In this document: positions 1-64,000 of the stretch, one piece after another
How positions within the stretch are numbered: position 1 is the first letter of the stretch
Layout: every line of letters begins with the position of its first letter
From: Flavobacteriales bacterium
GTDB taxonomy: Bacteria; Bacteroidota; Bacteroidia; UBA4408
Length of the DNA: 64,000 bases
Assembly: GCA_040374085.1 (NCBI GenBank)
Contig: JBEIVB010000003.1
Coordinates: forward strand, 2,868-66,867
Direction: 5' to 3'
Notes under the pieces: generated by a model
Databases searched by the model: none
What the model was told of the DNA's origin: nothing
The model's input: only the letters and a program-made list of their open reading frames with translations
Made by a program: the position numbers and the translations under genes

Positions 1-1006
1 GAGGCGTTCCGGGCTGCATCACGGCCGGACGGCCAAGATCGCCTCCTTCGCGAATGCCTTGTATGAGGGGAATCTCGCCCAGAAACGGAATCTCCATGGT
101 TTCGGCTAAGCGGCGGGCACCGCCCTGGCCAAAGATGTAGTATTTGTTGTTGGGCAGCTCTTCGGGGGTGAAATAGGCCATGTTCTCTACGATGCCGAGC
201 ACCGGCACGTTGATGTTGGGCATGCGGAACATAGAAACGCCCTTGCGCACATCGGCCAGGGCAATGTCTTGCGGGGTGCTCACCACCACGGCTCCGGTTA
301 GGGGCACGCCTTGCACCAAGCTCAGGTGAATGTCGCCGGTGCCGGGAGGAAGGTCCACCAGCAAATAATCGAGCTCGCCCCACCAGGCATCGGAGAAAAG
401 TTGGTTGAGGGCTTTGGCGGCCATGGGTCCGCGCCATACCACGGCTTGGTTGAGCTCGGCGAAAAACCCAATGCTCAAGAGCTTCACATCGTGCGACACC
501 ACCGGCTCTATCATACCTTTTCCATCTACGCTGCGCATGAGGGGCTTCTCGTGTTGCACATCAAACAGCATGGGAATGGAGGGGCCGTAGATGTCGGCAT
601 CCACCAAGCCAACCTTTGCGCCGGAAAGGGCCAAGGCCACGGCCAGGTTGGCGGCTACCGTGCTCTTGCCCACTCCGCCCTTGCCCGAAGCAATGGCCAC
701 AATGTTCTTTACACCCTGTAGGCTGGGCTTGTTGGCCTTGCCTGTGGTAACCTCGGCATCCATGGTTACTTCTACCTCCGCCTCCTGATCTACCAAATGC
801 TTTACGGCGTTGACGCAGGCCCGGTGTATGAGGTCTTTCATAGGACAGGCCGGGGTGGTGAGCATCACGGTAAACGAAACACGCTTGCCGTCTACTACCA
901 GGCTGCGCACCATGCCGAGGGTAACAATGTCTTTTTTCAAATCGGGATCGTCCACGTGGCTGAGGGCTTCGAGGACGCGTTCGGTGGTGATGGGGGCTTG
1001 ACTCAT
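1..1006 (-). CDS. mrp: Mrp/NBP35 (ApbC) Fe-S cluster carrier ATPase, 3' end truncated by window edge
   Basis: Manual translation from ATG 1006: MSQAPITTERVLEALSHVDDPDLKKDIVTLGMV...TTPACP...ASGKGGVGKSTVAANLA...DADIYGPS...DLPPGTGDIH. Not in ORF track because no stop occurs in the window. Confidence 0.95.
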   Translation of the reverse strand, partial: MSQAPITTERVLEALSHVDDPDLKKDIVTLGMVRSLVVDGKRVSFTVMLTTPACPMKDLIHRACVNAVKHLVDQEAEVEVTMDAEVTTGKANKPSLQGVKNIVAIASGKGGVGKSTVAANLAVALALSGAKVGLVDADIYGPSIPMLFDVQHEKPLMRSVDGKGMIEPVVSHDVKLLSIGFFAELNQAVVWRGPMAAKALNQLFSDAWWGELDYLLVDLPPGTGDIHLSLVQGVPLTGAVVVSTPQDIALADVRKGVSMFRMPNINVPVLGIVENMAYFTPEELPNNKYYIFGQGGARRLAETMEIPFLGEIPLIQGIREGGDLGRPAVMQPGTP

Positions 1007-1013
1007 GGCGGGT

Positions 1014-1021
1014 CAAAAATA
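1014..1021 (-). promoter_or_regulatory. Bacteroidota sigma70 -7 element (TATTTTTG) for mrp
   Basis: Matches TAnnTTTG, 7 nt upstream of the ATG. Confidence 0.6.
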
Positions 1022-1459
1022 GGGCAAAAAGGGCATTGGGCATGCACCGTTCACGATTGCAGGATCTAACCCTATTTGGGGACTGATTCAAAAAGCGTGT
1101 GAAAAGCAGACGTATCCACAAATAAAACCATTGGATTATAAATCGAACAGACCCCGCCTCATCCTGTTGCAGCCGACCAGCGCGTTGCCCATGGCCATAT
1201 GTAGCGCATCTGCCGTAATAACTTCCGCTTCGGTGCGCAATTCACCGCCACTTCGCACACCGTAAATCTACCTCCCGAGGTTGGTTTTCTGCTCGGTGCT
1301 TTTTTGGCGAAGCTCATTTTAGCCTTTGGTGTTTCGTGGTATCCTAGAAAAATCAACCCGTTATGATCCTCAAAAAAAGTACCTTCACGGTGCCGTCGGA
1401 AAAACCTGCCGGCTTTCCATCCATCTCCACACGGCGCAGTCCTACAACACCTTTATGTT

Positions 1460-1804
1460 ATGAACATCCGCTTGCTCACCTTCCTTCTTTTTACGCTCTT
1501 TTCCCTGGAAACCGCTTTTGCTCAAGGTGGACAGAAACTGGCTACCGCGCGCATCATAGAAGGCTCCTCCGTTGAGCTTTCGCGCATGGTAATCGTTTAC
1601 GAAACGGGAACCAGCGAAGTGATACCGCTCAAAAACATCAAACTTTTTTCGGGCACAGCCTCGGCAGCCGAAGTGCTCCTCGAAAACCAAACCGTGATTA
1701 CCCGCGTGCTCAACGAGATGAGCGCGAAAGGCTACGAGCTAATGCAAATGAGCGGTGGAGGGGAAAACATGTTTCAAAACCTGTTTGTGTTTTCCAAGCG
1801 CTGA
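1460..1804 (+). CDS. Small secreted hypothetical protein (114 aa)
   Basis: Sec-type signal peptide ending TAFA-Q; C-terminal LNEMSAKGYEL...LFVFSKR; protein-like composition. Confidence 0.75.
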   Translation: MNIRLLTFLLFTLFSLETAFAQGGQKLATARIIEGSSVELSRMVIVYETGTSEVIPLKNIKLFSGTASAAEVLLENQTVITRVLNEMSAKGYELMQMSGGGENMFQNLFVFSKR

Positions 1805-1854
1805 TGGGCAACCGGCCTTCATCTGGCTCTGCCGAATGCCCCATTCATAAAACC

Positions 1855-2724
1855 TTATAAAACGTTTTCTCCTGCTGTCCATCCCAGCCCACCGGTGTGT
1901 ATGGCCAGTACTGACCCGGGCGGTTTTGGGTGTACGCTGAGGCAGTGCGACAGGGCCCAAAAGAGTCGGCACGTGTATACCCGATCGGCCGTTACGCCCG
2001 TATCCTGCTCCCAATCCAGCATCCAGCTTTTCAGCCAGGGCGGGCAGATGCCGAAGCGGGCAATTTCCGGCTCTGTGATCCAGTGCAGGCGTTGGGGTGG
2101 CGCCTCAGACCGAGCCAAGGAAAGCACCCGTTCATGTAGATCCCGGGAAGGGCCTTTTATGGCCGGAAAAGCCCAGAGCTCCACCTCGTGCGGCAAGGCC
2201 CGGTGCAAGGCAGCAGCCGTGGTTCCGGAGCCCACGCTAAGGGCCACCACGCGGGTGTGGGGTGGCACGCAGGCCGCCAGAGCCGATGCTCCGGCCAATC
2301 CGGCTTCTCCCCCACCCCCTTCGGGAATGCGGTACCAACCATCCGGCAGCAGAGCGCCTTCCTGCCACTCGGGGCGATGGCGCAAAGCCCAAAACTCCGC
2401 GCGCGAAACGGAAAGCACTTCCAAGCCTCTCTGCATCAGCTCCTTTATACCCTCGGGCGGGGGCACATCGTTACCGCCCCGCACCCAGGCCCGTGTGGAC
2501 AAAGACAAACGCCTTCCGGCCTCGGCAAGCGCCAAGAGGTGATTGGAAAAAGGTCCGCCCAGGCTCTCTAAACCCACGGCTCCCAACGCTGAGGCCCGTT
2601 GCAGGTGGCCGGCGAGCTTAAACACCTTATTGCCGCCCAACACCGAATCGAGCGCATCGAGGCGCAGCACCTCAAAAAACCGCGTAGGCGTAATGCCCAC
2701 CTTCTCTACAGGCAGCAGCAACAT
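1855..2724 (-). CDS. PLP-dependent ACC deaminase / D-cysteine desulfhydrase family protein
   Basis: GGNKVFKL (PLP lysine), GGPFSNH, EGGGG, VGSGTT, IHTGGLG motifs. Confidence 0.9.
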   Translation of the reverse strand: MLLLPVEKVGITPTRFFEVLRLDALDSVLGGNKVFKLAGHLQRASALGAVGLESLGGPFSNHLLALAEAGRRLSLSTRAWVRGGNDVPPPEGIKELMQRGLEVLSVSRAEFWALRHRPEWQEGALLPDGWYRIPEGGGGEAGLAGASALAACVPPHTRVVALSVGSGTTAAALHRALPHEVELWAFPAIKGPSRDLHERVLSLARSEAPPQRLHWITEPEIARFGICPPWLKSWMLDWEQDTGVTADRVYTCRLFWALSHCLSVHPKPPGSVLAIHTGGLGWTAGENVL

Positions 2725-2783
2725 GCTTCAAAGAACGGGGTTCGGGGGATTGTTCCGATATTCGCGGACCCTTTTTTTCGGCC

Positions 2784-4832
2784 ATGAACAAGACCTTTCA
2801 ACGCCATACCGTTACCGCAGCCCTGCCCTATGCCAACGGACCCAAGCACCTCGGGCATTTGGCCGGAGCCTACCTTCCGGCCGATGTGTACGTGCGCTAC
2901 CTCAGGGCCATTGGGCAAGATGTGGTTTTTGTATCGGGCAGCGACGAGCACGGCACCGCCATTGCCAACCAGGCCTTGCGCGAAGGAACCACGCCTCAGG
3001 CCATCATAGACAAATACCACGCCCTAAACCGCGATGCCTTTCAGCAACTGGGCATATCGTTTGACATATACCACCGCACCAGCGAACCCCTGCACCACCA
3101 AACCGCCCAGGAATTCTTTCTGCGCCTGTACGAAACGGGCAACCTCGTGGCCGAAGAAACGGAGCAGTACTTCGATGAAGAGGCCGGAAAATTTTTGGCC
3201 GACCGCTACATCATGGGCACCTGCCCCAAGTGCAGCAACGAAAAAGCCTATGGCGACCAATGCGAACGCTGCGGAACCGAGCTCAGTCCAACCGAGCTGT
3301 TGAACCCCCACTCTTTGCTTTCGGGCAAGGCACCCGTGTTGCGCAAAACCACCAACTGGTTTTTGCCTATGGACAAGCTGGAGTCGGGCATAGTGGCCTA
3401 CCTCGAGGGGCATCCGGAATGGAAAAGCCATGTGCTGGGCCAATGCAGAAGCTGGATATCGGATGGATTAAAGCCCCGGGCCATGACCCGCGACCTCGAC
3501 TGGGGCGTGCAGGTGCCCTTGCCTGAGGGAGCCGGAAAAGTTTTATATGTTTGGTTTGATGCCCCCATTGGCTACATATCCGCCACCAAGCAATGGGCAG
3601 CAGACCATGGTAAAGATTGGAAACTCTACTGGCAAGATCCAGGCACCCGACTCGTGCACTTTATTGGAAAAGACAACATCGTATTTCACTGCATCACCTT
3701 CCCCATGATGCTTATGGCCCACGGGGGCTATGTATTGCCGGACCAGGTGCCCGCCAACGAGTTTATGAACCTCGAAGGCGATAAAATGAGCACCAGCAGG
3801 CAATGGAGCATAGAGATGGACGAATACCTGAGGGCCTTCCCGGGCAAAGAAGACGTCTTGCGGTATTACCTTCTTTCTATATTACCGGAAAGCAAAGACA
3901 GCGAGTTTACCTGGAAAGACTACCAGGCGCGCAACAACAATGAGCTGGTAGCCATCTTGGGCAACTTTGTAAACCGCTCGTTGGTGCTCACCCAGAAATA
4001 CTTCAACGGGGTGGTGCCGGCGGCCCACGAATACACCCGCGAAGACCTTCTGCTGATGGAAGAAGCGGCGCGTTTTCCGGAGCGCATAGGTGCGGCCTTG
4101 GAGGCCTTTCGGTTCCGCGAGGCCTTGCAGGAATTGATGAACCTTGCGCGCTTGGGCAACAAATACCTGGCCGATACCGAGCCCTGGAAACTCATGCAGA
4201 GCGACGAAAAGCGGGTGCGCACCGTGTTGAACTTGGCCTTGCAGTTGAGTGCATCCCTCAGCACCCTGATGGAACCCTTCTTGCCGTTTACCGCCGAGCG
4301 CCTGCGCAGCATGCTGCGCATTGGGAAACTATCGTGGACACAAGCCGGCAACCTCCATCACCTGGGCGAAGGACATGTGTTGGACGCACCGTTTTTGCTC
4401 TTCGACAAAGTAGACGACGAAACCGTAGCCCGCCAGGTAGAGGCCCTTCACGCAAAAAAAGCGGCCTTGCCGGCAGAGGCTCATGTTGCCCAACCCCAAA
4501 AGCCCGAAACCACCTTTGAAGCCTTCAACGCCATGGATTTGCGGGTGGCTACCATTGTTGCTGCCGAGCGCGTGCCCAAGACCGATAAGCTCCTGAAACT
4601 CACCGTAGATACCGGCCTCGATAAAAGAACCGTTGTATCGGGCATTGCTGAGTGGTTCAACCCCGACACCCTTCCGGGAACCCGCGTGTTGATTTTGATT
4701 AACTTAGCACCTCGAAAAATAAAGGGCATTGAATCGAACGGCATGATTTTGCTGGCCGAAAATGCCCGGGGCCAACTGGCCATGGTGCCGCAACTCACCG
4801 AGGATATGGAAAACGGCGCTGTGGTCAAATAA
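2784..4832 (+). CDS. metG: Methionine--tRNA ligase with C-terminal tRNA-binding domain
   Basis: LPYANG, HLGH, SGSDEHGT, CPKC/CERC zinc knuckle, YVWFDA, KMSTS, C-terminal OB fold. Confidence 0.99.
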   Translation: MNKTFQRHTVTAALPYANGPKHLGHLAGAYLPADVYVRYLRAIGQDVVFVSGSDEHGTAIANQALREGTTPQAIIDKYHALNRDAFQQLGISFDIYHRTSEPLHHQTAQEFFLRLYETGNLVAEETEQYFDEEAGKFLADRYIMGTCPKCSNEKAYGDQCERCGTELSPTELLNPHSLLSGKAPVLRKTTNWFLPMDKLESGIVAYLEGHPEWKSHVLGQCRSWISDGLKPRAMTRDLDWGVQVPLPEGAGKVLYVWFDAPIGYISATKQWAADHGKDWKLYWQDPGTRLVHFIGKDNIVFHCITFPMMLMAHGGYVLPDQVPANEFMNLEGDKMSTSRQWSIEMDEYLRAFPGKEDVLRYYLLSILPESKDSEFTWKDYQARNNNELVAILGNFVNRSLVLTQKYFNGVVPAAHEYTREDLLLMEEAARFPERIGAALEAFRFREALQELMNLARLGNKYLADTEPWKLMQSDEKRVRTVLNLALQLSASLSTLMEPFLPFTAERLRSMLRIGKLSWTQAGNLHHLGEGHVLDAPFLLFDKVDDETVARQVEALHAKKAALPAEAHVAQPQKPETTFEAFNAMDLRVATIVAAERVPKTDKLLKLTVDTGLDKRTVVSGIAEWFNPDTLPGTRVLILINLAPRKIKGIESNGMILLAENARGQLAMVPQLTEDMENGAVVK

Positions 4833-4855
4833 TCACCCAACGCTCTTTTCATACT

Positions 4856-4927
4856 GGCGCCGTAGTTCAATGGATAGAATAGAAGTTTCCTAAACTTTTG
4901 ATGTGGGTTCGATTCCCGCCGGAGCCA
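4856..4927 (+). tRNA. tRNA-Arg (anticodon CCT), CCA not encoded
   Basis: Cloverleaf: anticodon loop TTCCTAA in GAAGT/ACTTT stem, GTGGG-TTCGATT-CCCGC T arm, acceptor GGCGCCG/CGGAGCC with one G.A mismatch. Confidence 0.92.
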
Positions 4928-4943
4928 CTATTTTTACAACACA

Positions 4944-6173
4944 ATGGCTGTATTTTTTACTTCCCTTTTTAAAAAAAAGTGGCCAGCAGCCATTTCCTGC
5001 GCAGGGTGGTGGATGACCTTTTTCATGGGGGCTACAGCCCAGCCCGTGCAATGGGGAAGCAGTGGATATATAGAATACCAGCAAGGCACCCTCCCATTGG
5101 TGATATCGGTGCCGCATGGTGGCGAACAAGAGCCTGCGTCCATTCCAAATCGTACGTGCAACAATGCCGTTCTGGTAACCGATGCCAATACCGTAGAGGT
5201 GGCGCTGGCCATAAAATCTTCCTTATATGCTCTTACCGGCTGCTACCCGCACATCATCGTTTGCCACCTGCATAGAAGCAAGCTCGACTGCAACCGAAAC
5301 CTATCCGATGGGGCTTGTGGCAATACCACAGCTGGTCAGGCCTGGAGCGAATTTCATAACTTTATAAATGTTGCCCAAAATACCGCGCAGGCGGCTTATC
5401 CAAGTAAAGTGTTTTTTATGGATCTGCACGGCCACGGCAACCCCATTCAACGCATAGAGTTGGGGTATTTGCTCTACGACGACGAGCTCGCCTTGACCGA
5501 CTCCACACTCAACACGCCGACCTACATAGGCTACAGCTCCATTCGGCATCTGGCAAACAACAACGTTGGCAACCTCAACCACGCTCAACTGCTTAGGGGC
5601 AGCACAGCCTTGGGTACGCTTTTGGGAAATGGTGGTTATCCGTCGGTACCCAGCCAACAAATTCCGATGCCTGGCCTCAGCACCAACTATTACAGCGGCG
5701 GCTACATTCTTGCAAACCACAGCAGCTACGTATCCGGCATCTTAACCGACGGCGTGCAAATGGAGCTCAACTTCACCGGCATACGCGATACTCCAACCAA
5801 CATATCGCGGTTTGCCGACAGCGCTGCAGTGGCAATCGTAAATTACCTCAATCTGAACCTAGGGTTTGAGGTTGGTGGTTGCGCACCCAGTGCAGTCGAA
5901 GCCCCAGGGCTCCAATCGAACTTGTCTTTAGCACCCAACCCCCTCAAACCGGGTGAGAAACCCAGGTTTCTTGGTTTAACCTCCACTATAATCTTTGAGC
6001 TGTATAATGGTTTAGGGGCTTGTGTCTGGAGAGGTGAAGCTCACCATCAGGACGGCGCCACAAATTGGCCGTTTCTAAAACCGGGATTGTATTGGATGAG
6101 GGTAAGCAGCAATTTCAATCCGGCACTTTCATGTTCGGGTAAAGTTTCGTTCCCTCTACTCATTCAGGAGTGA
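4944..6173 (+). CDS. N-formylglutamate amidohydrolase-like Zn hydrolase with signal peptide and T9SS C-terminal sorting domain
   Basis: ISVPHGG, RSKLDCNR, MDLHGHG, VQMEL motifs; CTD-like LSLAPNP...ELYNGLG...LKPGLYWMRV. Confidence 0.8.
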   Translation: MAVFFTSLFKKKWPAAISCAGWWMTFFMGATAQPVQWGSSGYIEYQQGTLPLVISVPHGGEQEPASIPNRTCNNAVLVTDANTVEVALAIKSSLYALTGCYPHIIVCHLHRSKLDCNRNLSDGACGNTTAGQAWSEFHNFINVAQNTAQAAYPSKVFFMDLHGHGNPIQRIELGYLLYDDELALTDSTLNTPTYIGYSSIRHLANNNVGNLNHAQLLRGSTALGTLLGNGGYPSVPSQQIPMPGLSTNYYSGGYILANHSSYVSGILTDGVQMELNFTGIRDTPTNISRFADSAAVAIVNYLNLNLGFEVGGCAPSAVEAPGLQSNLSLAPNPLKPGEKPRFLGLTSTIIFELYNGLGACVWRGEAHHQDGATNWPFLKPGLYWMRVSSNFNPALSCSGKVSFPLLIQE

Positions 6174-6348
6174 TTTTTTAGACCATAAGGGTATTTTAAT
6201 TTTAGTCAAAAAACGAATCCTTATGGAAATAGTTGGATGAAACGAACTAGGTCATGCATGCCAGCTCTTCCAATAGAATGTTTACATACTTTTCCATGTG
6301 TACGCCCGGTATGTACGAGAAGGCTTAATTTTTTAAAAAATAAAAATC

Positions 6349-7377
6349 TCAATCTCCAAAATCATCCAATGCCGCAATCACCTTCTGCACGTCCGATTCC
6401 TGAACATCGAGATGGGTAACCATGCGTATGGTTTGACCGGAAAAGCTGCTCACCAAAATTCCTTTCTCCTTCAAGTGGGCCGCGAAATCTGCTCCCTTAA
6501 TGGCATCGCCCAATTCGAACAACACAATGTTGGTTTTGCCAAAAAACATGTGGCATATCCAACTTTTTTTATCTAGGGCATCGTACAATTGGCGAGCCTT
6601 AAGGTGGTCTTCCTTAAGTTTGGGTATGTTGTGCTTTAGGGCATAGAGGCCTGCTGCCGCCAGAAATCCGGCTTGGCGCATGCCTCCACCCAAACGCTTC
6701 CGAACCCTTCTGGCTTCCTTTATAAAATCTTTGGGACCCAGCAGTACAGAACCAACCGGAGCTCCCAGCCCTTTAGACAGGCAAACAGAAATGCTGTCGA
6801 ATTGCTTACCGTAATCTTCAGGGGTTTCCGATGTTTCGGTGAGGGCATTAAAGATGCGCGCACCATCGAGATGAAAGCCCAATCCTTTTTTCCTGCACAA
6901 GGCTTGAATTTCTTTTATTTCATTAAAATTATAATAACTACCTCCGGCTCGATTCACGGTGTTCTCCAAACAAACCAATCGGGTTTTAGCCAACCAGTCT
7001 TGGTCTGCGTTTATGGCGGGTAGTATTTGAGCGGCATTCAAGCACCCGTTTAGGCCGTGCAACACTTTGGGCTGCACTTGAGAGTTGGCGGCAATGCCTG
7101 CGCCTTCGTAATTTAAAATATGGGCAGAGGCGTCGCAGATGAGCTCGTCGCCGGGCTTGGTATGCACCCGAATGGCAATTTGGTTGGTCATGGTTCCGGA
7201 CGGACAAAAGAGCCCGGCCTCCAAACCAAACAATTCCGAGGCATAAGATTCCAGCTCATTTATGGTAGGATCTTCGCCAAACACATCGTCGCCAACGGGT
7301 GCTCGCATCATGGCGTTCAGCATTTCCGGACCGGGCTGGGTAACGGTATCGCTTCTGAGGTCTATCCATTTCTTCAT
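6349..7377 (-). CDS. ltaE: Low-specificity L-threonine aldolase
   Basis: IDLRSDTVT, GDDVFGED, SGTMTNQ, HLDGARIFNA, CLSKGLGAPVGS. Start placed at ATG 7377. Confidence 0.97.
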   Translation of the reverse strand: MKKWIDLRSDTVTQPGPEMLNAMMRAPVGDDVFGEDPTINELESYASELFGLEAGLFCPSGTMTNQIAIRVHTKPGDELICDASAHILNYEGAGIAANSQVQPKVLHGLNGCLNAAQILPAINADQDWLAKTRLVCLENTVNRAGGSYYNFNEIKEIQALCRKKGLGFHLDGARIFNALTETSETPEDYGKQFDSISVCLSKGLGAPVGSVLLGPKDFIKEARRVRKRLGGGMRQAGFLAAAGLYALKHNIPKLKEDHLKARQLYDALDKKSWICHMFFGKTNIVLFELGDAIKGADFAAHLKEKGILVSSFSGQTIRMVTHLDVQESDVQKVIAALDDFGD

Positions 7378-7381
7378 GGGC

Positions 7382-7389
7382 CAAAAATA
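7382..7389 (-). promoter_or_regulatory. -7 promoter element (TATTTTTG) for ltaE
   Basis: TAnnTTTG 4 nt before ATG 7377. Confidence 0.6.
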
Positions 7390-7522
7390 GAAACCCAAAC
7401 CAGCACTTGACCCTAACCCAAACTAAAATATGGGTGTTTTATCCAATTGAGACCGAAAAATGCAATCGGGTTTGGCGTTGCCCTGTATGGTGTGCATCGC
7501 CTTTGGCGCAAAGGACAGCGGC

Positions 7523-8041
7523 TTACTTCCTTTTGCCTCTGCCCTTTCGTTTCAGAGCACGATACTCCCAAGGAGGCACAGGTTGGGAATCGGCCCACAA
7601 CCCTTTTCTGCTCTGCCGGGCGGCAACCTCCATTTGAGAAAGGGCAGGATCTGAGTTGTATTTCTTGTAATGCCAGGCATAACCTGCCTTCAACATCTCC
7701 CTACTCAGTTCTCTGCCATCGGGCAAGTAAGCAAAGGCAAGGGTTCGTTTGTGATGGTCTTTTCCGGTTGAAACAAGGGTTATTTGTTTGCCAAAACACA
7801 GAGCAGCCAAATATTGCTTGGCGGCTTTGGAATGGGGCATTCCGCGTTCGGGAGCATCTATCCCCTCCATGCGCACCCGAATGCTCAACCCTTCTACGAG
7901 CACATCGTAGGTATCTCCGTCGATTACGCCCACCACCTTTCCGTTTCTCTTCGAAGCCTGCCCCAGCATTTCTTTTTTATTGCCCAGAGCGGGCAGCAGC
8001 ATAACGTGCAAAAGCATCAGCGATAGAATGATGGAGCGCAT
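7523..8041 (-). CDS. Thermonuclease (SNase-like) family protein, probably exported
   Basis: VIDGDT, VRMEGIDAPE, RTLAFAY, GYAWHY, KGLW motifs; hydrophobic N-terminus from ATG 8041. Confidence 0.92.
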   Translation of the reverse strand: MRSIILSLMLLHVMLLPALGNKKEMLGQASKRNGKVVGVIDGDTYDVLVEGLSIRVRMEGIDAPERGMPHSKAAKQYLAALCFGKQITLVSTGKDHHKRTLAFAYLPDGRELSREMLKAGYAWHYKKYNSDPALSQMEVAARQSRKGLWADSQPVPPWEYRALKRKGRGKRK

Positions 8042-8348
8042 AAAAATTTGAGGTGGATGTAGGAGACGGCAAAGTAACGAGGTTTGAATATGAATAGCAA
8101 AGCACCCTATTTTATTCACCTATATAATATTATAATAAATTGTTTTTCCATCGGTTCATTTTGCAACGCAATGCACCTGAAAGGGCCGCACTCTTTTTGC
8201 GGCTGCGCGATTGGGGAATGGAAGGATGCAAGGCTTGCAAGCGGGTTACGAGCCGGTTCCATTGGTTCCGCCTGCCACAGCCGGTGTCACAAAACGGGGA
8301 CAAAAACGAGCCTAAAAAACCTTACTTTTGTCGGCCCGATGGCCGTTT

Positions 8349-8420
8349 GGCTCCGTAGTTTAATGGATAGAACGAGAGATTCCGGTTCTCTAGGTGGGGG
8401 TTCGATTCCCTCCGGGGCTA
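8349..8420 (+). tRNA. tRNA-Arg (anticodon CCG), CCA not encoded
   Basis: GGCTCCG/CGGGGCT acceptor, AGAGA-TTCCGGT-TCTCT anticodon arm, GGTTCGATTCC T loop; TACTTTTG box at 8323-8330. Confidence 0.95.
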
Positions 8421-8423
8421 CTA

Positions 8424-8452
8424 CCCTTCTGCTTCAGCAGCGGGGTTTTTTT
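8424..8452 (+). terminator. Probable intrinsic terminator after tRNA-Arg(CCG)
   Basis: Imperfect hairpin CCCTTCTGC-TTCA-GCAGCGGGG followed by T7. Confidence 0.6.
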
Positions 8453-8500
8453 GTGCCTCTTCGGCACGCGCCCGGGGTAGCTTCAGCCCGCTTAATGCAT

Positions 8501-8508
8501 TACCTTTG
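8501..8508 (+). promoter_or_regulatory. -7 promoter element (TACCTTTG) for ABC ATPase operon
   Basis: TAnnTTTG 7 nt before ATG 8516. Confidence 0.6.
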
Positions 8509-8515
8509 AACGGTT

Positions 8516-9466
8516 ATGTCTTCTTCTCTAATTTCGGTTCAGCACGTTTGGAAGCAATACGGTGCGTACACCGCGCTAAACGACGTTAGCCTCGACGTTC
8601 CACAGGCCAGCATCTATGGCTTGTTGGGTCCCAACGGCGCAGGCAAAACGTCCCTCATCCGCATCCTCAACCAGATCACCGCCCCAGACCGTGGACAGGT
8701 CTTGTGGAAAGGCCAACCCCTCAACCCCGATTTGGGTATGCACGTAGGCTATCTGCCCGAGGAGCGCGGTCTGTACAAGAAGATGGAGGTGGGCGATCAG
8801 GCCCTGTACCTGGCCCGCCTAAAAGGGCTTAGCCGAGAAGACGCGTTGCGGCGACTGAAGTTCTGGTTTGAAAAGTTCGAGATGCAAGGCTGGTGGAAGA
8901 AGAAGCTCGAAGACCTTTCGAAAGGCATGCAACAAAAGGTGCAGTTTGTTACCACCGTGGTGCACGAGCCCGAGCTGCTCATCCTCGATGAGCCGTTCAG
9001 CGGGTTCGACCCCATCAACGCCCACCTCATCAAAGAGGAGTTGTTGAGGCTTAGAGACCAAGGCACCACCATCCTCCTCTCTACGCACAACATGAGCTCG
9101 GTAGAGGAATTGTGCAGCCACATTGCCTTGCTCAACAAATCGCAAAAACTGTTGGAAGGGCCTGTTGCCGACATTCGCCGCCAGCACGCGAACAACGAGT
9201 GGGAAATTCTGTTTAAAGGTAGCCTACTTGCCTTCACCAATGCACACTGGGGCGGGTTCAAGCTGCTGCATCACCGTAAGGACGGCGAAGCCACCCTGGC
9301 CCGCATTTCGCTGGTGGAGGGGTTCTCGCTCAACGCTTTTCTGCAGCACGTGTTGCAGGAAGTGGAGCTGGTTGGCTTGCGCGAGTACGTGCCTACGATG
9401 AACGAGGTGTTCATCCGTCAGGTAAGCGGGCAGGAGGTTGTGCCGGAAGGCAATTTTACAGAATGA
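8516..9466 (+). CDS. ABC-2-type transporter ATP-binding protein (NatA/YhaQ-like)
   Basis: Walker A GPNGAGKT, signature LSKGMQQK, Walker B LILDEPFSGFDP, H-loop STH. Confidence 0.93.
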   Translation: MSSSLISVQHVWKQYGAYTALNDVSLDVPQASIYGLLGPNGAGKTSLIRILNQITAPDRGQVLWKGQPLNPDLGMHVGYLPEERGLYKKMEVGDQALYLARLKGLSREDALRRLKFWFEKFEMQGWWKKKLEDLSKGMQQKVQFVTTVVHEPELLILDEPFSGFDPINAHLIKEELLRLRDQGTTILLSTHNMSSVEELCSHIALLNKSQKLLEGPVADIRRQHANNEWEILFKGSLLAFTNAHWGGFKLLHHRKDGEATLARISLVEGFSLNAFLQHVLQEVELVGLREYVPTMNEVFIRQVSGQEVVPEGNFTE

Positions 9467-10602
9467 ACGATATAAAAACTGAGTCGAAAACTGTCCTTAA
9501 CAATCCGCTTCAGCAATGGTGGGGCACAGATGCCTCTCGCCCATGGCTGGTGGCCGGGCCCTGCAGTGCAGAAACCGCGGATCAGGTGATGGAAACGGCC
9601 CGGGGCATAGCCTCGTGGGCTCCCCAAGCCGTTTTCCGTGCCGGCTTGTGGAAACCCCGCACCCGTCCGGGCTCTTTCGAGGGTGTTGGCAACGCGGGGT
9701 TGGCATGGCTGCAGCAGGTAAAGGCCGAAACAGGGCTGCGCACCGCAACCGAAGTGGCTACGCCCGCTCATCTCGAGGCCTGCGTAAACGCAGGTATTGA
9801 TTTGGTTTGGATAGGCGCACGCACCGTAGCCAACCCGTTCTCCGTTCAGGCCCTAGCCGATGCTTTGCGCGATTTGCCCCAGCTGCCGGTTCTGGTTAAA
9901 AACCCCATCAACCTCGATTTGGAGCTTTGGACCGGAGCGTTGGAGCGTATGCAGCAAGCCGGCATCACCCGCCTGGGGGCCATACACCGGGGCTTTCACG
10001 CCCTCAACCCCAACGAATACCGCAACCCACCGCACTGGGATCTGGTGATCCAATTCCGTACCCGATTCCCCGAAGTGCCGCTCTTGTGCGATCCAAGCCA
10101 CATTTCGGGCAGCCCAAACCTATTGCCCCAGGTTGCGCAAAAAGCTTTGGACTTGGATGCCGTTGGTTTGATGATTGAAACCCACATCAACCCCACGAAA
10201 GCGTGGAGCGATGCGGCGCAACAAATCACACCCGAGCATCTGAAACAGATGGTAGAAGCCCTGCACGTGCGCCAGCCCAACAGCCCCAATCCGGTGTTTC
10301 GCGATAAGCTGGAAGCGTTGCGGAAAGAGATAGATGGATTGGATGCCGAACTGCTGAACGTGCTGGCGAGGCGCATGAGCATTTCCCGCAAGATTGGCGC
10401 CTATAAAGAAGCGCATCACATCACCATATTTCAATTGGAGCGCTGGATGCAGGTGCTCCGCGACCAAAAGCAATGGGGCATCCTGGCGGGCTTCTCAGAG
10501 GAATTTATTCAACGGTTTTATGAAGCGGTGCACCAGGAAAGCATACGGGTGCAAACCGAGGCACAGAACCGAAGCACCGGTCCGACAAAAGACTCCGCTT
10601 AA
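9463..10602 (+). CDS. Bifunctional DAHP synthase (type I-beta) / chorismate mutase type II
   Basis: AGPCSAE, WKPRT, WIGART, VKNP, CDPSH; C-terminal LRKEIDGLD...RRM chorismate mutase domain. Confidence 0.95.
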   Translation: MNDIKTESKTVLNNPLQQWWGTDASRPWLVAGPCSAETADQVMETARGIASWAPQAVFRAGLWKPRTRPGSFEGVGNAGLAWLQQVKAETGLRTATEVATPAHLEACVNAGIDLVWIGARTVANPFSVQALADALRDLPQLPVLVKNPINLDLELWTGALERMQQAGITRLGAIHRGFHALNPNEYRNPPHWDLVIQFRTRFPEVPLLCDPSHISGSPNLLPQVAQKALDLDAVGLMIETHINPTKAWSDAAQQITPEHLKQMVEALHVRQPNSPNPVFRDKLEALRKEIDGLDAELLNVLARRMSISRKIGAYKEAHHITIFQLERWMQVLRDQKQWGILAGFSEEFIQRFYEAVHQESIRVQTEAQNRSTGPTKDSA

Positions 10603-10788
10603 GCTACCACTGCTTGAAGGATCTGAAAAACGCATGAATTGGTTTGATAGGCCAGCCATGCTTTGCTTAGACTAAAGACCGAGTGCTTTCCAAAACAGGA
10701 ATTCGTTAGAAGCCTCAGCCTGGAAGGGAATGAGGGAGCAAGCCTGTTGCCCCCAACCTTTATATAGAAGGCGATTTAACCATTCCCA

Positions 10789-10819
10789 AACGGTTCAACC
10801 CCACGAATCAACGGTTCAA
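10789..10819 (+). promoter_or_regulatory. Putative LytTR binding site: AACGGTTCAA direct repeat, 21-bp period
   Basis: Identical 10-mers at 10789-10798 and 10810-10819 upstream of an operon encoding a LytTR regulator. Confidence 0.75.
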
Positions 10820-10902
10820 AAAGCAAAGATGTCTGTCCAAATTGTTGGTAGAAGTTAAAACGAAAACATGGAATACGTTTGTCTTCTCAAAACACCCCAC
10901 CT

Positions 10903-13284
10903 ATGAAAACAACCCTATGTTTCTTATTTGTCGGTCTCCTTCTCTTTGGCGGATCAGACGGTGCAAACGCCCAGGAAGGGCAAACCCTTCGTGGCATCAT
11001 CACAGACGAGTCGAGCCGTGCGCCCTTGCCCGGTGCGGTAGTGGTTGTAGAAGGCGTTACCCCTCAACTGGCGGCGGCATCCGATGTCGATGGCAACTTC
11101 CGCATCAAAAGCGTACCCTTGGGCCGTCAAACCATTCGCATCACGTATCTGGGTTATGAAACCCAGAGCATTCCAAATGTGATGATAACAGCCGGAAAAG
11201 AGGCCATACTCAACATAGTGTTGACCGAGCGTGTGAGCAAACTCAACGAGGTAACCATTGTGTACGACCGCACCAAAGACAAAACCGTAACCAACAACGA
11301 AATGACTACCGTGAGCGCGCGGTCGTTCAATATAGATGATACCAAGCGCTACGCCGGTTCCCTCTCTGACCCATCGCGCATGGCTGCTAATTACGCAGGT
11401 GTTATTGCCGGAAACGACTCGCGCAACGACATTGTGGTGCGGGGCAACTCGCCCACGGGTATGCTGTGGCAATTGGAAGGTGTAAACATACCCAACCCAA
11501 ACCACTTTGGAACCTTAACCTCTACCGGAGGCCCGGTGAGCATGCTCAACAACAACAACCTCGATAAGAGTGACTTCCTCACCAGTGCCTTTCCTGCTCA
11601 ATATGGCAATGCCGTTTCGGGCGTGTTTGATCTGCGCTTGCGCGAAGGCAACAACGAAAAAAGGGAGTGGATGGCGCAAATGGGTTTTAACGGATTGGAG
11701 GCAGGTGCTGAAGGACCATTTGTAAAAGGCTATAAAGGCTCATACATCGTGAACGTGCGCTATTCTACCCTCACCATTTTCAAACAATTGGGATTGAGTG
11801 TGGGCACCGGTAATGCCGTTCCCGAATACAAAGACATCAATGCCAAAGTAGTATTACCTACTCGGAACAACCGAGGCAAATTCAGCATGTTTTTTATGGG
11901 CGGAAACTCGAATGCCGATTTTCTCGGAAAAGATGTGGATACCTCTAAGGTTGATTTCTACGGAAGAATAGACCAAAACCAATATGCAAAATTTGAAACC
12001 TACATCGGAGGATTAACCTACGAACAACTCTTGGGTACAAAAACGAACCTTAAGTTCACCCTGGCTGGAAGCAGTGCCGGGCAGCGATTCAACATGGACT
12101 CCTTGGATGTTTCGGTGCCCGAACGAACGTTGTATACCAAACAGAAAGTACGGTTCACCAACCGAAAGTACTCGGCAATTGCCCTCCTTACGCACAAAAT
12201 TAATGCGCGCAACACACTGGTAGCAGGAGGCAACTACGACTTAATGGACGTTGACTTCTACAATCAGTTTGTATTTGTGAGCACCCCTTTTGAATTGGTT
12301 AACGTGCAAAAGCAGGCTGGCCTAGCTCAGGGTTTTGCGCAATGGAAGCACCGGTTTAACAGTAGGCTCAGCCTGAACACCGGCCTACACACGCAGTATT
12401 TCACCCAGAACAACCAAACCGTTGTGGAACCTAGGATTGGTGCACGCTGGTTGCTCACCGAAAAATCAAGCATCAACCTCGGCGTGGGAGTACACCACCA
12501 AATGCCCGTCTTATACAACTATTTTGTTCAAACTGCCGGTATAAATGGTATTGAACAAACGAATAAAAACCTAGGGTTCATCAGAAGCATTCATTATGTA
12601 TTGGGCTACGATGTTAACCTTACATCCGAAGTGCGCATAAAAGCAGAAGTTTATTATCAAGAATTGAGGAAAGTTCCCGTAACCGCATCTCCTTCAAGCC
12701 ATTCTGCCATCAACGATGGTACCGATTTCAACCCGTCCAATGTAGCCAACCTGGTAAACAGTGGAACCGGAAGAAACTATGGGGTGGAGGTTACCTTGGA
12801 GCGGTACTTCAGTAGAGGCTTCTATTACTTGGTAACGGCGAGTGTGTTCGACTCCAAATATAAAGGCAGCGACGGTATAGAACGAAACAGCGCATTCAAT
12901 ACAAAGTATGCGGGCAACATATTGATGGGTAAAGAAATAAACTTGGGAAAAACATCGAGCCTATCTTTCAACATCCGCAGCACCCTCATCGGGGGCAAAT
13001 ACCTCACTCCCCTCGACTTGGTAGCATCCAAAGCTGTTGGCACCGCGGTGTTTGATCAAAGCAGAGCCTTCACCGAAAAGCAAAAAGATTACTTCCGTTT
13101 CGACATCAAAATTTCATACCGCAAAGACTTTAAACACAGCACCTTGGAAACCGGTTTAGATCTTCAGAACCTAACCAATCGGCAGAACATCTTTCAACAG
13201 GGCTACAACCGATTCAACAACAGCATCTCTACACAATATCAAACCGGACTGTTGCCCATACCGTTTGTGAAGTTCACATTCTGA
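10903..13284 (+). CDS. TonB-dependent receptor with N-terminal carboxypeptidase-regulatory-like domain
   Basis: Signal peptide; plug motifs RNDIVVRGNSP, LEGVNIPNPNHF, GNAVSGVFD; C-terminal Phe (VKFTF). Start placed at ATG 10903. Confidence 0.93.
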   Translation: MKTTLCFLFVGLLLFGGSDGANAQEGQTLRGIITDESSRAPLPGAVVVVEGVTPQLAAASDVDGNFRIKSVPLGRQTIRITYLGYETQSIPNVMITAGKEAILNIVLTERVSKLNEVTIVYDRTKDKTVTNNEMTTVSARSFNIDDTKRYAGSLSDPSRMAANYAGVIAGNDSRNDIVVRGNSPTGMLWQLEGVNIPNPNHFGTLTSTGGPVSMLNNNNLDKSDFLTSAFPAQYGNAVSGVFDLRLREGNNEKREWMAQMGFNGLEAGAEGPFVKGYKGSYIVNVRYSTLTIFKQLGLSVGTGNAVPEYKDINAKVVLPTRNNRGKFSMFFMGGNSNADFLGKDVDTSKVDFYGRIDQNQYAKFETYIGGLTYEQLLGTKTNLKFTLAGSSAGQRFNMDSLDVSVPERTLYTKQKVRFTNRKYSAIALLTHKINARNTLVAGGNYDLMDVDFYNQFVFVSTPFELVNVQKQAGLAQGFAQWKHRFNSRLSLNTGLHTQYFTQNNQTVVEPRIGARWLLTEKSSINLGVGVHHQMPVLYNYFVQTAGINGIEQTNKNLGFIRSIHYVLGYDVNLTSEVRIKAEVYYQELRKVPVTASPSSHSAINDGTDFNPSNVANLVNSGTGRNYGVEVTLERYFSRGFYYLVTASVFDSKYKGSDGIERNSAFNTKYAGNILMGKEINLGKTSSLSFNIRSTLIGGKYLTPLDLVASKAVGTAVFDQSRAFTEKQKDYFRFDIKISYRKDFKHSTLETGLDLQNLTNRQNIFQQGYNRFNNSISTQYQTGLLPIPFVKFTF

Positions 13285-13298
13285 TTACCTTTAAGCAC

Positions 13299-14321
13299 AT
13301 GATTCGTTTCCCGAGAAGTAGATTCTTTTATATGATACCCGTTGGGGTGGGCGTCGCCTTGTTGGTGGCGCTCCTCCGACCCATATCGGAAACGGGGCAC
13401 AGCTGGTGGTGGGATGCGGGCGTTTCGGTATTCCTTACCATTCTTATTTGGGAAGGCAACCACCAGCTCAATTGCTGGTTTAACCGAACCATTCAATGGG
13501 AGAAAAAGCCGCTGAGACGAGCGATCATTCAGGGGTTAATCAACATTATTATGAGTGTAGTACTCATATATTTGGTATTATCGGTATACGATGACCTGGT
13601 TTGCTCTATGTACCCAGAAAACAGCAAAACCATGAAGCAATTCGGTGTCATCATCGGTACCATGGTTTCCATCATCTTGCAGGCTATGCTCATTGGGTCT
13701 GAGCTTTTTGCTCAATGGAAAGGCAGCATAATAGAAGCCGAGCGTTATAAAAAAGAAGCCGCAAACGCTGAGCTCCAAATGTTGAAAGGACAAATCAACC
13801 CTCATTTCCTATTCAACAACCTCAGTGTTTTGAATTCATTGATTGAGCAAAATGCAACCAAAGCCTCGGAATTCACCACCCAATTTGCGAAGGTCTACCG
13901 CCACCTTTTAAATCATCGCAACACCGAAATGACCACCTTAGAGGATGAGTTGGATCTGGTGCATGCCTATTGCTTTCTGTTAAAAATAAGATTTGGCATG
14001 GGCTTGTCGGTAATCATTGAAACAGACGAACCATGCCGATCTAAGTTGTTGCCGCCACTTTCTTTGCAAATCTTATTGGAAAACTGCGTACAGCACAACA
14101 TCATCACCGAACATCAGCCCCTAACCATTTCCATTCGCGCAACGGAAGACGTCGTTTGCATCAGCAACAACCTGCTGCCAAAGACCGGTGGCATTTCGGG
14201 TTCCGGACTCGGTCAACGCAACATTTCCCTTCGCCTGGCACCTTTTACCGATAGAAGGTTGGAGGTCATGATGCACCATGGCATCTACTCTGTAAAAGTT
14301 CCCTTACTCCACGGTATATGA
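13299..14321 (+). CDS. LytS/YehU-family membrane sensor histidine kinase
   Basis: N-terminal TM helices; LKGQINPHFLFNNL, ELDLVHAYCFLLKIRFG, PLSLQILLENCVQHN, SGLGQRNI. Confidence 0.95.
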   Translation: MIRFPRSRFFYMIPVGVGVALLVALLRPISETGHSWWWDAGVSVFLTILIWEGNHQLNCWFNRTIQWEKKPLRRAIIQGLINIIMSVVLIYLVLSVYDDLVCSMYPENSKTMKQFGVIIGTMVSIILQAMLIGSELFAQWKGSIIEAERYKKEAANAELQMLKGQINPHFLFNNLSVLNSLIEQNATKASEFTTQFAKVYRHLLNHRNTEMTTLEDELDLVHAYCFLLKIRFGMGLSVIIETDEPCRSKLLPPLSLQILLENCVQHNIITEHQPLTISIRATEDVVCISNNLLPKTGGISGSGLGQRNISLRLAPFTDRRLEVMMHHGIYSVKVPLLHGI

Positions 14322-15079
14322 AAGCCCTAATCGTAGAAGACGAGCCGCTGAATGCGAGCCATTTAAGCGGACTCTTGAAAAAGATAGAACCCTCCATAGA
14401 AGTGCTTGCCGTTTGCCAATCTGTAGCACAAACCCTTAGTTGGTTGCAGAACAACCCCAGGCCCGATCTCCTGTTTCTGGATGTGCATGTGGCCGATGGC
14501 TTTATCTTCGACTTATTTAAATCCTATTCAGACGATGTGCCGGTCATCTTTACCACGGCCTTTGACCACTATGCCTTGCAAGCGTTTAAGGTAAACAGCA
14601 TCGATTACTTATTGAAACCCATAGAAAAAGAAAGTCTGCATACTGCCCTTCAGAAATACCATAAGTTGCATACGCAAAACACCAGTGCATTGCCCATACA
14701 TCCTATACTGAGAGAGCTGGCAGAACAATTTAGAAAACCCTATAAAACACGCTTTATGGTTCGCCTTGGAGATCAAGTGGCAGCCGTTAAAGCTCAAGAA
14801 ATACATTGTTTCCATTATGAAGATGGATTGGTATTCCTGCACCGAACCGATGGAAAAAAATTTCCGGTAGATTTTTCCTTAGACACCCTATGCGAGATAT
14901 TGGAACCGGACTCTTTTTTTCGCATCAACCGCAAAACCATTGTAAATCTCGAGCATCTGGGAAAAATGCAGGTGTATTTCAACAGCCGTCTCATGTTGGA
15001 ATTACCCAAACTGCCGGAAGCCGATTGCGTGGTGAGCAGAGAACGCACTGCTGATTTTAAAAAATGGCTTGATCGCTGA
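14318..15079 (+). CDS. LytTR-family response regulator
   Basis: IVEDE, LFLDV, FTTAFDHYALQAF, DYLLKP; C-terminal FFRINR and VSRER LytTR domain. Confidence 0.96.
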   Translation: MKALIVEDEPLNASHLSGLLKKIEPSIEVLAVCQSVAQTLSWLQNNPRPDLLFLDVHVADGFIFDLFKSYSDDVPVIFTTAFDHYALQAFKVNSIDYLLKPIEKESLHTALQKYHKLHTQNTSALPIHPILRELAEQFRKPYKTRFMVRLGDQVAAVKAQEIHCFHYEDGLVFLHRTDGKKFPVDFSLDTLCEILEPDSFFRINRKTIVNLEHLGKMQVYFNSRLMLELPKLPEADCVVSRERTADFKKWLDR

Positions 15080-15245
15080 AGAGCGAACCAGGCATGCAGC
15101 ACATCCACACATCTCCACTCAAAACAAGTTGATTCTCTTCTTCCCTAAGTGGAAGTGCTGAAAAATGCCCGAGCCGATTCAGTGAGATATAGGAACAACA
15201 GGACAGTGAACTGCGTCGCGACAAGATTGAAAAATGAAAACTGCC

Positions 15246-16013
15246 TCAAGATAGTCCCTGTGCAACCGCATAACGCACCAACTCCGCTGCCGTATGCAAG
15301 CCCAATTTGATTTTGATGTTGCGAATGTGCGCCTTGACGGTAAACACACTGAGATTGAGCCCCGTAGCAATTTGCTTGACAACCAGGCCTTTGCCCATTG
15401 CCTTTAACACTTCCATTTCCTTAGGTGTTAAAGATGGGTTGGCGTTTGGATGCCTTTGTTCCAACACCAAACGATCGAAGGTGCCTTTACCAGAGAGGCG
15501 GTGCACAGAAAACAAGACCTTCGTGTCGCGCTGAAAAAAGGTAATGTCGGTTACTAAAGAAAGGTTGGAGAGGGGCAGACCATCCGAAGTACGATCCAGT
15601 ACAATGCTGCGTTGCATGAGCACGCAGGCATCGCCGTTAGGACGGATGTACCGGTAGGATAAACTGAATAGGTGTTGGTCCAACTGGTCGTCGGGGAGGG
15701 CTTGAACCATGCGTAAAAACTCAGGGAAAACCTCCCCATTGATGATGTTTCGATCGTCGGGGTGAATGTGCAGCAGGGCCGCATTTCGCTGCGGATTTAG
15801 AAAATACGCTTGGGGCAAACCCGTAAGTCCCTCCATGCCGGAATTGATGTACCGATACCCGCCTTTTCGATAATCGAGCACATACAGCCCGGCGGGAATC
15901 ATGCCCATTAATCCATTCAGTTTCGTAAGCTCTTCAACGCATTTATCCGAGCGCTCTGTAGGTGATTCAGGATAATTGGATTGAAGAAAATTCTTGTACA
16001 ATACATGATTCAT
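15246..16013 (-). CDS. PAS-domain LuxR-family transcriptional regulator
   Basis: PAS-like IHPDDR segment; C-terminal LTPKEMEVL...IATGLNLSVFTVKAHIRNIKIKLG HTH. Confidence 0.92.
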   Translation of the reverse strand: MNHVLYKNFLQSNYPESPTERSDKCVEELTKLNGLMGMIPAGLYVLDYRKGGYRYINSGMEGLTGLPQAYFLNPQRNAALLHIHPDDRNIINGEVFPEFLRMVQALPDDQLDQHLFSLSYRYIRPNGDACVLMQRSIVLDRTSDGLPLSNLSLVTDITFFQRDTKVLFSVHRLSGKGTFDRLVLEQRHPNANPSLTPKEMEVLKAMGKGLVVKQIATGLNLSVFTVKAHIRNIKIKLGLHTAAELVRYAVAQGLS

Positions 16014-16046
16014 AAGAAATAATGACCGATTTAGGCCTGTTCAAAT

Positions 16047-16062
16047 TAGTCATATTTGACTA
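16047..16062. promoter_or_regulatory. Perfect palindrome TAGTCA-TATT-TGACTA, candidate LuxR-type operator
   Basis: 6-4-6 inverted repeat about 35 nt upstream of the LuxR gene start. Confidence 0.55.
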
Positions 16063-16143
16063 CATTATTCTTGGTTTAGTCGATATAAATTTGGAACAGG
16101 TCGAAGCAAATGTACGTTCTAGGCCAATACGACAAAAAAAAAT

Positions 16144-16245
16144 ATGACGCAGGACCCAAATCCGGAAGGCAATTCGCTCTTGATGTTTTTTCTGGTATTA
16201 TTATTACTTGCTGGTTTTAGCTACTTCTTATTCTTTTCCAATTAA
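16144..16245 (+). CDS. Putative 33-aa single-pass membrane peptide
   Basis: MTQDPNPEGNSLLMFFLVLLLLAGFSYFLFFSN*; A-rich leader and TAAATTTG box at 16086-16093. Confidence 0.55.
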   Translation: MTQDPNPEGNSLLMFFLVLLLLAGFSYFLFFSN

Positions 16246-16258
16246 GGAAAAGAAAAGG

Positions 16259-17491
16259 CTACCGCAGCAAGTTGGCCGCTCTCGTAAGGGCTTGAGCAAA
16301 GGATAACGCTTCTTGTGCGGTGTTATACACCCCGAATGAAACCCGAACCGTTCCCGGCAATCCGAATAATTGCATCAAGGGCTGCGTGCAATGATGCCCG
16401 GTGCGCACGGCAAACCCCATTTGATCGAGAAGGGTTCCAAGATCGAATGGGTGTACATCTTTAATTACCAAAGACTGCACAGACGCTTGCTCTGAACCTG
16501 GCCCCAAAAGGGTTATGCCCGGTAATTCCATAAGTGCATTGCGCAAGATGTTCAACAGATGCTGTTCATGCGATTGAACGCGTTTAAAATCGAGATTCTG
16601 GAGCCACTTCACTGCAGCAGCAAATCCTATGGCAGCCTCAATGGGCGGTGTGCCCGCTTCAAATTTAAGGGGTCCTTCGGCAAAGGTAGTCCCATCGAAA
16701 CGCACCTCTTTTATAATTCCGCCACCCAGTTGATACGGAGGCAAGCGATCTGGCCAATCTCCGGCCATATACAAAATGCCTATGCCGGTTGGGCCATATA
16801 CTTTGTGTCCGCTAAAGGCCAAGAAATCTACTCCAAGCTGCTCGGCGTTAAGCGGCATGTGAGGCGCGCTTTGTGCAGCATCCAACACCACCACTGCACC
16901 CACCGCCTTTGCCATTGCTACCAGTTCGGCAACAGGCAGAATTGTGCCCAGGGTATTGGATACGTGGGCAAAGGCCAAAACACGGGTACGTGGAGAAATG
17001 CATGCGGCTGCTTTCTCCAATGAAATGGTTCCATCCCACTCGACGGGAATAACCCTCAATCGCGCTCCGGATCGTCGGGCAGCTTCCTGCCAAGGCAAAA
17101 TGTTGCTGTGATGCTCGAGATGAGTAAGCACAATTTCATCATCTTCTTGCAATAAAACTTCGGCCAACCCGTGGGCAACCAGATTGATGCCATCGGTGGT
17201 TCCTTTGGTAAATACTACCTGTTGCGGATTGGTTCCCAGAAATTCAGCCAACGCCATGCGCGCAGCTTCATAGGCTGCGCTCGCTTCTTGAGAAAGGGTG
17301 TGCACGCCGCGGTGGACGTTGGCATGGTGGCAGGATGCATAATCTTGCATCGCCTCCATAACTGCAACCGGCCGCTGTGCGCTTGCCCCGCTGTCGAGGT
17401 AAACCAACGGGTTCCCTTTAATTTGGCGTTTAAGAATGGGAAACTGGTTCCGGATGGCTTCCAGTTCATCATAAGAAAAAGAGGTTGCCAT
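16259..17491 (-). CDS. sufS: SufS-family cysteine desulfurase
   Basis: YLDSGASAQRP, HHSNILPWQ, SGHKVYGPTG, RTGHHC; start overlaps the sufD stop (TGATG). Confidence 0.97.
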   Translation of the reverse strand: MATSFSYDELEAIRNQFPILKRQIKGNPLVYLDSGASAQRPVAVMEAMQDYASCHHANVHRGVHTLSQEASAAYEAARMALAEFLGTNPQQVVFTKGTTDGINLVAHGLAEVLLQEDDEIVLTHLEHHSNILPWQEAARRSGARLRVIPVEWDGTISLEKAAACISPRTRVLAFAHVSNTLGTILPVAELVAMAKAVGAVVVLDAAQSAPHMPLNAEQLGVDFLAFSGHKVYGPTGIGILYMAGDWPDRLPPYQLGGGIIKEVRFDGTTFAEGPLKFEAGTPPIEAAIGFAAAVKWLQNLDFKRVQSHEQHLLNILRNALMELPGITLLGPGSEQASVQSLVIKDVHPFDLGTLLDQMGFAVRTGHHCTQPLMQLFGLPGTVRVSFGVYNTAQEALSFAQALTRAANLLR

Positions 17492-18768
17492 CAGGGTTGC
17501 TGAAGCCATGCGTACACCCGCTCACGCACCGCGTCCTGAAAGGAAGGCAGCGTAACCTGTTGAACCACTTCATCGAGAAACGCCTGCAAAAGCAGCTTTC
17601 GCGCCGATTCAACCCCCAATCCCCTGCTTCGCAAATAAAACAAGGCCGAAGGATCGAGCTGCCCTGTTGAGGTGCCGTGGCTGCACTTCACATCGTCGGC
17701 ATAAATCTCCAATTGCGGCTTTGTATTCACCGTTGCACCCGGACTCAATAAGATGTTTCGGTTGCTTTGGAAGGCATTGGTCTTTTGGGCATCGCGACGA
17801 ACGTAAATCTTTCCGTTAAACACTGCCGTAGCCTTGCCCTGCAACGCTCCCTTATACAGTTCGTTGCTGTTGCAATTGGGAACTCTATGGTCTACCAAGG
17901 TATGGTTGTCCATTAACTGGCGGTCGTTCCCAAGGTAAAGGCCCAGCAAATGGGCTTCACCGTATTGCCCTTCGAGTTGTACTTGGGTGTTGTTGCGCAC
18001 CAATGCGCCCCCTGTAGTAAGGGTAAACTGCCAGCTCTGGCTGTTGGCCTGCTGAGATGTAATGGAGGTATTCACCTGTTGTGCATCGGCTGCATCGTCT
18101 TGTATGCGCAGATGGGTTACCCGAGCACCTTCAGCAACAAGGGTTTCGCCCACCACGTTCAATTGGGAGCGCCCGCAACCGGCAACACCGGCATAGGCTT
18201 CAACAAGGGTAAGAGAGGCAGACGATTCTACCTCTACCAAAAAACGAAGATCCGCACGAAGGCGTTGAGGCGAACGGTGCACATGCAATACCACAATCGG
18301 CACCTCAATTTCTTTGCCCTGCCCAACCCTCAGATGAACACCGCCGCTCCACTCGGAAGCGTTGCGGGCAATCATTGGATCGGTGTTGGGTGCAGCCAGG
18401 GTGCCCATAGCCGATGGTTCAGCACCTTCCAAAATCCAGGTTATGCTCAAACCATCCGGCAAATCATGGGGGAGGGAAATGGGTTTGCCATCAGCGAATA
18501 GAATTACCCGTGCTCCGGTCAATCCCCAATTGGATAACCAATTGTCAATAATAACTTTCAGTTCGTCGGGCTGAGGCACGTCCCCAATGAGTTCTGCCGT
18601 CCAGTCGAGGTGCTTGGAGAGGTCGCAGTATTTGTACTCCTCCCACGTGCGGGTAGGCAACCCTTGAGCAGCAAAAATGGCCGCTGCCTCTTCGCGCTTT
18701 GCAGCGTGCGTGCTACGTATGCGGGTTTCGTTTTCCAAATCCATTTCGGGGTGCATACGAATCATCAA
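17491..18768 (-). CDS. sufD: Fe-S cluster assembly protein SufD
   Basis: EEYKY, DNHTLVDH, SNELYKG, FNGKIYV, AQKTNAFQ, KPQLEIYADDVKCSHG. Exact start uncertain. Confidence 0.96.
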   Translation of the reverse strand: MMIRMHPEMDLENETRIRSTHAAKREEAAAIFAAQGLPTRTWEEYKYCDLSKHLDWTAELIGDVPQPDELKVIIDNWLSNWGLTGARVILFADGKPISLPHDLPDGLSITWILEGAEPSAMGTLAAPNTDPMIARNASEWSGGVHLRVGQGKEIEVPIVVLHVHRSPQRLRADLRFLVEVESSASLTLVEAYAGVAGCGRSQLNVVGETLVAEGARVTHLRIQDDAADAQQVNTSITSQQANSQSWQFTLTTGGALVRNNTQVQLEGQYGEAHLLGLYLGNDRQLMDNHTLVDHRVPNCNSNELYKGALQGKATAVFNGKIYVRRDAQKTNAFQSNRNILLSPGATVNTKPQLEIYADDVKCSHGTSTGQLDPSALFYLRSRGLGVESARKLLLQAFLDEVVQQVTLPSFQDAVRERVYAWLQQP

Positions 18769-19529
18769 ATGTTCAGAGGCTCTCCAAGCTCGGCCTTAAT
18801 CCAATCGTAGCCTTTCTCCTCAAGCTCCAACGCCAATTCCTTGGTGCCGGTTTTTACTATTTTACCTTTATATAATACATGCACCACATCAGGCACAATG
18901 TAGTCGAGCAAACGCTGGTAGTGGGTAATGACCACAAACGCATTGTCTGGTCGGCGCAGCTTGTTTACCCCGTTGGCCACGATGCGTAGGGCATCGATGT
19001 CGAGGCCGGAGTCGGTTTCATCCAATATGGCCAAGGTTGGCTCAAGCATGGCCATTTGAAAAATCTCGTTGCGTTTCTTCTCTCCTCCGCTGAACCCCTC
19101 ATTTACGCTGCGATTGGCCAATTTCCCGTCGAGCTCAACCAAAGCCTGCTTTTCTTTTAGCATAGAAAGAAACGTGCGAGGCTCAATGGGACCTAACCCT
19201 TTGTGGGCACGAATTTCATTCAACGCAGTTTTTAAAAAGTTGATGTTGCTCACACCCGGAATCTCCACTGGGTATTGGAAAGCCAGAAAAAGGCCTTCGC
19301 GAGCCCGAACCTCAGGGTCCAACTCCAACAGGTTATGGCCGTTGAACTGCACGGTACCCTCGGTTACTTCATATTCGTTGCGCCCACTGAGCACAGCGGA
19401 GAGGGTGCTCTTGCCTGAGCCGTTGGGGCCCATGATGGCATGAACCTCACCGGGTTTTACCGTAAGGTTGATGCCTTTCAGGATTTCTTTGTCGCCTACG
19501 GAGGCTTTTAAATTGCGTATTTCTAACAT
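18765..19529 (-). CDS. sufC: Fe-S cluster assembly ATPase SufC
   Basis: GPNGSGKST, AFQYPVEIPGV, FSGGEKKRNE, LDETDSGLDIDAL. Confidence 0.99.
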   Translation of the reverse strand: MLEIRNLKASVGDKEILKGINLTVKPGEVHAIMGPNGSGKSTLSAVLSGRNEYEVTEGTVQFNGHNLLELDPEVRAREGLFLAFQYPVEIPGVSNINFLKTALNEIRAHKGLGPIEPRTFLSMLKEKQALVELDGKLANRSVNEGFSGGEKKRNEIFQMAMLEPTLAILDETDSGLDIDALRIVANGVNKLRRPDNAFVVITHYQRLLDYIVPDVVHVLYKGKIVKTGTKELALELEEKGYDWIKAELGEPLNI

Positions 19530-19556
19530 GGTGATGGTGTCAAAAAAATGGGAGCA

Positions 19557-20990
19557 TCAACCCACCGAGCCTTCCAAGCTGACGGAGAGAAGTTTCTGAG
19601 CTTCTACGGCAAACTCCATCGGAAGATGATCGAAAACGTCTTTGCAATATCCGTTCACGATTAGCCCAATGGCTTTATCGGTATCAATACCACGCTGTTT
19701 GCAGTAAAATATCTGGTCTTCGCCCACTTTAGAGGTGGTGGCCTCGTGCTCTACAATGGCAGTGGGGTTGCTTATTTCGATGTAAGGAAAGGTATGTGCG
19801 CCGCAGCGATCGCCCATGAGCAGACTGTCGCACTGACTGAAGTTGCGGGCATGATCTGCGCCCCGGTGCATTTTTACCAAGCCCCGGTAGCTGTTGTTGC
19901 TTACCCCGCAAGAGATGCCCTTCGAAACAATGGTGGAACGCGAGTGGCGACCCAAATGAATCATTTTGGTTCCGGTATCGGCCTGCTGAAAGTGGTTGGT
20001 TACCGCAACCGAGAAAAACTCTCCTACGGAATAATCTCCTTTTAATATAACACTGGGGTATTTCCAGGTAACGGCAGAGCCGGTCTCCACTTGTGTCCAC
20101 GATATTTTGCTTCGGTCGCCCAGGCAAATGCCGCGCTTGGTTACAAAGTTGAAGATGCCGCCTTTCCCATCTTTATCTCCGGGATACCAATTTTGTACGG
20201 TGCTGTATTTTACCTCTGCATCGCGGTGGGCAACAATTTCCACCACTGCAGCATGCAATTGGTTTTCGTCGCGCATGGGGGCAGTGCAACCCTCTAGGTA
20301 ACTCACATAGGATTCCTCATCGGCTATGATAAGGGTACGCTCAAATTGTCCCGTGCCTGCACTGTTGATGCGAAAGTACGTAGAGAGCTCCATGGGGCAA
20401 CGCACGCCTTTGGGGATGTAGCAAAACGAGCCATCGGTGAAGACAGCCGAGTTGAGGGCTGCATAAAAATTGTCGTGCGCCGGAACCACGGTTCCCATAT
20501 AGCGACGTACCAGCTCCGGATGCTCTTGCACCGCATCTCCAAAGCTGCAAAAGATGATGCCCAGCTCGGCAAGCTTCTCCTTGAAAGAGGTCTTCACCGA
20601 AACGGAATCCATCACAAAGTCAACCGCAACGCCGCTCAGGCGCTTCTGCTCTTCCAGGGATATGCCCAACTTCTCAAACGTCTTCAATATCTCTGGATCT
20701 ACCTCATCGAGGCTGTTGAGCTGTTTCTTTTGCTTGGGTGCTGAGTAGTAAATGATGTCTTGAAAGTTGGGCCTAGCATACTGCACATGAGCCCAGTTAG
20801 GCTCTTGCATGCCACACCAAAAACGGAAGGCTTCCAGTCGAAAATCCAACAACCATTGCGGCTCGTTTTTCTTGGCCGATATAAAACGAATTATGTCTTC
20901 GTTGAGACCTTTGGGAGCCTGATCTGCCTCAATGTCGGTTACGAAACCGTATTTATAATCGCTGTTGGTAATTTCCTCAATGATCTCCAT
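19557..20990 (-). CDS. sufB: Fe-S cluster assembly protein SufB
   Basis: [40 protein letters not shown]. Confidence 0.99.
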
Positions 20991-20998
20991 GACGCCTG

Positions 20999-21325
20999 TT
21001 ATACCGAAAAACTTTCACCGCATCCGCAAGTGCGGGATGCGTTTGGATTATGAAATGTAAATCCTTTCCCATTCAGCCCGCCGCTGAAGTCGAGCTCGGT
21101 GCCCACGAGGTAGAGAAAAGACTTTTTGTCTACGGCAATGCGAACCCCCTTGTCTTCGAAGACCTGGTCCCCTTCGCGCACCTGGGTGTCGAACTCCAAT
21201 TTATAAGATAGTCCGCTGCACCCTCCGCCCTCAACACCCACCCGGATGAAGCTGTCAACCGGTTTGTGCTCCTGAGCAAGGAGCGACTGAACTTGCGCTT
21301 TCGCCGACTCTGAAACGGTAATCAT
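20999..21325 (-). CDS. HesB/IscA/SufA A-type Fe-S carrier
   Basis: GGGCSGLSY and TCGCGESF motifs. Confidence 0.97.
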
Positions 21326-21341
21326 GATCCAAAAAAGGTTT

Positions 21342-21360
21342 ATTTAGACTGATTCTAAAT
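21342..21360. promoter_or_regulatory. Fur-like box ATTTAGACTGATTCTAAAT upstream of suf operon
   Basis: 7-5-7 inverted repeat between the -7 element and the first suf ATG. Confidence 0.7.
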
Positions 21361-21367
21361 TCTGCTG

Positions 21368-21375
21368 CAAAGGTA
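21368..21375 (-). promoter_or_regulatory. -7 promoter element (TACCTTTG) for suf operon
   Basis: TAnnTTTG on the minus strand upstream of ATG 21325. Confidence 0.65.
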
Positions 21376-21445
21376 GGCAGAATTTAGGCTTCCGAGGTTA
21401 TGAACAAGAAATTAACCCAAAAGTTTACGGAGATGCAAGGGTCAT

Positions 21446-22837
21446 CTAAGAAAGGATCTGAACCAAGGCGTTGGGGAAAAGACCCAGAGCCAATAAGCCT
21501 ACCAAACAGGTCCAAATGACGATGCGTTGTGCCATGGGCACAGCTACCGCTCCAAGCTCATCGCCGCCCTTTGCAAAGAGGGTTGCCATTAATCTAAGGT
21601 AATACCAAACGCCTACCAGAGAGGCCAGTACAGCCACCAACACCACCCAGATGTGTCCGCTGTGTATGGCGTTTACAAAGAGATAATACTTACCAAAGAA
21701 GCCGGCCATGGGTGGAATGCCGGCAAGGGAAAACAGGGCAATGCTGAGGCTCACCGCCAAAAAAGGATTCCGGCGAAACAAGCCGCGGAAAGCCTCTGCA
21801 TGATCGCTCTGGGTAGATTCCGAAACCAGATAGAGCACCGAAAAGGCCAAGACCCCACCCAAGCTGTAGGCCAAGGTGTAAAAGAGAATGGCATTTCCGT
21901 TGGCAGCTGAAGGCAAGCTTATGGAGAGTATGCCCAGCATCAAATACCCGGCGTGGGCTATGGAAGAATAGGCCAGCATGCGCTTCACATTCTCCTGAAC
22001 CAAAGCCGTGATGTTCCCAACCAACAGGGTAAGCACAGCAAGCACTTCGGCCAAGATGAGCCAAGTACCGCCCACTTGAGCAAAGCAGGTGTTGAAAAGA
22101 CGGAAGAAAGCAGCAAAAGCAGCGGTTTTCACCACGGTAGACATCAAAGCCGTTACCTGAGTTGGGGCACCGGTGTATACATCGGGCGCCCAAAAATGAA
22201 AGGGAACAGCCGAAACTTTAAAGGCCATAGCACAAAAGATGAGCACCACGCCCAAGTAAAACATAGGCGGATACTGGCCATTCATGGTTTTTACGTAATC
22301 GGCAATGGTGTGCACATGAAAGGCTCCGGTTACGCCGTAGACAAGGGCAATGCCCATAAGCAGAAAGCCGGTGGCAAAAGAACCCATGAGAAAGTATTTG
22401 AGGGCAGCTTCGTTGGAGTTGAGGCTGTTCTTGCGGCTTCCGGCCAATACATATAGGGGAATCGATAAGGTTTCTATACCCAAAAAGAGCATCACAAGGT
22501 TGCCATAGGATGCCATCATCATGGCCCCGGTAAGCGCAAAGGCACTCAAGGAAAGAGTATCGGTGATGTGGGTGTGCTCTTCAAAGTCTGCCCGAGAGCC
22601 AATGAGCCAAAGAAAGAAGGTGAAGCACATGACCAAGGTGAAGGCAATGGCCATGTTATCGAACACCAACATGTTGTTGAAGAAGTGGTGCGCCGGAGCA
22701 TTCCAGTCGTACACAGCAGAAGCCATGGCCCCAATAAGACCCAAAAGCATGAGGGGAAACACCCACTTGCGAAAGCGGAACACCTCTGAAAGCAGGGCGA
22801 TTACCCCTATGCCAGCAAGAAAAATTAGCGATTTCAT
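21446..22837 (-). CDS. nuoN: NADH-quinone oxidoreductase subunit N
   Basis: LGIETLSIPLYVL, NEAALKYF, FKVSAVPFHFWAPDVYTGAPT, KRMLAYSSIAHAGY, GIPPMAGFFGK. Confidence 0.96.
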   Translation of the reverse strand: MKSLIFLAGIGVIALLSEVFRFRKWVFPLMLLGLIGAMASAVYDWNAPAHHFFNNMLVFDNMAIAFTLVMCFTFFLWLIGSRADFEEHTHITDTLSLSAFALTGAMMMASYGNLVMLFLGIETLSIPLYVLAGSRKNSLNSNEAALKYFLMGSFATGFLLMGIALVYGVTGAFHVHTIADYVKTMNGQYPPMFYLGVVLIFCAMAFKVSAVPFHFWAPDVYTGAPTQVTALMSTVVKTAAFAAFFRLFNTCFAQVGGTWLILAEVLAVLTLLVGNITALVQENVKRMLAYSSIAHAGYLMLGILSISLPSAANGNAILFYTLAYSLGGVLAFSVLYLVSESTQSDHAEAFRGLFRRNPFLAVSLSIALFSLAGIPPMAGFFGKYYLFVNAIHSGHIWVVLVAVLASLVGVWYYLRLMATLFAKGGDELGAVAVPMAQRIVIWTCLVGLLALGLFPNALVQILS

Positions 22838-22916
22838 TTCCGATTCGGTGTTGGGTGGGGATTTGGTGATGTTAGGGTTTCAACCATGTGCCTATTGCGT
22901 TCTCTGTTTGAAGAAA

Positions 22917-24371
22917 TCAACGTGGGTGCACGAGGCTTAATAGCTGCTCTACCGCAGGTGCAGAAATATCGAGCAAGGGTTTTGGATACACTCCTAATGC
23001 TATAATAAGAGCTACCATAGGGTAGAGCACCAGACGCTCGTGGCTGCTGAGCTCGGCAAAAATACCGGTAGATTTTCCGGCCTCACCCAGCATGGTGCGC
23101 TGGTAGGCGCGCAGCATGTACACAGCACCCAGAACAACGGTGAGTCCGGCAACAGCAGTGGCTGCAGCGCTCCACTGGTAGAGTCCGGCCAACAGCAGAA
23201 ACTCACCCACAAAGCCGTTGGTGAGAGGCAGAGCCACCGCGCCGAGGGTTACCACCAGAAAGATGGCGGCAAATCCGGGCGCCTGGCTGCGCACGCCGCC
23301 CAAAGCAGAAAGCTCTCGGGTGCCGGTGCGCGCCTCGATGCGGTCTATGATGTAGAAGAGGCAGAAGACGCTGATGCCGTGACTCACCATCTGAAAGAGC
23401 GCTCCTTGAAAGGCCTGCACGTTGGCAGCCATAAGGCCCGCCGCCATAAGACCAACGTGTGAAATGGAAGAGTAGGCAATGAGGCGCTTAAAATCGGTTT
23501 GCACCAGGGCTATGCAGGCCCCATACACGATGCCCGTAACCGCTAGGCCGATGGCCAGAGCGCTCCACTGCGCTGCACCCAAAGGCACCACGGGCAACAG
23601 CCAGCGCATTACGCCATAGGTTCCCATCTTAAGCATAATGCCCGATAAAAGCATGGTACCTTGAACCGGGGCTTCGGTATAGGTATCGGGCTGCCAGGTG
23701 TGCAGGGGAAAGATGGGCATCTTAATGGCAAAGGCCAGAAAGAGCAGCCAAAAGACCCAGCTTTGTGTCTCTGCCGAAAGATGGCTGCCCGTGGCACACA
23801 AAACCTGGAGGTCGAAGCTGTGTGCACCCGGGGTGTGCAAATAAACCACCACCAATCCCACCAGCATCAACAAAGAGCCGGTGAGGGTGTACACAAAGAA
23901 CTTCAAAGGTGTGCGGGCGTTCTCTCCACTGCTCCACATCATAACAATGAACCAGATGGGCAACAGGGCCAGCTCCCAAAAGATGTAGAAAAGGAACCCA
24001 TCCTGAGCGGTGAACACCCCAACCAATGCGCTTTGCATGAGCAGGGTGAGCGCATAGAAGGATGAAGGACGAGCCGACTCAGCACCGGAGGATAGCAAAA
24101 TAAAAGGGACCAATAGGTTGGTAAGCAACACCAGCACGAGGCTGATGCCATCCATGCCCACATGAAAATGAATGCCCAAACTGGGAATCCACGGAAGGTC
24201 CAACACATACTTGGGAGCGGCCGGACTGCCTGCGGTAAAAACCAAAGCGAGGGTGATGAGCAACTGGAGGGCAGATACGCCCACTGCAAGGTTGCGGGAA
24301 CCGTTGCCCGGGATGGCAAACAAAAAAAGAGAGGCCACCAAAGGCAAGGCAATCAGCAGGGCAGTAAGCAT
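22917..24371 (-). CDS. nuoM: NADH-quinone oxidoreductase subunit M
   Basis: GMDGISL, FYIFWELALLP, IKMPIFPLHTWQPD, LLSGIMLKMG, KRLIAYSSISHVG, LPLTNGFVGEF. Confidence 0.96.
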   Translation of the reverse strand: MLTALLIALPLVASLFLFAIPGNGSRNLAVGVSALQLLITLALVFTAGSPAAPKYVLDLPWIPSLGIHFHVGMDGISLVLVLLTNLLVPFILLSSGAESARPSSFYALTLLMQSALVGVFTAQDGFLFYIFWELALLPIWFIVMMWSSGENARTPLKFFVYTLTGSLLMLVGLVVVYLHTPGAHSFDLQVLCATGSHLSAETQSWVFWLLFLAFAIKMPIFPLHTWQPDTYTEAPVQGTMLLSGIMLKMGTYGVMRWLLPVVPLGAAQWSALAIGLAVTGIVYGACIALVQTDFKRLIAYSSISHVGLMAAGLMAANVQAFQGALFQMVSHGISVFCLFYIIDRIEARTGTRELSALGGVRSQAPGFAAIFLVVTLGAVALPLTNGFVGEFLLLAGLYQWSAAATAVAGLTVVLGAVYMLRAYQRTMLGEAGKSTGIFAELSSHERLVLYPMVALIIALGVYPKPLLDISAPAVEQLLSLVHPR

Positions 24372-24456
24372 AGAGGCAGTTTGGTGTTCGGTTGTTGGCG
24401 GGCCAAAATTCGTGATTTATGCCTAATGTCCAAAGGAAACAGTAGGCGCAATGCGC

Positions 24457-25674
24457 TTAGGTGAGACGGAAATGTTCGGTGGCCATCTGCATGATCTCTC
24501 CACCTATGGCCAAAGAGGCTGTGGCTGCGGGCGATGGCGCGTTGAGGACATGCAGGGCGTTTCCACTTTTTTCCATTTTAAAATCATCAATCATCTCACC
24601 TTCCGGAGCAAGGGCCATGGCCCTAACCCCAGCACGCCCCGGCTCTATGTCGTCCATTTCCAGGCTGGGAATGAGCTTGTTGAGGCGCTTGAGAAAGAGG
24701 CGCTTAGAGAAGGCGCCTCGGTACTCATCGAGGCCAAAGCGCCAATGCTTGGCAAAGAATTTCCATGTGCCACCAAAAGAAAAAGCCTCGGCCGTATCGC
24801 GCAAGCTGAAGTCGGTTTTACCGTAACCCTCGCGCTTGAACACAAACACCGCATTGGGTCCACACTCCACACCACCCTGAATCATGCGGGTGAAGTGCAC
24901 GCCCAAAAAGGGAAATTTAGGGTTGGGAACGGGATAAATGAGGTGCTTGACTTTTTGCATGCCTTTTTCGGTGAGCTCATAATAATCGCCCCGAAAGCCC
25001 ACGATGGCGGCATCGGATGGAGTCCCTTCTTTCTTGGCTATGCGGTCGCTTTGAAGACCGGCGCAGGTGATGAGGTAGCGGGTTTGCACACTACCGCGGT
25101 TGGTGAGGATGCGTGTGCCCGAGTCGTTGCGCTCAAAGCCTTTGGCCTCCATCCCGCATTGCACCTTGCTTTGAGGGAAACGCTCCTGCAAGATGCGGGC
25201 ATACACGCGGGTAACTTCTGCATAGTCGATGATGCCGGTGCACCCCACGCGAATGGCCTGTATACCGGTGCAAAAAGGCTCTATGTCGCGAATGGCATCC
25301 GGGCCCACCAGCTCGATGCTCTCCACGCCGTTGGCTTGTCCGTTGCGAAACACTTTGTTCATGTGCTCGAGCTCGCTTGGATCGGTGGCTACAATGAGCT
25401 TTCCGCAGATGTCGTGAGGAATGCGGTGCTCACGGGCGAACTCCACCAGCTCCCTGCGACCTGCCACACATAAGCGGGCTTTGTAGGAACCGGGCTTGTA
25501 ATAGATGCCGCTGTGTATTACCCCAGAGTTATGGCCCGTTTGGTGCATGGCCACTTCTTGCTCCTTCTCCATCACCAAAATGCGGAGGTTTGGAAACCGG
25601 GTGTTGAGTTTCAGTGCAGAGGCAAGGCCTACTGCCCCACCGCCAACGATTACAAGATCATATGATGTTTCCAT
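24457..25674 (-). CDS. lhgO: L-2-hydroxyglutarate oxidase (FAD-dependent)
   Basis: GGGAVG, HQTGHNSGVIHSGIYYKPGSYKARLC, YPVPNPKFPFLGVHFT, APSPAATASL. Confidence 0.95.
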   Translation of the reverse strand: METSYDLVIVGGGAVGLASALKLNTRFPNLRILVMEKEQEVAMHQTGHNSGVIHSGIYYKPGSYKARLCVAGRRELVEFAREHRIPHDICGKLIVATDPSELEHMNKVFRNGQANGVESIELVGPDAIRDIEPFCTGIQAIRVGCTGIIDYAEVTRVYARILQERFPQSKVQCGMEAKGFERNDSGTRILTNRGSVQTRYLITCAGLQSDRIAKKEGTPSDAAIVGFRGDYYELTEKGMQKVKHLIYPVPNPKFPFLGVHFTRMIQGGVECGPNAVFVFKREGYGKTDFSLRDTAEAFSFGGTWKFFAKHWRFGLDEYRGAFSKRLFLKRLNKLIPSLEMDDIEPGRAGVRAMALAPEGEMIDDFKMEKSGNALHVLNAPSPAATASLAIGGEIMQMATEHFRLT

Positions 25675-25721
25675 TTTGATTGGGATTTACCGCGCCGCGA
25701 AAATACCCACAACCCCGATGC

Positions 25722-25752
25722 AAAAAAAACTCCCGGATGGAATTTCCGGGAG
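25722..25752 (-). terminator. Intrinsic terminator after tRNA-Leu
   Basis: 8-bp stem CTCCCGGA/TCCGGGAG with T8 tail on the minus strand. Confidence 0.85.
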
Positions 25753-25753
25753 C

Positions 25754-25839
25754 TGGTGCCGAAGGCGGGACTCGAACCCGCACGGATGTGATCCACACGC
25801 CCCTGAAACGTGCGCGTATACCAATTTCGCCACTTCGGC
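25754..25839 (-). tRNA. tRNA-Leu (anticodon CAG), CCA encoded
   Basis: GCCGAAG/CTTCGGC acceptor, loop TTCAGGG, long variable arm, GGTTCGAGTCC; TATTTTTG box at 25848-25855. Confidence 0.97.
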
Positions 25840-25980
25840 AGGGGGCGCAAAAATACACAAGCCTTTGGTTTGGGCAACGGAAGCAACAGGAAATTCAGCC
25901 CTCATGCAGGAAAGGAGAAAACCATTTGAGGCTTTTGGAGTTGTATTGGCATCTTTGCGCCCCTAATAAAGAAATGGTGT

Positions 25981-27276
25981 ATGCTGGCTCGTCCAACCTC
26001 TGAACGCTTGTTTTCCGAAGCTCAATCGTATTTCCCCGGTGGGGTTAACTCCCCTGTGCGGGCCTTCCGTTCGGTAGGCGGAACACCGCTCTTTATTGAG
26101 CGGGGCGAAGGCTGCCACATTTGGGATGCCGATGGACATCGGTTTCTCGATTTCTGTGGGAGTTGGGGCCCACTTATTTTAGGGCATGCGCATCCTGCAG
26201 TGGTATCCGCCATCACAGAAGCAGCCGCCTTGGGCACCTCGTTTGGCGCACCCACACGGAAAGAGAACGCCTTGGCCAAGCTCATACTCGACAACCACCC
26301 TTATCTGGACCGCATTCGCTTTGTGAGCTCCGGAACCGAGGCGGTGATGTCGGCCATACGCCTTGCACGCGGTGCAAGCGGGAAAAACCGCATCCTGAAA
26401 TTCGAAGGCTGCTATCACGGACATGTAGACAGCCTTTTGGTGAAGGCAGGCTCGGGCCTGATAACCTTCGGCACATCCAGCTCGGCCGGCGTGCCACCGG
26501 GCGTGGCGGCCGATATGCTGGTGGTGCCCCTCAACAACACCGAAGCATTGGATGAAGCATTGCGTCTGTATGCACACGAGCTGGCTGCGGTGATCATTGA
26601 GCCGGTTCCCGCCAACAACGGTCTGCTGGTGCAAACACCGGAATTCATGCATCACCTGCGGGCAAAATGCACCGAACATGGGGTGCTCTTGATATTCGAT
26701 GAAGTGATAAACGGATTTAGAATTGGATTTGCAGGGGCTGCAGGTTATTATAATATTAAAGCGGATTTATTCTGCTACGGTAAAATCATTGGAGGTGGAT
26801 TGCCGGTGGGTATGTATGGCGGCAGGGCCGACCTAATGGCCCACATAGCACCCCAAGGCCCCGTTTACCAGGCCGGTACACTCAGCGGAAATCCAATGGC
26901 TATGGCGGCAGGCCTCGCTCAGCTCAGCCAATGCCTACAACCTGGGTTTTATGAAGGCCTTAACCAAGCAACCCAAACTCTTTGCGACCGCGTAAATTCC
27001 TATTCAAAACAAAAAGGTTATAGCATGTTTATGCACCGCATGGCATCCATTTTTTGGGTAGCTTTTTCGGGCTCAGAGCCCGTGCGCAGTGCAGATGCCA
27101 TAGATCCGCACAGCATGAACCGCTTTCGGGTATTTCATGCCGATTTGTTGGAGCGGGGCATCTACTTAGGCCCCAGTGGATATGAGGTTGGGTTTGTATC
27201 GGCAGCGCACACTCCCGAAGATTTGGATTGGGCAGCACACGCATTCTGCGCAGCGGCAGACAAGGCCTGCGTCTAA
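25981..27276 (+). CDS. hemL: Glutamate-1-semialdehyde 2,1-aminomutase
   Basis: PGGVNSPVRAF, SWGPLILGH, SSGTEA, FEGCYHGH, GKIIGGGLPVG, AGTLSGNP. Confidence 0.99.
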   Translation: MLARPTSERLFSEAQSYFPGGVNSPVRAFRSVGGTPLFIERGEGCHIWDADGHRFLDFCGSWGPLILGHAHPAVVSAITEAAALGTSFGAPTRKENALAKLILDNHPYLDRIRFVSSGTEAVMSAIRLARGASGKNRILKFEGCYHGHVDSLLVKAGSGLITFGTSSSAGVPPGVAADMLVVPLNNTEALDEALRLYAHELAAVIIEPVPANNGLLVQTPEFMHHLRAKCTEHGVLLIFDEVINGFRIGFAGAAGYYNIKADLFCYGKIIGGGLPVGMYGGRADLMAHIAPQGPVYQAGTLSGNPMAMAAGLAQLSQCLQPGFYEGLNQATQTLCDRVNSYSKQKGYSMFMHRMASIFWVAFSGSEPVRSADAIDPHSMNRFRVFHADLLERGIYLGPSGYEVGFVSAAHTPEDLDWAAHAFCAAADKACV

Positions 27277-28856
27277 AGATCGGTATAGGAATTCCACAAA
27301 TTGGTGCGGAAACCAAGCATATAGTTGCTTTCCCGGCGATCTGTCGGACCCTGTTGGTTGCGGAAGAGCAGCTGAAGAAACAACTCCATTCGGCTGTATT
27401 GATTTATGGTGTAGCCCAATGTAAATAGCGTGTTGCTAACAGAAAGTCGAGCCCCTCGATTCTGCTCCAAACGACTATCCCATCCCGGCTTATCGGAGGC
27501 AAGAACCTTAGATCCGGAAACAAAGCCCAAAGAGTCAACCCCTTGTGTATACGACACCAGGTGAACGCGAAAAAAAATGCACTTCCATCGATAATCGCCC
27601 GCCGCCACCCATTCGGTGAAGTTTGCGCCCAAAGGGTGGGCCAGGCTTTGATTGTAGTGGGTAAAGTTTTGTTCGGGGTTGGAGCTCGAATACGAAAAAG
27701 GACTTACCTGGTTTCGTTCTACCACCAGCATTAAATTGGGTATATTAAATGCATTATAATATCGTGCGCCCAGTTGCGTACCCGTCTTCCGCCCTATTCG
27801 AGCACCCGAAATGGGCAGTGCATCGAGCATGAATTGACCATAGAGCCATAACTGCGGATTGAGTTTTACCATGGCCTGTGCACCCAACAAAACATTGTTT
27901 ATACCCTCCAAGCCATATTGCGCTGCAGCCCATCCGGGAACGGGGTTTATGGCGTTCCAATTGAAATACGGATGCTGTGCACTGGCTGCCCTCCATATCA
28001 CGCCCTGAAAGAGAGATGCGTTGAGCCACGGCAAGAGACGCACATCCAATACCTGAAACGTGGCGTTCTTTTTTTGAAAGATGGGTTCGCTGTTGGGATT
28101 GAAGGTGATGGGGCGATTGAGGTTCATCAGGCTGGCAACGGTTACCTGGTAGCTCAACCATTTGTTTTTCAAACATAGGCGCACATGCGGGTAGTTGAAG
28201 GCATTGTCGCTAAGCAACAAGGATCGATAACCATGTCCAACAAAGAGTTTGCCATGGCCCATCTGAACCGCCAACCATGAACGGGGCTGAAAAAGCAATG
28301 TGCCCGAAGAGAAGGCAAAGTCGTAACCTGTATCCTTAAACCCCTTGGTGCGTCCCATGCCGGGATAGATGCGCAAAGGTTTTATGATTGTATCTAAATA
28401 CCCTGGCGCCAGCACCTGATTTTCGAGGAAGGTCGTTTCAAAAGCGAAGCCCTTACCAATCCAGCCTTTGACCCAAAAACCCCGGGAGTTCTGCCGCACA
28501 TCGATTGCCTCTTTATTATAATACTCGCTGCCAAAGGCAAGGTTTAATAAGGGGTCAACGGAAATACCAAAAGTTCCGGGGTTTGAAATGCGCACTAAGC
28601 TGTTGCGGGTAAAGCCTTGCTCCAGTCGGTTGGCAGAAGTATCAAAAACGGTTTGCTCGTAGATGCTGTCGCGGATGCCCTGGGTCATGAATGGAATAAA
28701 AGGACCGGGTGCAACCGCATCATTCGACAAAAGACTGTCTCGGCTGATGGCCCACTCCATACGCAACCGTTGGCGATACTCCAGGGGAAACGATATGGGC
28801 TGAGCTTGAACTAAGCCGCATAAGAAGAAGCATATGACCCAAAAAACGGGTTTCAT
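27273..28856 (-). CDS. RemB-like / Wzi-like outer membrane protein
   Basis: Signal peptide ending VQA-Q; [41 protein letters not shown] recalled from Bacteroidota RemB-like proteins. Start at ATGA overlap with fcl. Confidence 0.7.
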
Positions 28857-29797
28857 GCCCAAACGCCTTCCTGAACCACCGATGCGTAAACAGAGGCAAT
28901 GCCTTCCTCAAGCCCGATGCGGCTGGTCCAGCCCAAGCCGGCCAGCTTACTCACATCCATAAGCTTGCGAGGGGTTCCATCGGGCTTTTCTGTATTGAAA
29001 CGAACTCGGCCCTCAAAGCCCACAATGCCCCGAATGATTTCTGCCAACTCAGCAATGGACACATCGGTGCCCGAGCCAATGTTCACCAGCTCTTCCTCGT
29101 TATACCCTTGCATAAGATAAACGCATGCATCGGCCAAATCGTCAACATGCAAAAACTCGCGCCGTGGGGTTCCGGTGCCCCATACCTCCACCTCTTTGTT
29201 GCCCTCTACTTTTGCAGAGTGGAACTTGCGCAACAAGGCAGGCAACACGTGCGACTGCTGAAGATCGTAGTTGTCGTTTGGACCGTACAGATTGGTGGGC
29301 ATCACCGAAACAAAATTGCACCCGTATTGACGGCGATACGATTCGCACAGCTTAATGCCGGCAATCTTGGCAATGGCGTATGGTTCATTGGTAGGCTCCA
29401 GTGGACCTGTTAGCAGGTAACTTTCTTTGAGTGGCTGAGGCGCCATCTTTGGATAGATGCACGACGACCCAAGAAACATCAGCTTTGTAACCCCGTTTCG
29501 GTACGCTGCGTGAATCACGTTCGCCTCCATCATGAGGTTCTCGTATAGAAAATCAGCTCGGTACACATTGTTGGCGTGTATGCCGCCTACCTTAGCGGCA
29601 GCTAAGAAAACGAAGGCCGGCTTCTCCTCCGCAAAAAAGGACTCAACGGCTGCTTGGCTCCGGAGGTCAAGCTCAGAAGAGGTTTTGAGCACCAGGTTTT
29701 GAAAACCGGCAGCCCTCAGGTTGCGCACCAGTGCCGAGCCCACCATGCCCCGGTGACCGGCAACGAAAATCTTATCGCCCGCATGCATCATACCCAT
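28853..29797 (-). CDS. fcl: GDP-L-fucose synthase
   Basis: [46 protein letters not shown]. Start one of several ATGs near 29788-29797. Confidence 0.97.
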
Positions 29798-29910
29798 AGG
29801 TTTAAAAATAGCGTTCAAAGGTAAAGGAATGCCCGGGCAATGCCAACCTTCTGTTTTGGATAAACTTATGGGGCGATGTTTCCGTAGAGGATCACAAAGG
29901 CACCTTGACT

Positions 29911-30780
29911 ATGAAACGATTCCTGCTCCTTATCGTTCTTTGGACTGCTGTAAAAACCGAGGCCCAACAACTCAACAACTCTTCGTTCGATTCATGGGTA
30001 GCAACGGCCAACGACACGCTTCCCGCTCAATGGAAGACATCGGGTTTTGGTGTGGGTAGAACCCTAGGCATGTTTGGCCCTTGGGCACTAGAGGTTTGGA
30101 ACTGGTATTATTATTCCAAAGGATACGCCGTAAACGACCCCAACTTTGAGGCCCTTCCAGCCCCTGCTTTTCAACGCCACCAGGGGCAACCTTTCTCTTT
30201 CCGTCCCGTTGCACTGCAAGGGCTCTACCGCTACCTGCCGGGCGAAAACCAAGGTGCCGCAGATTCGGCCTACATAGCGCTTTCCTTCAAACGCCGCAAT
30301 GCAATCACGCAGCAAACCGACAGCCTTGGGTTTGCCCTCAGGAAATTCCCTCCCACCGAAACGTTTACGCCTTTTACACTCCCCATTCAACTCGCCGGAA
30401 CCGAAAACCCGGACACCTTGTTGGTAGCCATCGTTTCCAGCATCAACGGTTTCTGTGCAGGAAACGGCAATTGTCTGTATTTGAGCGTGGACAACCTTCA
30501 ACTGTTGTATCCTGCCGGATTCGGATTTGCTCTTGCAGAGGAAGCCTGGAGCATACGTGCGGTTGAAAACAGGTGGAAGATAGAAACGGCTGAAGCACTT
30601 GCCGGAACTTGGATCGAGGTGCACAACACGCAGGGCAAGTTGTTGCTGCGCCAATCGCTAAGCCCCTACTCCACCCACATTGATGCAGACGAGATCCCCT
30701 CAGGAATGTATCTTATTCGGCTGATAAAAAGCAACGCAGAAACCAGCCTTACAAAAAAGTTGATGTGGATGCAACCATAA
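29911..30780 (+). CDS. T9SS-sorted protein with PCMD-like (carbohydrate-binding-type) domain
   Basis: Signal peptide ending TEA-Q; NSSFDSW, RPVALQGLYRY, FTPFTLPI, LSVDNLQL; CTD-like EVHNTQGK...IPSGMYLIRL. Confidence 0.75.
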   Translation: MKRFLLLIVLWTAVKTEAQQLNNSSFDSWVATANDTLPAQWKTSGFGVGRTLGMFGPWALEVWNWYYYSKGYAVNDPNFEALPAPAFQRHQGQPFSFRPVALQGLYRYLPGENQGAADSAYIALSFKRRNAITQQTDSLGFALRKFPPTETFTPFTLPIQLAGTENPDTLLVAIVSSINGFCAGNGNCLYLSVDNLQLLYPAGFGFALAEEAWSIRAVENRWKIETAEALAGTWIEVHNTQGKLLLRQSLSPYSTHIDADEIPSGMYLIRLIKSNAETSLTKKLMWMQP

Positions 30781-30788
30781 TCAAATGA

Positions 30789-33122
30789 TTATAGGATAAT
30801 TTGGCACTGTATCATAAATTGTCTTGGAGGACGCATGTTGGCCGGGCGATCCATAACTTCTATATTGAATGCATTGTTCACGATTCCGGCAATGCGCACC
30901 TGAGGATTCAACTGATACGATATGCGGAAGTCGGTAAGGGTTTTGCCGGTGTTGTGGATGCGGCGATACTGCTCCAGTCCGGGAACAATGGTTACGCCCG
31001 ATTGGCCTCCGAAATACGTAAGCACATCTTCTTGGAAAGCCCTGTCTATGCCCTGCATAAAGCTGAGATACCGCACCGAGAAACCCAGCGAGAATCCATG
31101 CCAATCGGCTTGCACATCGGCCTTAAAGGCATGGCGGTTGCGGTATTTTAGAACCCTGCTTGAATCGGAGCTGCTCTTGATGTAGCTGCTGTCTGAATCA
31201 AGCGAAACTCCATCTACCAGGGTATATCCAAGCAGGACCATCAATTCTACTTTATTAATTTTACCCATTCCGTTTATACCGATGTCTAAGCCGCGTATTC
31301 TGCTTTTGCCCACATTAAAAGCCTTAAATCCGGCGTAGTTGACGTAATCCGAAAGAAAAGGGGTTTTGATGGTGGGCGGAATATAAAACCCAAAGGCGTA
31401 CTCCACGGTTTGTTGAAACTCCGACCAAAAAGCAGCGGCATCAACGGCCCCTTTAAATCCTCCAATGGCAAAGCCCTGGCGAATGCCCACCTCGGCGTTG
31501 GAACCTGTTTCGGGGCGGAGATCAGGGTTGGGAAATACTTTTAAGGCCGAGGATGCGGTGGCCGTAAATTTTTCCGCCACAGAGGGGTATCGGTATCCCT
31601 GCCCATAGCTGGCTCTTAAGAAGGTAAACTCGAAGAGGCGATAGTTCAGACCTGTTCGGAAAACGGGTTTCACCGGCAGGTTCTGCAGGGCCACGTAGCG
31701 CGTTCCATTCCATACGGCATCGAGGTCGGCGCGCCCGGCAACATCGTCAATGGAGAAGGCTTCAACGCGCACCCCAGCCGACCACGTAAGGCGCTCCCAA
31801 TTTTTGTCGATCTGCAGGTATGCAGCCCTGTTTATGCCGCTGTGGTTGCCAAAGAGGCTATCGGAGGCAACGCGGTTGAGGATCTGCACGAGGCCGGCAT
31901 TCAGCATCCATCCCTTGCCCAGGCGATGCAGGAGGTTGATCTCAGAAAACAGCACAGAGGCCCTCGATTCCTGGTTGGTGTTGTTTTGGTTTTCGGTAAC
32001 AAAATAGCGGTTGCGGAAGCTGAGGCGGGTGCCTTGCTTAAATTGATACGTCACGCAAGGGTCTACGCTGTAGCGGTTGGTTTGGTAGGTGCTGAGGCTG
32101 TTGGGTGCCGGTATGTAGGCGCCGCTGTCGGCATCGGCCCAGATAACGAATAGGCCGCCCCGTGAGGCTTGCAAGTTGGTAGCCAAGCTAAGGGTTAACC
32201 CTTTTAGTTGAGTAGGGCGGTAGGTGAGGTTGACGTTGAATCGCGCCCTCTGCTCGGTCTCGCCCTGCCGGTAGCCCTGATCGGAAAAAAGGTTGGTGCC
32301 CAAGGTAATGTCCAGCGGTCCTGCTTTTCGTGTGTGCAAAGCCTGAATGCCCTGTGTGATGGGGTTGGCACCGGTCCACCATTTCAGAGATCCGCGCATA
32401 GGGTTGTCGAATATGCCGTTGAAGACCGTAATGCGGGTTTCTGGTTTTAGTCCGGGTTGAACCGTGCGCAGGTTGATGACACCATTAAGGGCAGACGATC
32501 CGTAGAGCACAGAGGCAGCACCTTTGAGCACCTCTACCTGACCCACATTCTCTATAGGCAAGAAACTAAACTTGATGTCGCCGGCATCGCCCGAGAGCAG
32601 GGGCAGATCGTCAACCAGCATCATCACCCTGCTGCCAGCGCCATAGCTGAAGCCGCTGCCGCCGCGTATGCTCACCTGACCATCGTTGATGACTACGCCC
32701 GGCACCTGTTGCAAGGCCGATTCCATGGAGGTGGTGTTCTTGTTTTGAATGAGGTCTGGACGCAGCACATCCATGCTAACGGTGAGGCGCGCAGCCTTCT
32801 GCTCATAGCGCCCGGCCGACACCACCACCGTTTGTATCTCGGCGGCTTTGGGCCGCAGACGGAGCACAGCGGGCAACTCGACGCATGCCGTATCCAAAGT
32901 GGCATAACCCAAAAGCGTAAGACGGAGGGTATAGCCCGATTGCGGGCCAACAGAAACGTTGCCGTTTCCGTCGGTGGCCACCGGAGGCATAGTATTCACC
33001 TTCACCACCACCCCAGGTAAGGGCTCGTTGTTGGATGCATCCAACACCTTCAACCGTGCGGCAGAGGGCTGTGCCCAGGCTGAAACGGCAACCAAATAAA
33101 ACAGAAAAAAAACACTGCGCAT
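30789..33122 (-). CDS. TonB-dependent receptor
   Basis: Signal peptide; VVVSAGR, LQQVPGV, SIRGGSG, EVLKGAASVLYGSSALNGVIN plug motifs; NPDLRPETG. Confidence 0.93.
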   Translation of the reverse strand: MRSVFFLFYLVAVSAWAQPSAARLKVLDASNNEPLPGVVVKVNTMPPVATDGNGNVSVGPQSGYTLRLTLLGYATLDTACVELPAVLRLRPKAAEIQTVVVSAGRYEQKAARLTVSMDVLRPDLIQNKNTTSMESALQQVPGVVINDGQVSIRGGSGFSYGAGSRVMMLVDDLPLLSGDAGDIKFSFLPIENVGQVEVLKGAASVLYGSSALNGVINLRTVQPGLKPETRITVFNGIFDNPMRGSLKWWTGANPITQGIQALHTRKAGPLDITLGTNLFSDQGYRQGETEQRARFNVNLTYRPTQLKGLTLSLATNLQASRGGLFVIWADADSGAYIPAPNSLSTYQTNRYSVDPCVTYQFKQGTRLSFRNRYFVTENQNNTNQESRASVLFSEINLLHRLGKGWMLNAGLVQILNRVASDSLFGNHSGINRAAYLQIDKNWERLTWSAGVRVEAFSIDDVAGRADLDAVWNGTRYVALQNLPVKPVFRTGLNYRLFEFTFLRASYGQGYRYPSVAEKFTATASSALKVFPNPDLRPETGSNAEVGIRQGFAIGGFKGAVDAAAFWSEFQQTVEYAFGFYIPPTIKTPFLSDYVNYAGFKAFNVGKSRIRGLDIGINGMGKINKVELMVLLGYTLVDGVSLDSDSSYIKSSSDSSRVLKYRNRHAFKADVQADWHGFSLGFSVRYLSFMQGIDRAFQEDVLTYFGGQSGVTIVPGLEQYRRIHNTGKTLTDFRISYQLNPQVRIAGIVNNAFNIEVMDRPANMRPPRQFMIQCQIIL

Positions 33123-33126
33123 TGGC

Positions 33127-33134
33127 CAAAGATA
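33127..33134 (-). promoter_or_regulatory. -7 promoter element (TATCTTTG) for TonB receptor
   Basis: TAnnTTTG 4 nt before ATG 33122. Confidence 0.6.
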
Positions 33135-33212
33135 AAGGCCTATGCTTATTCTGCAAATCCCTTCGTTTCAACAACGCTGTTATCTTTACCCCGCACAACG
33201 CACTCCGGCACC

Positions 33213-35615
33213 ATGTGGGCATCTCTTGCATCGTTCATCCTGCGCAACCGCGTGGCCATTATGATTACCTGGCTGTTGCTTACTGCAGCAATGGGGTATC
33301 AGGCCCTGAAGGTGCAGATCAGCTATGAGTTTGCTCGCCTGCTTCCCGATACCGACAGCACCTACGTACAATACCAACGTTTTAAAAGTGTTTTTGGCGA
33401 AGATGGCGCCGTGATGGTCATCGGAACGGAAGACCCCGGACTTTTTGAGTTAAAGAAGATACAAGGTTGGTACGACCTAGGAGAAGCTGTAAAGCACATC
33501 AAAGGCATAAAAGAAGTGGTTTCGGCGCCGCGGGCCTATGTCCTCATGCGCAACGACAGCCTCCAGCGCTTCGACTTCCTACCTGTGCTCCGGGGGCGGC
33601 CAGCCACACAAGCCGATGCCGACAGCCTGAAAACCAAGCTCCTACAACTGCCGTTCTACAAGGGCTTCCTTTACGACGAAGACCACAAGGCACACCTCAT
33701 GGCCATCACCTTTGAGAAGGAGATGCTCAACAGCAAAGCCCGCTTAGCCATGGTGGATACCATTTACCGCTTTGCCGAATCCTTTGCCGCTGAGCACAAC
33801 CTCAAGCTCCATTACTCCGGCTTGCCCTACATACGCACCACCATAGCCCGGAAAATTGCCGGAGAAATGACCATGTTTTTGGGATTGGCCATCTTGGTTA
33901 CCGCCTTCATCTTGTTGGTGTTTTTCCGAAGTCCTACCCCTGTACTGTTCAGCCTCTTGGTGGTGGTAATAGGCGTGATTTGGTCGTTTGGCACCATAGT
34001 ACTTTTCGGATATAAAATTACGGCCCTAAGCGGGCTCATTCCACCCCTCATCATCGTAATAGGCATACCCAACTGCATTCTGATGCTCAACAAATACCAT
34101 CAGGAATATGCAGCACATGGCAACCAAGCAAAAGGCTTAACCCGCATGGTGGAAAAGGTGGGGGTAAGCACCTTTTTCGCCAACGTAACCACCTCCATTG
34201 GCTTTGCGGTTTTTTGCTTTACCAAAGCCGAGATCCTGGTGGAGTTTGGGTTGGTGGCCAGCCTCAACGTAATGGGCACCTTCATTACCTCTTTGTTGTT
34301 AATCCCCATCTTCTTCAGCTACCTTCCGCCTCCTTCGGTAAAGCAAATACGGCACGTAGAAACCCGCATCATTACCCAAACCCTGTTGCGCATAGACTGG
34401 TGGGTGCACCATTACCGCAAAGGCATTTATGCCGGCGTGGTGGTGCTGTTGGTGTTGGCCGCCGTGGGCATGAGCCGCATAAAGGCAGTGGGGTTTGTGG
34501 TGGACGACCTGCCCAAAAACGATCCCATTTACCACGATTTAAATTTCTTTAAGCAGCATTTCAAAGGTGTATTGCCTTTTGAGGTAAGCATCGATACCCG
34601 CAAGCCGGGCGGTGCCATGAGCATGGGTGTGTTGTATAAAATCAACCGCCTCCAAAAACTGTTTCGCGATTATCCTGAATTTTCGAAACCCATCTCCTTG
34701 GCTGAGGCCGTAAAATTTGCGAATCAGGCCTATAACGATGGCGAGGTGCGGCATTACCGCGTACCCTCTGCAACGGATCTGGCGGGCATTTCGCGCTATG
34801 TGGGCGGAGCACGCAAAGGCATCAAAACCTTCCGGGCATTTCTCGACAGCACCAAGCAGGTAACCCGCATCAGCGTGCAGATGGACGATGTGGGCTCGGT
34901 GCGCATGAAAGCCTTGGTGAACGAGCTTCGGCCGCGCATAGACAGCATCTTTGAACCCAAGGAGTACAGCGTTATCCTTACCGGAAACAGCTTGATGTTT
35001 TTAAAAGGGAATGGTTATTTGGTGCGCAACCTCGGCGAAAGTGTACTGTTTGCCATCTTGCTCATTGCCTTGGTGATGTTCACCCTCTTTTCCAGCTTTC
35101 GCATGGTGATCATCTCCATCTTACCCAGCGTGGTTCCGTTGTGCCTCACCGCGGGACTCATGGGCTGGCTGGGCATACCCTTAAAACCGAGCACCATTTT
35201 GGTGTTCAGCATCGCCTTTGGCATTGCTTCAGACGGCAACATGTACTTTCTCACCAAGTACCGTCAAGAGCTGCGTCGCAACCATTTCAGCATCTCCCGA
35301 ACCGTAAGCCTAACCCTAGCCGAAACCGGGGTTAGCATGATTTACACCGCCATCATCCTCTTTTGTGGCTTTGCCATCTTCATGGCTTCCGGCTTCGGTG
35401 GCACCGCGGCGTTGGGCTTGCTCATCTCGGTTACGTTGCTCATCAGCTATGCCTCCAACCTCATTTTGCTGCCTTGCTTCCTGTTGAGCCTGGAACGACG
35501 CCTCATCAGCAAGGCCTTTACCCAGGAGCCCCTCTTTGAATTTTGGGCAGAAGACGAAGACATTTCCCTAGATGCGCTCAAGCTACCGGAAAAGAAAAGT
35601 GGAAAGGAACGTTAA
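33213..35615 (+). CDS. MMPL/RND-family transporter
   Basis: Two repeats of TM-periplasmic loop-5TM; YSGLPYIR, GIPNCILMLNKY, GIASDGNMYFLTKY. Confidence 0.92.
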   Translation: MWASLASFILRNRVAIMITWLLLTAAMGYQALKVQISYEFARLLPDTDSTYVQYQRFKSVFGEDGAVMVIGTEDPGLFELKKIQGWYDLGEAVKHIKGIKEVVSAPRAYVLMRNDSLQRFDFLPVLRGRPATQADADSLKTKLLQLPFYKGFLYDEDHKAHLMAITFEKEMLNSKARLAMVDTIYRFAESFAAEHNLKLHYSGLPYIRTTIARKIAGEMTMFLGLAILVTAFILLVFFRSPTPVLFSLLVVVIGVIWSFGTIVLFGYKITALSGLIPPLIIVIGIPNCILMLNKYHQEYAAHGNQAKGLTRMVEKVGVSTFFANVTTSIGFAVFCFTKAEILVEFGLVASLNVMGTFITSLLLIPIFFSYLPPPSVKQIRHVETRIITQTLLRIDWWVHHYRKGIYAGVVVLLVLAAVGMSRIKAVGFVVDDLPKNDPIYHDLNFFKQHFKGVLPFEVSIDTRKPGGAMSMGVLYKINRLQKLFRDYPEFSKPISLAEAVKFANQAYNDGEVRHYRVPSATDLAGISRYVGGARKGIKTFRAFLDSTKQVTRISVQMDDVGSVRMKALVNELRPRIDSIFEPKEYSVILTGNSLMFLKGNGYLVRNLGESVLFAILLIALVMFTLFSSFRMVIISILPSVVPLCLTAGLMGWLGIPLKPSTILVFSIAFGIASDGNMYFLTKYRQELRRNHFSISRTVSLTLAETGVSMIYTAIILFCGFAIFMASGFGGTAALGLLISVTLLISYASNLILLPCFLLSLERRLISKAFTQEPLFEFWAEDEDISLDALKLPEKKSGKER

Positions 35616-35672
35616 AATCAACCGCGGTTTAAACCGCATGCTTATTTTTGCCGTAATACGATAAAAGACCCT

Positions 35673-36212
35673 ATGAAACGCATTCAATTTTTATTGGTGA
35701 TGGTGGCCTTTACCACCTTCGTTTTTGGCTTTGCCTTAAAACGCAACGGCCCCAGCATTGGCACTCGCGTAGGCAATAAAGCGCCCGAAATGGTGTACAA
35801 GACACCCGATGGAAAAGACCTTTCTCTTTCTAGTGTGAACAGCGGCAAAATGGTTCTCATAGACTTCTGGGCGAGCTGGTGTGGCCCTTGCCGCATGGAA
35901 AACCCAACCGTGGTGCGCGCCTACCAAAAGTTTAAAGATGCCCGATTCGACGATGGCTCCAAGGGCTTCACCATTTACAGCGTTTCCCTCGACCGCGACA
36001 AAGAAAGCTGGAAGCAAGCCATTGCCAAAGATGGACTCGAATGGCCCAACCACGTAAGCGACCTCATGTCATGGAAGTCGGCTGCCGCTGCTCAGTATGG
36101 CATAAACAGCATACCGGCCAACTACCTCATCGATCAAAACGGCGTAATCTTAGCCACCGGTTTAAGGGGACCTGCCTTGGAGGCCGAGCTTGCCAAGCAT
36201 CAAAAGAAATAA
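35673..36212 (+). CDS. TlpA-family thiol-disulfide oxidoreductase
   Basis: LIDFWASWCGPCRMENP, YSVSLD, IPANYLID; TATTTTTG box at 35643-35650. Confidence 0.95.
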   Translation: MKRIQFLLVMVAFTTFVFGFALKRNGPSIGTRVGNKAPEMVYKTPDGKDLSLSSVNSGKMVLIDFWASWCGPCRMENPTVVRAYQKFKDARFDDGSKGFTIYSVSLDRDKESWKQAIAKDGLEWPNHVSDLMSWKSAAAAQYGINSIPANYLIDQNGVILATGLRGPALEAELAKHQKK

Positions 36213-36253
36213 CCCTCCCAGGGTCCATCGCCCTGCTTTTTTTCCGACCTTCG

Positions 36254-36278
36254 AAAGCCCATCCACGTGGGCTTTTTT
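36254..36278 (+). terminator. Intrinsic terminator-like hairpin between tlpA-like gene and dnaG
   Basis: AAAGCCCA-TCCACG-TGGGCTTT running into a T tract. Confidence 0.65.
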
Positions 36279-36281
36279 GTT

Positions 36282-38258
36282 ATGATTCCGGCCGAAACCG
36301 TTGCCAAAATAATCGACACCTCCCGCATAGAAGAAGTGGTGGGCGACTTCGTGAGTTTAAAACGACGAGGCGTTAACCTCTTGGGGCTTTGCCCTTTCCA
36401 CGCCGAGCGCACACCCAGCTTTACCGTATCGCCTGCAAAAGGCATTTACAAATGCTTTGGCTGCGGCAAGGCGGGCGATTCGGTGCGGTTCATCATGGAT
36501 CACGAGCAGCTCGCTTATCCCGAAGCCCTACGCTACCTGGCCCGAAAGTATCAGATAGAGGTGGAGGAGGCACCCATCAGCCCCGACCAGCAAGCCCGCA
36601 ACGACGACCGCGAAAGCATCCTTCAGGTGCTGGCCTTCGCACAAAAAACCTTCAGCGATCAGCTTTGGGATGACGAGGTGGGCAAGGCCATTGGCGAAGC
36701 CTATTTTCACGAACGGGGCTTCATCGAAAGCGTGCAGAAAAAGTTTCAGCTCGGCTACGCACATGCCGATCGCCAAGCCTTTATTACCAAGGCACGTGAA
36801 GCCGGTTTCAAGGATGAGTTTCTGGTCCGCTCCGGAATGGTGAGCGAACGCGAAGGCCGCTTCTTCGACCGATTTGCCGGACGTGTGATGTTTCCCATTC
36901 ACAACGTGGCCGGTAGAGTTATTGGCTTTGGTGGACGCATTCTCACCAGCGATAAGCAGGTGGCCAAATACCTCAACAGTCCGGAAACCGAAGTCTATCA
37001 CAAAAGCCAGGTATTATATGGCTTTTATTATGCCAAGCGCTCCATTATGGCCGCCGATGCATGCTATTTGGTAGAGGGTTACACCGATGTGATTAGCCTA
37101 CACCAATGCGGCATAGAGAACGTGGTGGCTTCTTCGGGAACCTCTCTCACCGTGGAGCAGATTCGACTCATTCGGCGCTTCACCCGAAACATCACCATCT
37201 TGTACGACGGCGATGCGGCCGGCATCAAAGCCTCGTTTCGCGGCATAAACCTGGTGCTGGAAGAGGGCATGAACGTGAGCGTTCTCCTCTTTCCCGACGG
37301 AGAAGACCCCGACAGCTTCTCGCGCAGTCGCAAAGCGGAAGAGGTGTTGGAGTTTCTAAAAAACAACAGCACCGACTTCATCACCTTTAAAACGAAATTA
37401 TTATTATCGGAAACTGCGGGCGATCCGGTAAAAAAAGCCGGCCTCATCCGCGATCTTGTGGAAAGCATTGCACTTATACCCGATGCCATCACGCGCTCGG
37501 TGTATCTGCAACAGTGCAGCCGCACCTTGGAGGTAGAAGAGCAGGTGCTGGTGCTGGAAACCAACAAGCAGCTGCGCACCCATCGCGAGCAGCGCTCTGC
37601 AGCACAGCCTGCCGAGGCAATCACCGATTCCGGACCAGGATTTACCACCACCGAAACACCGGCATCAACGCATGCGGCTCTAGACCTGCCCGCCATCAAC
37701 GAAACCGAGCATCAAGAACGTGATCTCATCCGCATCCTCCTTCTGCACGGCGCAAAAGAGGTGGAGATCGACGTTACCGAACCCGATGGCCGAACCATAC
37801 GAGCCTCTTATCCTGTGAGCACCTTAATCTACACCGAGCTCAACATGGACAACATAAGCTTCGAAAATGCCCTTTACTCAGAAATGTTTGCCCTGCTCGA
37901 AAACGAGGTGTTGGAAGGACGATCTGTTGATGCTCAGTTTTTCCGCACGCAAACCAACCCCGACATGCAGCAATTGGTAGCTACCTTGTTGTCTGACCAA
38001 TACGAACTCAGCAAGCATTGGGAAGAGCGCCACAACATTGTGGTCATGACGGAGCATCAGCAATTGAAAGATGGAATCTATGGCGCCATTTACGCCCTCA
38101 AAACCAAGGTGGTGCTGCGCTTGAAAAAGGAATTGATGGAAAAACTGAAAACCGCCGAAACAGAGGAAGAAATTTTCTTTATCGGCCGTCAGATCATGGA
38201 CTTAGATCAAGCCAAAGGCCACTTTGCCTCCCGACAGGGAAGGGTAATTTTAAAATAA
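36282..38258 (+). CDS. dnaG: DNA primase
   Basis: GLCPFH...CFGCG zinc finger, KYLNSPET, LVEGYTDVI, YDGDAAG, DPDS. Confidence 0.99.
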   Translation: MIPAETVAKIIDTSRIEEVVGDFVSLKRRGVNLLGLCPFHAERTPSFTVSPAKGIYKCFGCGKAGDSVRFIMDHEQLAYPEALRYLARKYQIEVEEAPISPDQQARNDDRESILQVLAFAQKTFSDQLWDDEVGKAIGEAYFHERGFIESVQKKFQLGYAHADRQAFITKAREAGFKDEFLVRSGMVSEREGRFFDRFAGRVMFPIHNVAGRVIGFGGRILTSDKQVAKYLNSPETEVYHKSQVLYGFYYAKRSIMAADACYLVEGYTDVISLHQCGIENVVASSGTSLTVEQIRLIRRFTRNITILYDGDAAGIKASFRGINLVLEEGMNVSVLLFPDGEDPDSFSRSRKAEEVLEFLKNNSTDFITFKTKLLLSETAGDPVKKAGLIRDLVESIALIPDAITRSVYLQQCSRTLEVEEQVLVLETNKQLRTHREQRSAAQPAEAITDSGPGFTTTETPASTHAALDLPAINETEHQERDLIRILLLHGAKEVEIDVTEPDGRTIRASYPVSTLIYTELNMDNISFENALYSEMFALLENEVLEGRSVDAQFFRTQTNPDMQQLVATLLSDQYELSKHWEERHNIVVMTEHQQLKDGIYGAIYALKTKVVLRLKKELMEKLKTAETEEEIFFIGRQIMDLDQAKGHFASRQGRVILK

Positions 38259-38291
38259 ATGCACGATGCGGCCTAAGAGCCGCCTATCCGC

Positions 38292-38939
38292 TTAATACTT
38301 GCGCTTTTTGTGACGGTTGCGCTTACCTTGATTGGGGTTGAGCGGGGTATGGCTGGGCGTGTTGTGGTTGTTAAAATTGACGTGATTTTTATTCCGAAAA
38401 TCAATAAAATTCAAACGTTTGTTTTCTTCTACCTTCAGCTCTCCCTTAGATAAAATGCCAAGCTGCTCGAAAATGGTTTCGTCCATAACCGAGTCGCGGT
38501 TCCAGGCGAGGTAATACTTTTTCATGAGGTTGGCCACCACATCCACCATGGCCGTTTTGCGGTTGGCGTCGTCCAGCTCTACGGCGCGATGTATGAGGCG
38601 CTCCATAATCTTTCCGTAATGGCGGTAGCGGATGTCGCCTTTGGGGTAGTGCATGGGTTCGGGCTTTGCCACAAGAGATTCCGGCGATGGGGCCGGATAG
38701 GGACAATCGGCATCGAGCTCAAAATGGGCGAGAATGTGCAGATGATCCCAAAGCTTGTGCTTGTATTCGGGGTTGTCGCGGAGCTGGGGGTTAAGCTGCC
38801 CCATGTAATCCACGATGGCTTGTGCCATGCGGGTGCGCGTTTCGCGACTGGGTTCTGCCAACGTTAGTTCCACCATGCGCTGCACATGGCGACCATACTC
38901 GGGGAATACCAGAGCGGGCAATTCGGTGTTGTAATCCAT
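38292..38939 (-). CDS. DUF4290-family protein
   Basis: MDYNT, PEYGRHVQ, HKLWDHL, YRHYGKI, MKKYYLAWN. Confidence 0.88.
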   Translation of the reverse strand: MDYNTELPALVFPEYGRHVQRMVELTLAEPSRETRTRMAQAIVDYMGQLNPQLRDNPEYKHKLWDHLHILAHFELDADCPYPAPSPESLVAKPEPMHYPKGDIRYRHYGKIMERLIHRAVELDDANRKTAMVDVVANLMKKYYLAWNRDSVMDETIFEQLGILSKGELKVEENKRLNFIDFRNKNHVNFNNHNTPSHTPLNPNQGKRNRHKKRKY

Positions 38940-39054
38940 GAAGATGAAGAGAAGGCCGTAGCCAATAACAAAACAAAGATATACAATTTCCGAGGTTGAA
39001 CATACCTGCGGATGGGGAGGCCCATCTAAGCCACTTTCGTACTTTTGACCTCCG

Positions 39055-41292
39055 ATGCAAAAAATAGGGTTGGCCTTTCTCTTTCTGCTCCACGCTGCTG
39101 GCGTATGGGCCCAGGATCAGCAACCAACACCCGAGGGCATTCGCAGGCAGCTGCACATACGAAAAGCAAGCGCCAGCATACGCATAGACGGCATCCCCGA
39201 CGAAGCCGCATGGGCCGATGCCAGTGCAGCAGAAGGCTTTTACAACAACTTTCCCGACGATACCTCTAAAGCTAAATCCCAAACCGAGGTGAGGGTGGCC
39301 TACGACGATCATCACCTCTACGTTATGGCTAAATGCTTCGACAATTTGCCGGGCAACTACGTCATACAAAGCCTTCGGCGCGACTTCTCCTACCCCATCA
39401 GCGATGCCTTCTCGGTGGTGCTCGACCCCTTCAACGATCACCTCAACGGTTTTAGTTTTGGTGTAAATCCGTTCGGAGCGCAACGCGAGGGCCTCATTGC
39501 GGTGGGCGGGGGCCAAGGCGTTTCTACCGATTGGGACAACCTATGGTATTCCGAAACCCATCGCTTCGACACCTATTGGTGTGTGGAAATGGCCATTCCT
39601 TTTCGAACCATACGCTTTAAACCCAACATCAGCCACTGGGGCATCAACTTCACGCGCAACGACCTCAAACGCAACGAAAGCTCTACTTGGTCGAGGGTTC
39701 CGCGCATCTTCAACATTGCCACCCTGGCCTTCACCGGCGAGATGACATGGGAGCAACAGCCCGAGGGCCGAGGCCCGGTCACCAGCATCATTCCATACGC
39801 TACGGCAGGCTTAAACCGCGACTACACCAAGGCAGGCAGCACCGGTCAACCCTATAATGTGGGGTTGGATGCAAAAGTGGCGGTAAGTTCGGCCCTCAAC
39901 CTCGACCTTACCGTAAACCCCGACTTTTCACAGGTAGAGGTAGACCGCCAGCAAACCAACCTCACCCGCTTCGACCTCTTCTTTCCGGAGCGCAGGAACT
40001 TCTTCATTGAAAACAGCGATCTCTTCGCGAGCTTTGGATTTCGACAGATTCGGCCTTTTTTTTCGCGCCGCATTGGGTTGGCATCGGGCAACCTGGTACC
40101 CATCATTGGCGGGTTTCGACTCAGCGGCAAACCCAACCAGCAGTGGCGCATTGGCCTGATGAACCTCCAAACGGAAGGCGGTAGGGCATGGGCACCTTTA
40201 TCGGAAAACTACACCGTTGCGGCTGCCCAACGCATCCTCTGGAAACGCTCCAACATCTCGGCCATTGTGGTAAACCGCATGCCCTTGGGCAATCGTTCCA
40301 ACCCAAGCACCTACAACACCGTGGTGGGTGCCGATTTCAATTTGGCATCGGCAGACAACAAGTGGAACGGCAAAGCCTTTTATCACCATAACCTAACCGA
40401 CCGACGCCTGTCCGATTCATACGCCCACGCCACTTGGTTGAGCCATTCGGTGCGGAACTACAGTGTAGATTGGAACCACGAGTATGTGGGCAAAAACTAC
40501 GATCCTTCGGTGGGCTTTGTTCCGCGAAACAAGCTTTATGACCCCATAGCCAACAAAACAAACCGCATATCGTATTGGCGTTTGGAACCCGGCGCTGGAT
40601 GGAACTTTTACCCCGCCAATACCCGCATCAACAACCACGGTCCCAACGTGTATGCAGATTTGTATTGGACCGGAGAGGGGCGATCTACCGACCGATTGTT
40701 GCGTGCCGGCTGGGAGTTTAACTTCCAAAACTCTGCCTACTTGGCTGTAAACGCAACCAACTACTACACCTATCTGCTCTTTCCGGCCAACCTCACGGGT
40801 AAACCCGGCGGCACCTTACCGGTTGGTGCGTATTCCTACAACAACAGCTCCATATCGTTTTCCACCAACAAAAGGAAAACGACCAACCTCACCATCAATG
40901 CCGATGCCGGCTCCTTCTTCAACGGAACCAAGTTTGGCATTGCCATTGAGGCCAACCGCCGCATTCAACCCCACAGCATTCTCTCTCTGGTGGTATTCTA
41001 CAACTATGTAACCTTAAACGGAACGGCCACACGCCTGTGGCTCATCAGCCCACGGTTTGATTTTACGTTTACCCGAAGCGTGTTCCTTACGACGTTCTTA
41101 CAATACAACACCCAGTTGAACAACTTCAACGTAAACACGCGATTGCAATGGCGATTCCGACCCATGAGCGACCTGTTTTTGGTGTACACCGATAACTTCC
41201 GCACCGGTACGGGCGATGCCCTCAGCTTCAACGGCCTTTCCATTGCCAACCGCGCCATTGTATTAAAATTCGTTTATTGGCTAAATGTCTGA
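39055..41292 (+). CDS. CBM9-like / DUF5916 outer membrane protein
   Basis: IDGIPDEAAW, TEVRVAYDD, VEMAIPF, DLTVNPDFSQVE, FPERRNFF, PFFSRRIG; TACTTTTG box at 39040-39047. Confidence 0.88.
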   Translation: MQKIGLAFLFLLHAAGVWAQDQQPTPEGIRRQLHIRKASASIRIDGIPDEAAWADASAAEGFYNNFPDDTSKAKSQTEVRVAYDDHHLYVMAKCFDNLPGNYVIQSLRRDFSYPISDAFSVVLDPFNDHLNGFSFGVNPFGAQREGLIAVGGGQGVSTDWDNLWYSETHRFDTYWCVEMAIPFRTIRFKPNISHWGINFTRNDLKRNESSTWSRVPRIFNIATLAFTGEMTWEQQPEGRGPVTSIIPYATAGLNRDYTKAGSTGQPYNVGLDAKVAVSSALNLDLTVNPDFSQVEVDRQQTNLTRFDLFFPERRNFFIENSDLFASFGFRQIRPFFSRRIGLASGNLVPIIGGFRLSGKPNQQWRIGLMNLQTEGGRAWAPLSENYTVAAAQRILWKRSNISAIVVNRMPLGNRSNPSTYNTVVGADFNLASADNKWNGKAFYHHNLTDRRLSDSYAHATWLSHSVRNYSVDWNHEYVGKNYDPSVGFVPRNKLYDPIANKTNRISYWRLEPGAGWNFYPANTRINNHGPNVYADLYWTGEGRSTDRLLRAGWEFNFQNSAYLAVNATNYYTYLLFPANLTGKPGGTLPVGAYSYNNSSISFSTNKRKTTNLTINADAGSFFNGTKFGIAIEANRRIQPHSILSLVVFYNYVTLNGTATRLWLISPRFDFTFTRSVFLTTFLQYNTQLNNFNVNTRLQWRFRPMSDLFLVYTDNFRTGTGDALSFNGLSIANRAIVLKFVYWLNV

Positions 41293-42184
41293 GCACATAC
41301 ATCTGTTAACTCCTGAGCATTGGCAAACCTATGCCCTGCTCGACGTGGGCCATTTTCACAAGCTGGAACGGTTTGGAGATTTCATTACCATAAGACCGGA
41401 ACCCCAAGCGGTTTGGGATCCCGTTCAATCAATGGCTGAATGGGAGCGCCAAGCCCATTTGCGCTTCGTGCCAAAATCGAGCTCTTCCGGGGAATGGAAA
41501 AAACTAAAATCCTGCTCAGACCGGTGGATGCTGTCGTACGGCGACGGCAACACCACGCCTCGTATGCAACTGCGTTTGGCCCTCACCTCTTTTAAGCACG
41601 TGGGCGTTTTTCCCGAGCAGGCGGCCAATTGGGATCGCATCTACCGAAACCTAAAAAAAATAAAAGGACCGTCGAGATTTTTAAACCTATTTGCTTATAC
41701 CGGAGCGGCATCGCTTGCAGCCCGTGCAGCGGGTGCAGAGGTTACCCACGTAGACTCGGTAAAACAAGTGGTTACCTGGGCTCGGGAAAACATGGAGCAC
41801 AGCGGCCTCACCGACATACGATGGGTGGTGGAAGACGCCCTTAAATTTGTGAAGCGTGAAGTAAAAAGGGGAAATCGATACCACGGCATCATACTGGATC
41901 CACCGGCCTATGGCCACGGCGCCAACGGTGAAAAATGGAAACTGGAGGATCAGATTCAGGAAATGATGCGCGAGGTGGTGCAGCTCCTGAATCCCGAGCA
42001 GCATTTTATTATACTAAACGCATACAGCTTAGGATTCAGCAGCCTTATTTTGCCCAATCTGTTTCAGCACGCCCAACATTTATATCCGAGCCAAACGTTG
42101 GAAGTGGGCGAGCTCTATTTGCCCGCCCGCTCCGGTCTAACCCTGCCATTGGGAGTATGGGGCATGGGCACCCTCAACTTTTAG
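41285..42184 (+). CDS. Class I SAM-dependent methyltransferase (RlmI/RlmK-like)
   Basis: FKHVGVFPEQ, FLNLFAYTG, ILDPPAYG. Confidence 0.88.
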   Translation: MSEHIHLLTPEHWQTYALLDVGHFHKLERFGDFITIRPEPQAVWDPVQSMAEWERQAHLRFVPKSSSSGEWKKLKSCSDRWMLSYGDGNTTPRMQLRLALTSFKHVGVFPEQAANWDRIYRNLKKIKGPSRFLNLFAYTGAASLAARAAGAEVTHVDSVKQVVTWARENMEHSGLTDIRWVVEDALKFVKREVKRGNRYHGIILDPPAYGHGANGEKWKLEDQIQEMMREVVQLLNPEQHFIILNAYSLGFSSLILPNLFQHAQHLYPSQTLEVGELYLPARSGLTLPLGVWGMGTLNF

Positions 42185-44625
42185 CGAAAGGTGAGGGTAA
42201 TGCCCGCCAGAATGTGGGTGCCGGCCTGAGGATACACGAAATTCTCGCTCACCCGCTGTCCACCCGACCAATAGCCGTAGGTGTAACCATTGGGTGCATA
42301 ACGACGGTTTAATAAATTGTACACCGTTGCATGTACGGCAACCTCCGGAATCCATCGCGTACTGCGGGAATAGCCAATGCGCACATCGGTGGTATAAAAA
42401 TCGCGGAGGCTACGTTGTGTACTGCCCGTATTGTCTAGATATTGCCTTCCAACATACTTATGAAAACTGGTGAGGCGAAGACCTTTTGCAGGTTCCCAAA
42501 CCAAGCTGCCGGCGCCAACCAAGTCGGGAGAAAAAGCTATGGGCGTTTGGCTGTGTACAATGGCTTTCTGCCCACCGGCATCGTAATCGTCGAGGTATTC
42601 GGTAAACGAAATCACCCGATTACGGCTGAGGGTAACGTTGCCCTCGAGCGTAATCGTGGAATGCACCCGCCAAGCCCCCTCCCATTCTATGCCAGCCCGG
42701 TAGCTGCGTGCCACGTTGGTGCGCTGATATGCGCCCACATCGTTGATTTTCCCGGTTAACACCAACTGGTTGTAATAATCCATGTAGTAGGCGGTAACGC
42801 CCATTTTCCAGGAGCCGCGGTTGACTTTCCAACACAGCTCATAATCGCGCAACACCTCGGGGCTGGGGCGGGATGCGGGAGTGGAGTTGATGAGGTCGTC
42901 GCGGGTGGGTTCGCGCATGGCCTGCCCAAAAGATGCAGTAAGCGTGCCGTGGGTACCCAGGTTGCGGGTGAGGCTGGCTTTGGGATTGAAGAAGCGGTAG
43001 TTCACCCATTGCTGACCCTGAACCCGGTCGTCGCCAAAGCCAAAAAACGAATAGCCTATGGCCCTAACCTGTGCATCCACCAGCAGCAGCCAATCCTGCG
43101 CCAGATCCACGGTGGTTTTCCAAAAGAGGTTGCCATCTGTTTTCTGCGCGCGGTTGTTGTAATAATCGCGGGTGGGCCAGCCGCCAAGGGCCAGCTCCGA
43201 CCAGATAACCCGTCCAAAATGCCGCCCATCGTAGCGGTTTAAGCCCCCGCCCCAGGTATGCTGCCACCTTCCGGATGGGCGAAGGTTTATGGAAAAAGTG
43301 GCGCCATAGAAGTGATTATCGAGCCATTTTCGGCGTATGAGGTTAGACGTGCGCAGGGTATCGGCGCCCTGCACCACATCCTGAAGGCCATACAGAGCAA
43401 GGGTTTCAGACGGGCGGTACTCCTCAAAATATCCACCCCCTTTGGTGTAATGCAGGGCTGCATGCACATCGAGCCTCCGGCTGAAGCGATGCGAAAAATG
43501 CGCCTGATAATAATCCTGACGGTATCGGTCTATTTGATTTTCATAATAAAACCCGTTGTATCGGGTGGGTCTGCTGTTGATGAGCAGACCTTTATCCATG
43601 GCGTTTAAATACCATCCGTTTCGGTCAAGGTAAGCGCGAACCCCGGCGGTGTCGTTGTTGTACTTGGCCTCCGGTACGCCGTTCCATGCCTGGTATGTAA
43701 CCTCTTGCCCGGTAAAAGCTACCAGGCGTAGGCTGCTGGAAGCGCCAAACCAGGAAGCGCAGCCGTAGGCGGCTTGCAGATTGGCCGTGGCCCTATCGAT
43801 GTAGCCGTTGCTTTGAATGCGAGAGAGGCGCCCTTCCAAGGTAAAACGGTTGCCCAGCAGGCCGGTACCAAAAGCAAGGGTGTTGCGCAAGGTGCCGAAG
43901 CTGCCTCCCGAAGCCACCACCTGAGCGTAAGGTGAAGGATTGTATTGCAGGGTTTGAAGGTTGAGGCTTCCCCCAAAAGATGCACTGCCGTTGGTAGAGG
44001 TACCCACTCCGCGCTGTATCTCTATGCTTTGAGCCGAGCTGGCCAGATCGGGTATGTTCACAAAGAAGGTGGTGTGCGACTCGGCATCGTTCACCGGTAT
44101 GCCATTTATGGTGGTGTTGAGGCGGGTGGGGTCGGTGCCCCTTATGCGGAGCCAAGTGTAGCCAATGCCCGCCCCTGCATCGGAATAGGTAACCACCGAT
44201 GGGGTCTGGCTCAGCAGCATGGGCAAATCCTGACCTAGGTTCAAGGGTACCAGTTCGAGGCGGGTGAGGGTGGTGGATCCCGATGCCACGCGCGGGTTGG
44301 CACGCGTGGCCGTAATGGTAACCTCATCAACCAAGCGGGGGGTGGGCTTGAGCTCCAGAGAAAAACCCAAAGTGCCGCATGCTATTGAGGCCCGCTCAGG
44401 AGAATAACGCATCAAAGAAGCCTCTACCAAAATGCTGTCCTGCAGACAGTTGAGCACAAATCGGCCGCCGGCATCGGAAACCGCGCTCTGGAGTCCGCTT
44501 GTTCCGCGCACCAGCACACCGGGCAAGGGCTGTCCGGTGGCCGCGTCGCGGCAATAGCCTTCAACAGATCCGGCGCGAACCGGGGCGAAAGAACACAAAA
44601 AAAAGAGGGTGAAAAATGTGCGCAT
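42181..44625 (-). CDS. TonB-dependent receptor, probable thiamine uptake
   Basis: GQDLPMLL, SDAGAGIGY, TINGIPVND, IQRGVGTS; located under a TPP riboswitch. Confidence 0.92.
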   Translation of the reverse strand: MRTFFTLFFLCSFAPVRAGSVEGYCRDAATGQPLPGVLVRGTSGLQSAVSDAGGRFVLNCLQDSILVEASLMRYSPERASIACGTLGFSLELKPTPRLVDEVTITATRANPRVASGSTTLTRLELVPLNLGQDLPMLLSQTPSVVTYSDAGAGIGYTWLRIRGTDPTRLNTTINGIPVNDAESHTTFFVNIPDLASSAQSIEIQRGVGTSTNGSASFGGSLNLQTLQYNPSPYAQVVASGGSFGTLRNTLAFGTGLLGNRFTLEGRLSRIQSNGYIDRATANLQAAYGCASWFGASSSLRLVAFTGQEVTYQAWNGVPEAKYNNDTAGVRAYLDRNGWYLNAMDKGLLINSRPTRYNGFYYENQIDRYRQDYYQAHFSHRFSRRLDVHAALHYTKGGGYFEEYRPSETLALYGLQDVVQGADTLRTSNLIRRKWLDNHFYGATFSINLRPSGRWQHTWGGGLNRYDGRHFGRVIWSELALGGWPTRDYYNNRAQKTDGNLFWKTTVDLAQDWLLLVDAQVRAIGYSFFGFGDDRVQGQQWVNYRFFNPKASLTRNLGTHGTLTASFGQAMREPTRDDLINSTPASRPSPEVLRDYELCWKVNRGSWKMGVTAYYMDYYNQLVLTGKINDVGAYQRTNVARSYRAGIEWEGAWRVHSTITLEGNVTLSRNRVISFTEYLDDYDAGGQKAIVHSQTPIAFSPDLVGAGSLVWEPAKGLRLTSFHKYVGRQYLDNTGSTQRSLRDFYTTDVRIGYSRSTRWIPEVAVHATVYNLLNRRYAPNGYTYGYWSGGQRVSENFVYPQAGTHILAGITLTFR

Positions 44626-44689
44626 ATCGGCGTGGTTTGGGTTTGGGTGCGCTACAGTGGCCCCGGGATAACCCCTGCCGATATTCTTG

Positions 44690-44770
44690 CATCCTCCCTA
44701 CGCCGGCACAATCCGGATCAGGTTCAATGGGTATGATCTCAGCCGCAGCTTGCACGGCACCCCTGTATTG
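44690..44770 (-). ncRNA. TPP riboswitch aptamer
   Basis: Minus strand GGGGUGC...GCUGAGAUCAUACCCAUUGAACCUGAUCCGGAUUGUGCCGGCGUAGGGA matches the TPP consensus; TATGTTTG box at 44776-44783. Confidence 0.95.
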
Positions 44771-44862
44771 CGGGGCAAACATAGGCACCCAAACGCAATC
44801 TTGCAAGGCAACCCGCGCGGCCGGAAAATCTGTATTTTTATGGCCTGTTTCAAGCCTCCTTC

Positions 44863-45117
44863 ATGAACCGAATCCACCTTTTGCTGCTGATTGTTGCAAC
44901 CGCCCTTTGCTTGGGCTGGGCCTGTAAGAAAGACTCCGACCGTCTGGGCTGCGTGCGCGGCAAATGAAATGGCGTGGCAGGCTCGGTGCCCATCGGCTGC
45001 ATGTCGCGCGAAGAGTTTTATCAATACCTCGATTCCCCGAATTATTATTACAATGGATCGCTGATAAATCTAGAAATAACCTGGAAAACAACTTCATCCT
45101 GCAACGACTGCGAATAA
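44863..45117 (+). pseudogene. Small Cys-rich lipoprotein with a single in-frame TGA at codon 35 (pseudogene or recoded)
   Basis: MNRIHLLLLIVATALCLGWA-CKKDSDRLGCVRGK*NGVAGSVPIGCMSREEF...[12 protein letters not shown]; TGA at 44965-44967. Confidence 0.65.
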
Positions 45118-45121
45118 ACCT

Positions 45122-46312
45122 ATGTACGGATCCATTCAAGCCCATCTGCAACGCGAACTCGAATCGATACAGGAGCAGGGGCTCTTCAAGCGCGAGCGCA
45201 TCATCACAGGTCCGCAAGGCGCAGAAATCACCGTTGATTCGGGCCAAACCGTACTCAACTTTTGCGCCAACAACTACCTCGGACTTTCCTCTCACCCAAA
45301 AGTGTTGGAAGCTGCACATGACGCTTTGCGCAGCCATGGCTTTGGCATGAGTTCGGTGCGTTTCATCTGCGGCACCCAGGACATACACAAAACCCTAGAA
45401 CAAAAAATATCGGAGTTTCTGGGAACAGAAGACACCATCTTATATGCCGCTGCGTTTGATGCCAATGGCGGTGTGTTTGAGCCTTTGTTGGGCGAGGAAG
45501 ATGCCATCATCAGCGATGAGCTCAACCACGCCTCCATCATTGACGGCGTGCGCCTGTGCAAAGCCAAGCGCTACCGGTATAAGAACAACAACATGAGCGA
45601 GTTGGAAGAGCGTCTAAAAGAAGCGCAAAGCCAACGGTTCCGTCTCATCGTAACCGACGGGGTGTTCAGCATGGACGGCTACCTGGCGAAGCTCGACGAA
45701 GTGGTTGCCCTTGCCGAGCGCTACAACGCCATGGTTATGATAGACGAATGCCATGCCACCGGCTTCATTGGAAAAACCGGAAGAGGAACCCATGAGCATC
45801 ACGGTGTGATGGGCAAGATCGACATCATCACCGGCACGCTGGGTAAAGCCTTGGGCGGCGCTATGGGAGGCTTCACCAGCGGCCGCAAGGAAATCATCGA
45901 CCTGCTGCGCCAGCGTTCGCGGCCCTACCTGTTCTCCAACTCCTTAGCCCCTGCCATTGTGGGCGCATCCATTGCCGTAATGGACATGCTGAGTGAAGCC
46001 ACCACCTTGCGCGACAAAGTGATGGACAACGCCGCCTACTTCCGTAAAGCCATGACCGATGCCGGTTTCGACATCAAGCCCGGCATACACCCCATAACAC
46101 CCGTAATGTTATACGACGCCCGCTTGGCCCAGACCTTTGCCGAGCAGCTTCTAGCCGAGGGCATCTATGTCATCGGCTTCTTCTATCCTGTGGTGCCCAA
46201 AGATCAGGCCCGCATTCGGGTGCAGGTGTCGGCCGCACATGAGCGCCACCACCTCGACCGTGCCATACACGCGTTTACCCAGGTAGGCAAGCGCTTAGGT
46301 GTGATTGCCTGA
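45122..46312 (+). CDS. kbl: Glycine C-acetyltransferase (2-amino-3-ketobutyrate CoA ligase)
   Basis: [49 protein letters not shown]. Confidence 0.98.
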
Positions 46313-46319
46313 CCCCCAC

Positions 46320-49001
46320 ATGAACGATCGACCTCGACCCCACTTCTACCCCTTGCTCCGGCACGTGCTGCTGGTGTTCGTTGGGTGCACCTGGGTGTTG
46401 GGATGCCGCACCGGAAAACCCACAGCCCCGCTGCCTGTGGCGGCCATCTTGGTGCCCGACAGCCTGCTGAGCGATACCCTTTCCCTTACCTCGGGCCCAT
46501 TACGACCCAGCAGCAAGCGCGTAAACGACCTCCTGCATACCCGCCTCGACATTTCCTTCGACTGCACCAACCGCCGCGTGCTGGGTAAGGCTACCTTGCA
46601 GCTGAAGCCCTACTTCCTGCCCGTGTCCAGCGTGCAGCTCGATGCCGTTGGGTTCGACTGGAACGAAGTGGCCATGATCAGCGGAAACATCAAAACCAAA
46701 TTAAAATATTTGTACGATGGCAAGGTCATTACCATAGACCTTGGCCGCATGTTTCGACGCAACGAAACCTACACCCTCTACCTCGACTACCTGGCGCGAC
46801 CGGAAGAGAGTGCTCTCCCTGCCGAAGGTCCGTCCCGTGACAAGGGCCTTACCTTCATCAATCCCATGGGAAACCAGTCCGGCATGCCCCAACAGATTTG
46901 GACACAGGGAGAGCCCCAGCACAACTCCTCGTGGTTTCCCACCATCGATGCGCCCAATGAACGCATGACCCAGGAACTGGCCATTACCGTTGACAACCGC
47001 TTTGTTACCCTCAGCAACGGCTTGCTTGTATGGCAACAGCGCAACCCAGACAGCACGCGTACCGACATCTGGAAACAGAGCCTGCCCTCGCCGCCCTACC
47101 TAACCATGTTGGCAGTGGGCAACTTTTCCATAACCAAAGATGAATATAAAGGGAAAGAAGTAACCTACTACACCGATCCTACCTACGCTCCATACGCTCG
47201 AGACATATTCGGAAAAACGCCCGAAATGATGGAGTTCTTTTCCAAGAAACTGGGGGTTGAATATCCTTGGGAAAAATACGCCCAGGTGGTGGTACGAGGC
47301 TATCCCTCGGGCAGCATGGAGAACACCTCGGCCACCCTGCATGGCCAATTCATGCAGCAAACCGCGCGGGAGCTGCTGGATGAATCCAACGAAGACTTCA
47401 TCGCCCATGAGCTTGTCCACCAGTGGTTTGGCGACCTGGTAACCTGCGAAAGCTGGTCGAACCTTGCCCTCAACGAAGCATTTGCCTCCTACGGCGAATA
47501 CCTATGGCTCGAGCATCGATACGGGCGTGCAGAGGCCGATTGTCACCTTCAACGCCAGCTCCAGGGCTACCTGGTAGAGGCTCAGGAAAAGCAGGTAGAA
47601 ATCATCCGAAACCGCTTCTCCGACCCCGATGAGCTCTTTGATGCCCACAGCTATCAGAAAGGATCGAGGGTGCTGCACATGCTTCGGTATTATGTTGGGG
47701 ATGAGGCCTTTTTCGCTGCCCTTAGCACCTACCTCGAACGCCATAAATTCAGCACAGTAGAGCTTTCCGACCTGCGTAAGGCGTTTGAAGAAGTGAGCGG
47801 CGAAGACCTCAACTGGTTTTTCGAGCAGTGGTTTCTTACACCCGGCCACCCGAACCTGAAAGTGCGGTGCGAATACAACGACTCCCTTCATAAACAAAAC
47901 GTGGTGGTGGATCAGCTTCAGGACATCACCCAATCTACCCTCTTTCAAGTGCCCATAACCGTTGACTTGTATTTCAAAGGCAAGAAAGAGCGCAAAGAAA
48001 TTCTCATCACCAAAGCGCATGAAGTCTTTACCTTCGACTGCGCTGCGCGGCCCGATTGGGTAAACGTAGATGCCGAAAAAATCCTGCTGGGAACCTTAGA
48101 GGAGGTTAAACCTACACAGGAGTGGGTTACCCAATACCAACGCGGGCCATTGTTTCTCGATCGGTTGGAGGCCCTGAAAGCCTTGCGCAACCGCATGGAA
48201 AACTCGGTAGTACTGGAGATCTTTCACAAAGCCCTTTCAGACCCAAATTGGGGCATTCGCCTTTACGCCGTGGAACAGGCTCGTGAACTGTTGCGCGTAA
48301 ACGCTTCGAAGAGCAAGCCCTTTCTGTTGCGCTTGGCGCAGCGTGATGCTAAGGCCGATGTGCGGGCAGAAGCCATTGCTCAGTTAGCCCGTCACGATGG
48401 CTCAGACGATCTCGTGAATCTTTTCAAGCGCAGCCTCGAAGACTCTTCTTACCACGTAGCATCCGAAGCCCTTTTGGGCCTGTATGGATTGGATAAAAGC
48501 CTTGGTTTGGAGTTTGCACGATCCTTTGAAGCAGACAGCACCGAAAACATTGTTTCTGCCGTATCGGAGATATACTCCGGTGCAGGCGGAGAAGCGGAAC
48601 ATGCCTACTTTCTAAATCGGTTTTCACATGCCATGGGTTATGATAAGCTTCAACTTGTGAAGCTCTACTCTGCCTACTTGATGCAGCGTTCAGACACGAC
48701 CATCAACCGTGGCATACGAGTATTGGAAGAAGTCGCCCTAAACGATGAAAACTGGTACGTGAGGCTATCGGGCACCAATGCCATCAACCTTTTGCACAAC
48801 ATGTACCAGAGTCGGCATCAAGTGGCCCGAGAGCGTTTGAACCAGCTCCAAAAAACCAATCCCGGCTCGCCCCAAGTGCGCGACCTAAAGCAATCCGAAG
48901 AGCGGTCTGAGATACAGGTCACCAAGTTGGATGCGTTGATACGCAACATCAAAACAAAAGAAACCGACGCCAAGCTGCTTCAGATTTATCGGAACAACTA
49001 A
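46320..49001 (+). CDS. M1 family aminopeptidase, probable lipoprotein, with C-terminal HEAT-like repeats
   Basis: GSMEN, HELVHQWFG-(x)-LNEAFA zinc motif, YQKG; LG-C lipobox-like site. Confidence 0.93.
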   Translation: MNDRPRPHFYPLLRHVLLVFVGCTWVLGCRTGKPTAPLPVAAILVPDSLLSDTLSLTSGPLRPSSKRVNDLLHTRLDISFDCTNRRVLGKATLQLKPYFLPVSSVQLDAVGFDWNEVAMISGNIKTKLKYLYDGKVITIDLGRMFRRNETYTLYLDYLARPEESALPAEGPSRDKGLTFINPMGNQSGMPQQIWTQGEPQHNSSWFPTIDAPNERMTQELAITVDNRFVTLSNGLLVWQQRNPDSTRTDIWKQSLPSPPYLTMLAVGNFSITKDEYKGKEVTYYTDPTYAPYARDIFGKTPEMMEFFSKKLGVEYPWEKYAQVVVRGYPSGSMENTSATLHGQFMQQTARELLDESNEDFIAHELVHQWFGDLVTCESWSNLALNEAFASYGEYLWLEHRYGRAEADCHLQRQLQGYLVEAQEKQVEIIRNRFSDPDELFDAHSYQKGSRVLHMLRYYVGDEAFFAALSTYLERHKFSTVELSDLRKAFEEVSGEDLNWFFEQWFLTPGHPNLKVRCEYNDSLHKQNVVVDQLQDITQSTLFQVPITVDLYFKGKKERKEILITKAHEVFTFDCAARPDWVNVDAEKILLGTLEEVKPTQEWVTQYQRGPLFLDRLEALKALRNRMENSVVLEIFHKALSDPNWGIRLYAVEQARELLRVNASKSKPFLLRLAQRDAKADVRAEAIAQLARHDGSDDLVNLFKRSLEDSSYHVASEALLGLYGLDKSLGLEFARSFEADSTENIVSAVSEIYSGAGGEAEHAYFLNRFSHAMGYDKLQLVKLYSAYLMQRSDTTINRGIRVLEEVALNDENWYVRLSGTNAINLLHNMYQSRHQVARERLNQLQKTNPGSPQVRDLKQSEERSEIQVTKLDALIRNIKTKETDAKLLQIYRNN

Positions 49002-49559
49002 ATGAAATCGCGCTGCGCCTGGTGCTCGTCCGACCCCCTCTACCAAGCCTATCACGACCGGGAATGGGGCCGCCCCGTGCACAACGATGGCACCCTCTTT
49101 GAAGCCCTGCTTCTCGACACCTTTCAAGCCGGATTGAGCTGGCTCACCATCCTGCGCAAGCGCGAAAACTTTCGGTCTGCCTTTGCCGGATTCGACCCTG
49201 TGCAAGTGGCTGCCTTTGGCGATGCACACTTGGAATCCCTTATGGAAAACCCCGGCATCGTGCGCAACCGCCAAAAAATAAAAGCCGCCATAAGCAACGC
49301 CCGTGCCTTTCTGGTGGTGCAGCAAGAATACGGCACCTTTGATGCCTACATCTGGCAGTTTACCGGAGGCATGTCGGTGGTGCTGCATCCGCGCGACCTC
49401 AGCGAAGTGCGGGCCTCCTCGCCCGAGTCGGATGCCATGAGCAAAGACCTGCGCAAACGGGGCTTCTCCTTTGTGGGCACCACCATCTGCTACGCCTTTA
49501 TGCAGGCCACCGGCATGATGGTGGAACACACCCGCACGTGCTTTCTATACAGAGGCTAA
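49002..49559 (+). CDS. tag: DNA-3-methyladenine glycosylase I
   Basis: RCAW, YHDREWG, FQAGLSW, IVRNRQKI, FVGTTICYAFMQA, H...C. Confidence 0.98.
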   Translation: MKSRCAWCSSDPLYQAYHDREWGRPVHNDGTLFEALLLDTFQAGLSWLTILRKRENFRSAFAGFDPVQVAAFGDAHLESLMENPGIVRNRQKIKAAISNARAFLVVQQEYGTFDAYIWQFTGGMSVVLHPRDLSEVRASSPESDAMSKDLRKRGFSFVGTTICYAFMQATGMMVEHTRTCFLYRG

Positions 49560-49608
49560 GCCCTTTGGGCAAAAACCCTACTTTTACCTACTTCGATACG
49601 CAAAACAA

Positions 49609-50382
49609 ATGTCGGCAATCAGGTTCTTAGGAAGGGTGGCTTCGGTGCTATGGAAAACCTGGTTTTTGCTGTGGTTTGTGTGCACCATGGTGCTGTTCTA
49701 TCCCCTATTCCGCATCCTCCTCAGCCGCGAGGCTTGGTTTCCTGCGGCCTTCCGCCTGAAAAAAATATGGGCCCACGTGTTGCTCCTCGGGGCGGGCATA
49801 GCCTACCGCGTAACCTATGCCGAACGCCTCCCCAATAAGCCCTATGTATTCTGCCCCAACCACACCTCCTACCTCGACATCATCATAAGCTATTGCATTT
49901 TGCCTCATTACTTTGTGTTTATGGGCAAACAAGAACTGAGCAAGGTGCCCTTGTTCCGCATCTTCTTCATGCGCATGAACATACTCGTGAACCGCAAGAG
50001 CGCACAAGATGCACACCGCGCCTTTATACGCGCCGGGGCAGAGCTGCAGAAAGGCCACAGCGTGGTGCTCTTCCCCGAGGGAACCATCTCGCGGGAGGTA
50101 CCCCGCATGCGCCCCTTTAAAAACGGCGCCTTTCGCCTGGCCATTGAGCAACAAGTGCCCTTGGTGCCCATCACCTTCTTTAACCACTACCGCCTCTTGC
50201 GCGATGCACCCTATCTGCAAGGAATCTGCCGACCGGGCCTGGCGCGCATACACGTGCACAGCCCCATAGACACCGCCGGCATGGGTCTCGACCAAATGGA
50301 ATCATTAAAAGAACGCGTAAAAAGCATCCTTGCCGACTCTCTCGCCCAATATCCAAATACCCAACCCAACCTCTCTGTATGA
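49609..50382 (+). CDS. plsC: 1-acyl-sn-glycerol-3-phosphate acyltransferase family
   Basis: NHTSYLD and FPEGT motifs, FKNGAF. Confidence 0.9.
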   Translation: MSAIRFLGRVASVLWKTWFLLWFVCTMVLFYPLFRILLSREAWFPAAFRLKKIWAHVLLLGAGIAYRVTYAERLPNKPYVFCPNHTSYLDIIISYCILPHYFVFMGKQELSKVPLFRIFFMRMNILVNRKSAQDAHRAFIRAGAELQKGHSVVLFPEGTISREVPRMRPFKNGAFRLAIEQQVPLVPITFFNHYRLLRDAPYLQGICRPGLARIHVHSPIDTAGMGLDQMESLKERVKSILADSLAQYPNTQPNLSV

Positions 50383-50684
50383 AACAGCATGTTGATGAAA
50401 CCCTTGTGGCCAAAATTGCCCATCTGGCAAGACTGGAGTTCGAACCCACCTCTATGCAATCCATGGTGGAAGACATGAACCGCATGATTGAATTTGTTGA
50501 ACAGCTCAACGAAATTGATACCGAGCACGTGGAGCCCCTCATCTACCTCAGCGACGAACGCAACGTGTTGAGGCCCGATGCAATAGGCGAAACCCTCAGC
50601 GTAGACCAAGCCTTGGGCAACGCCGCCAAGCACGACAGCGACTACTTTAAAGTACCCCGCTTTGTAGAAAACACCGGTTCATGA
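50379..50684 (+). CDS. gatC: Asp/Glu-tRNA amidotransferase subunit C
   Basis: KIAHLARLEF, LNEIDTEHVEPL, NVLRPD, YFKVP. Confidence 0.93.
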   Translation: MKQHVDETLVAKIAHLARLEFEPTSMQSMVEDMNRMIEFVEQLNEIDTEHVEPLIYLSDERNVLRPDAIGETLSVDQALGNAAKHDSDYFKVPRFVENTGS

Positions 50685-51694
50685 GCACGCCCTTTACCTC
50701 TCTTGCACTCGTAGGCGCAACCGGACTGGTGGGCACCGAAATGCGGAAGGTGCTGGAAGAGCGCTTTCCAAATTGGCATGGGACCTTTATTCCTGTGGCC
50801 ACGGCCAAGCACGTGGGCCAGCATCTGAAATTAAACGGACGCGATTGGCGCATACACAGCCTAGAAGAGGCCTTAGCCCTGGCCCCTCAGGTGGCGCTGT
50901 TTTCGGCCGGAGGCGCGGTTTCCATAGAATGGGCCCCGCGCTTTGCCGCAGCCGGAACCGTAGTAATAGACAACTCATCGGCCTGGCGCATGCACGAAGA
51001 GGTGCCCCTGGTGGTGCCCGAAATCAACCCAGACGAACTAAAACATCACCCAAACATTATAGCCAATCCGAACTGCTCTACCATTCAATTGGTGTTGGCT
51101 CTAAGCCGCCTGCACGCAGCCTTTGGCTTAACCCGCCTCGTGGTATCTACCTACCAGAGCGTTACCGGAACCGGCGTAAAAGCCGTGCACCAACTGGAAA
51201 ACGAGCGCCAGGGCATCAGCGGCGATATGGCCTATGCCTACCGCATAGACAAAAACTGCATACCCCAATGCGATGCGTTTGCCGAAGAAGGCTACACCAA
51301 AGAAGAGTGGAAGGTGGTAAACGAAACCCGCAAAATCTTAAACGCACCCCAGCTGCGCATTACCTGCACCGCAGTGCGCGTGCCGGTGGTGGGTGGGCAC
51401 TCCGAATCGGTAAACGCCGAGTTCGAAAAGCCCATTACCCTGCAAGAGGTGCGACACATTTTGGCCGACACCCCCGGCGTGGTGGTATACGACCATCCCG
51501 AAACCCAGCTTTACCCCATGCCCGCCAATGCCAAAGGCCACGACGCGGTGTTTGTGGGGCGCCTCCGCCTCGACCAAAGTCAACCCAACACCTTAAACCT
51601 CTGGATTGTAGCCGACAACCTCCGCAAAGGCGCGGCCACCAACGCCGTGCAAATTGCCCAGTTGCTGGTGGAGATGGGAAGGTTTGGGGGGTGA
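50681..51694 (+). CDS. asd: Aspartate-semialdehyde dehydrogenase
   Basis: GATGLVG, DNSSAWR, ANPNCSTIQ, RVPVVGGHSE, DNLRKGAATNAVQ. Confidence 0.99.
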   Translation: MSTPFTSLALVGATGLVGTEMRKVLEERFPNWHGTFIPVATAKHVGQHLKLNGRDWRIHSLEEALALAPQVALFSAGGAVSIEWAPRFAAAGTVVIDNSSAWRMHEEVPLVVPEINPDELKHHPNIIANPNCSTIQLVLALSRLHAAFGLTRLVVSTYQSVTGTGVKAVHQLENERQGISGDMAYAYRIDKNCIPQCDAFAEEGYTKEEWKVVNETRKILNAPQLRITCTAVRVPVVGGHSESVNAEFEKPITLQEVRHILADTPGVVVYDHPETQLYPMPANAKGHDAVFVGRLRLDQSQPNTLNLWIVADNLRKGAATNAVQIAQLLVEMGRFGG

Positions 51695-51961
51695 AGGGGG
51701 TTTCTTAGCATGTATACTCAAAGCCCGGTGATCGATAGCGAAACCGTTTAGTAACAAGACGAGAAAAAGCAATCTGCCTGTTTTTAATTCACTCTTTTAT
51801 TTAATAATATAAAAAATGTAAAAAAGGATTGAGGCATTCCCTGTTTATGTTGGTATAAAAACAGCTAACTAACCAATCCAAGTTCCATTCTGTATTCGCG
51901 TCCCTTTTATATCCTTCCATTAAACCGAAAAAAGAAAACCTCAACCCCTTCAAATAAAGCC

Positions 51962-53428
51962 CTACTCCACCACCACCTTGCCCATTTTTTGGGTAGCGCC
52001 AATGCGCAGGCGGTAGGTATAAAGACCGGAAGCGGTTTGGGTGCTTGGCCAATTGTTGAGGCCCGTATACAGACGAGCCACCCATTGCCCTTGGGTGTTG
52101 AACACATCGCCTCCAAGCAGGTGTGGAACGGCACTTAAATCAAACCCTTGACTTTTATTTAAACGGGTAGCCAGCCTAAGCTCATTTCGATCCATACCTT
52201 GTGTATGCAGGGGAGAGCAACGCATTGAATCGGCAACAAGGGTAATGGTATCGGCTCCAAACGGAAAGCTGCCCGCAGCCAAACCGCAAAAATTGGCCGA
52301 GCTGCATACCCGGGCCACCACCAAACGGGTGGTGTCCTCGGTTAGGGTAAACGTATGCGATGTACCGGTAGACAAAGGCTGCAAGGTGCCATCGCTCATC
52401 AGTTGATGCCAAAGGGTAGTGGGTGCACAGGATAAACTTCCGTTTGGAATAAAGCGCTTACCCTCCGGAACGGAAACGCTCCAAATGCTGTTGTTGCGGC
52501 CCGGTACAATTACGGCAGACATGCCATTGGACCGGTGCAACCCATGCGTAGCAGCGCCGTTGTTCCAGTTTGTGCAAACAGGCTTGGATTGAATGTGGGT
52601 TTCAATGACACGGGTTCCCTCAAATAGAATGAGTTGGGCGGTTAATTTCAAGCTGGTGCAGTGGAAGTACGGCACATCCTTAAATGTTAAAATAAAACGC
52701 CTGCAAGGTGCAATGCCCTCGGTACGATATTGAATTTGGTTGTAGACACTTGGACTTGCGATATACAAATCGGTGAAAGGAAACATGATGGCCGGCCTGG
52801 GGTAGAATGTATTTGGAAATGGACCGTAGCTGCTTGACCAGGTTAAGCAATAATTCTCGGGTTGAAAGGACAAGAACCCGTTGGCACCTGCCCTGACTTG
52901 GGTGTAGGATTGATCGAAAAAACAAAAGGGAAAACCCAAATCAATGAGTTGCGAACACCCATCGTCGATGTTTGAGACGGCATTCCACGGCACTGGAATG
53001 CCCCCTTCAAAAGGGTAAGGATTATAAGGAATGTTGGTTATGGTGTAGCTTATATTTGGACTGATCGTATCCAGTGTAGATTTCACCTGGTCGAGGTTGA
53101 TGCCCCCATTTCCATCCAACAAGGAAGTAGCAAACGTTATCGATTGGTTGGGGCAAGCATAATAGATGCCCAATGAGTCCATCACCAAACCCGAGTTACC
53201 GGTACTGCTTGGCTCTGTGCCGAAAAAGCAATGGCCGCTTTGCGCATGTGTGTTTCTTGCAAGCCCAATGGTACAAAGCAGGAAAAGCGAGAGACGATGC
53301 AAGAGGAAAAATCGTCTAAGTTCGGAGGTGTTCTTGTTTGCTGAAGAGTGGGTCAAATGCCCATACTTACCAAAAAGCAGAGTTCTTAGGGGATAAAAAA
53401 GTCTTAGGGGATAAAAAAGAAGGTCCAT
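51962..53428 (-). CDS. T9SS-sorted surface protein with nidogen-like (NIDO-like) domain
   Basis: DDGCSQLIDLGFPFCFFDQSY...GANGFLSF; CTD-like VFNTQGQ...SGLYTYRL...GKVVVE. Start ATG 53428 or TTG 53356. Confidence 0.75.
   Translation of the reverse strand: MDLLFYPLRLFYPLRTLLFGKYGHLTHSSANKNTSELRRFFLLHRLSLFLLCTIGLARNTHAQSGHCFFGTEPSSTGNSGLVMDSLGIYYACPNQSITFATSLLDGNGGINLDQVKSTLDTISPNISYTITNIPYNPYPFEGGIPVPWNAVSNIDDGCSQLIDLGFPFCFFDQSYTQVRAGANGFLSFQPENYCLTWSSSYGPFPNTFYPRPAIMFPFTDLYIASPSVYNQIQYRTEGIAPCRRFILTFKDVPYFHCTSLKLTAQLILFEGTRVIETHIQSKPVCTNWNNGAATHGLHRSNGMSAVIVPGRNNSIWSVSVPEGKRFIPNGSLSCAPTTLWHQLMSDGTLQPLSTGTSHTFTLTEDTTRLVVARVCSSANFCGLAAGSFPFGADTITLVADSMRCSPLHTQGMDRNELRLATRLNKSQGFDLSAVPHLLGGDVFNTQGQWVARLYTGLNNWPSTQTASGLYTYRLRIGATQKMGKVVVE
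53384..53419. repeat. Perfect 18-bp tandem duplication TCTTAGGGGATAAAAAAG x2
   Basis: Copies at 53384-53401 and 53402-53419. Confidence 0.95.
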
Positions 53429-53685
53429 AACTTAAACTGATTATTTGTGTATTTCGAAGGTAATCAATTTTAGATTGGCCGGTAGGCAACAACCGCAAAT
53501 TTCGTCTCAAAAAGATTCATCCGGCTCTTCGAATGATTTCACCAGGTGCCCATTTCATTTGCCTAAATCTGCCAACACGCACCGCACATCCAGCATCACA
53601 AAAATGAGCGATGCGGGGTGCGTCAAACACCGTCCCCCTACCCCTCATTTTTGCCTATCTTCGCCGGTCATAAAAAAAGCGGCAC

Positions 53686-55968
53686 ATGGAGAACAAGAAA
53701 CAGGAAGCCCTTGACTATCATGCTTCCGGACGTCCCGGAAAAATAGAGGTGGTATCTACCAAGCCCACCAGTTCACAACGCGATTTAAGTTTGGCCTACA
53801 GTCCGGGGGTTGCCGAGCCCTGTTTGGCCATAGAAGCCAACCCCGACGACGCCTACCGCTACACCGCCAAGGGCAACCTGGTGGGGGTTATCTCCAACGG
53901 CACGGCGGTGCTGGGATTGGGCGACATTGGCCCCCTGGCATCCAAACCTGTGATGGAAGGCAAAGGCATACTGTTTAAGCTCTTTGCCGACCTCGATGTG
54001 TTTGACATTGAGGTAGATGCCACCGACATAGACCGGTTTGTGGAGACGGTAAAAGCCATTGCGCCCACCTTTGGGGGCATCAACCTCGAAGACATCAAAG
54101 CGCCCGAGTGTTTTGAAATTGAGCGTAGGCTAAAAGAAGAGCTTCAGATTCCCATCATGCACGACGACCAGCACGGCACCGCCATCATTACCGGTGCGGC
54201 CTTGCTCAACGCCCTGGAGCTGGTGAACAAGCGCATAGACGAAATAAAAATTGTGTTCAACGGGGCGGGAGCCTCGGCCATAAGCTGCGCAGCCTTGTAC
54301 TTTGCCTTAGGCGCCAAGCCCGAAAACCTGGTGATGTGCGACAGCAAAGGCGTGATACGCGCCGATGCCGATGCCTTAGACCCCCAGAAAGCGCGCTTTG
54401 CCACCCGCCGCGACCTGTGCACCTTAGCCGAGGCCATGGCCGGAGCCGATGTGTTTGTTGGGCTCAGCAAAGGCAATGTGGTAAGCACCGTCATGGTGCA
54501 ATCCATGGCCTCTAACCCCATCGTGTTTGCCCTGGCCAACCCCACACCCGAAATTCCCTACGACGAAGCCGTGGCGGCCCGTCCGGACATCATCATGGCC
54601 ACCGGCCGCAGCGACCATCCCAACCAGGTGAACAACGTCTTGGGCTTCCCCTTCATCTTTCGCGGAGCCATGGACGTGCGGGCCACCTGCATCAACGAAG
54701 CCATGAAGTTGGCAGCAGTAAAAGCCATTGCCCAGTTGGCAAAAGAAGCGGTGCCCGATGCCGTTAACCTAGCCTACGGGGCCAAGGGACTTGGGTTTGG
54801 CAAAGACTACATCATACCCAAGCCCATAGACAGTCGCCTCATTTACACCGTGGCGCCGGCTGTTGCTCGGGCTGCTATGGAGAGCGGGGTGGCCCGCAAA
54901 CCCATCACCGACTGGGAAGCATACGAAGCCGACCTGCGCCACCGCATGGGGCTCGACAACAAAACCCTCAAGCACATTGCCGCCCGCGCCAAGCAAGATC
55001 CGCAGCGCGTGGTGTTTGCAGAGGCAGATCATTATAAAATTCTAAAGGCCGCGCATCAGGTAAAAGACGAAGGCATTGCCATACCCATCTTGCTGGGCGA
55101 TAAGGAGAAAATTCGCCAGTTGATGGAAACCTACAACATCAACCTGGGCGACGACGTGCACATCATCGATTGCCGCAGCGAGGCAGAAGCCGAACGCAGA
55201 AACCGTTTCGGCGACCTCTTCTTTGCTAAGCGGCAGCGCCGGGGCTACACCCAGTTTGAAGCAAGGCGTGTGATGTCCGAGCGCAACTACTTTGGTGCTA
55301 TGATGGTGGAAACCGGTGAGGCCGACGCCATGATATCGGGCCTTACCCGAAAATACCCCGACACCATTCGTCCGAGCCTCGAGATCTTTGGTTTGCGCGA
55401 TGGGCACAAGCGAGCTGCGGGCATGTATATGATGCTAACGAAGCAGGGCCCCTTCTTCTTTGCCGATACTACCTTAAACCTCGACCCAAGCGCGGAGGAA
55501 CTGGTAGACATCACCTTACTGGCAGCAGAAGAAGTTCGGCAGTTTGGGTTACAGCCTCGCATTGCGCTGCTCAGCTACTCCAACTTTGGCTCGGCCGAAG
55601 CCCCCAGCACCAAAAAAATGCGCGAAGCCGTGCGCATCTTGCACGAGCGCCATCCTGATCTGGTGGTGGATGGAGAGGTGCAAGCCAACCTGGCCCTCAA
55701 CACCGAGCTCATGAACGAGCAGTTTCCCTTCTCGCCTTTAGCCAAGGAGCGGCCCAATACCCTCATCTTCCCCAACTTAGAAAGCGGAAACATTGCCTAC
55801 AAACTCATGCAGGAAATGGGCAACGCCGAAGCCGTAGGTCCGGTTTTGCTGGGACTGAAAAAATCGGTGCACGTTCTGCAATTGGGCAGCAGCGTGCGCG
55901 AAATTGTGAACATGGTTACCATTGCCGTGGTGGATGCCCAGTTTAAAAAACGCCAAGCCCAGTCATGA
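53686..55968 (+). CDS. maeB: NADP-dependent malic enzyme (MaeB, PTA-like fusion)
   Basis: [37 protein letters not shown]-terminal PTA-like domain. Confidence 0.98.
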
Positions 55969-56558
55969 TCGCCCATATCAACGGTCAGCTGGTAGAAAAA
56001 ACGCCCACCTACGTGGTCATCGACTGCGGGGGGGTGGGCTATCAGCTGCACATCTCCCTCAACACCTATGCGCGTCTTCCGGAAACCGGGGTGGTCAAGC
56101 TCCTGAGTCACCTGTCCATTAAAGAGGATGCCCATGTCTTATTTGGCTTTTGGGACGAGCAAGAGCGGGGGTTGTTTCGGTTGCTCATCTCGGTAAACGG
56201 CGTGGGTCCGGGCACCGCCCGCATGATTCTCTCTTCGCTTACCCCCAGCGAGCTTCAGACCGCCATATTATCGGGTCAGGTAGCCGTTTTGAAGGGCGTG
56301 AAAGGCATAGGAGAAAAGACCGCCCAGCGCATCCTCATCGACCTAAAAGACAAGGTAGGCAAGAGCGAGCAAGCGCCAACTGCATTCAGCACCCTACTGG
56401 CGCACAATAAAGTGAAAGAAGAAGCGTTATCAGCACTTGTGATGCTGGGCTTTGCCCGCAACTTGGCCGAGAAAGCGGTGGAGAAAGTGCTGAAGGCGGC
56501 CGGTGGCGAAGAGCCCCAGGTAGAACAATTGATTAAACAGGCCTTGAAGAACCTCTAA
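55965..56558 (+). CDS. ruvA: Holliday junction branch migration protein RuvA
   Basis: GVGYQL, LISVNGVGP, VKGIGEKTAQR, ALVMLGF. Confidence 0.99.
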   Translation: MIAHINGQLVEKTPTYVVIDCGGVGYQLHISLNTYARLPETGVVKLLSHLSIKEDAHVLFGFWDEQERGLFRLLISVNGVGPGTARMILSSLTPSELQTAILSGQVAVLKGVKGIGEKTAQRILIDLKDKVGKSEQAPTAFSTLLAHNKVKEEALSALVMLGFARNLAEKAVEKVLKAAGGEEPQVEQLIKQALKNL

Positions 56559-56581
56559 GAGGCCTGCGGAGTGCACAAACG

Positions 56582-59500
56582 TTGAAACACGGAACGCGGT
56601 TATACCTCATCGGAACCCTGGTTTTCTTGCTGGCAGTGCTGGCCTGGACCACCTTTGCCGATGCGGGAACCGAGGCTTTTTCCGAGATGTGGCAGTGGGG
56701 CCATGGAGAAGCGCTTGACATAGAAGACCCCAACGCCCTCCTAACCTTGCCCTTGGATGCCGATACCGGAAAGGCCGGCAAGCCTAAAGATGCGGGCGGT
56801 GGAGGCGGAAAACTGCCGTTCAACTTCAAAGACGAAAGCTGGGATCCCACCGACCCCGGCCACCAAGGCGGACTCTACCTGAGCAACCCCGGAAACGTAA
56901 AAGACTCGGTCTATTACGACCCAAAAGAAAACAACTTCTTCTTCAACCAGAACATCGGCACCATGCGGTTCCGCAACCCCTCGTACATGACCTTCGAGGA
57001 GTACATGGACTACGACATGGAGAAATCGCTGCGCAACTATTGGAAGCAGCGCCATGAAGCAGAAGACATACAGAAAAAAGCCAACAGCCTAATTCCAAAA
57101 ATCTACGTGAGCGGCGATGCCTTCGACCGCATCTTTGGGGGCAACACCGTTGACATACGTCCATCCGGTGCGGCCGAGCTCACCTTTGGCGTAAACACCT
57201 CCCGCACCGAAAACCCCGCCATTGCCGAGGCTCAGCGGAAAATCAGCGTCTTCGACTTCAACCAAAAAATACAGCTCAACGTGGTGGGAAAAATTGGGGA
57301 CAAACTGAAAACCCAGATCAACTACGACACCGAAGCGGCCTTTAACTTCCAGAACCAGGTAAAGCTGGAGTACACCGGATATGAAGACGATATTATAAAA
57401 AAGATTGAGGCGGGCAACGTAAGTCTTCCGCTTACCGGCACCCTCATTACCGGCAGCCAGGCCCTGTTTGGCATCAAGACCCAACTGCAGTTTGGTCGCG
57501 CCAACATCACCACCGTATTGAGCCAGCAGAACGGGCGCAAGCAAACCGCCAACTTCGAGGGTGGAACCCAGACCGTTAAATTTGAGGTTACAGCAGACAA
57601 CTACGACGTAAACAAGCACTACTACCTATCGCAATACTTCCGCGACAACTACAACCGGGCCTTGTCTCAGCTACCGGTCATACAGTCGAACATCACCGTA
57701 ACCAAGGTAGAGGTTTACATCACCAACATGACCTCTGCAGTGGACAACACCCGCAACGTGGTGGCCTTTGCCGACCTTGGGGAGTCGGATCGTACGCGGG
57801 GCAATCCGGGTGCTCGTCCCAACGAGAAATGGGCGGCGGCCGGCTTTGTGGGTGCTCCCCTGGCCACCGATGCCAGCGGCGACTTCCCTTCGAGCCGCGG
57901 TTCCAACAACCTCTATAACACCATCACCGGCGCGGCTTTTTCCGGGCTGCGTTCCATCAACACTGCCAGTGGCGTATTGGCGCCCTACCGCAACGCACCG
58001 TTCAACTTCAACCTCGTTGCCGACTACGAGATCTTAGAGCGCGCCCGCAAACTGCAGCCCACAGAATTTACCTTTCATCCTCAGTTGGGTTACATCAGCT
58101 TAAACTCGCCCCTCAACAACAACGAAGTATTGGCCGTAGCCTACCAATACACCGCCAATGGCCGCACCTACCAGGTGGGTGAATTTTCTACCGATGGCAT
58201 TACCGATCCGCAATGTCTCTACCTAAAAATGCTGAAAGCCACAAATCCCAGGGTGAGGCTGCCCATGTGGGACTTGATGATGAAAAACGTGTACAGCATT
58301 GGCGGATACAATATAACACCACAGGATTTTAAACTGGATATATTATACAACGACCTTCGGAAAGGCATCAACCTCAACTACCTCACCGAGAGCAAGCTCG
58401 CCAACATAGTGCTGTTGCAGGCGTGCAACATGGACAGCTTCAACAACCAGCAGGAGCGCATACCCGATGGTATGTTCGACTTCTTACCCAACATTACCGT
58501 TAACCCTCAAAACGGGCGCATCTACTTTACCACCATAGAACCCTTTGGCAGCGACCTGCGCAAGAAAATGATCTCGGGCCAAGATGGAACTCCTTCGGCC
58601 GAGGACCTTGTCTACATCAAGAAATACGTTTTTCAGGAGCTCTACGACTCTACCAAAACAGCGGCTCAGCAGATACCCAACAAAAATCGGTTTCGCTTAC
58701 GGGGCTCGTATTCCGGTTCATCGGGCAACGAGCTTTCCCTAAACGCCACCAACGTGCCTCAGGGCTCGGTGCGGGTTACCTCTAACGGTACTGCCCTCAC
58801 CGAAAACGTAGATTACACCGTAGACTACGCAGCGGGCAAAGTAAAAATCATCAATCCGGGCTTGGCCAGCTCGCGGAGCTCCATACAAGTATCCTATGAA
58901 AACCAGCAGGCCTTTACCCCCATCGTGCGCAACCTCATTGGCACGAACATCGAGTATAAAGTAAACAAAGACCTAGTCCTTGGAGGAACCTTCTTACGGC
59001 TTACCGAGCGGCCGCTGACCCAGAAAGTAACCCTTGGCGACGAGCCCATTGCCAACATGATCTATGGGTTTAACGTGAACTACAAAACCGAGGCGCCCTG
59101 GTTAACGCGTTTGATTGATAAATTACCCCTCATCAACACCAAGGAGATGAGTACCATCACCTTCAGCGGTGAATTTGCGCATCTGCTGCCGGGCCACAGC
59201 AGTGCGGTGGGCAAAGAAGGCATATCGTACATCGACGACTTTGAGGCTACCCAAAGCGTAATAGACCTGCGGCAGCAATTCAACTGGCAGCTGGCCAGTT
59301 TACCGCAGGGCCAGCCTGAACTCTTTCCGGAAACGCGCTTCTCCCAAGATGTGCGGTGGGGTATGAACCGAAGCAAACTTGCTTGGTACACCATTGACCC
59401 CCTCTTCTTTCAAAACCTGAGCACCACCCCTCAGCACATCCGCGACAACAAGACCTTGCAATCCAACCACCTATCGCGCCAGATTCTGGAGGTGGAGGTT

Positions 59501-62500
59501 TTCCCGAACCGCCAGAGGCAGTTGGCCAGCTTACCCAACATTCCCATGCTGGATCTTGCTTTCTACCCCAAAGAGCGCGGGCCTTACAACTACGATGCAA
59601 TACCCACCGGCATATCGGCGGGCATAAACTCCAACGGATGGTTGAATGCGCCCAGCACACGTTGGGGAGGCATGATGCGCCGCATTGAAAACAACGACTT
59701 CGAAACCGCCAACATCCAGTTCATTCAGTTCTGGTTGATGGATCCCTTCAACGAAGATTACCCCATACTTGGCAACGCAGGCGACTTATATTTTCACGTG
59801 GGAGATGTTTCGGAAGATGTGATGAAAGACGGCCGTAAAATGTTTGAGAATGGCTTGCCCACCCAAAGCCAGCCTTTCGACTCTACCCGCCTGCAGCGCA
59901 CCCCATGGGGCATTGTGCCCGTTACACCCGCGGTAGTAAACGCCTTTGATGCAGACCCCGCCTCTAGGCCCTTTCAAGACATTGGACTCGATGGATTGAA
60001 CGATGCCGAAGAGCGGGGCCAATTCCAGAACTACCTCACCGCCATACAAGGATTGGTGAATCCGCAAGTCTACCAGCGCATGCAGAACGACCCTTCGGCA
60101 GACAACTTCAATTACTTTCGATCGGCACAAGCAGACGCAGCGCAGCGCAGCATTCTGCAACGGTACAAAGAATTCAACGGCACCGAGGGCAACAGCTCCG
60201 TAGACCAGCCGGATGGATACCCCATCTCGAGCACCACCTTGCCCAACAACGAAGACATCAACCGCGACAACAACCTCAACTACAACGAGAGCTACTTTCA
60301 ATACAAAGTGCGCATTGCCAAAGAGGCCTTTACCGTAGGACAGAATTACATCACCGACGTGTACGAATCGTCAGTTACCACGCCCGACAACCGCACCCGC
60401 ACCGTAAAATGGTACCAGTTTAAAATACCCTTGGTTACCCCCGACAAAACCGTTGGCGAGATACAAGATTTTCGGTCCATCCGTTTCATGCGGGTGTTTT
60501 TAAAAGGGTTTTCTGATTCCATCTTCCTGCGTTTTGCCCGATTGGAGTTGGTGCGGGGCGATTGGCGGAAATACCTGTTCGATCTCAATGCTCCGGGCGA
60601 ATACATTGCCGATGATAAATTCAACACCTCTACCTTCGACATTGCCGCTGTAAACGTAGAGGAGAATGCCAGTAGGGTTCCCGTAAAATACGTCTTGCCG
60701 CCCGGCATTGAGCGGATTATAGACCCCACCTCTACCAACCTGCGCCAGCTCAACGAACAGTCGCTGGTGCTGAGGGTATGCAACCTGGCCGATGGAAAAA
60801 GCAAAGCCGCGTATCGGAACGTGGATCTGGACATGCGCATGTACAAGAACCTGGAGATGTTTGTGCACGCAGAAGCGGCGGGGCAAGACAACCTAAGGAC
60901 CGGGGAAATGAGGTTCTTTTTGAGATTGGGTACCGACTTCGATCAAAATTATTACGAATATGAAATACCCCTCACCTTTACCCAATGGGGGGCAGCAGAC
61001 CGCACCCAGATTTGGCCCGACGCCAACAACATCAACATCCTTTTGGAAAAACTTCTGGATGCCAAGCTGGAGCGAAACAACAAAAGTTGGGACATTACCC
61101 AGCCCTACCGCTACTCCGATCCAAGCGTTCCGGGTGTAAACATCATCGTAGTGGGCAACCCCAACCTCAGCTCGGTAAAGACCATCATGGCAGGCGTGCG
61201 CAATCCCAAGCGCATTGGTTTCCAAGACGCAAGCGACGATGGATTGGCCAAGTGCGGCGAGGTATGGATCAACGAACTGCGCCTCACCAACTTCCGCCAA
61301 AACAGCGGCTGGGCAGCCAACGCACGTCTCCAAGCCAAGCTGGCAGACATTGCCGACGTGACCGTTACCGGAACGCGAAAAACAGAGGGCTTTGGGCAAT
61401 TGGAAAACAAACTAAATGAGCGTTTGCAGAACAACCAGTTTTTGTATGAGGTGAACGGAACCATTAAACTGCAAAAATTCTTTCCGGAAAAATTGAACCT
61501 CAACATTCCCATGTTTGTGGGATTCTCTGAAGGTTTTATAACTCCAATGTATGACCCATTGAATCCGGACGTTCCCTATAGCCAGTCTCTGGCCAGTATA
61601 GACGATTCCAAGCGCCGCGACGATTTCCTGCGCGCCACCCAGGACTATACGAAAAAGCGAAGCATCAACTTTACCAACGTAAAGAAAGACAAAGGCAAAA
61701 ACTCAAAGAAAGCCCACTTTTACGACATCGAAAACTGGGCGCTCAACTATTCCTACAACGAAGTCTTCAGGCGAAACATCAACTTGGAGTATGCCACCGA
61801 CATGAACCACAAAGGGGGCATTGCCTACAACTTCGCCAGTCAGGCAAAGCCGTTGAGGCCTTTTGAAGGCATAGGTTTTTTAAAAGGAGGTGCCTTTAAA
61901 ATCCTGACGGAAACCACCATAAGCCTGCTGCCGAATCGTTTTTCGTTCCGCACCGATTTGGATAGGACCTTCAGCGAAACACGGGCCCGCAATGTGGAGG
62001 ATGCCAACTTGTTGATCAATCCCTTCATCAACAAGCTGTTCAACACGACGCGCATGTACGATATGAAATGGGATTTGTTTAAATCATTGAACATAGATTA
62101 TACGGCGAATGTAGCAGCCCGCATTGATGAGCCGGCAGGAAGGATAGACACCACTCAGATCGATCCCATCAACAGGCCCGGCTACACCCGGCGCGACTCC
62201 GTAATTGCGAACCTAAAACGGTTTGGGCGTACCACCCTCTTCCACCAAACCACCAACGTGACCTGGAACGTTCCCATCAACAAAATTCCGTTGTTTAACT
62301 GGATTTCGGCCAATGCAAAATACACCGCAAACTTCGATTGGATTTCTGCGCCGCCCAACATTTTGGCACAGCAGGCCGCGGGCAACAACACCCCCATAGC
62401 CAACACCATTACCAACTCGAACCAGAAAACGGCATCGGCCAGTTTAAACCTGGTAAATTTATATAACAAAATACCTTTTTTAAAGGAATTGAATAACCCC

Positions 62501-64000
62501 AAACCAAAAGCGCCCAAGCCCCTGAAAACAAAAGAGCAACTAAAGAAAGAGAAAGAAGATCGAGCCAAAATGTCGCCGGCAGAAAAAGCAAAACTTCAAG
62601 CAAAAGAAGACAGCATTCGCAAAGCCGAGCAGGGACCTAATCCGATATTGGCAAACGTTGCCAAGGTTTTGATGATGGTGAAAAACGCCAATGCCAGCCT
62701 AAGCGAAAGCCGCGGGACTACTTTGCCAGGGTATCTGCCTAAAACCACCTTGTTTGGCCTTTCCGACCTCAACTTTAATGCCGCAACCGCGCCTGGCTTG
62801 CCCTTTATTTTTGGCGATCAAAGCAACCAGGTATTCGAAAAAGCAAATCGCTACAAATGGCTTACCCAAAGCGATTCGGCCAACACCTTATTTACGCGGA
62901 CCTTCAACAGCACCTTTACCGGCAAAATCACCATTGAACCTATAAAAGATTTTAAAATCGAATTGAATTGGTCGCGCAACGCTACCCGCAACAACAATGG
63001 CATTATGCGCTACGACCCCACCAGCGGAACCTACAACCCCATTAGTGCCGTTGAAACCGGAAGCTACAGCATAAGCGTCATCAGTTGGTCGTCTGCTTTT
63101 GACCAGGACAGTCCGGACAGTTTGATTTCGAGCACCTTTAGATCTTTCCTCAACAACCGCCAAACCATCTCTCAGCGCATTGGGCAGGAGCGGGGTTTGA
63201 GCGGTGACTCCCTGGATGCGGGCAGTGGGCTTTACAGGGGCTATGGGAAAACCCAGCAAGACGTATTGGTGCCTGCCTTCTTTGCGGCTTACACCGGAAC
63301 CAACGCGGGCAGCGTTCCGTTGAACTTCTTCAAACAGATGCCCGCACCCAACTGGCGCATATCCTACGACGGATTGGCGAAATTGGAATCGGTGAAGCAG
63401 TATTTCAAAAGCCTAACCGTATCGCACAGCTACCGCTCTACCTTTAACATTGCCAGCTACACCACCAACCAATTCTTTCAGGACGATGGCCGCGGCAACT
63501 CCGTAACCCGCGACTTAAAAAACAATTTCCTACCCAAGAATGAAATTCAGGTGGTGACCCTTTCCGAGCAAATGGCCCCTTTAATTGGGTTCGACGGTAC
63601 CCTTCAGAACAGCTTCTTAGCCAAATTGGAGATTAAGCGCGACCGCAACATTTCCTTGAGCATGGCCAACAGCCAGATAACCGAAATTCGGAGCAACGAA
63701 ATCGTGACCGGTTTGGGGTATAAATTCAAAGATGTAATACCTCCTTTTGCCAAACGCTTTGGTTGGAGCTTGAAGAGCGATTTGAACCTGCGCCTCGACG
63801 TATCGTTCCGCCGCAACCAAACCGTTATTCGGCAGGTGGAGACCGCCCTTAACCAGCGCACCGCCGGAACCAACGTAGTGAGCATCCGTTTCAACGCCGA
63901 CTACACCATCAACCAGCGATTGAACCTGAGAATCTTCTACGACCGCACCATCAACACCCCCCTCATCACCACCACCTTCCCCACCTCCAACACCAACTCG
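56582..64000 (+). CDS. sprA: T9SS outer membrane translocon SprA/Sov, 3' end truncated by window edge
   Basis: One frame from TTG 56582 to the edge (2473 codons; start and end in the same frame, no stop-bounded long + ORF in the track); GKIGDKL, YDTEAAFNFQN, KIEAGNVSLP, WDLMMKNVYS, YIDDFE, KWYQFKIP, WINELRL motifs. Confidence 0.96.
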   Translation, partial: MKHGTRLYLIGTLVFLLAVLAWTTFADAGTEAFSEMWQWGHGEALDIEDPNALLTLPLDADTGKAGKPKDAGGGGGKLPFNFKDESWDPTDPGHQGGLYLSNPGNVKDSVYYDPKENNFFFNQNIGTMRFRNPSYMTFEEYMDYDMEKSLRNYWKQRHEAEDIQKKANSLIPKIYVSGDAFDRIFGGNTVDIRPSGAAELTFGVNTSRTENPAIAEAQRKISVFDFNQKIQLNVVGKIGDKLKTQINYDTEAAFNFQNQVKLEYTGYEDDIIKKIEAGNVSLPLTGTLITGSQALFGIKTQLQFGRANITTVLSQQNGRKQTANFEGGTQTVKFEVTADNYDVNKHYYLSQYFRDNYNRALSQLPVIQSNITVTKVEVYITNMTSAVDNTRNVVAFADLGESDRTRGNPGARPNEKWAAAGFVGAPLATDASGDFPSSRGSNNLYNTITGAAFSGLRSINTASGVLAPYRNAPFNFNLVADYEILERARKLQPTEFTFHPQLGYISLNSPLNNNEVLAVAYQYTANGRTYQVGEFSTDGITDPQCLYLKMLKATNPRVRLPMWDLMMKNVYSIGGYNITPQDFKLDILYNDLRKGINLNYLTESKLANIVLLQACNMDSFNNQQERIPDGMFDFLPNITVNPQNGRIYFTTIEPFGSDLRKKMISGQDGTPSAEDLVYIKKYVFQELYDSTKTAAQQIPNKNRFRLRGSYSGSSGNELSLNATNVPQGSVRVTSNGTALTENVDYTVDYAAGKVKIINPGLASSRSSIQVSYENQQAFTPIVRNLIGTNIEYKVNKDLVLGGTFLRLTERPLTQKVTLGDEPIANMIYGFNVNYKTEAPWLTRLIDKLPLINTKEMSTITFSGEFAHLLPGHSSAVGKEGISYIDDFEATQSVIDLRQQFNWQLASLPQGQPELFPETRFSQDVRWGMNRSKLAWYTIDPLFFQNLSTTPQHIRDNKTLQSNHLSRQILEVEVFPNRQRQLASLPNIPMLDLAFYPKERGPYNYDAIPTGISAGINSNGWLNAPSTRWGGMMRRIENNDFETANIQFIQFWLMDPFNEDYPILGNAGDLYFHVGDVSEDVMKDGRKMFENGLPTQSQPFDSTRLQRTPWGIVPVTPAVVNAFDADPASRPFQDIGLDGLNDAEERGQFQNYLTAIQGLVNPQVYQRMQNDPSADNFNYFRSAQADAAQRSILQRYKEFNGTEGNSSVDQPDGYPISSTTLPNNEDINRDNNLNYNESYFQYKVRIAKEAFTVGQNYITDVYESSVTTPDNRTRTVKWYQFKIPLVTPDKTVGEIQDFRSIRFMRVFLKGFSDSIFLRFARLELVRGDWRKYLFDLNAPGEYIADDKFNTSTFDIAAVNVEENASRVPVKYVLPPGIERIIDPTSTNLRQLNEQSLVLRVCNLADGKSKAAYRNVDLDMRMYKNLEMFVHAEAAGQDNLRTGEMRFFLRLGTDFDQNYYEYEIPLTFTQWGAADRTQIWPDANNINILLEKLLDAKLERNNKSWDITQPYRYSDPSVPGVNIIVVGNPNLSSVKTIMAGVRNPKRIGFQDASDDGLAKCGEVWINELRLTNFRQNSGWAANARLQAKLADIADVTVTGTRKTEGFGQLENKLNERLQNNQFLYEVNGTIKLQKFFPEKLNLNIPMFVGFSEGFITPMYDPLNPDVPYSQSLASIDDSKRRDDFLRATQDYTKKRSINFTNVKKDKGKNSKKAHFYDIENWALNYSYNEVFRRNINLEYATDMNHKGGIAYNFASQAKPLRPFEGIGFLKGGAFKILTETTISLLPNRFSFRTDLDRTFSETRARNVEDANLLINPFINKLFNTTRMYDMKWDLFKSLNIDYTANVAARIDEPAGRIDTTQIDPINRPGYTRRDSVIANLKRFGRTTLFHQTTNVTWNVPINKIPLFNWISANAKYTANFDWISAPPNILAQQAAGNNTPIANTITNSNQKTASASLNLVNLYNKIPFLKELNNPKPKAPKPLKTKEQLKKEKEDRAKMSPAEKAKLQAKEDSIRKAEQGPNPILANVAKVLMMVKNANASLSESRGTTLPGYLPKTTLFGLSDLNFNAATAPGLPFIFGDQSNQVFEKANRYKWLTQSDSANTLFTRTFNSTFTGKITIEPIKDFKIELNWSRNATRNNNGIMRYDPTSGTYNPISAVETGSYSISVISWSSAFDQDSPDSLISSTFRSFLNNRQTISQRIGQERGLSGDSLDAGSGLYRGYGKTQQDVLVPAFFAAYTGTNAGSVPLNFFKQMPAPNWRISYDGLAKLESVKQYFKSLTVSHSYRSTFNIASYTTNQFFQDDGRGNSVTRDLKNNFLPKNEIQVVTLSEQMAPLIGFDGTLQNSFLAKLEIKRDRNISLSMANSQITEIRSNEIVTGLGYKFKDVIPPFAKRFGWSLKSDLNLRLDVSFRRNQTVIRQVETALNQRTAGTNVVSIRFNADYTINQRLNLRIFYDRTINTPLITTTFPTSNTNS

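Follow-up and report, generated by a model that had tools for sequence, protein, structure and literature searches.

In Bacteroides thetaiotaomicron, the outer-membrane thiamine transporter OMthi (BT2390) is regulated by a TPP riboswitch, and in many gut Bacteroidetes it is encoded in an operon with pnuT and tnr3 (PMC5613172). A partner lipoprotein for OMthi is not described in that study, nor was one found in the literature. Accessory lipoproteins encoded beside a TonB-dependent receptor are known from the SusD/SusC and BtuG/BtuB systems, and these carry a stretch of lysine and acidic residues after the lipidated Cys that resembles the Bacteroidota lipoprotein export signal (LES), defined as K-(D/E)2 or Q-A-(D/E)2 straight after that residue (PMC5080379).

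The locus described here shares elements with both arrangements. Within the window, by which we mean the whole 64-kb stretch of DNA that was analysed, a receptor gene directly follows a TPP riboswitch and, like OMthi, encodes a TonB-dependent protein with Plug and beta-barrel domains, whereas it appears to be monocistronic. Back-to-back with the riboswitch lies a small gene for a Cys-rich putative lipoprotein, which resembles SusD and BtuG in its LES-like lysine/acidic stretch and in its position beside a TonB-dependent receptor, in this case one under a vitamin-sensing riboswitch. Unlike SusD and BtuG, the small protein is tiny (63-residue mature form), is transcribed divergently and outside the receptor operon, and shows no sequence or fold similarity to them, as judged from searches of Pfam, NCBIfam and the PDB as a whole. 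A sequence-only reading of the window had singled out this gene for the in-frame TGA that interrupts it, and had weighed a recent nonsense mutation or assembly error against regulated readthrough and selenocysteine (Sec) insertion. Features of the locus are collected in Table 1.

Table 1 Features at and around the interrupted small gene, in window coordinates.
Feature	Position	Strand	Remarks
TonB-dependent receptor	42181..44625	-	814 aa, Plug and beta-barrel; downstream of the riboswitch
TPP riboswitch aptamer	44678..44774	-	Leader of the divergent TonB-dependent receptor; RF00059
-7 promoter box, near-match	44833..44840	+	TATTTTTA; 30 nt before the small-gene ATG
Small Cys-rich lipoprotein gene	44863..45117	+	84 codons; broken at codon 35 in the window, intact in all relatives
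Signal peptide with lipobox	44863..44925	+	Cys21 (44923-44925) predicted lipidated residue
In-frame TGA	44965..44967	+	T at 44965 private to the window; GGA (Gly35) in sister contigs
Untranslated rest of the gene	44968..45117	+	Most of the predicted folded domain: second and third main strands, helix, Cys46, Cys80, Cys83
Proposed 4-bp stem-loop after the TGA	44976..44990	+	Unsupported element
kbl (glycine C-acetyltransferase)	45122..46312	+	TIGR01822, E 3.9e-213; downstream neighbour only in the close clade

Both halves of the interrupted frame belong to one constrained gene

Translation of the small frame yields 84 codons followed by TAA, with the TGA at codon 35 as the sole internal stop and A as the next base, just as the sequence-only reading had described it. 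The product begins with MNRIHLLLLIVATALCLGWA followed by CKKD, and the four further cysteines that had been noted in the read-through product are located at positions 30, 46, 80 and 83. Searches of 5.8 billion proteins retrieved three clusters of intact homologues, namely P0001, which has 84 aa and is the same as the window product except at the stop position, P0002 (81%) and P0003 (75%). Among intact homologues, dN/dS ranges from 0.13 to 0.19, in codons 1-34 and codons 36-84 alike. Purifying selection of this strength on either side of codon 35 shows that the two halves are one protein, as had been suspected from their appearance, and the 84-codon frame is a genuine constrained gene, far above chance expectation. 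Opposite the small gene and the first part of kbl runs an antisense ORF of 175 aa (44861-45388, minus strand), which is probably no more than a GC-rich shadow frame and was rejected as a gene, since codon-position and substitution patterns favour the plus-strand genes.

The stop codon is private to the window

Six sister contigs, taken from three ENA and three Logan assemblies that are all separate, match the window at 99.6-99.9% identity. In a DNA alignment of the window with these and more distant loci (L001-L009), codon 35 reads GGA (Gly) in all six near-identical contigs, while the more distant orthologous loci, four by summary count, have GGA (L007 and L008) or GGT (L009). Among 10 aligned loci and 23 family proteins, the window alone has the stop. 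In the 23 aligned family members, the residue at codon 35 is one of G, I, V, Y, T, A, S and R; the proposed check of whether relatives carry Trp or Cys opposite the TGA thus found neither residue in any of them, and the stop itself is not conserved.

Variation was analyzed over 42.9 kb of the window against seven sister assemblies. Among 187 variable sites, 149 are synonymous, 32 missense (a class in which 44965 itself is counted, via the antisense shadow frame) and 4 lie outside long frames. Ten alleles occur in the window alone, about 2.3 per 10 kb, and among them only the G>T change at 44965 introduces a stop. The other nine comprise six synonymous, two missense and one intergenic change, and this mostly synonymous set identifies the window as a genuine genotype within the same population that differs slightly from the sister contigs and is not a copy of any of them. 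Indels or further gene-breaking differences in the window were absent over the 42.9 kb. Searches for the TGA allele elsewhere were negative: an exact look-up of the 34-aa truncated product gave no record, and pattern scans accepting either allele (K at the SNP) returned no match in genome_contigs or metagenome_contigs. Block counts hint at a further contig of 50-200 kb that may carry the window's kbl without the intact 84-aa protein, which would fit the TGA being present in the source record.

Single-base indels were seen on the sister side, near the 5' ends of two genes that correspond to window positions of about 46350 and 13350 (L001/L010 and L016, respectively). As a consequence of such a 5' indel, the M1 peptidase gene is called with 850 instead of 898 aa in ERZ17175176, and a histidine kinase gene with 249 instead of 340 aa in ERZ17175177. 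The population or its assemblies hence hold other gene-start variants, which are absent from the window.

A nonsense substitution, or a base error, best explains the interrupted gene

The stop is one substitution away from the GGA of constrained, intact orthologues, the pattern of a nonsense-mutated gene. With a probability of roughly 92%, we consider the G>T change at 44965 to be an ordinary nonsense allele or a consensus base error in which recoding is not involved. The same explanation had been named the most parsimonious one by the sequence-only reading, and it is borne out by the GGA of the six sister contigs, by the intact homologues and by the lack of conservation of both the UGA and the hairpin proposed to follow it. 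A single G>T would have converted codon 35 from GGA (Gly) to TGA; read as an ordinary stop in this host, it would end translation after 34 codons, and cleavage by signal peptidase II before Cys21, predicted from the lipobox, would leave a 14-residue lipopeptide. Such a product would lack nearly the whole beta-beta-alpha-beta domain described below, including Cys46, Cys80 and Cys83, three of its four cysteines. The presumed outcome is a loss-of-function allele, with the fate of the truncated product deduced from the same reasoning. Low-level near-cognate readthrough of the UGA could still yield a little functional full-length protein, as position 35 tolerates many residues.

In young pseudogenes and population nonsense polymorphisms, too, a single-base change ends early a gene that close relatives keep intact and under constraint, with no other decay of the gene, and nothing about the present case is unusual in this respect. 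Phase variation was considered and rejected, as the change is a substitution and the site has no repeat tract.

Two sub-cases of this explanation differ in their biology and were weighed separately. If the T is merely a base-call or assembly artefact, the DNA of the organism reads GGA and its gene is intact. In favour of an artefact, G is the base in each of the six sister assemblies from this population, searches recovered the T allele from no other source, and purifying selection acts on the gene in relatives; moreover, G>T is a class of change that arises from oxidative damage during library preparation. Against an artefact stand the nine other private alleles, mostly synonymous, which make a real private SNP unsurprising in a distinct genotype, and the lack of indels or gene-breaking differences over 42.9 kb, which argues that the assembly is not error-prone. 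Damage artefacts are also rare per read and seldom win the consensus at 14-65x, the coverage given in the sister contig names. An erroneous base is therefore the less probable sub-case, although a sizeable one. Given the private SNPs of the window, its freedom from indels and gene breaks and the rarity of errors at 14-65x coverage, we lean, on rough reasoning, towards a true T, which would make this a young pseudogene or a nonsense polymorphism that arose recently at strain level.

The evidence argues against recoding of the UGA

Under programmed readthrough of UGA-A by Trp-tRNA, as had been envisaged, the gene would have two products, a 14-residue lipopeptide and the lipoprotein in full length. 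In favour of this reading, UGA is relatively leaky in E. coli when the next base is A, the frame stays open beyond the stop, and varied residues are tolerated at position 35. However, the open downstream frame is expected anyway after a very recent nonsense change, TGA-A closes six other long ORFs in the window, and the stop is missing from every other sequence, those of the same population included. Nor is there a significant or conserved structure downstream. The sequence-only reading had drawn a hairpin just 3' of the UGA, and the complementarity of GGCA (44976-44979) and TGCC (44987-44990) on which it was based does exist, but the minimum-energy fold of 44960-45020 relies on other pairings. 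This fold has -18.3 kcal/mol compared with a mean of -19.2 for dinucleotide shuffles (z = +0.37; 118 of 200 shuffles at least as stable), and the orthologues L007 and L009 do not keep the proposed stem. Programmed readthrough is accordingly very improbable, and adding Sec insertion to it hardly raises the odds.

For Sec insertion via a SECIS hairpin just downstream of the UGA, the combination of a UGA in the gene of a secreted protein rich in Cys with GC-rich complementary bases nearby might seem suggestive; bacterial selenoprotein genes such as fdhF likewise contain an in-frame UGA within a conserved open frame and a GC-rich stretch after it. In contrast to those genes, the position here is Gly or variable in homologues and never Cys or Sec, the hairpin is neither above chance nor conserved, and the UGA is private to one assembly. 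A tRNA-Sec was not found in the 64-kb window, whose three tRNAs are Arg, Arg and Leu. Exported lipoproteins are unusual as bacterial selenoproteins, and Sec use is rare in Bacteroidota; the chance of Sec insertion is accordingly minute. Homologues should show Cys opposite a Sec site and the same stop at a programmed readthrough site, and since they show neither, both readings fail.

The least probable alternative of all, decoding of UGA as glycine (genetic code 25), would make the protein identical to P0001 and has in its favour that the sister contigs encode Gly exactly at the window's UGA, but it founders on the use of TGA as terminator in 17 of the 35 long ORFs of the window, on gene ends common to the window and the sister contigs, and on a host that belongs to the Bacteroidota and not to a Gracilibacteria/SR1 lineage. 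TGA is in fact the commonest stop in the window, and the absence of global recoding deduced earlier from its use in other genes holds. The host assignment is based on CarboxypepD_reg-type TonB-dependent receptors and the T9SS protein SprA in the window. The latter corresponds to a very long open frame on the plus strand that runs to the window end (56582-64000) and is represented in a sister contig by a 2483-aa SprA (PF14349).

Collectively, these results refute programmed readthrough and UGA reassignment and essentially refute Sec insertion. As a recoding candidate the locus has no significance, and its annotation should flag a possible pseudogene, neither a selenoprotein nor a readthrough case.

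The small gene belongs to a rare family of putative lipoproteins with a confidently predicted fold

The modest value of the locus is in the gene itself, a member of a rare unannotated family with a confidently modelled, unmatched small fold and a riboswitch-receptor neighbour that persists where the gene on the other side differs. With an exhaustive HMM search of 1.84 billion representatives and a profile search, the family grew to about 25 clusters of undescribed small Bacteroidota lipoproteins of 84-100 aa. Neither Pfam, NCBIfam nor PDB sequences contained a meaningful match to it, and a profile-guided scan of GTDB species genomes yielded only a signal-peptide-level match in an Albibacterium MAG, which is no family member.

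The earlier assignment as a lipoprotein is upheld by the family alignment. An n-region MNR precedes a hydrophobic stretch and the lipobox Cys21, which all 23 members share and which has A, S, G, C or T before it at -1; Trp at -2, as found in the window clade, is atypical. Lipidation of Cys21 and cleavage by signal peptidase II are hence probable from these features. K or R occupies +2 in all 23 members, and acidic residues follow between +3 and +7. In the window, Cys21 is followed by K-K-D-S-D, which resembles the LES, although K-D-S-D is no strict K-(D/E)2.

An AF2 model built with 17 family sequences reached a mean pLDDT of 88.4 (about 95 over residues 31-80), whereas a model using only three sequences was too poor for use (pLDDT 64). 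The predicted fold is beta-beta-alpha-beta, with strands at residues 28-35, 42-48 and 66-76 and a helix at 49-57, so that the first strand of the domain would end at codon 35. A Foldseek search of the PDB gave no meaningful match for this fold (best E 1.5). In the alignment of 23 sequences, Cys30 and Cys83 never vary, whereas Cys46 and Cys80 occur together in 15 sequences, are both missing from 8 and are never found singly. We infer from this all-or-none pattern and from the invariance of the other pair that disulfides form between C46 and C80 and between C30 and C83, the former being apparently dispensable in a sub-clade with Pro at position 46. Neither bond could form in the truncated product.

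Sixteen loci place the small gene back-to-back with a TPP riboswitch

The riboswitch matches RF00059 over model positions 1-105 with 64.1 bits, above the gathering score of 54.3 (E 2.9e-10), and is separated by 88 nt from the start of the small gene on the opposite strand. Pfam identified Plug and TonB_dep_Rec_b-barrel domains on the identical receptor gene of the sister contigs, while NCBIfam gave only generic sub-threshold TonB matches. This back-to-back arrangement recurs in 16 loci, the window and 15 others (L007, L009 and L030 from the window's own clade, L031-L037, L028, L040 and L041/L042), in which an opposite-strand TPP riboswitch is placed 42-108 nt upstream of the ATG of the family member. 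These matches, too, reach the gathering score over the full model, except that the one in L009 covers model positions 1-88, where the contig ends. Wherever the flank is long enough, an orthologous receptor gene follows the riboswitch. The window receptor is 41% and 45% identical to riboswitch-linked receptors over most (L037) or all (L028) of its own length. No riboswitch match was obtained at two family loci, L024/L025 and L026/L027. L026 looks like a rearranged relative, since its GldG-like neighbour shares 69% identity with that of L040.

Upstream of the small gene, the box listed in Table 1 is a near-match to TAnnTTTG, which we take to be the Bacteroidota -7 consensus, as in Bacteroides promoters. 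It lies within a block that is invariant across the window, L007, L008 and L009, and similar boxes are found 16-36 nt upstream in other riboswitch-linked loci. The small gene thus probably has its own promoter and is itself outside riboswitch control. A sigma-70 promoter scan of 44500-45300 found none, as expected for a Bacteroidota. The promoter of the receptor must share the 88-nt spacer or sit within the small gene.

The conserved neighbourhood hints at a role in thiamine uptake. By analogy with BtuG, which serves B12 uptake, the lipoprotein may act for instance as a ligand-capturing or lid partner of the receptor. Tentatively, and as a proposal more likely wrong than right in its full form, the gene could be the founding member of a family of small, two-disulfide, probably surface-exposed lipoproteins that partner the TPP-riboswitch thiamine receptor of Bacteroidota. 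If it did capture thiamine or a precursor, the family would supply a part so far missing from the picture of vitamin B1 uptake in this phylum, and the window strain would offer a natural knockout, or loss-of-function variant, for comparison. The family and its conserved pairing with a TPP-riboswitch receptor are a small new lead, whereas the TGA itself is ordinary.

The downstream neighbour changes between clades

Between the small-gene TAA (45115-45117) and the ATG of kbl (45122) lie 4 nt, in agreement with the spacing given by the sequence-only reading, and synteny with kbl is kept in L001-L009. In other clades, the family member is followed by a glycosyltransferase-like gene (L037), a gene for a DsbH-like thioredoxin protein (L028) or a gene for a GldG-like ABC auxiliary protein (L040, L041), so that riboswitch-linked loci span four different downstream contexts. 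The conserved linkage is therefore the one to the divergent TPP riboswitch and TonB-dependent receptor, and kbl, which adjoins the family member in the close clade only, was for that reason rejected as a conserved functional partner.

Downstream of the small gene, the plus-strand genes of 45122-49559 are packed without gaps. The M1 peptidase gene overlaps kbl by 8 nt, and a 3-methyladenine glycosylase gene starts at the base after the M1 stop, an arrangement that fits one transcript with the small gene in the window clade. In L028, and in this single clade only, the family member is followed by a gene for a 668-aa thioredoxin/DsbH-like protein (4111-6117, plus strand), an interesting neighbour for a lipoprotein predicted to contain disulfides.
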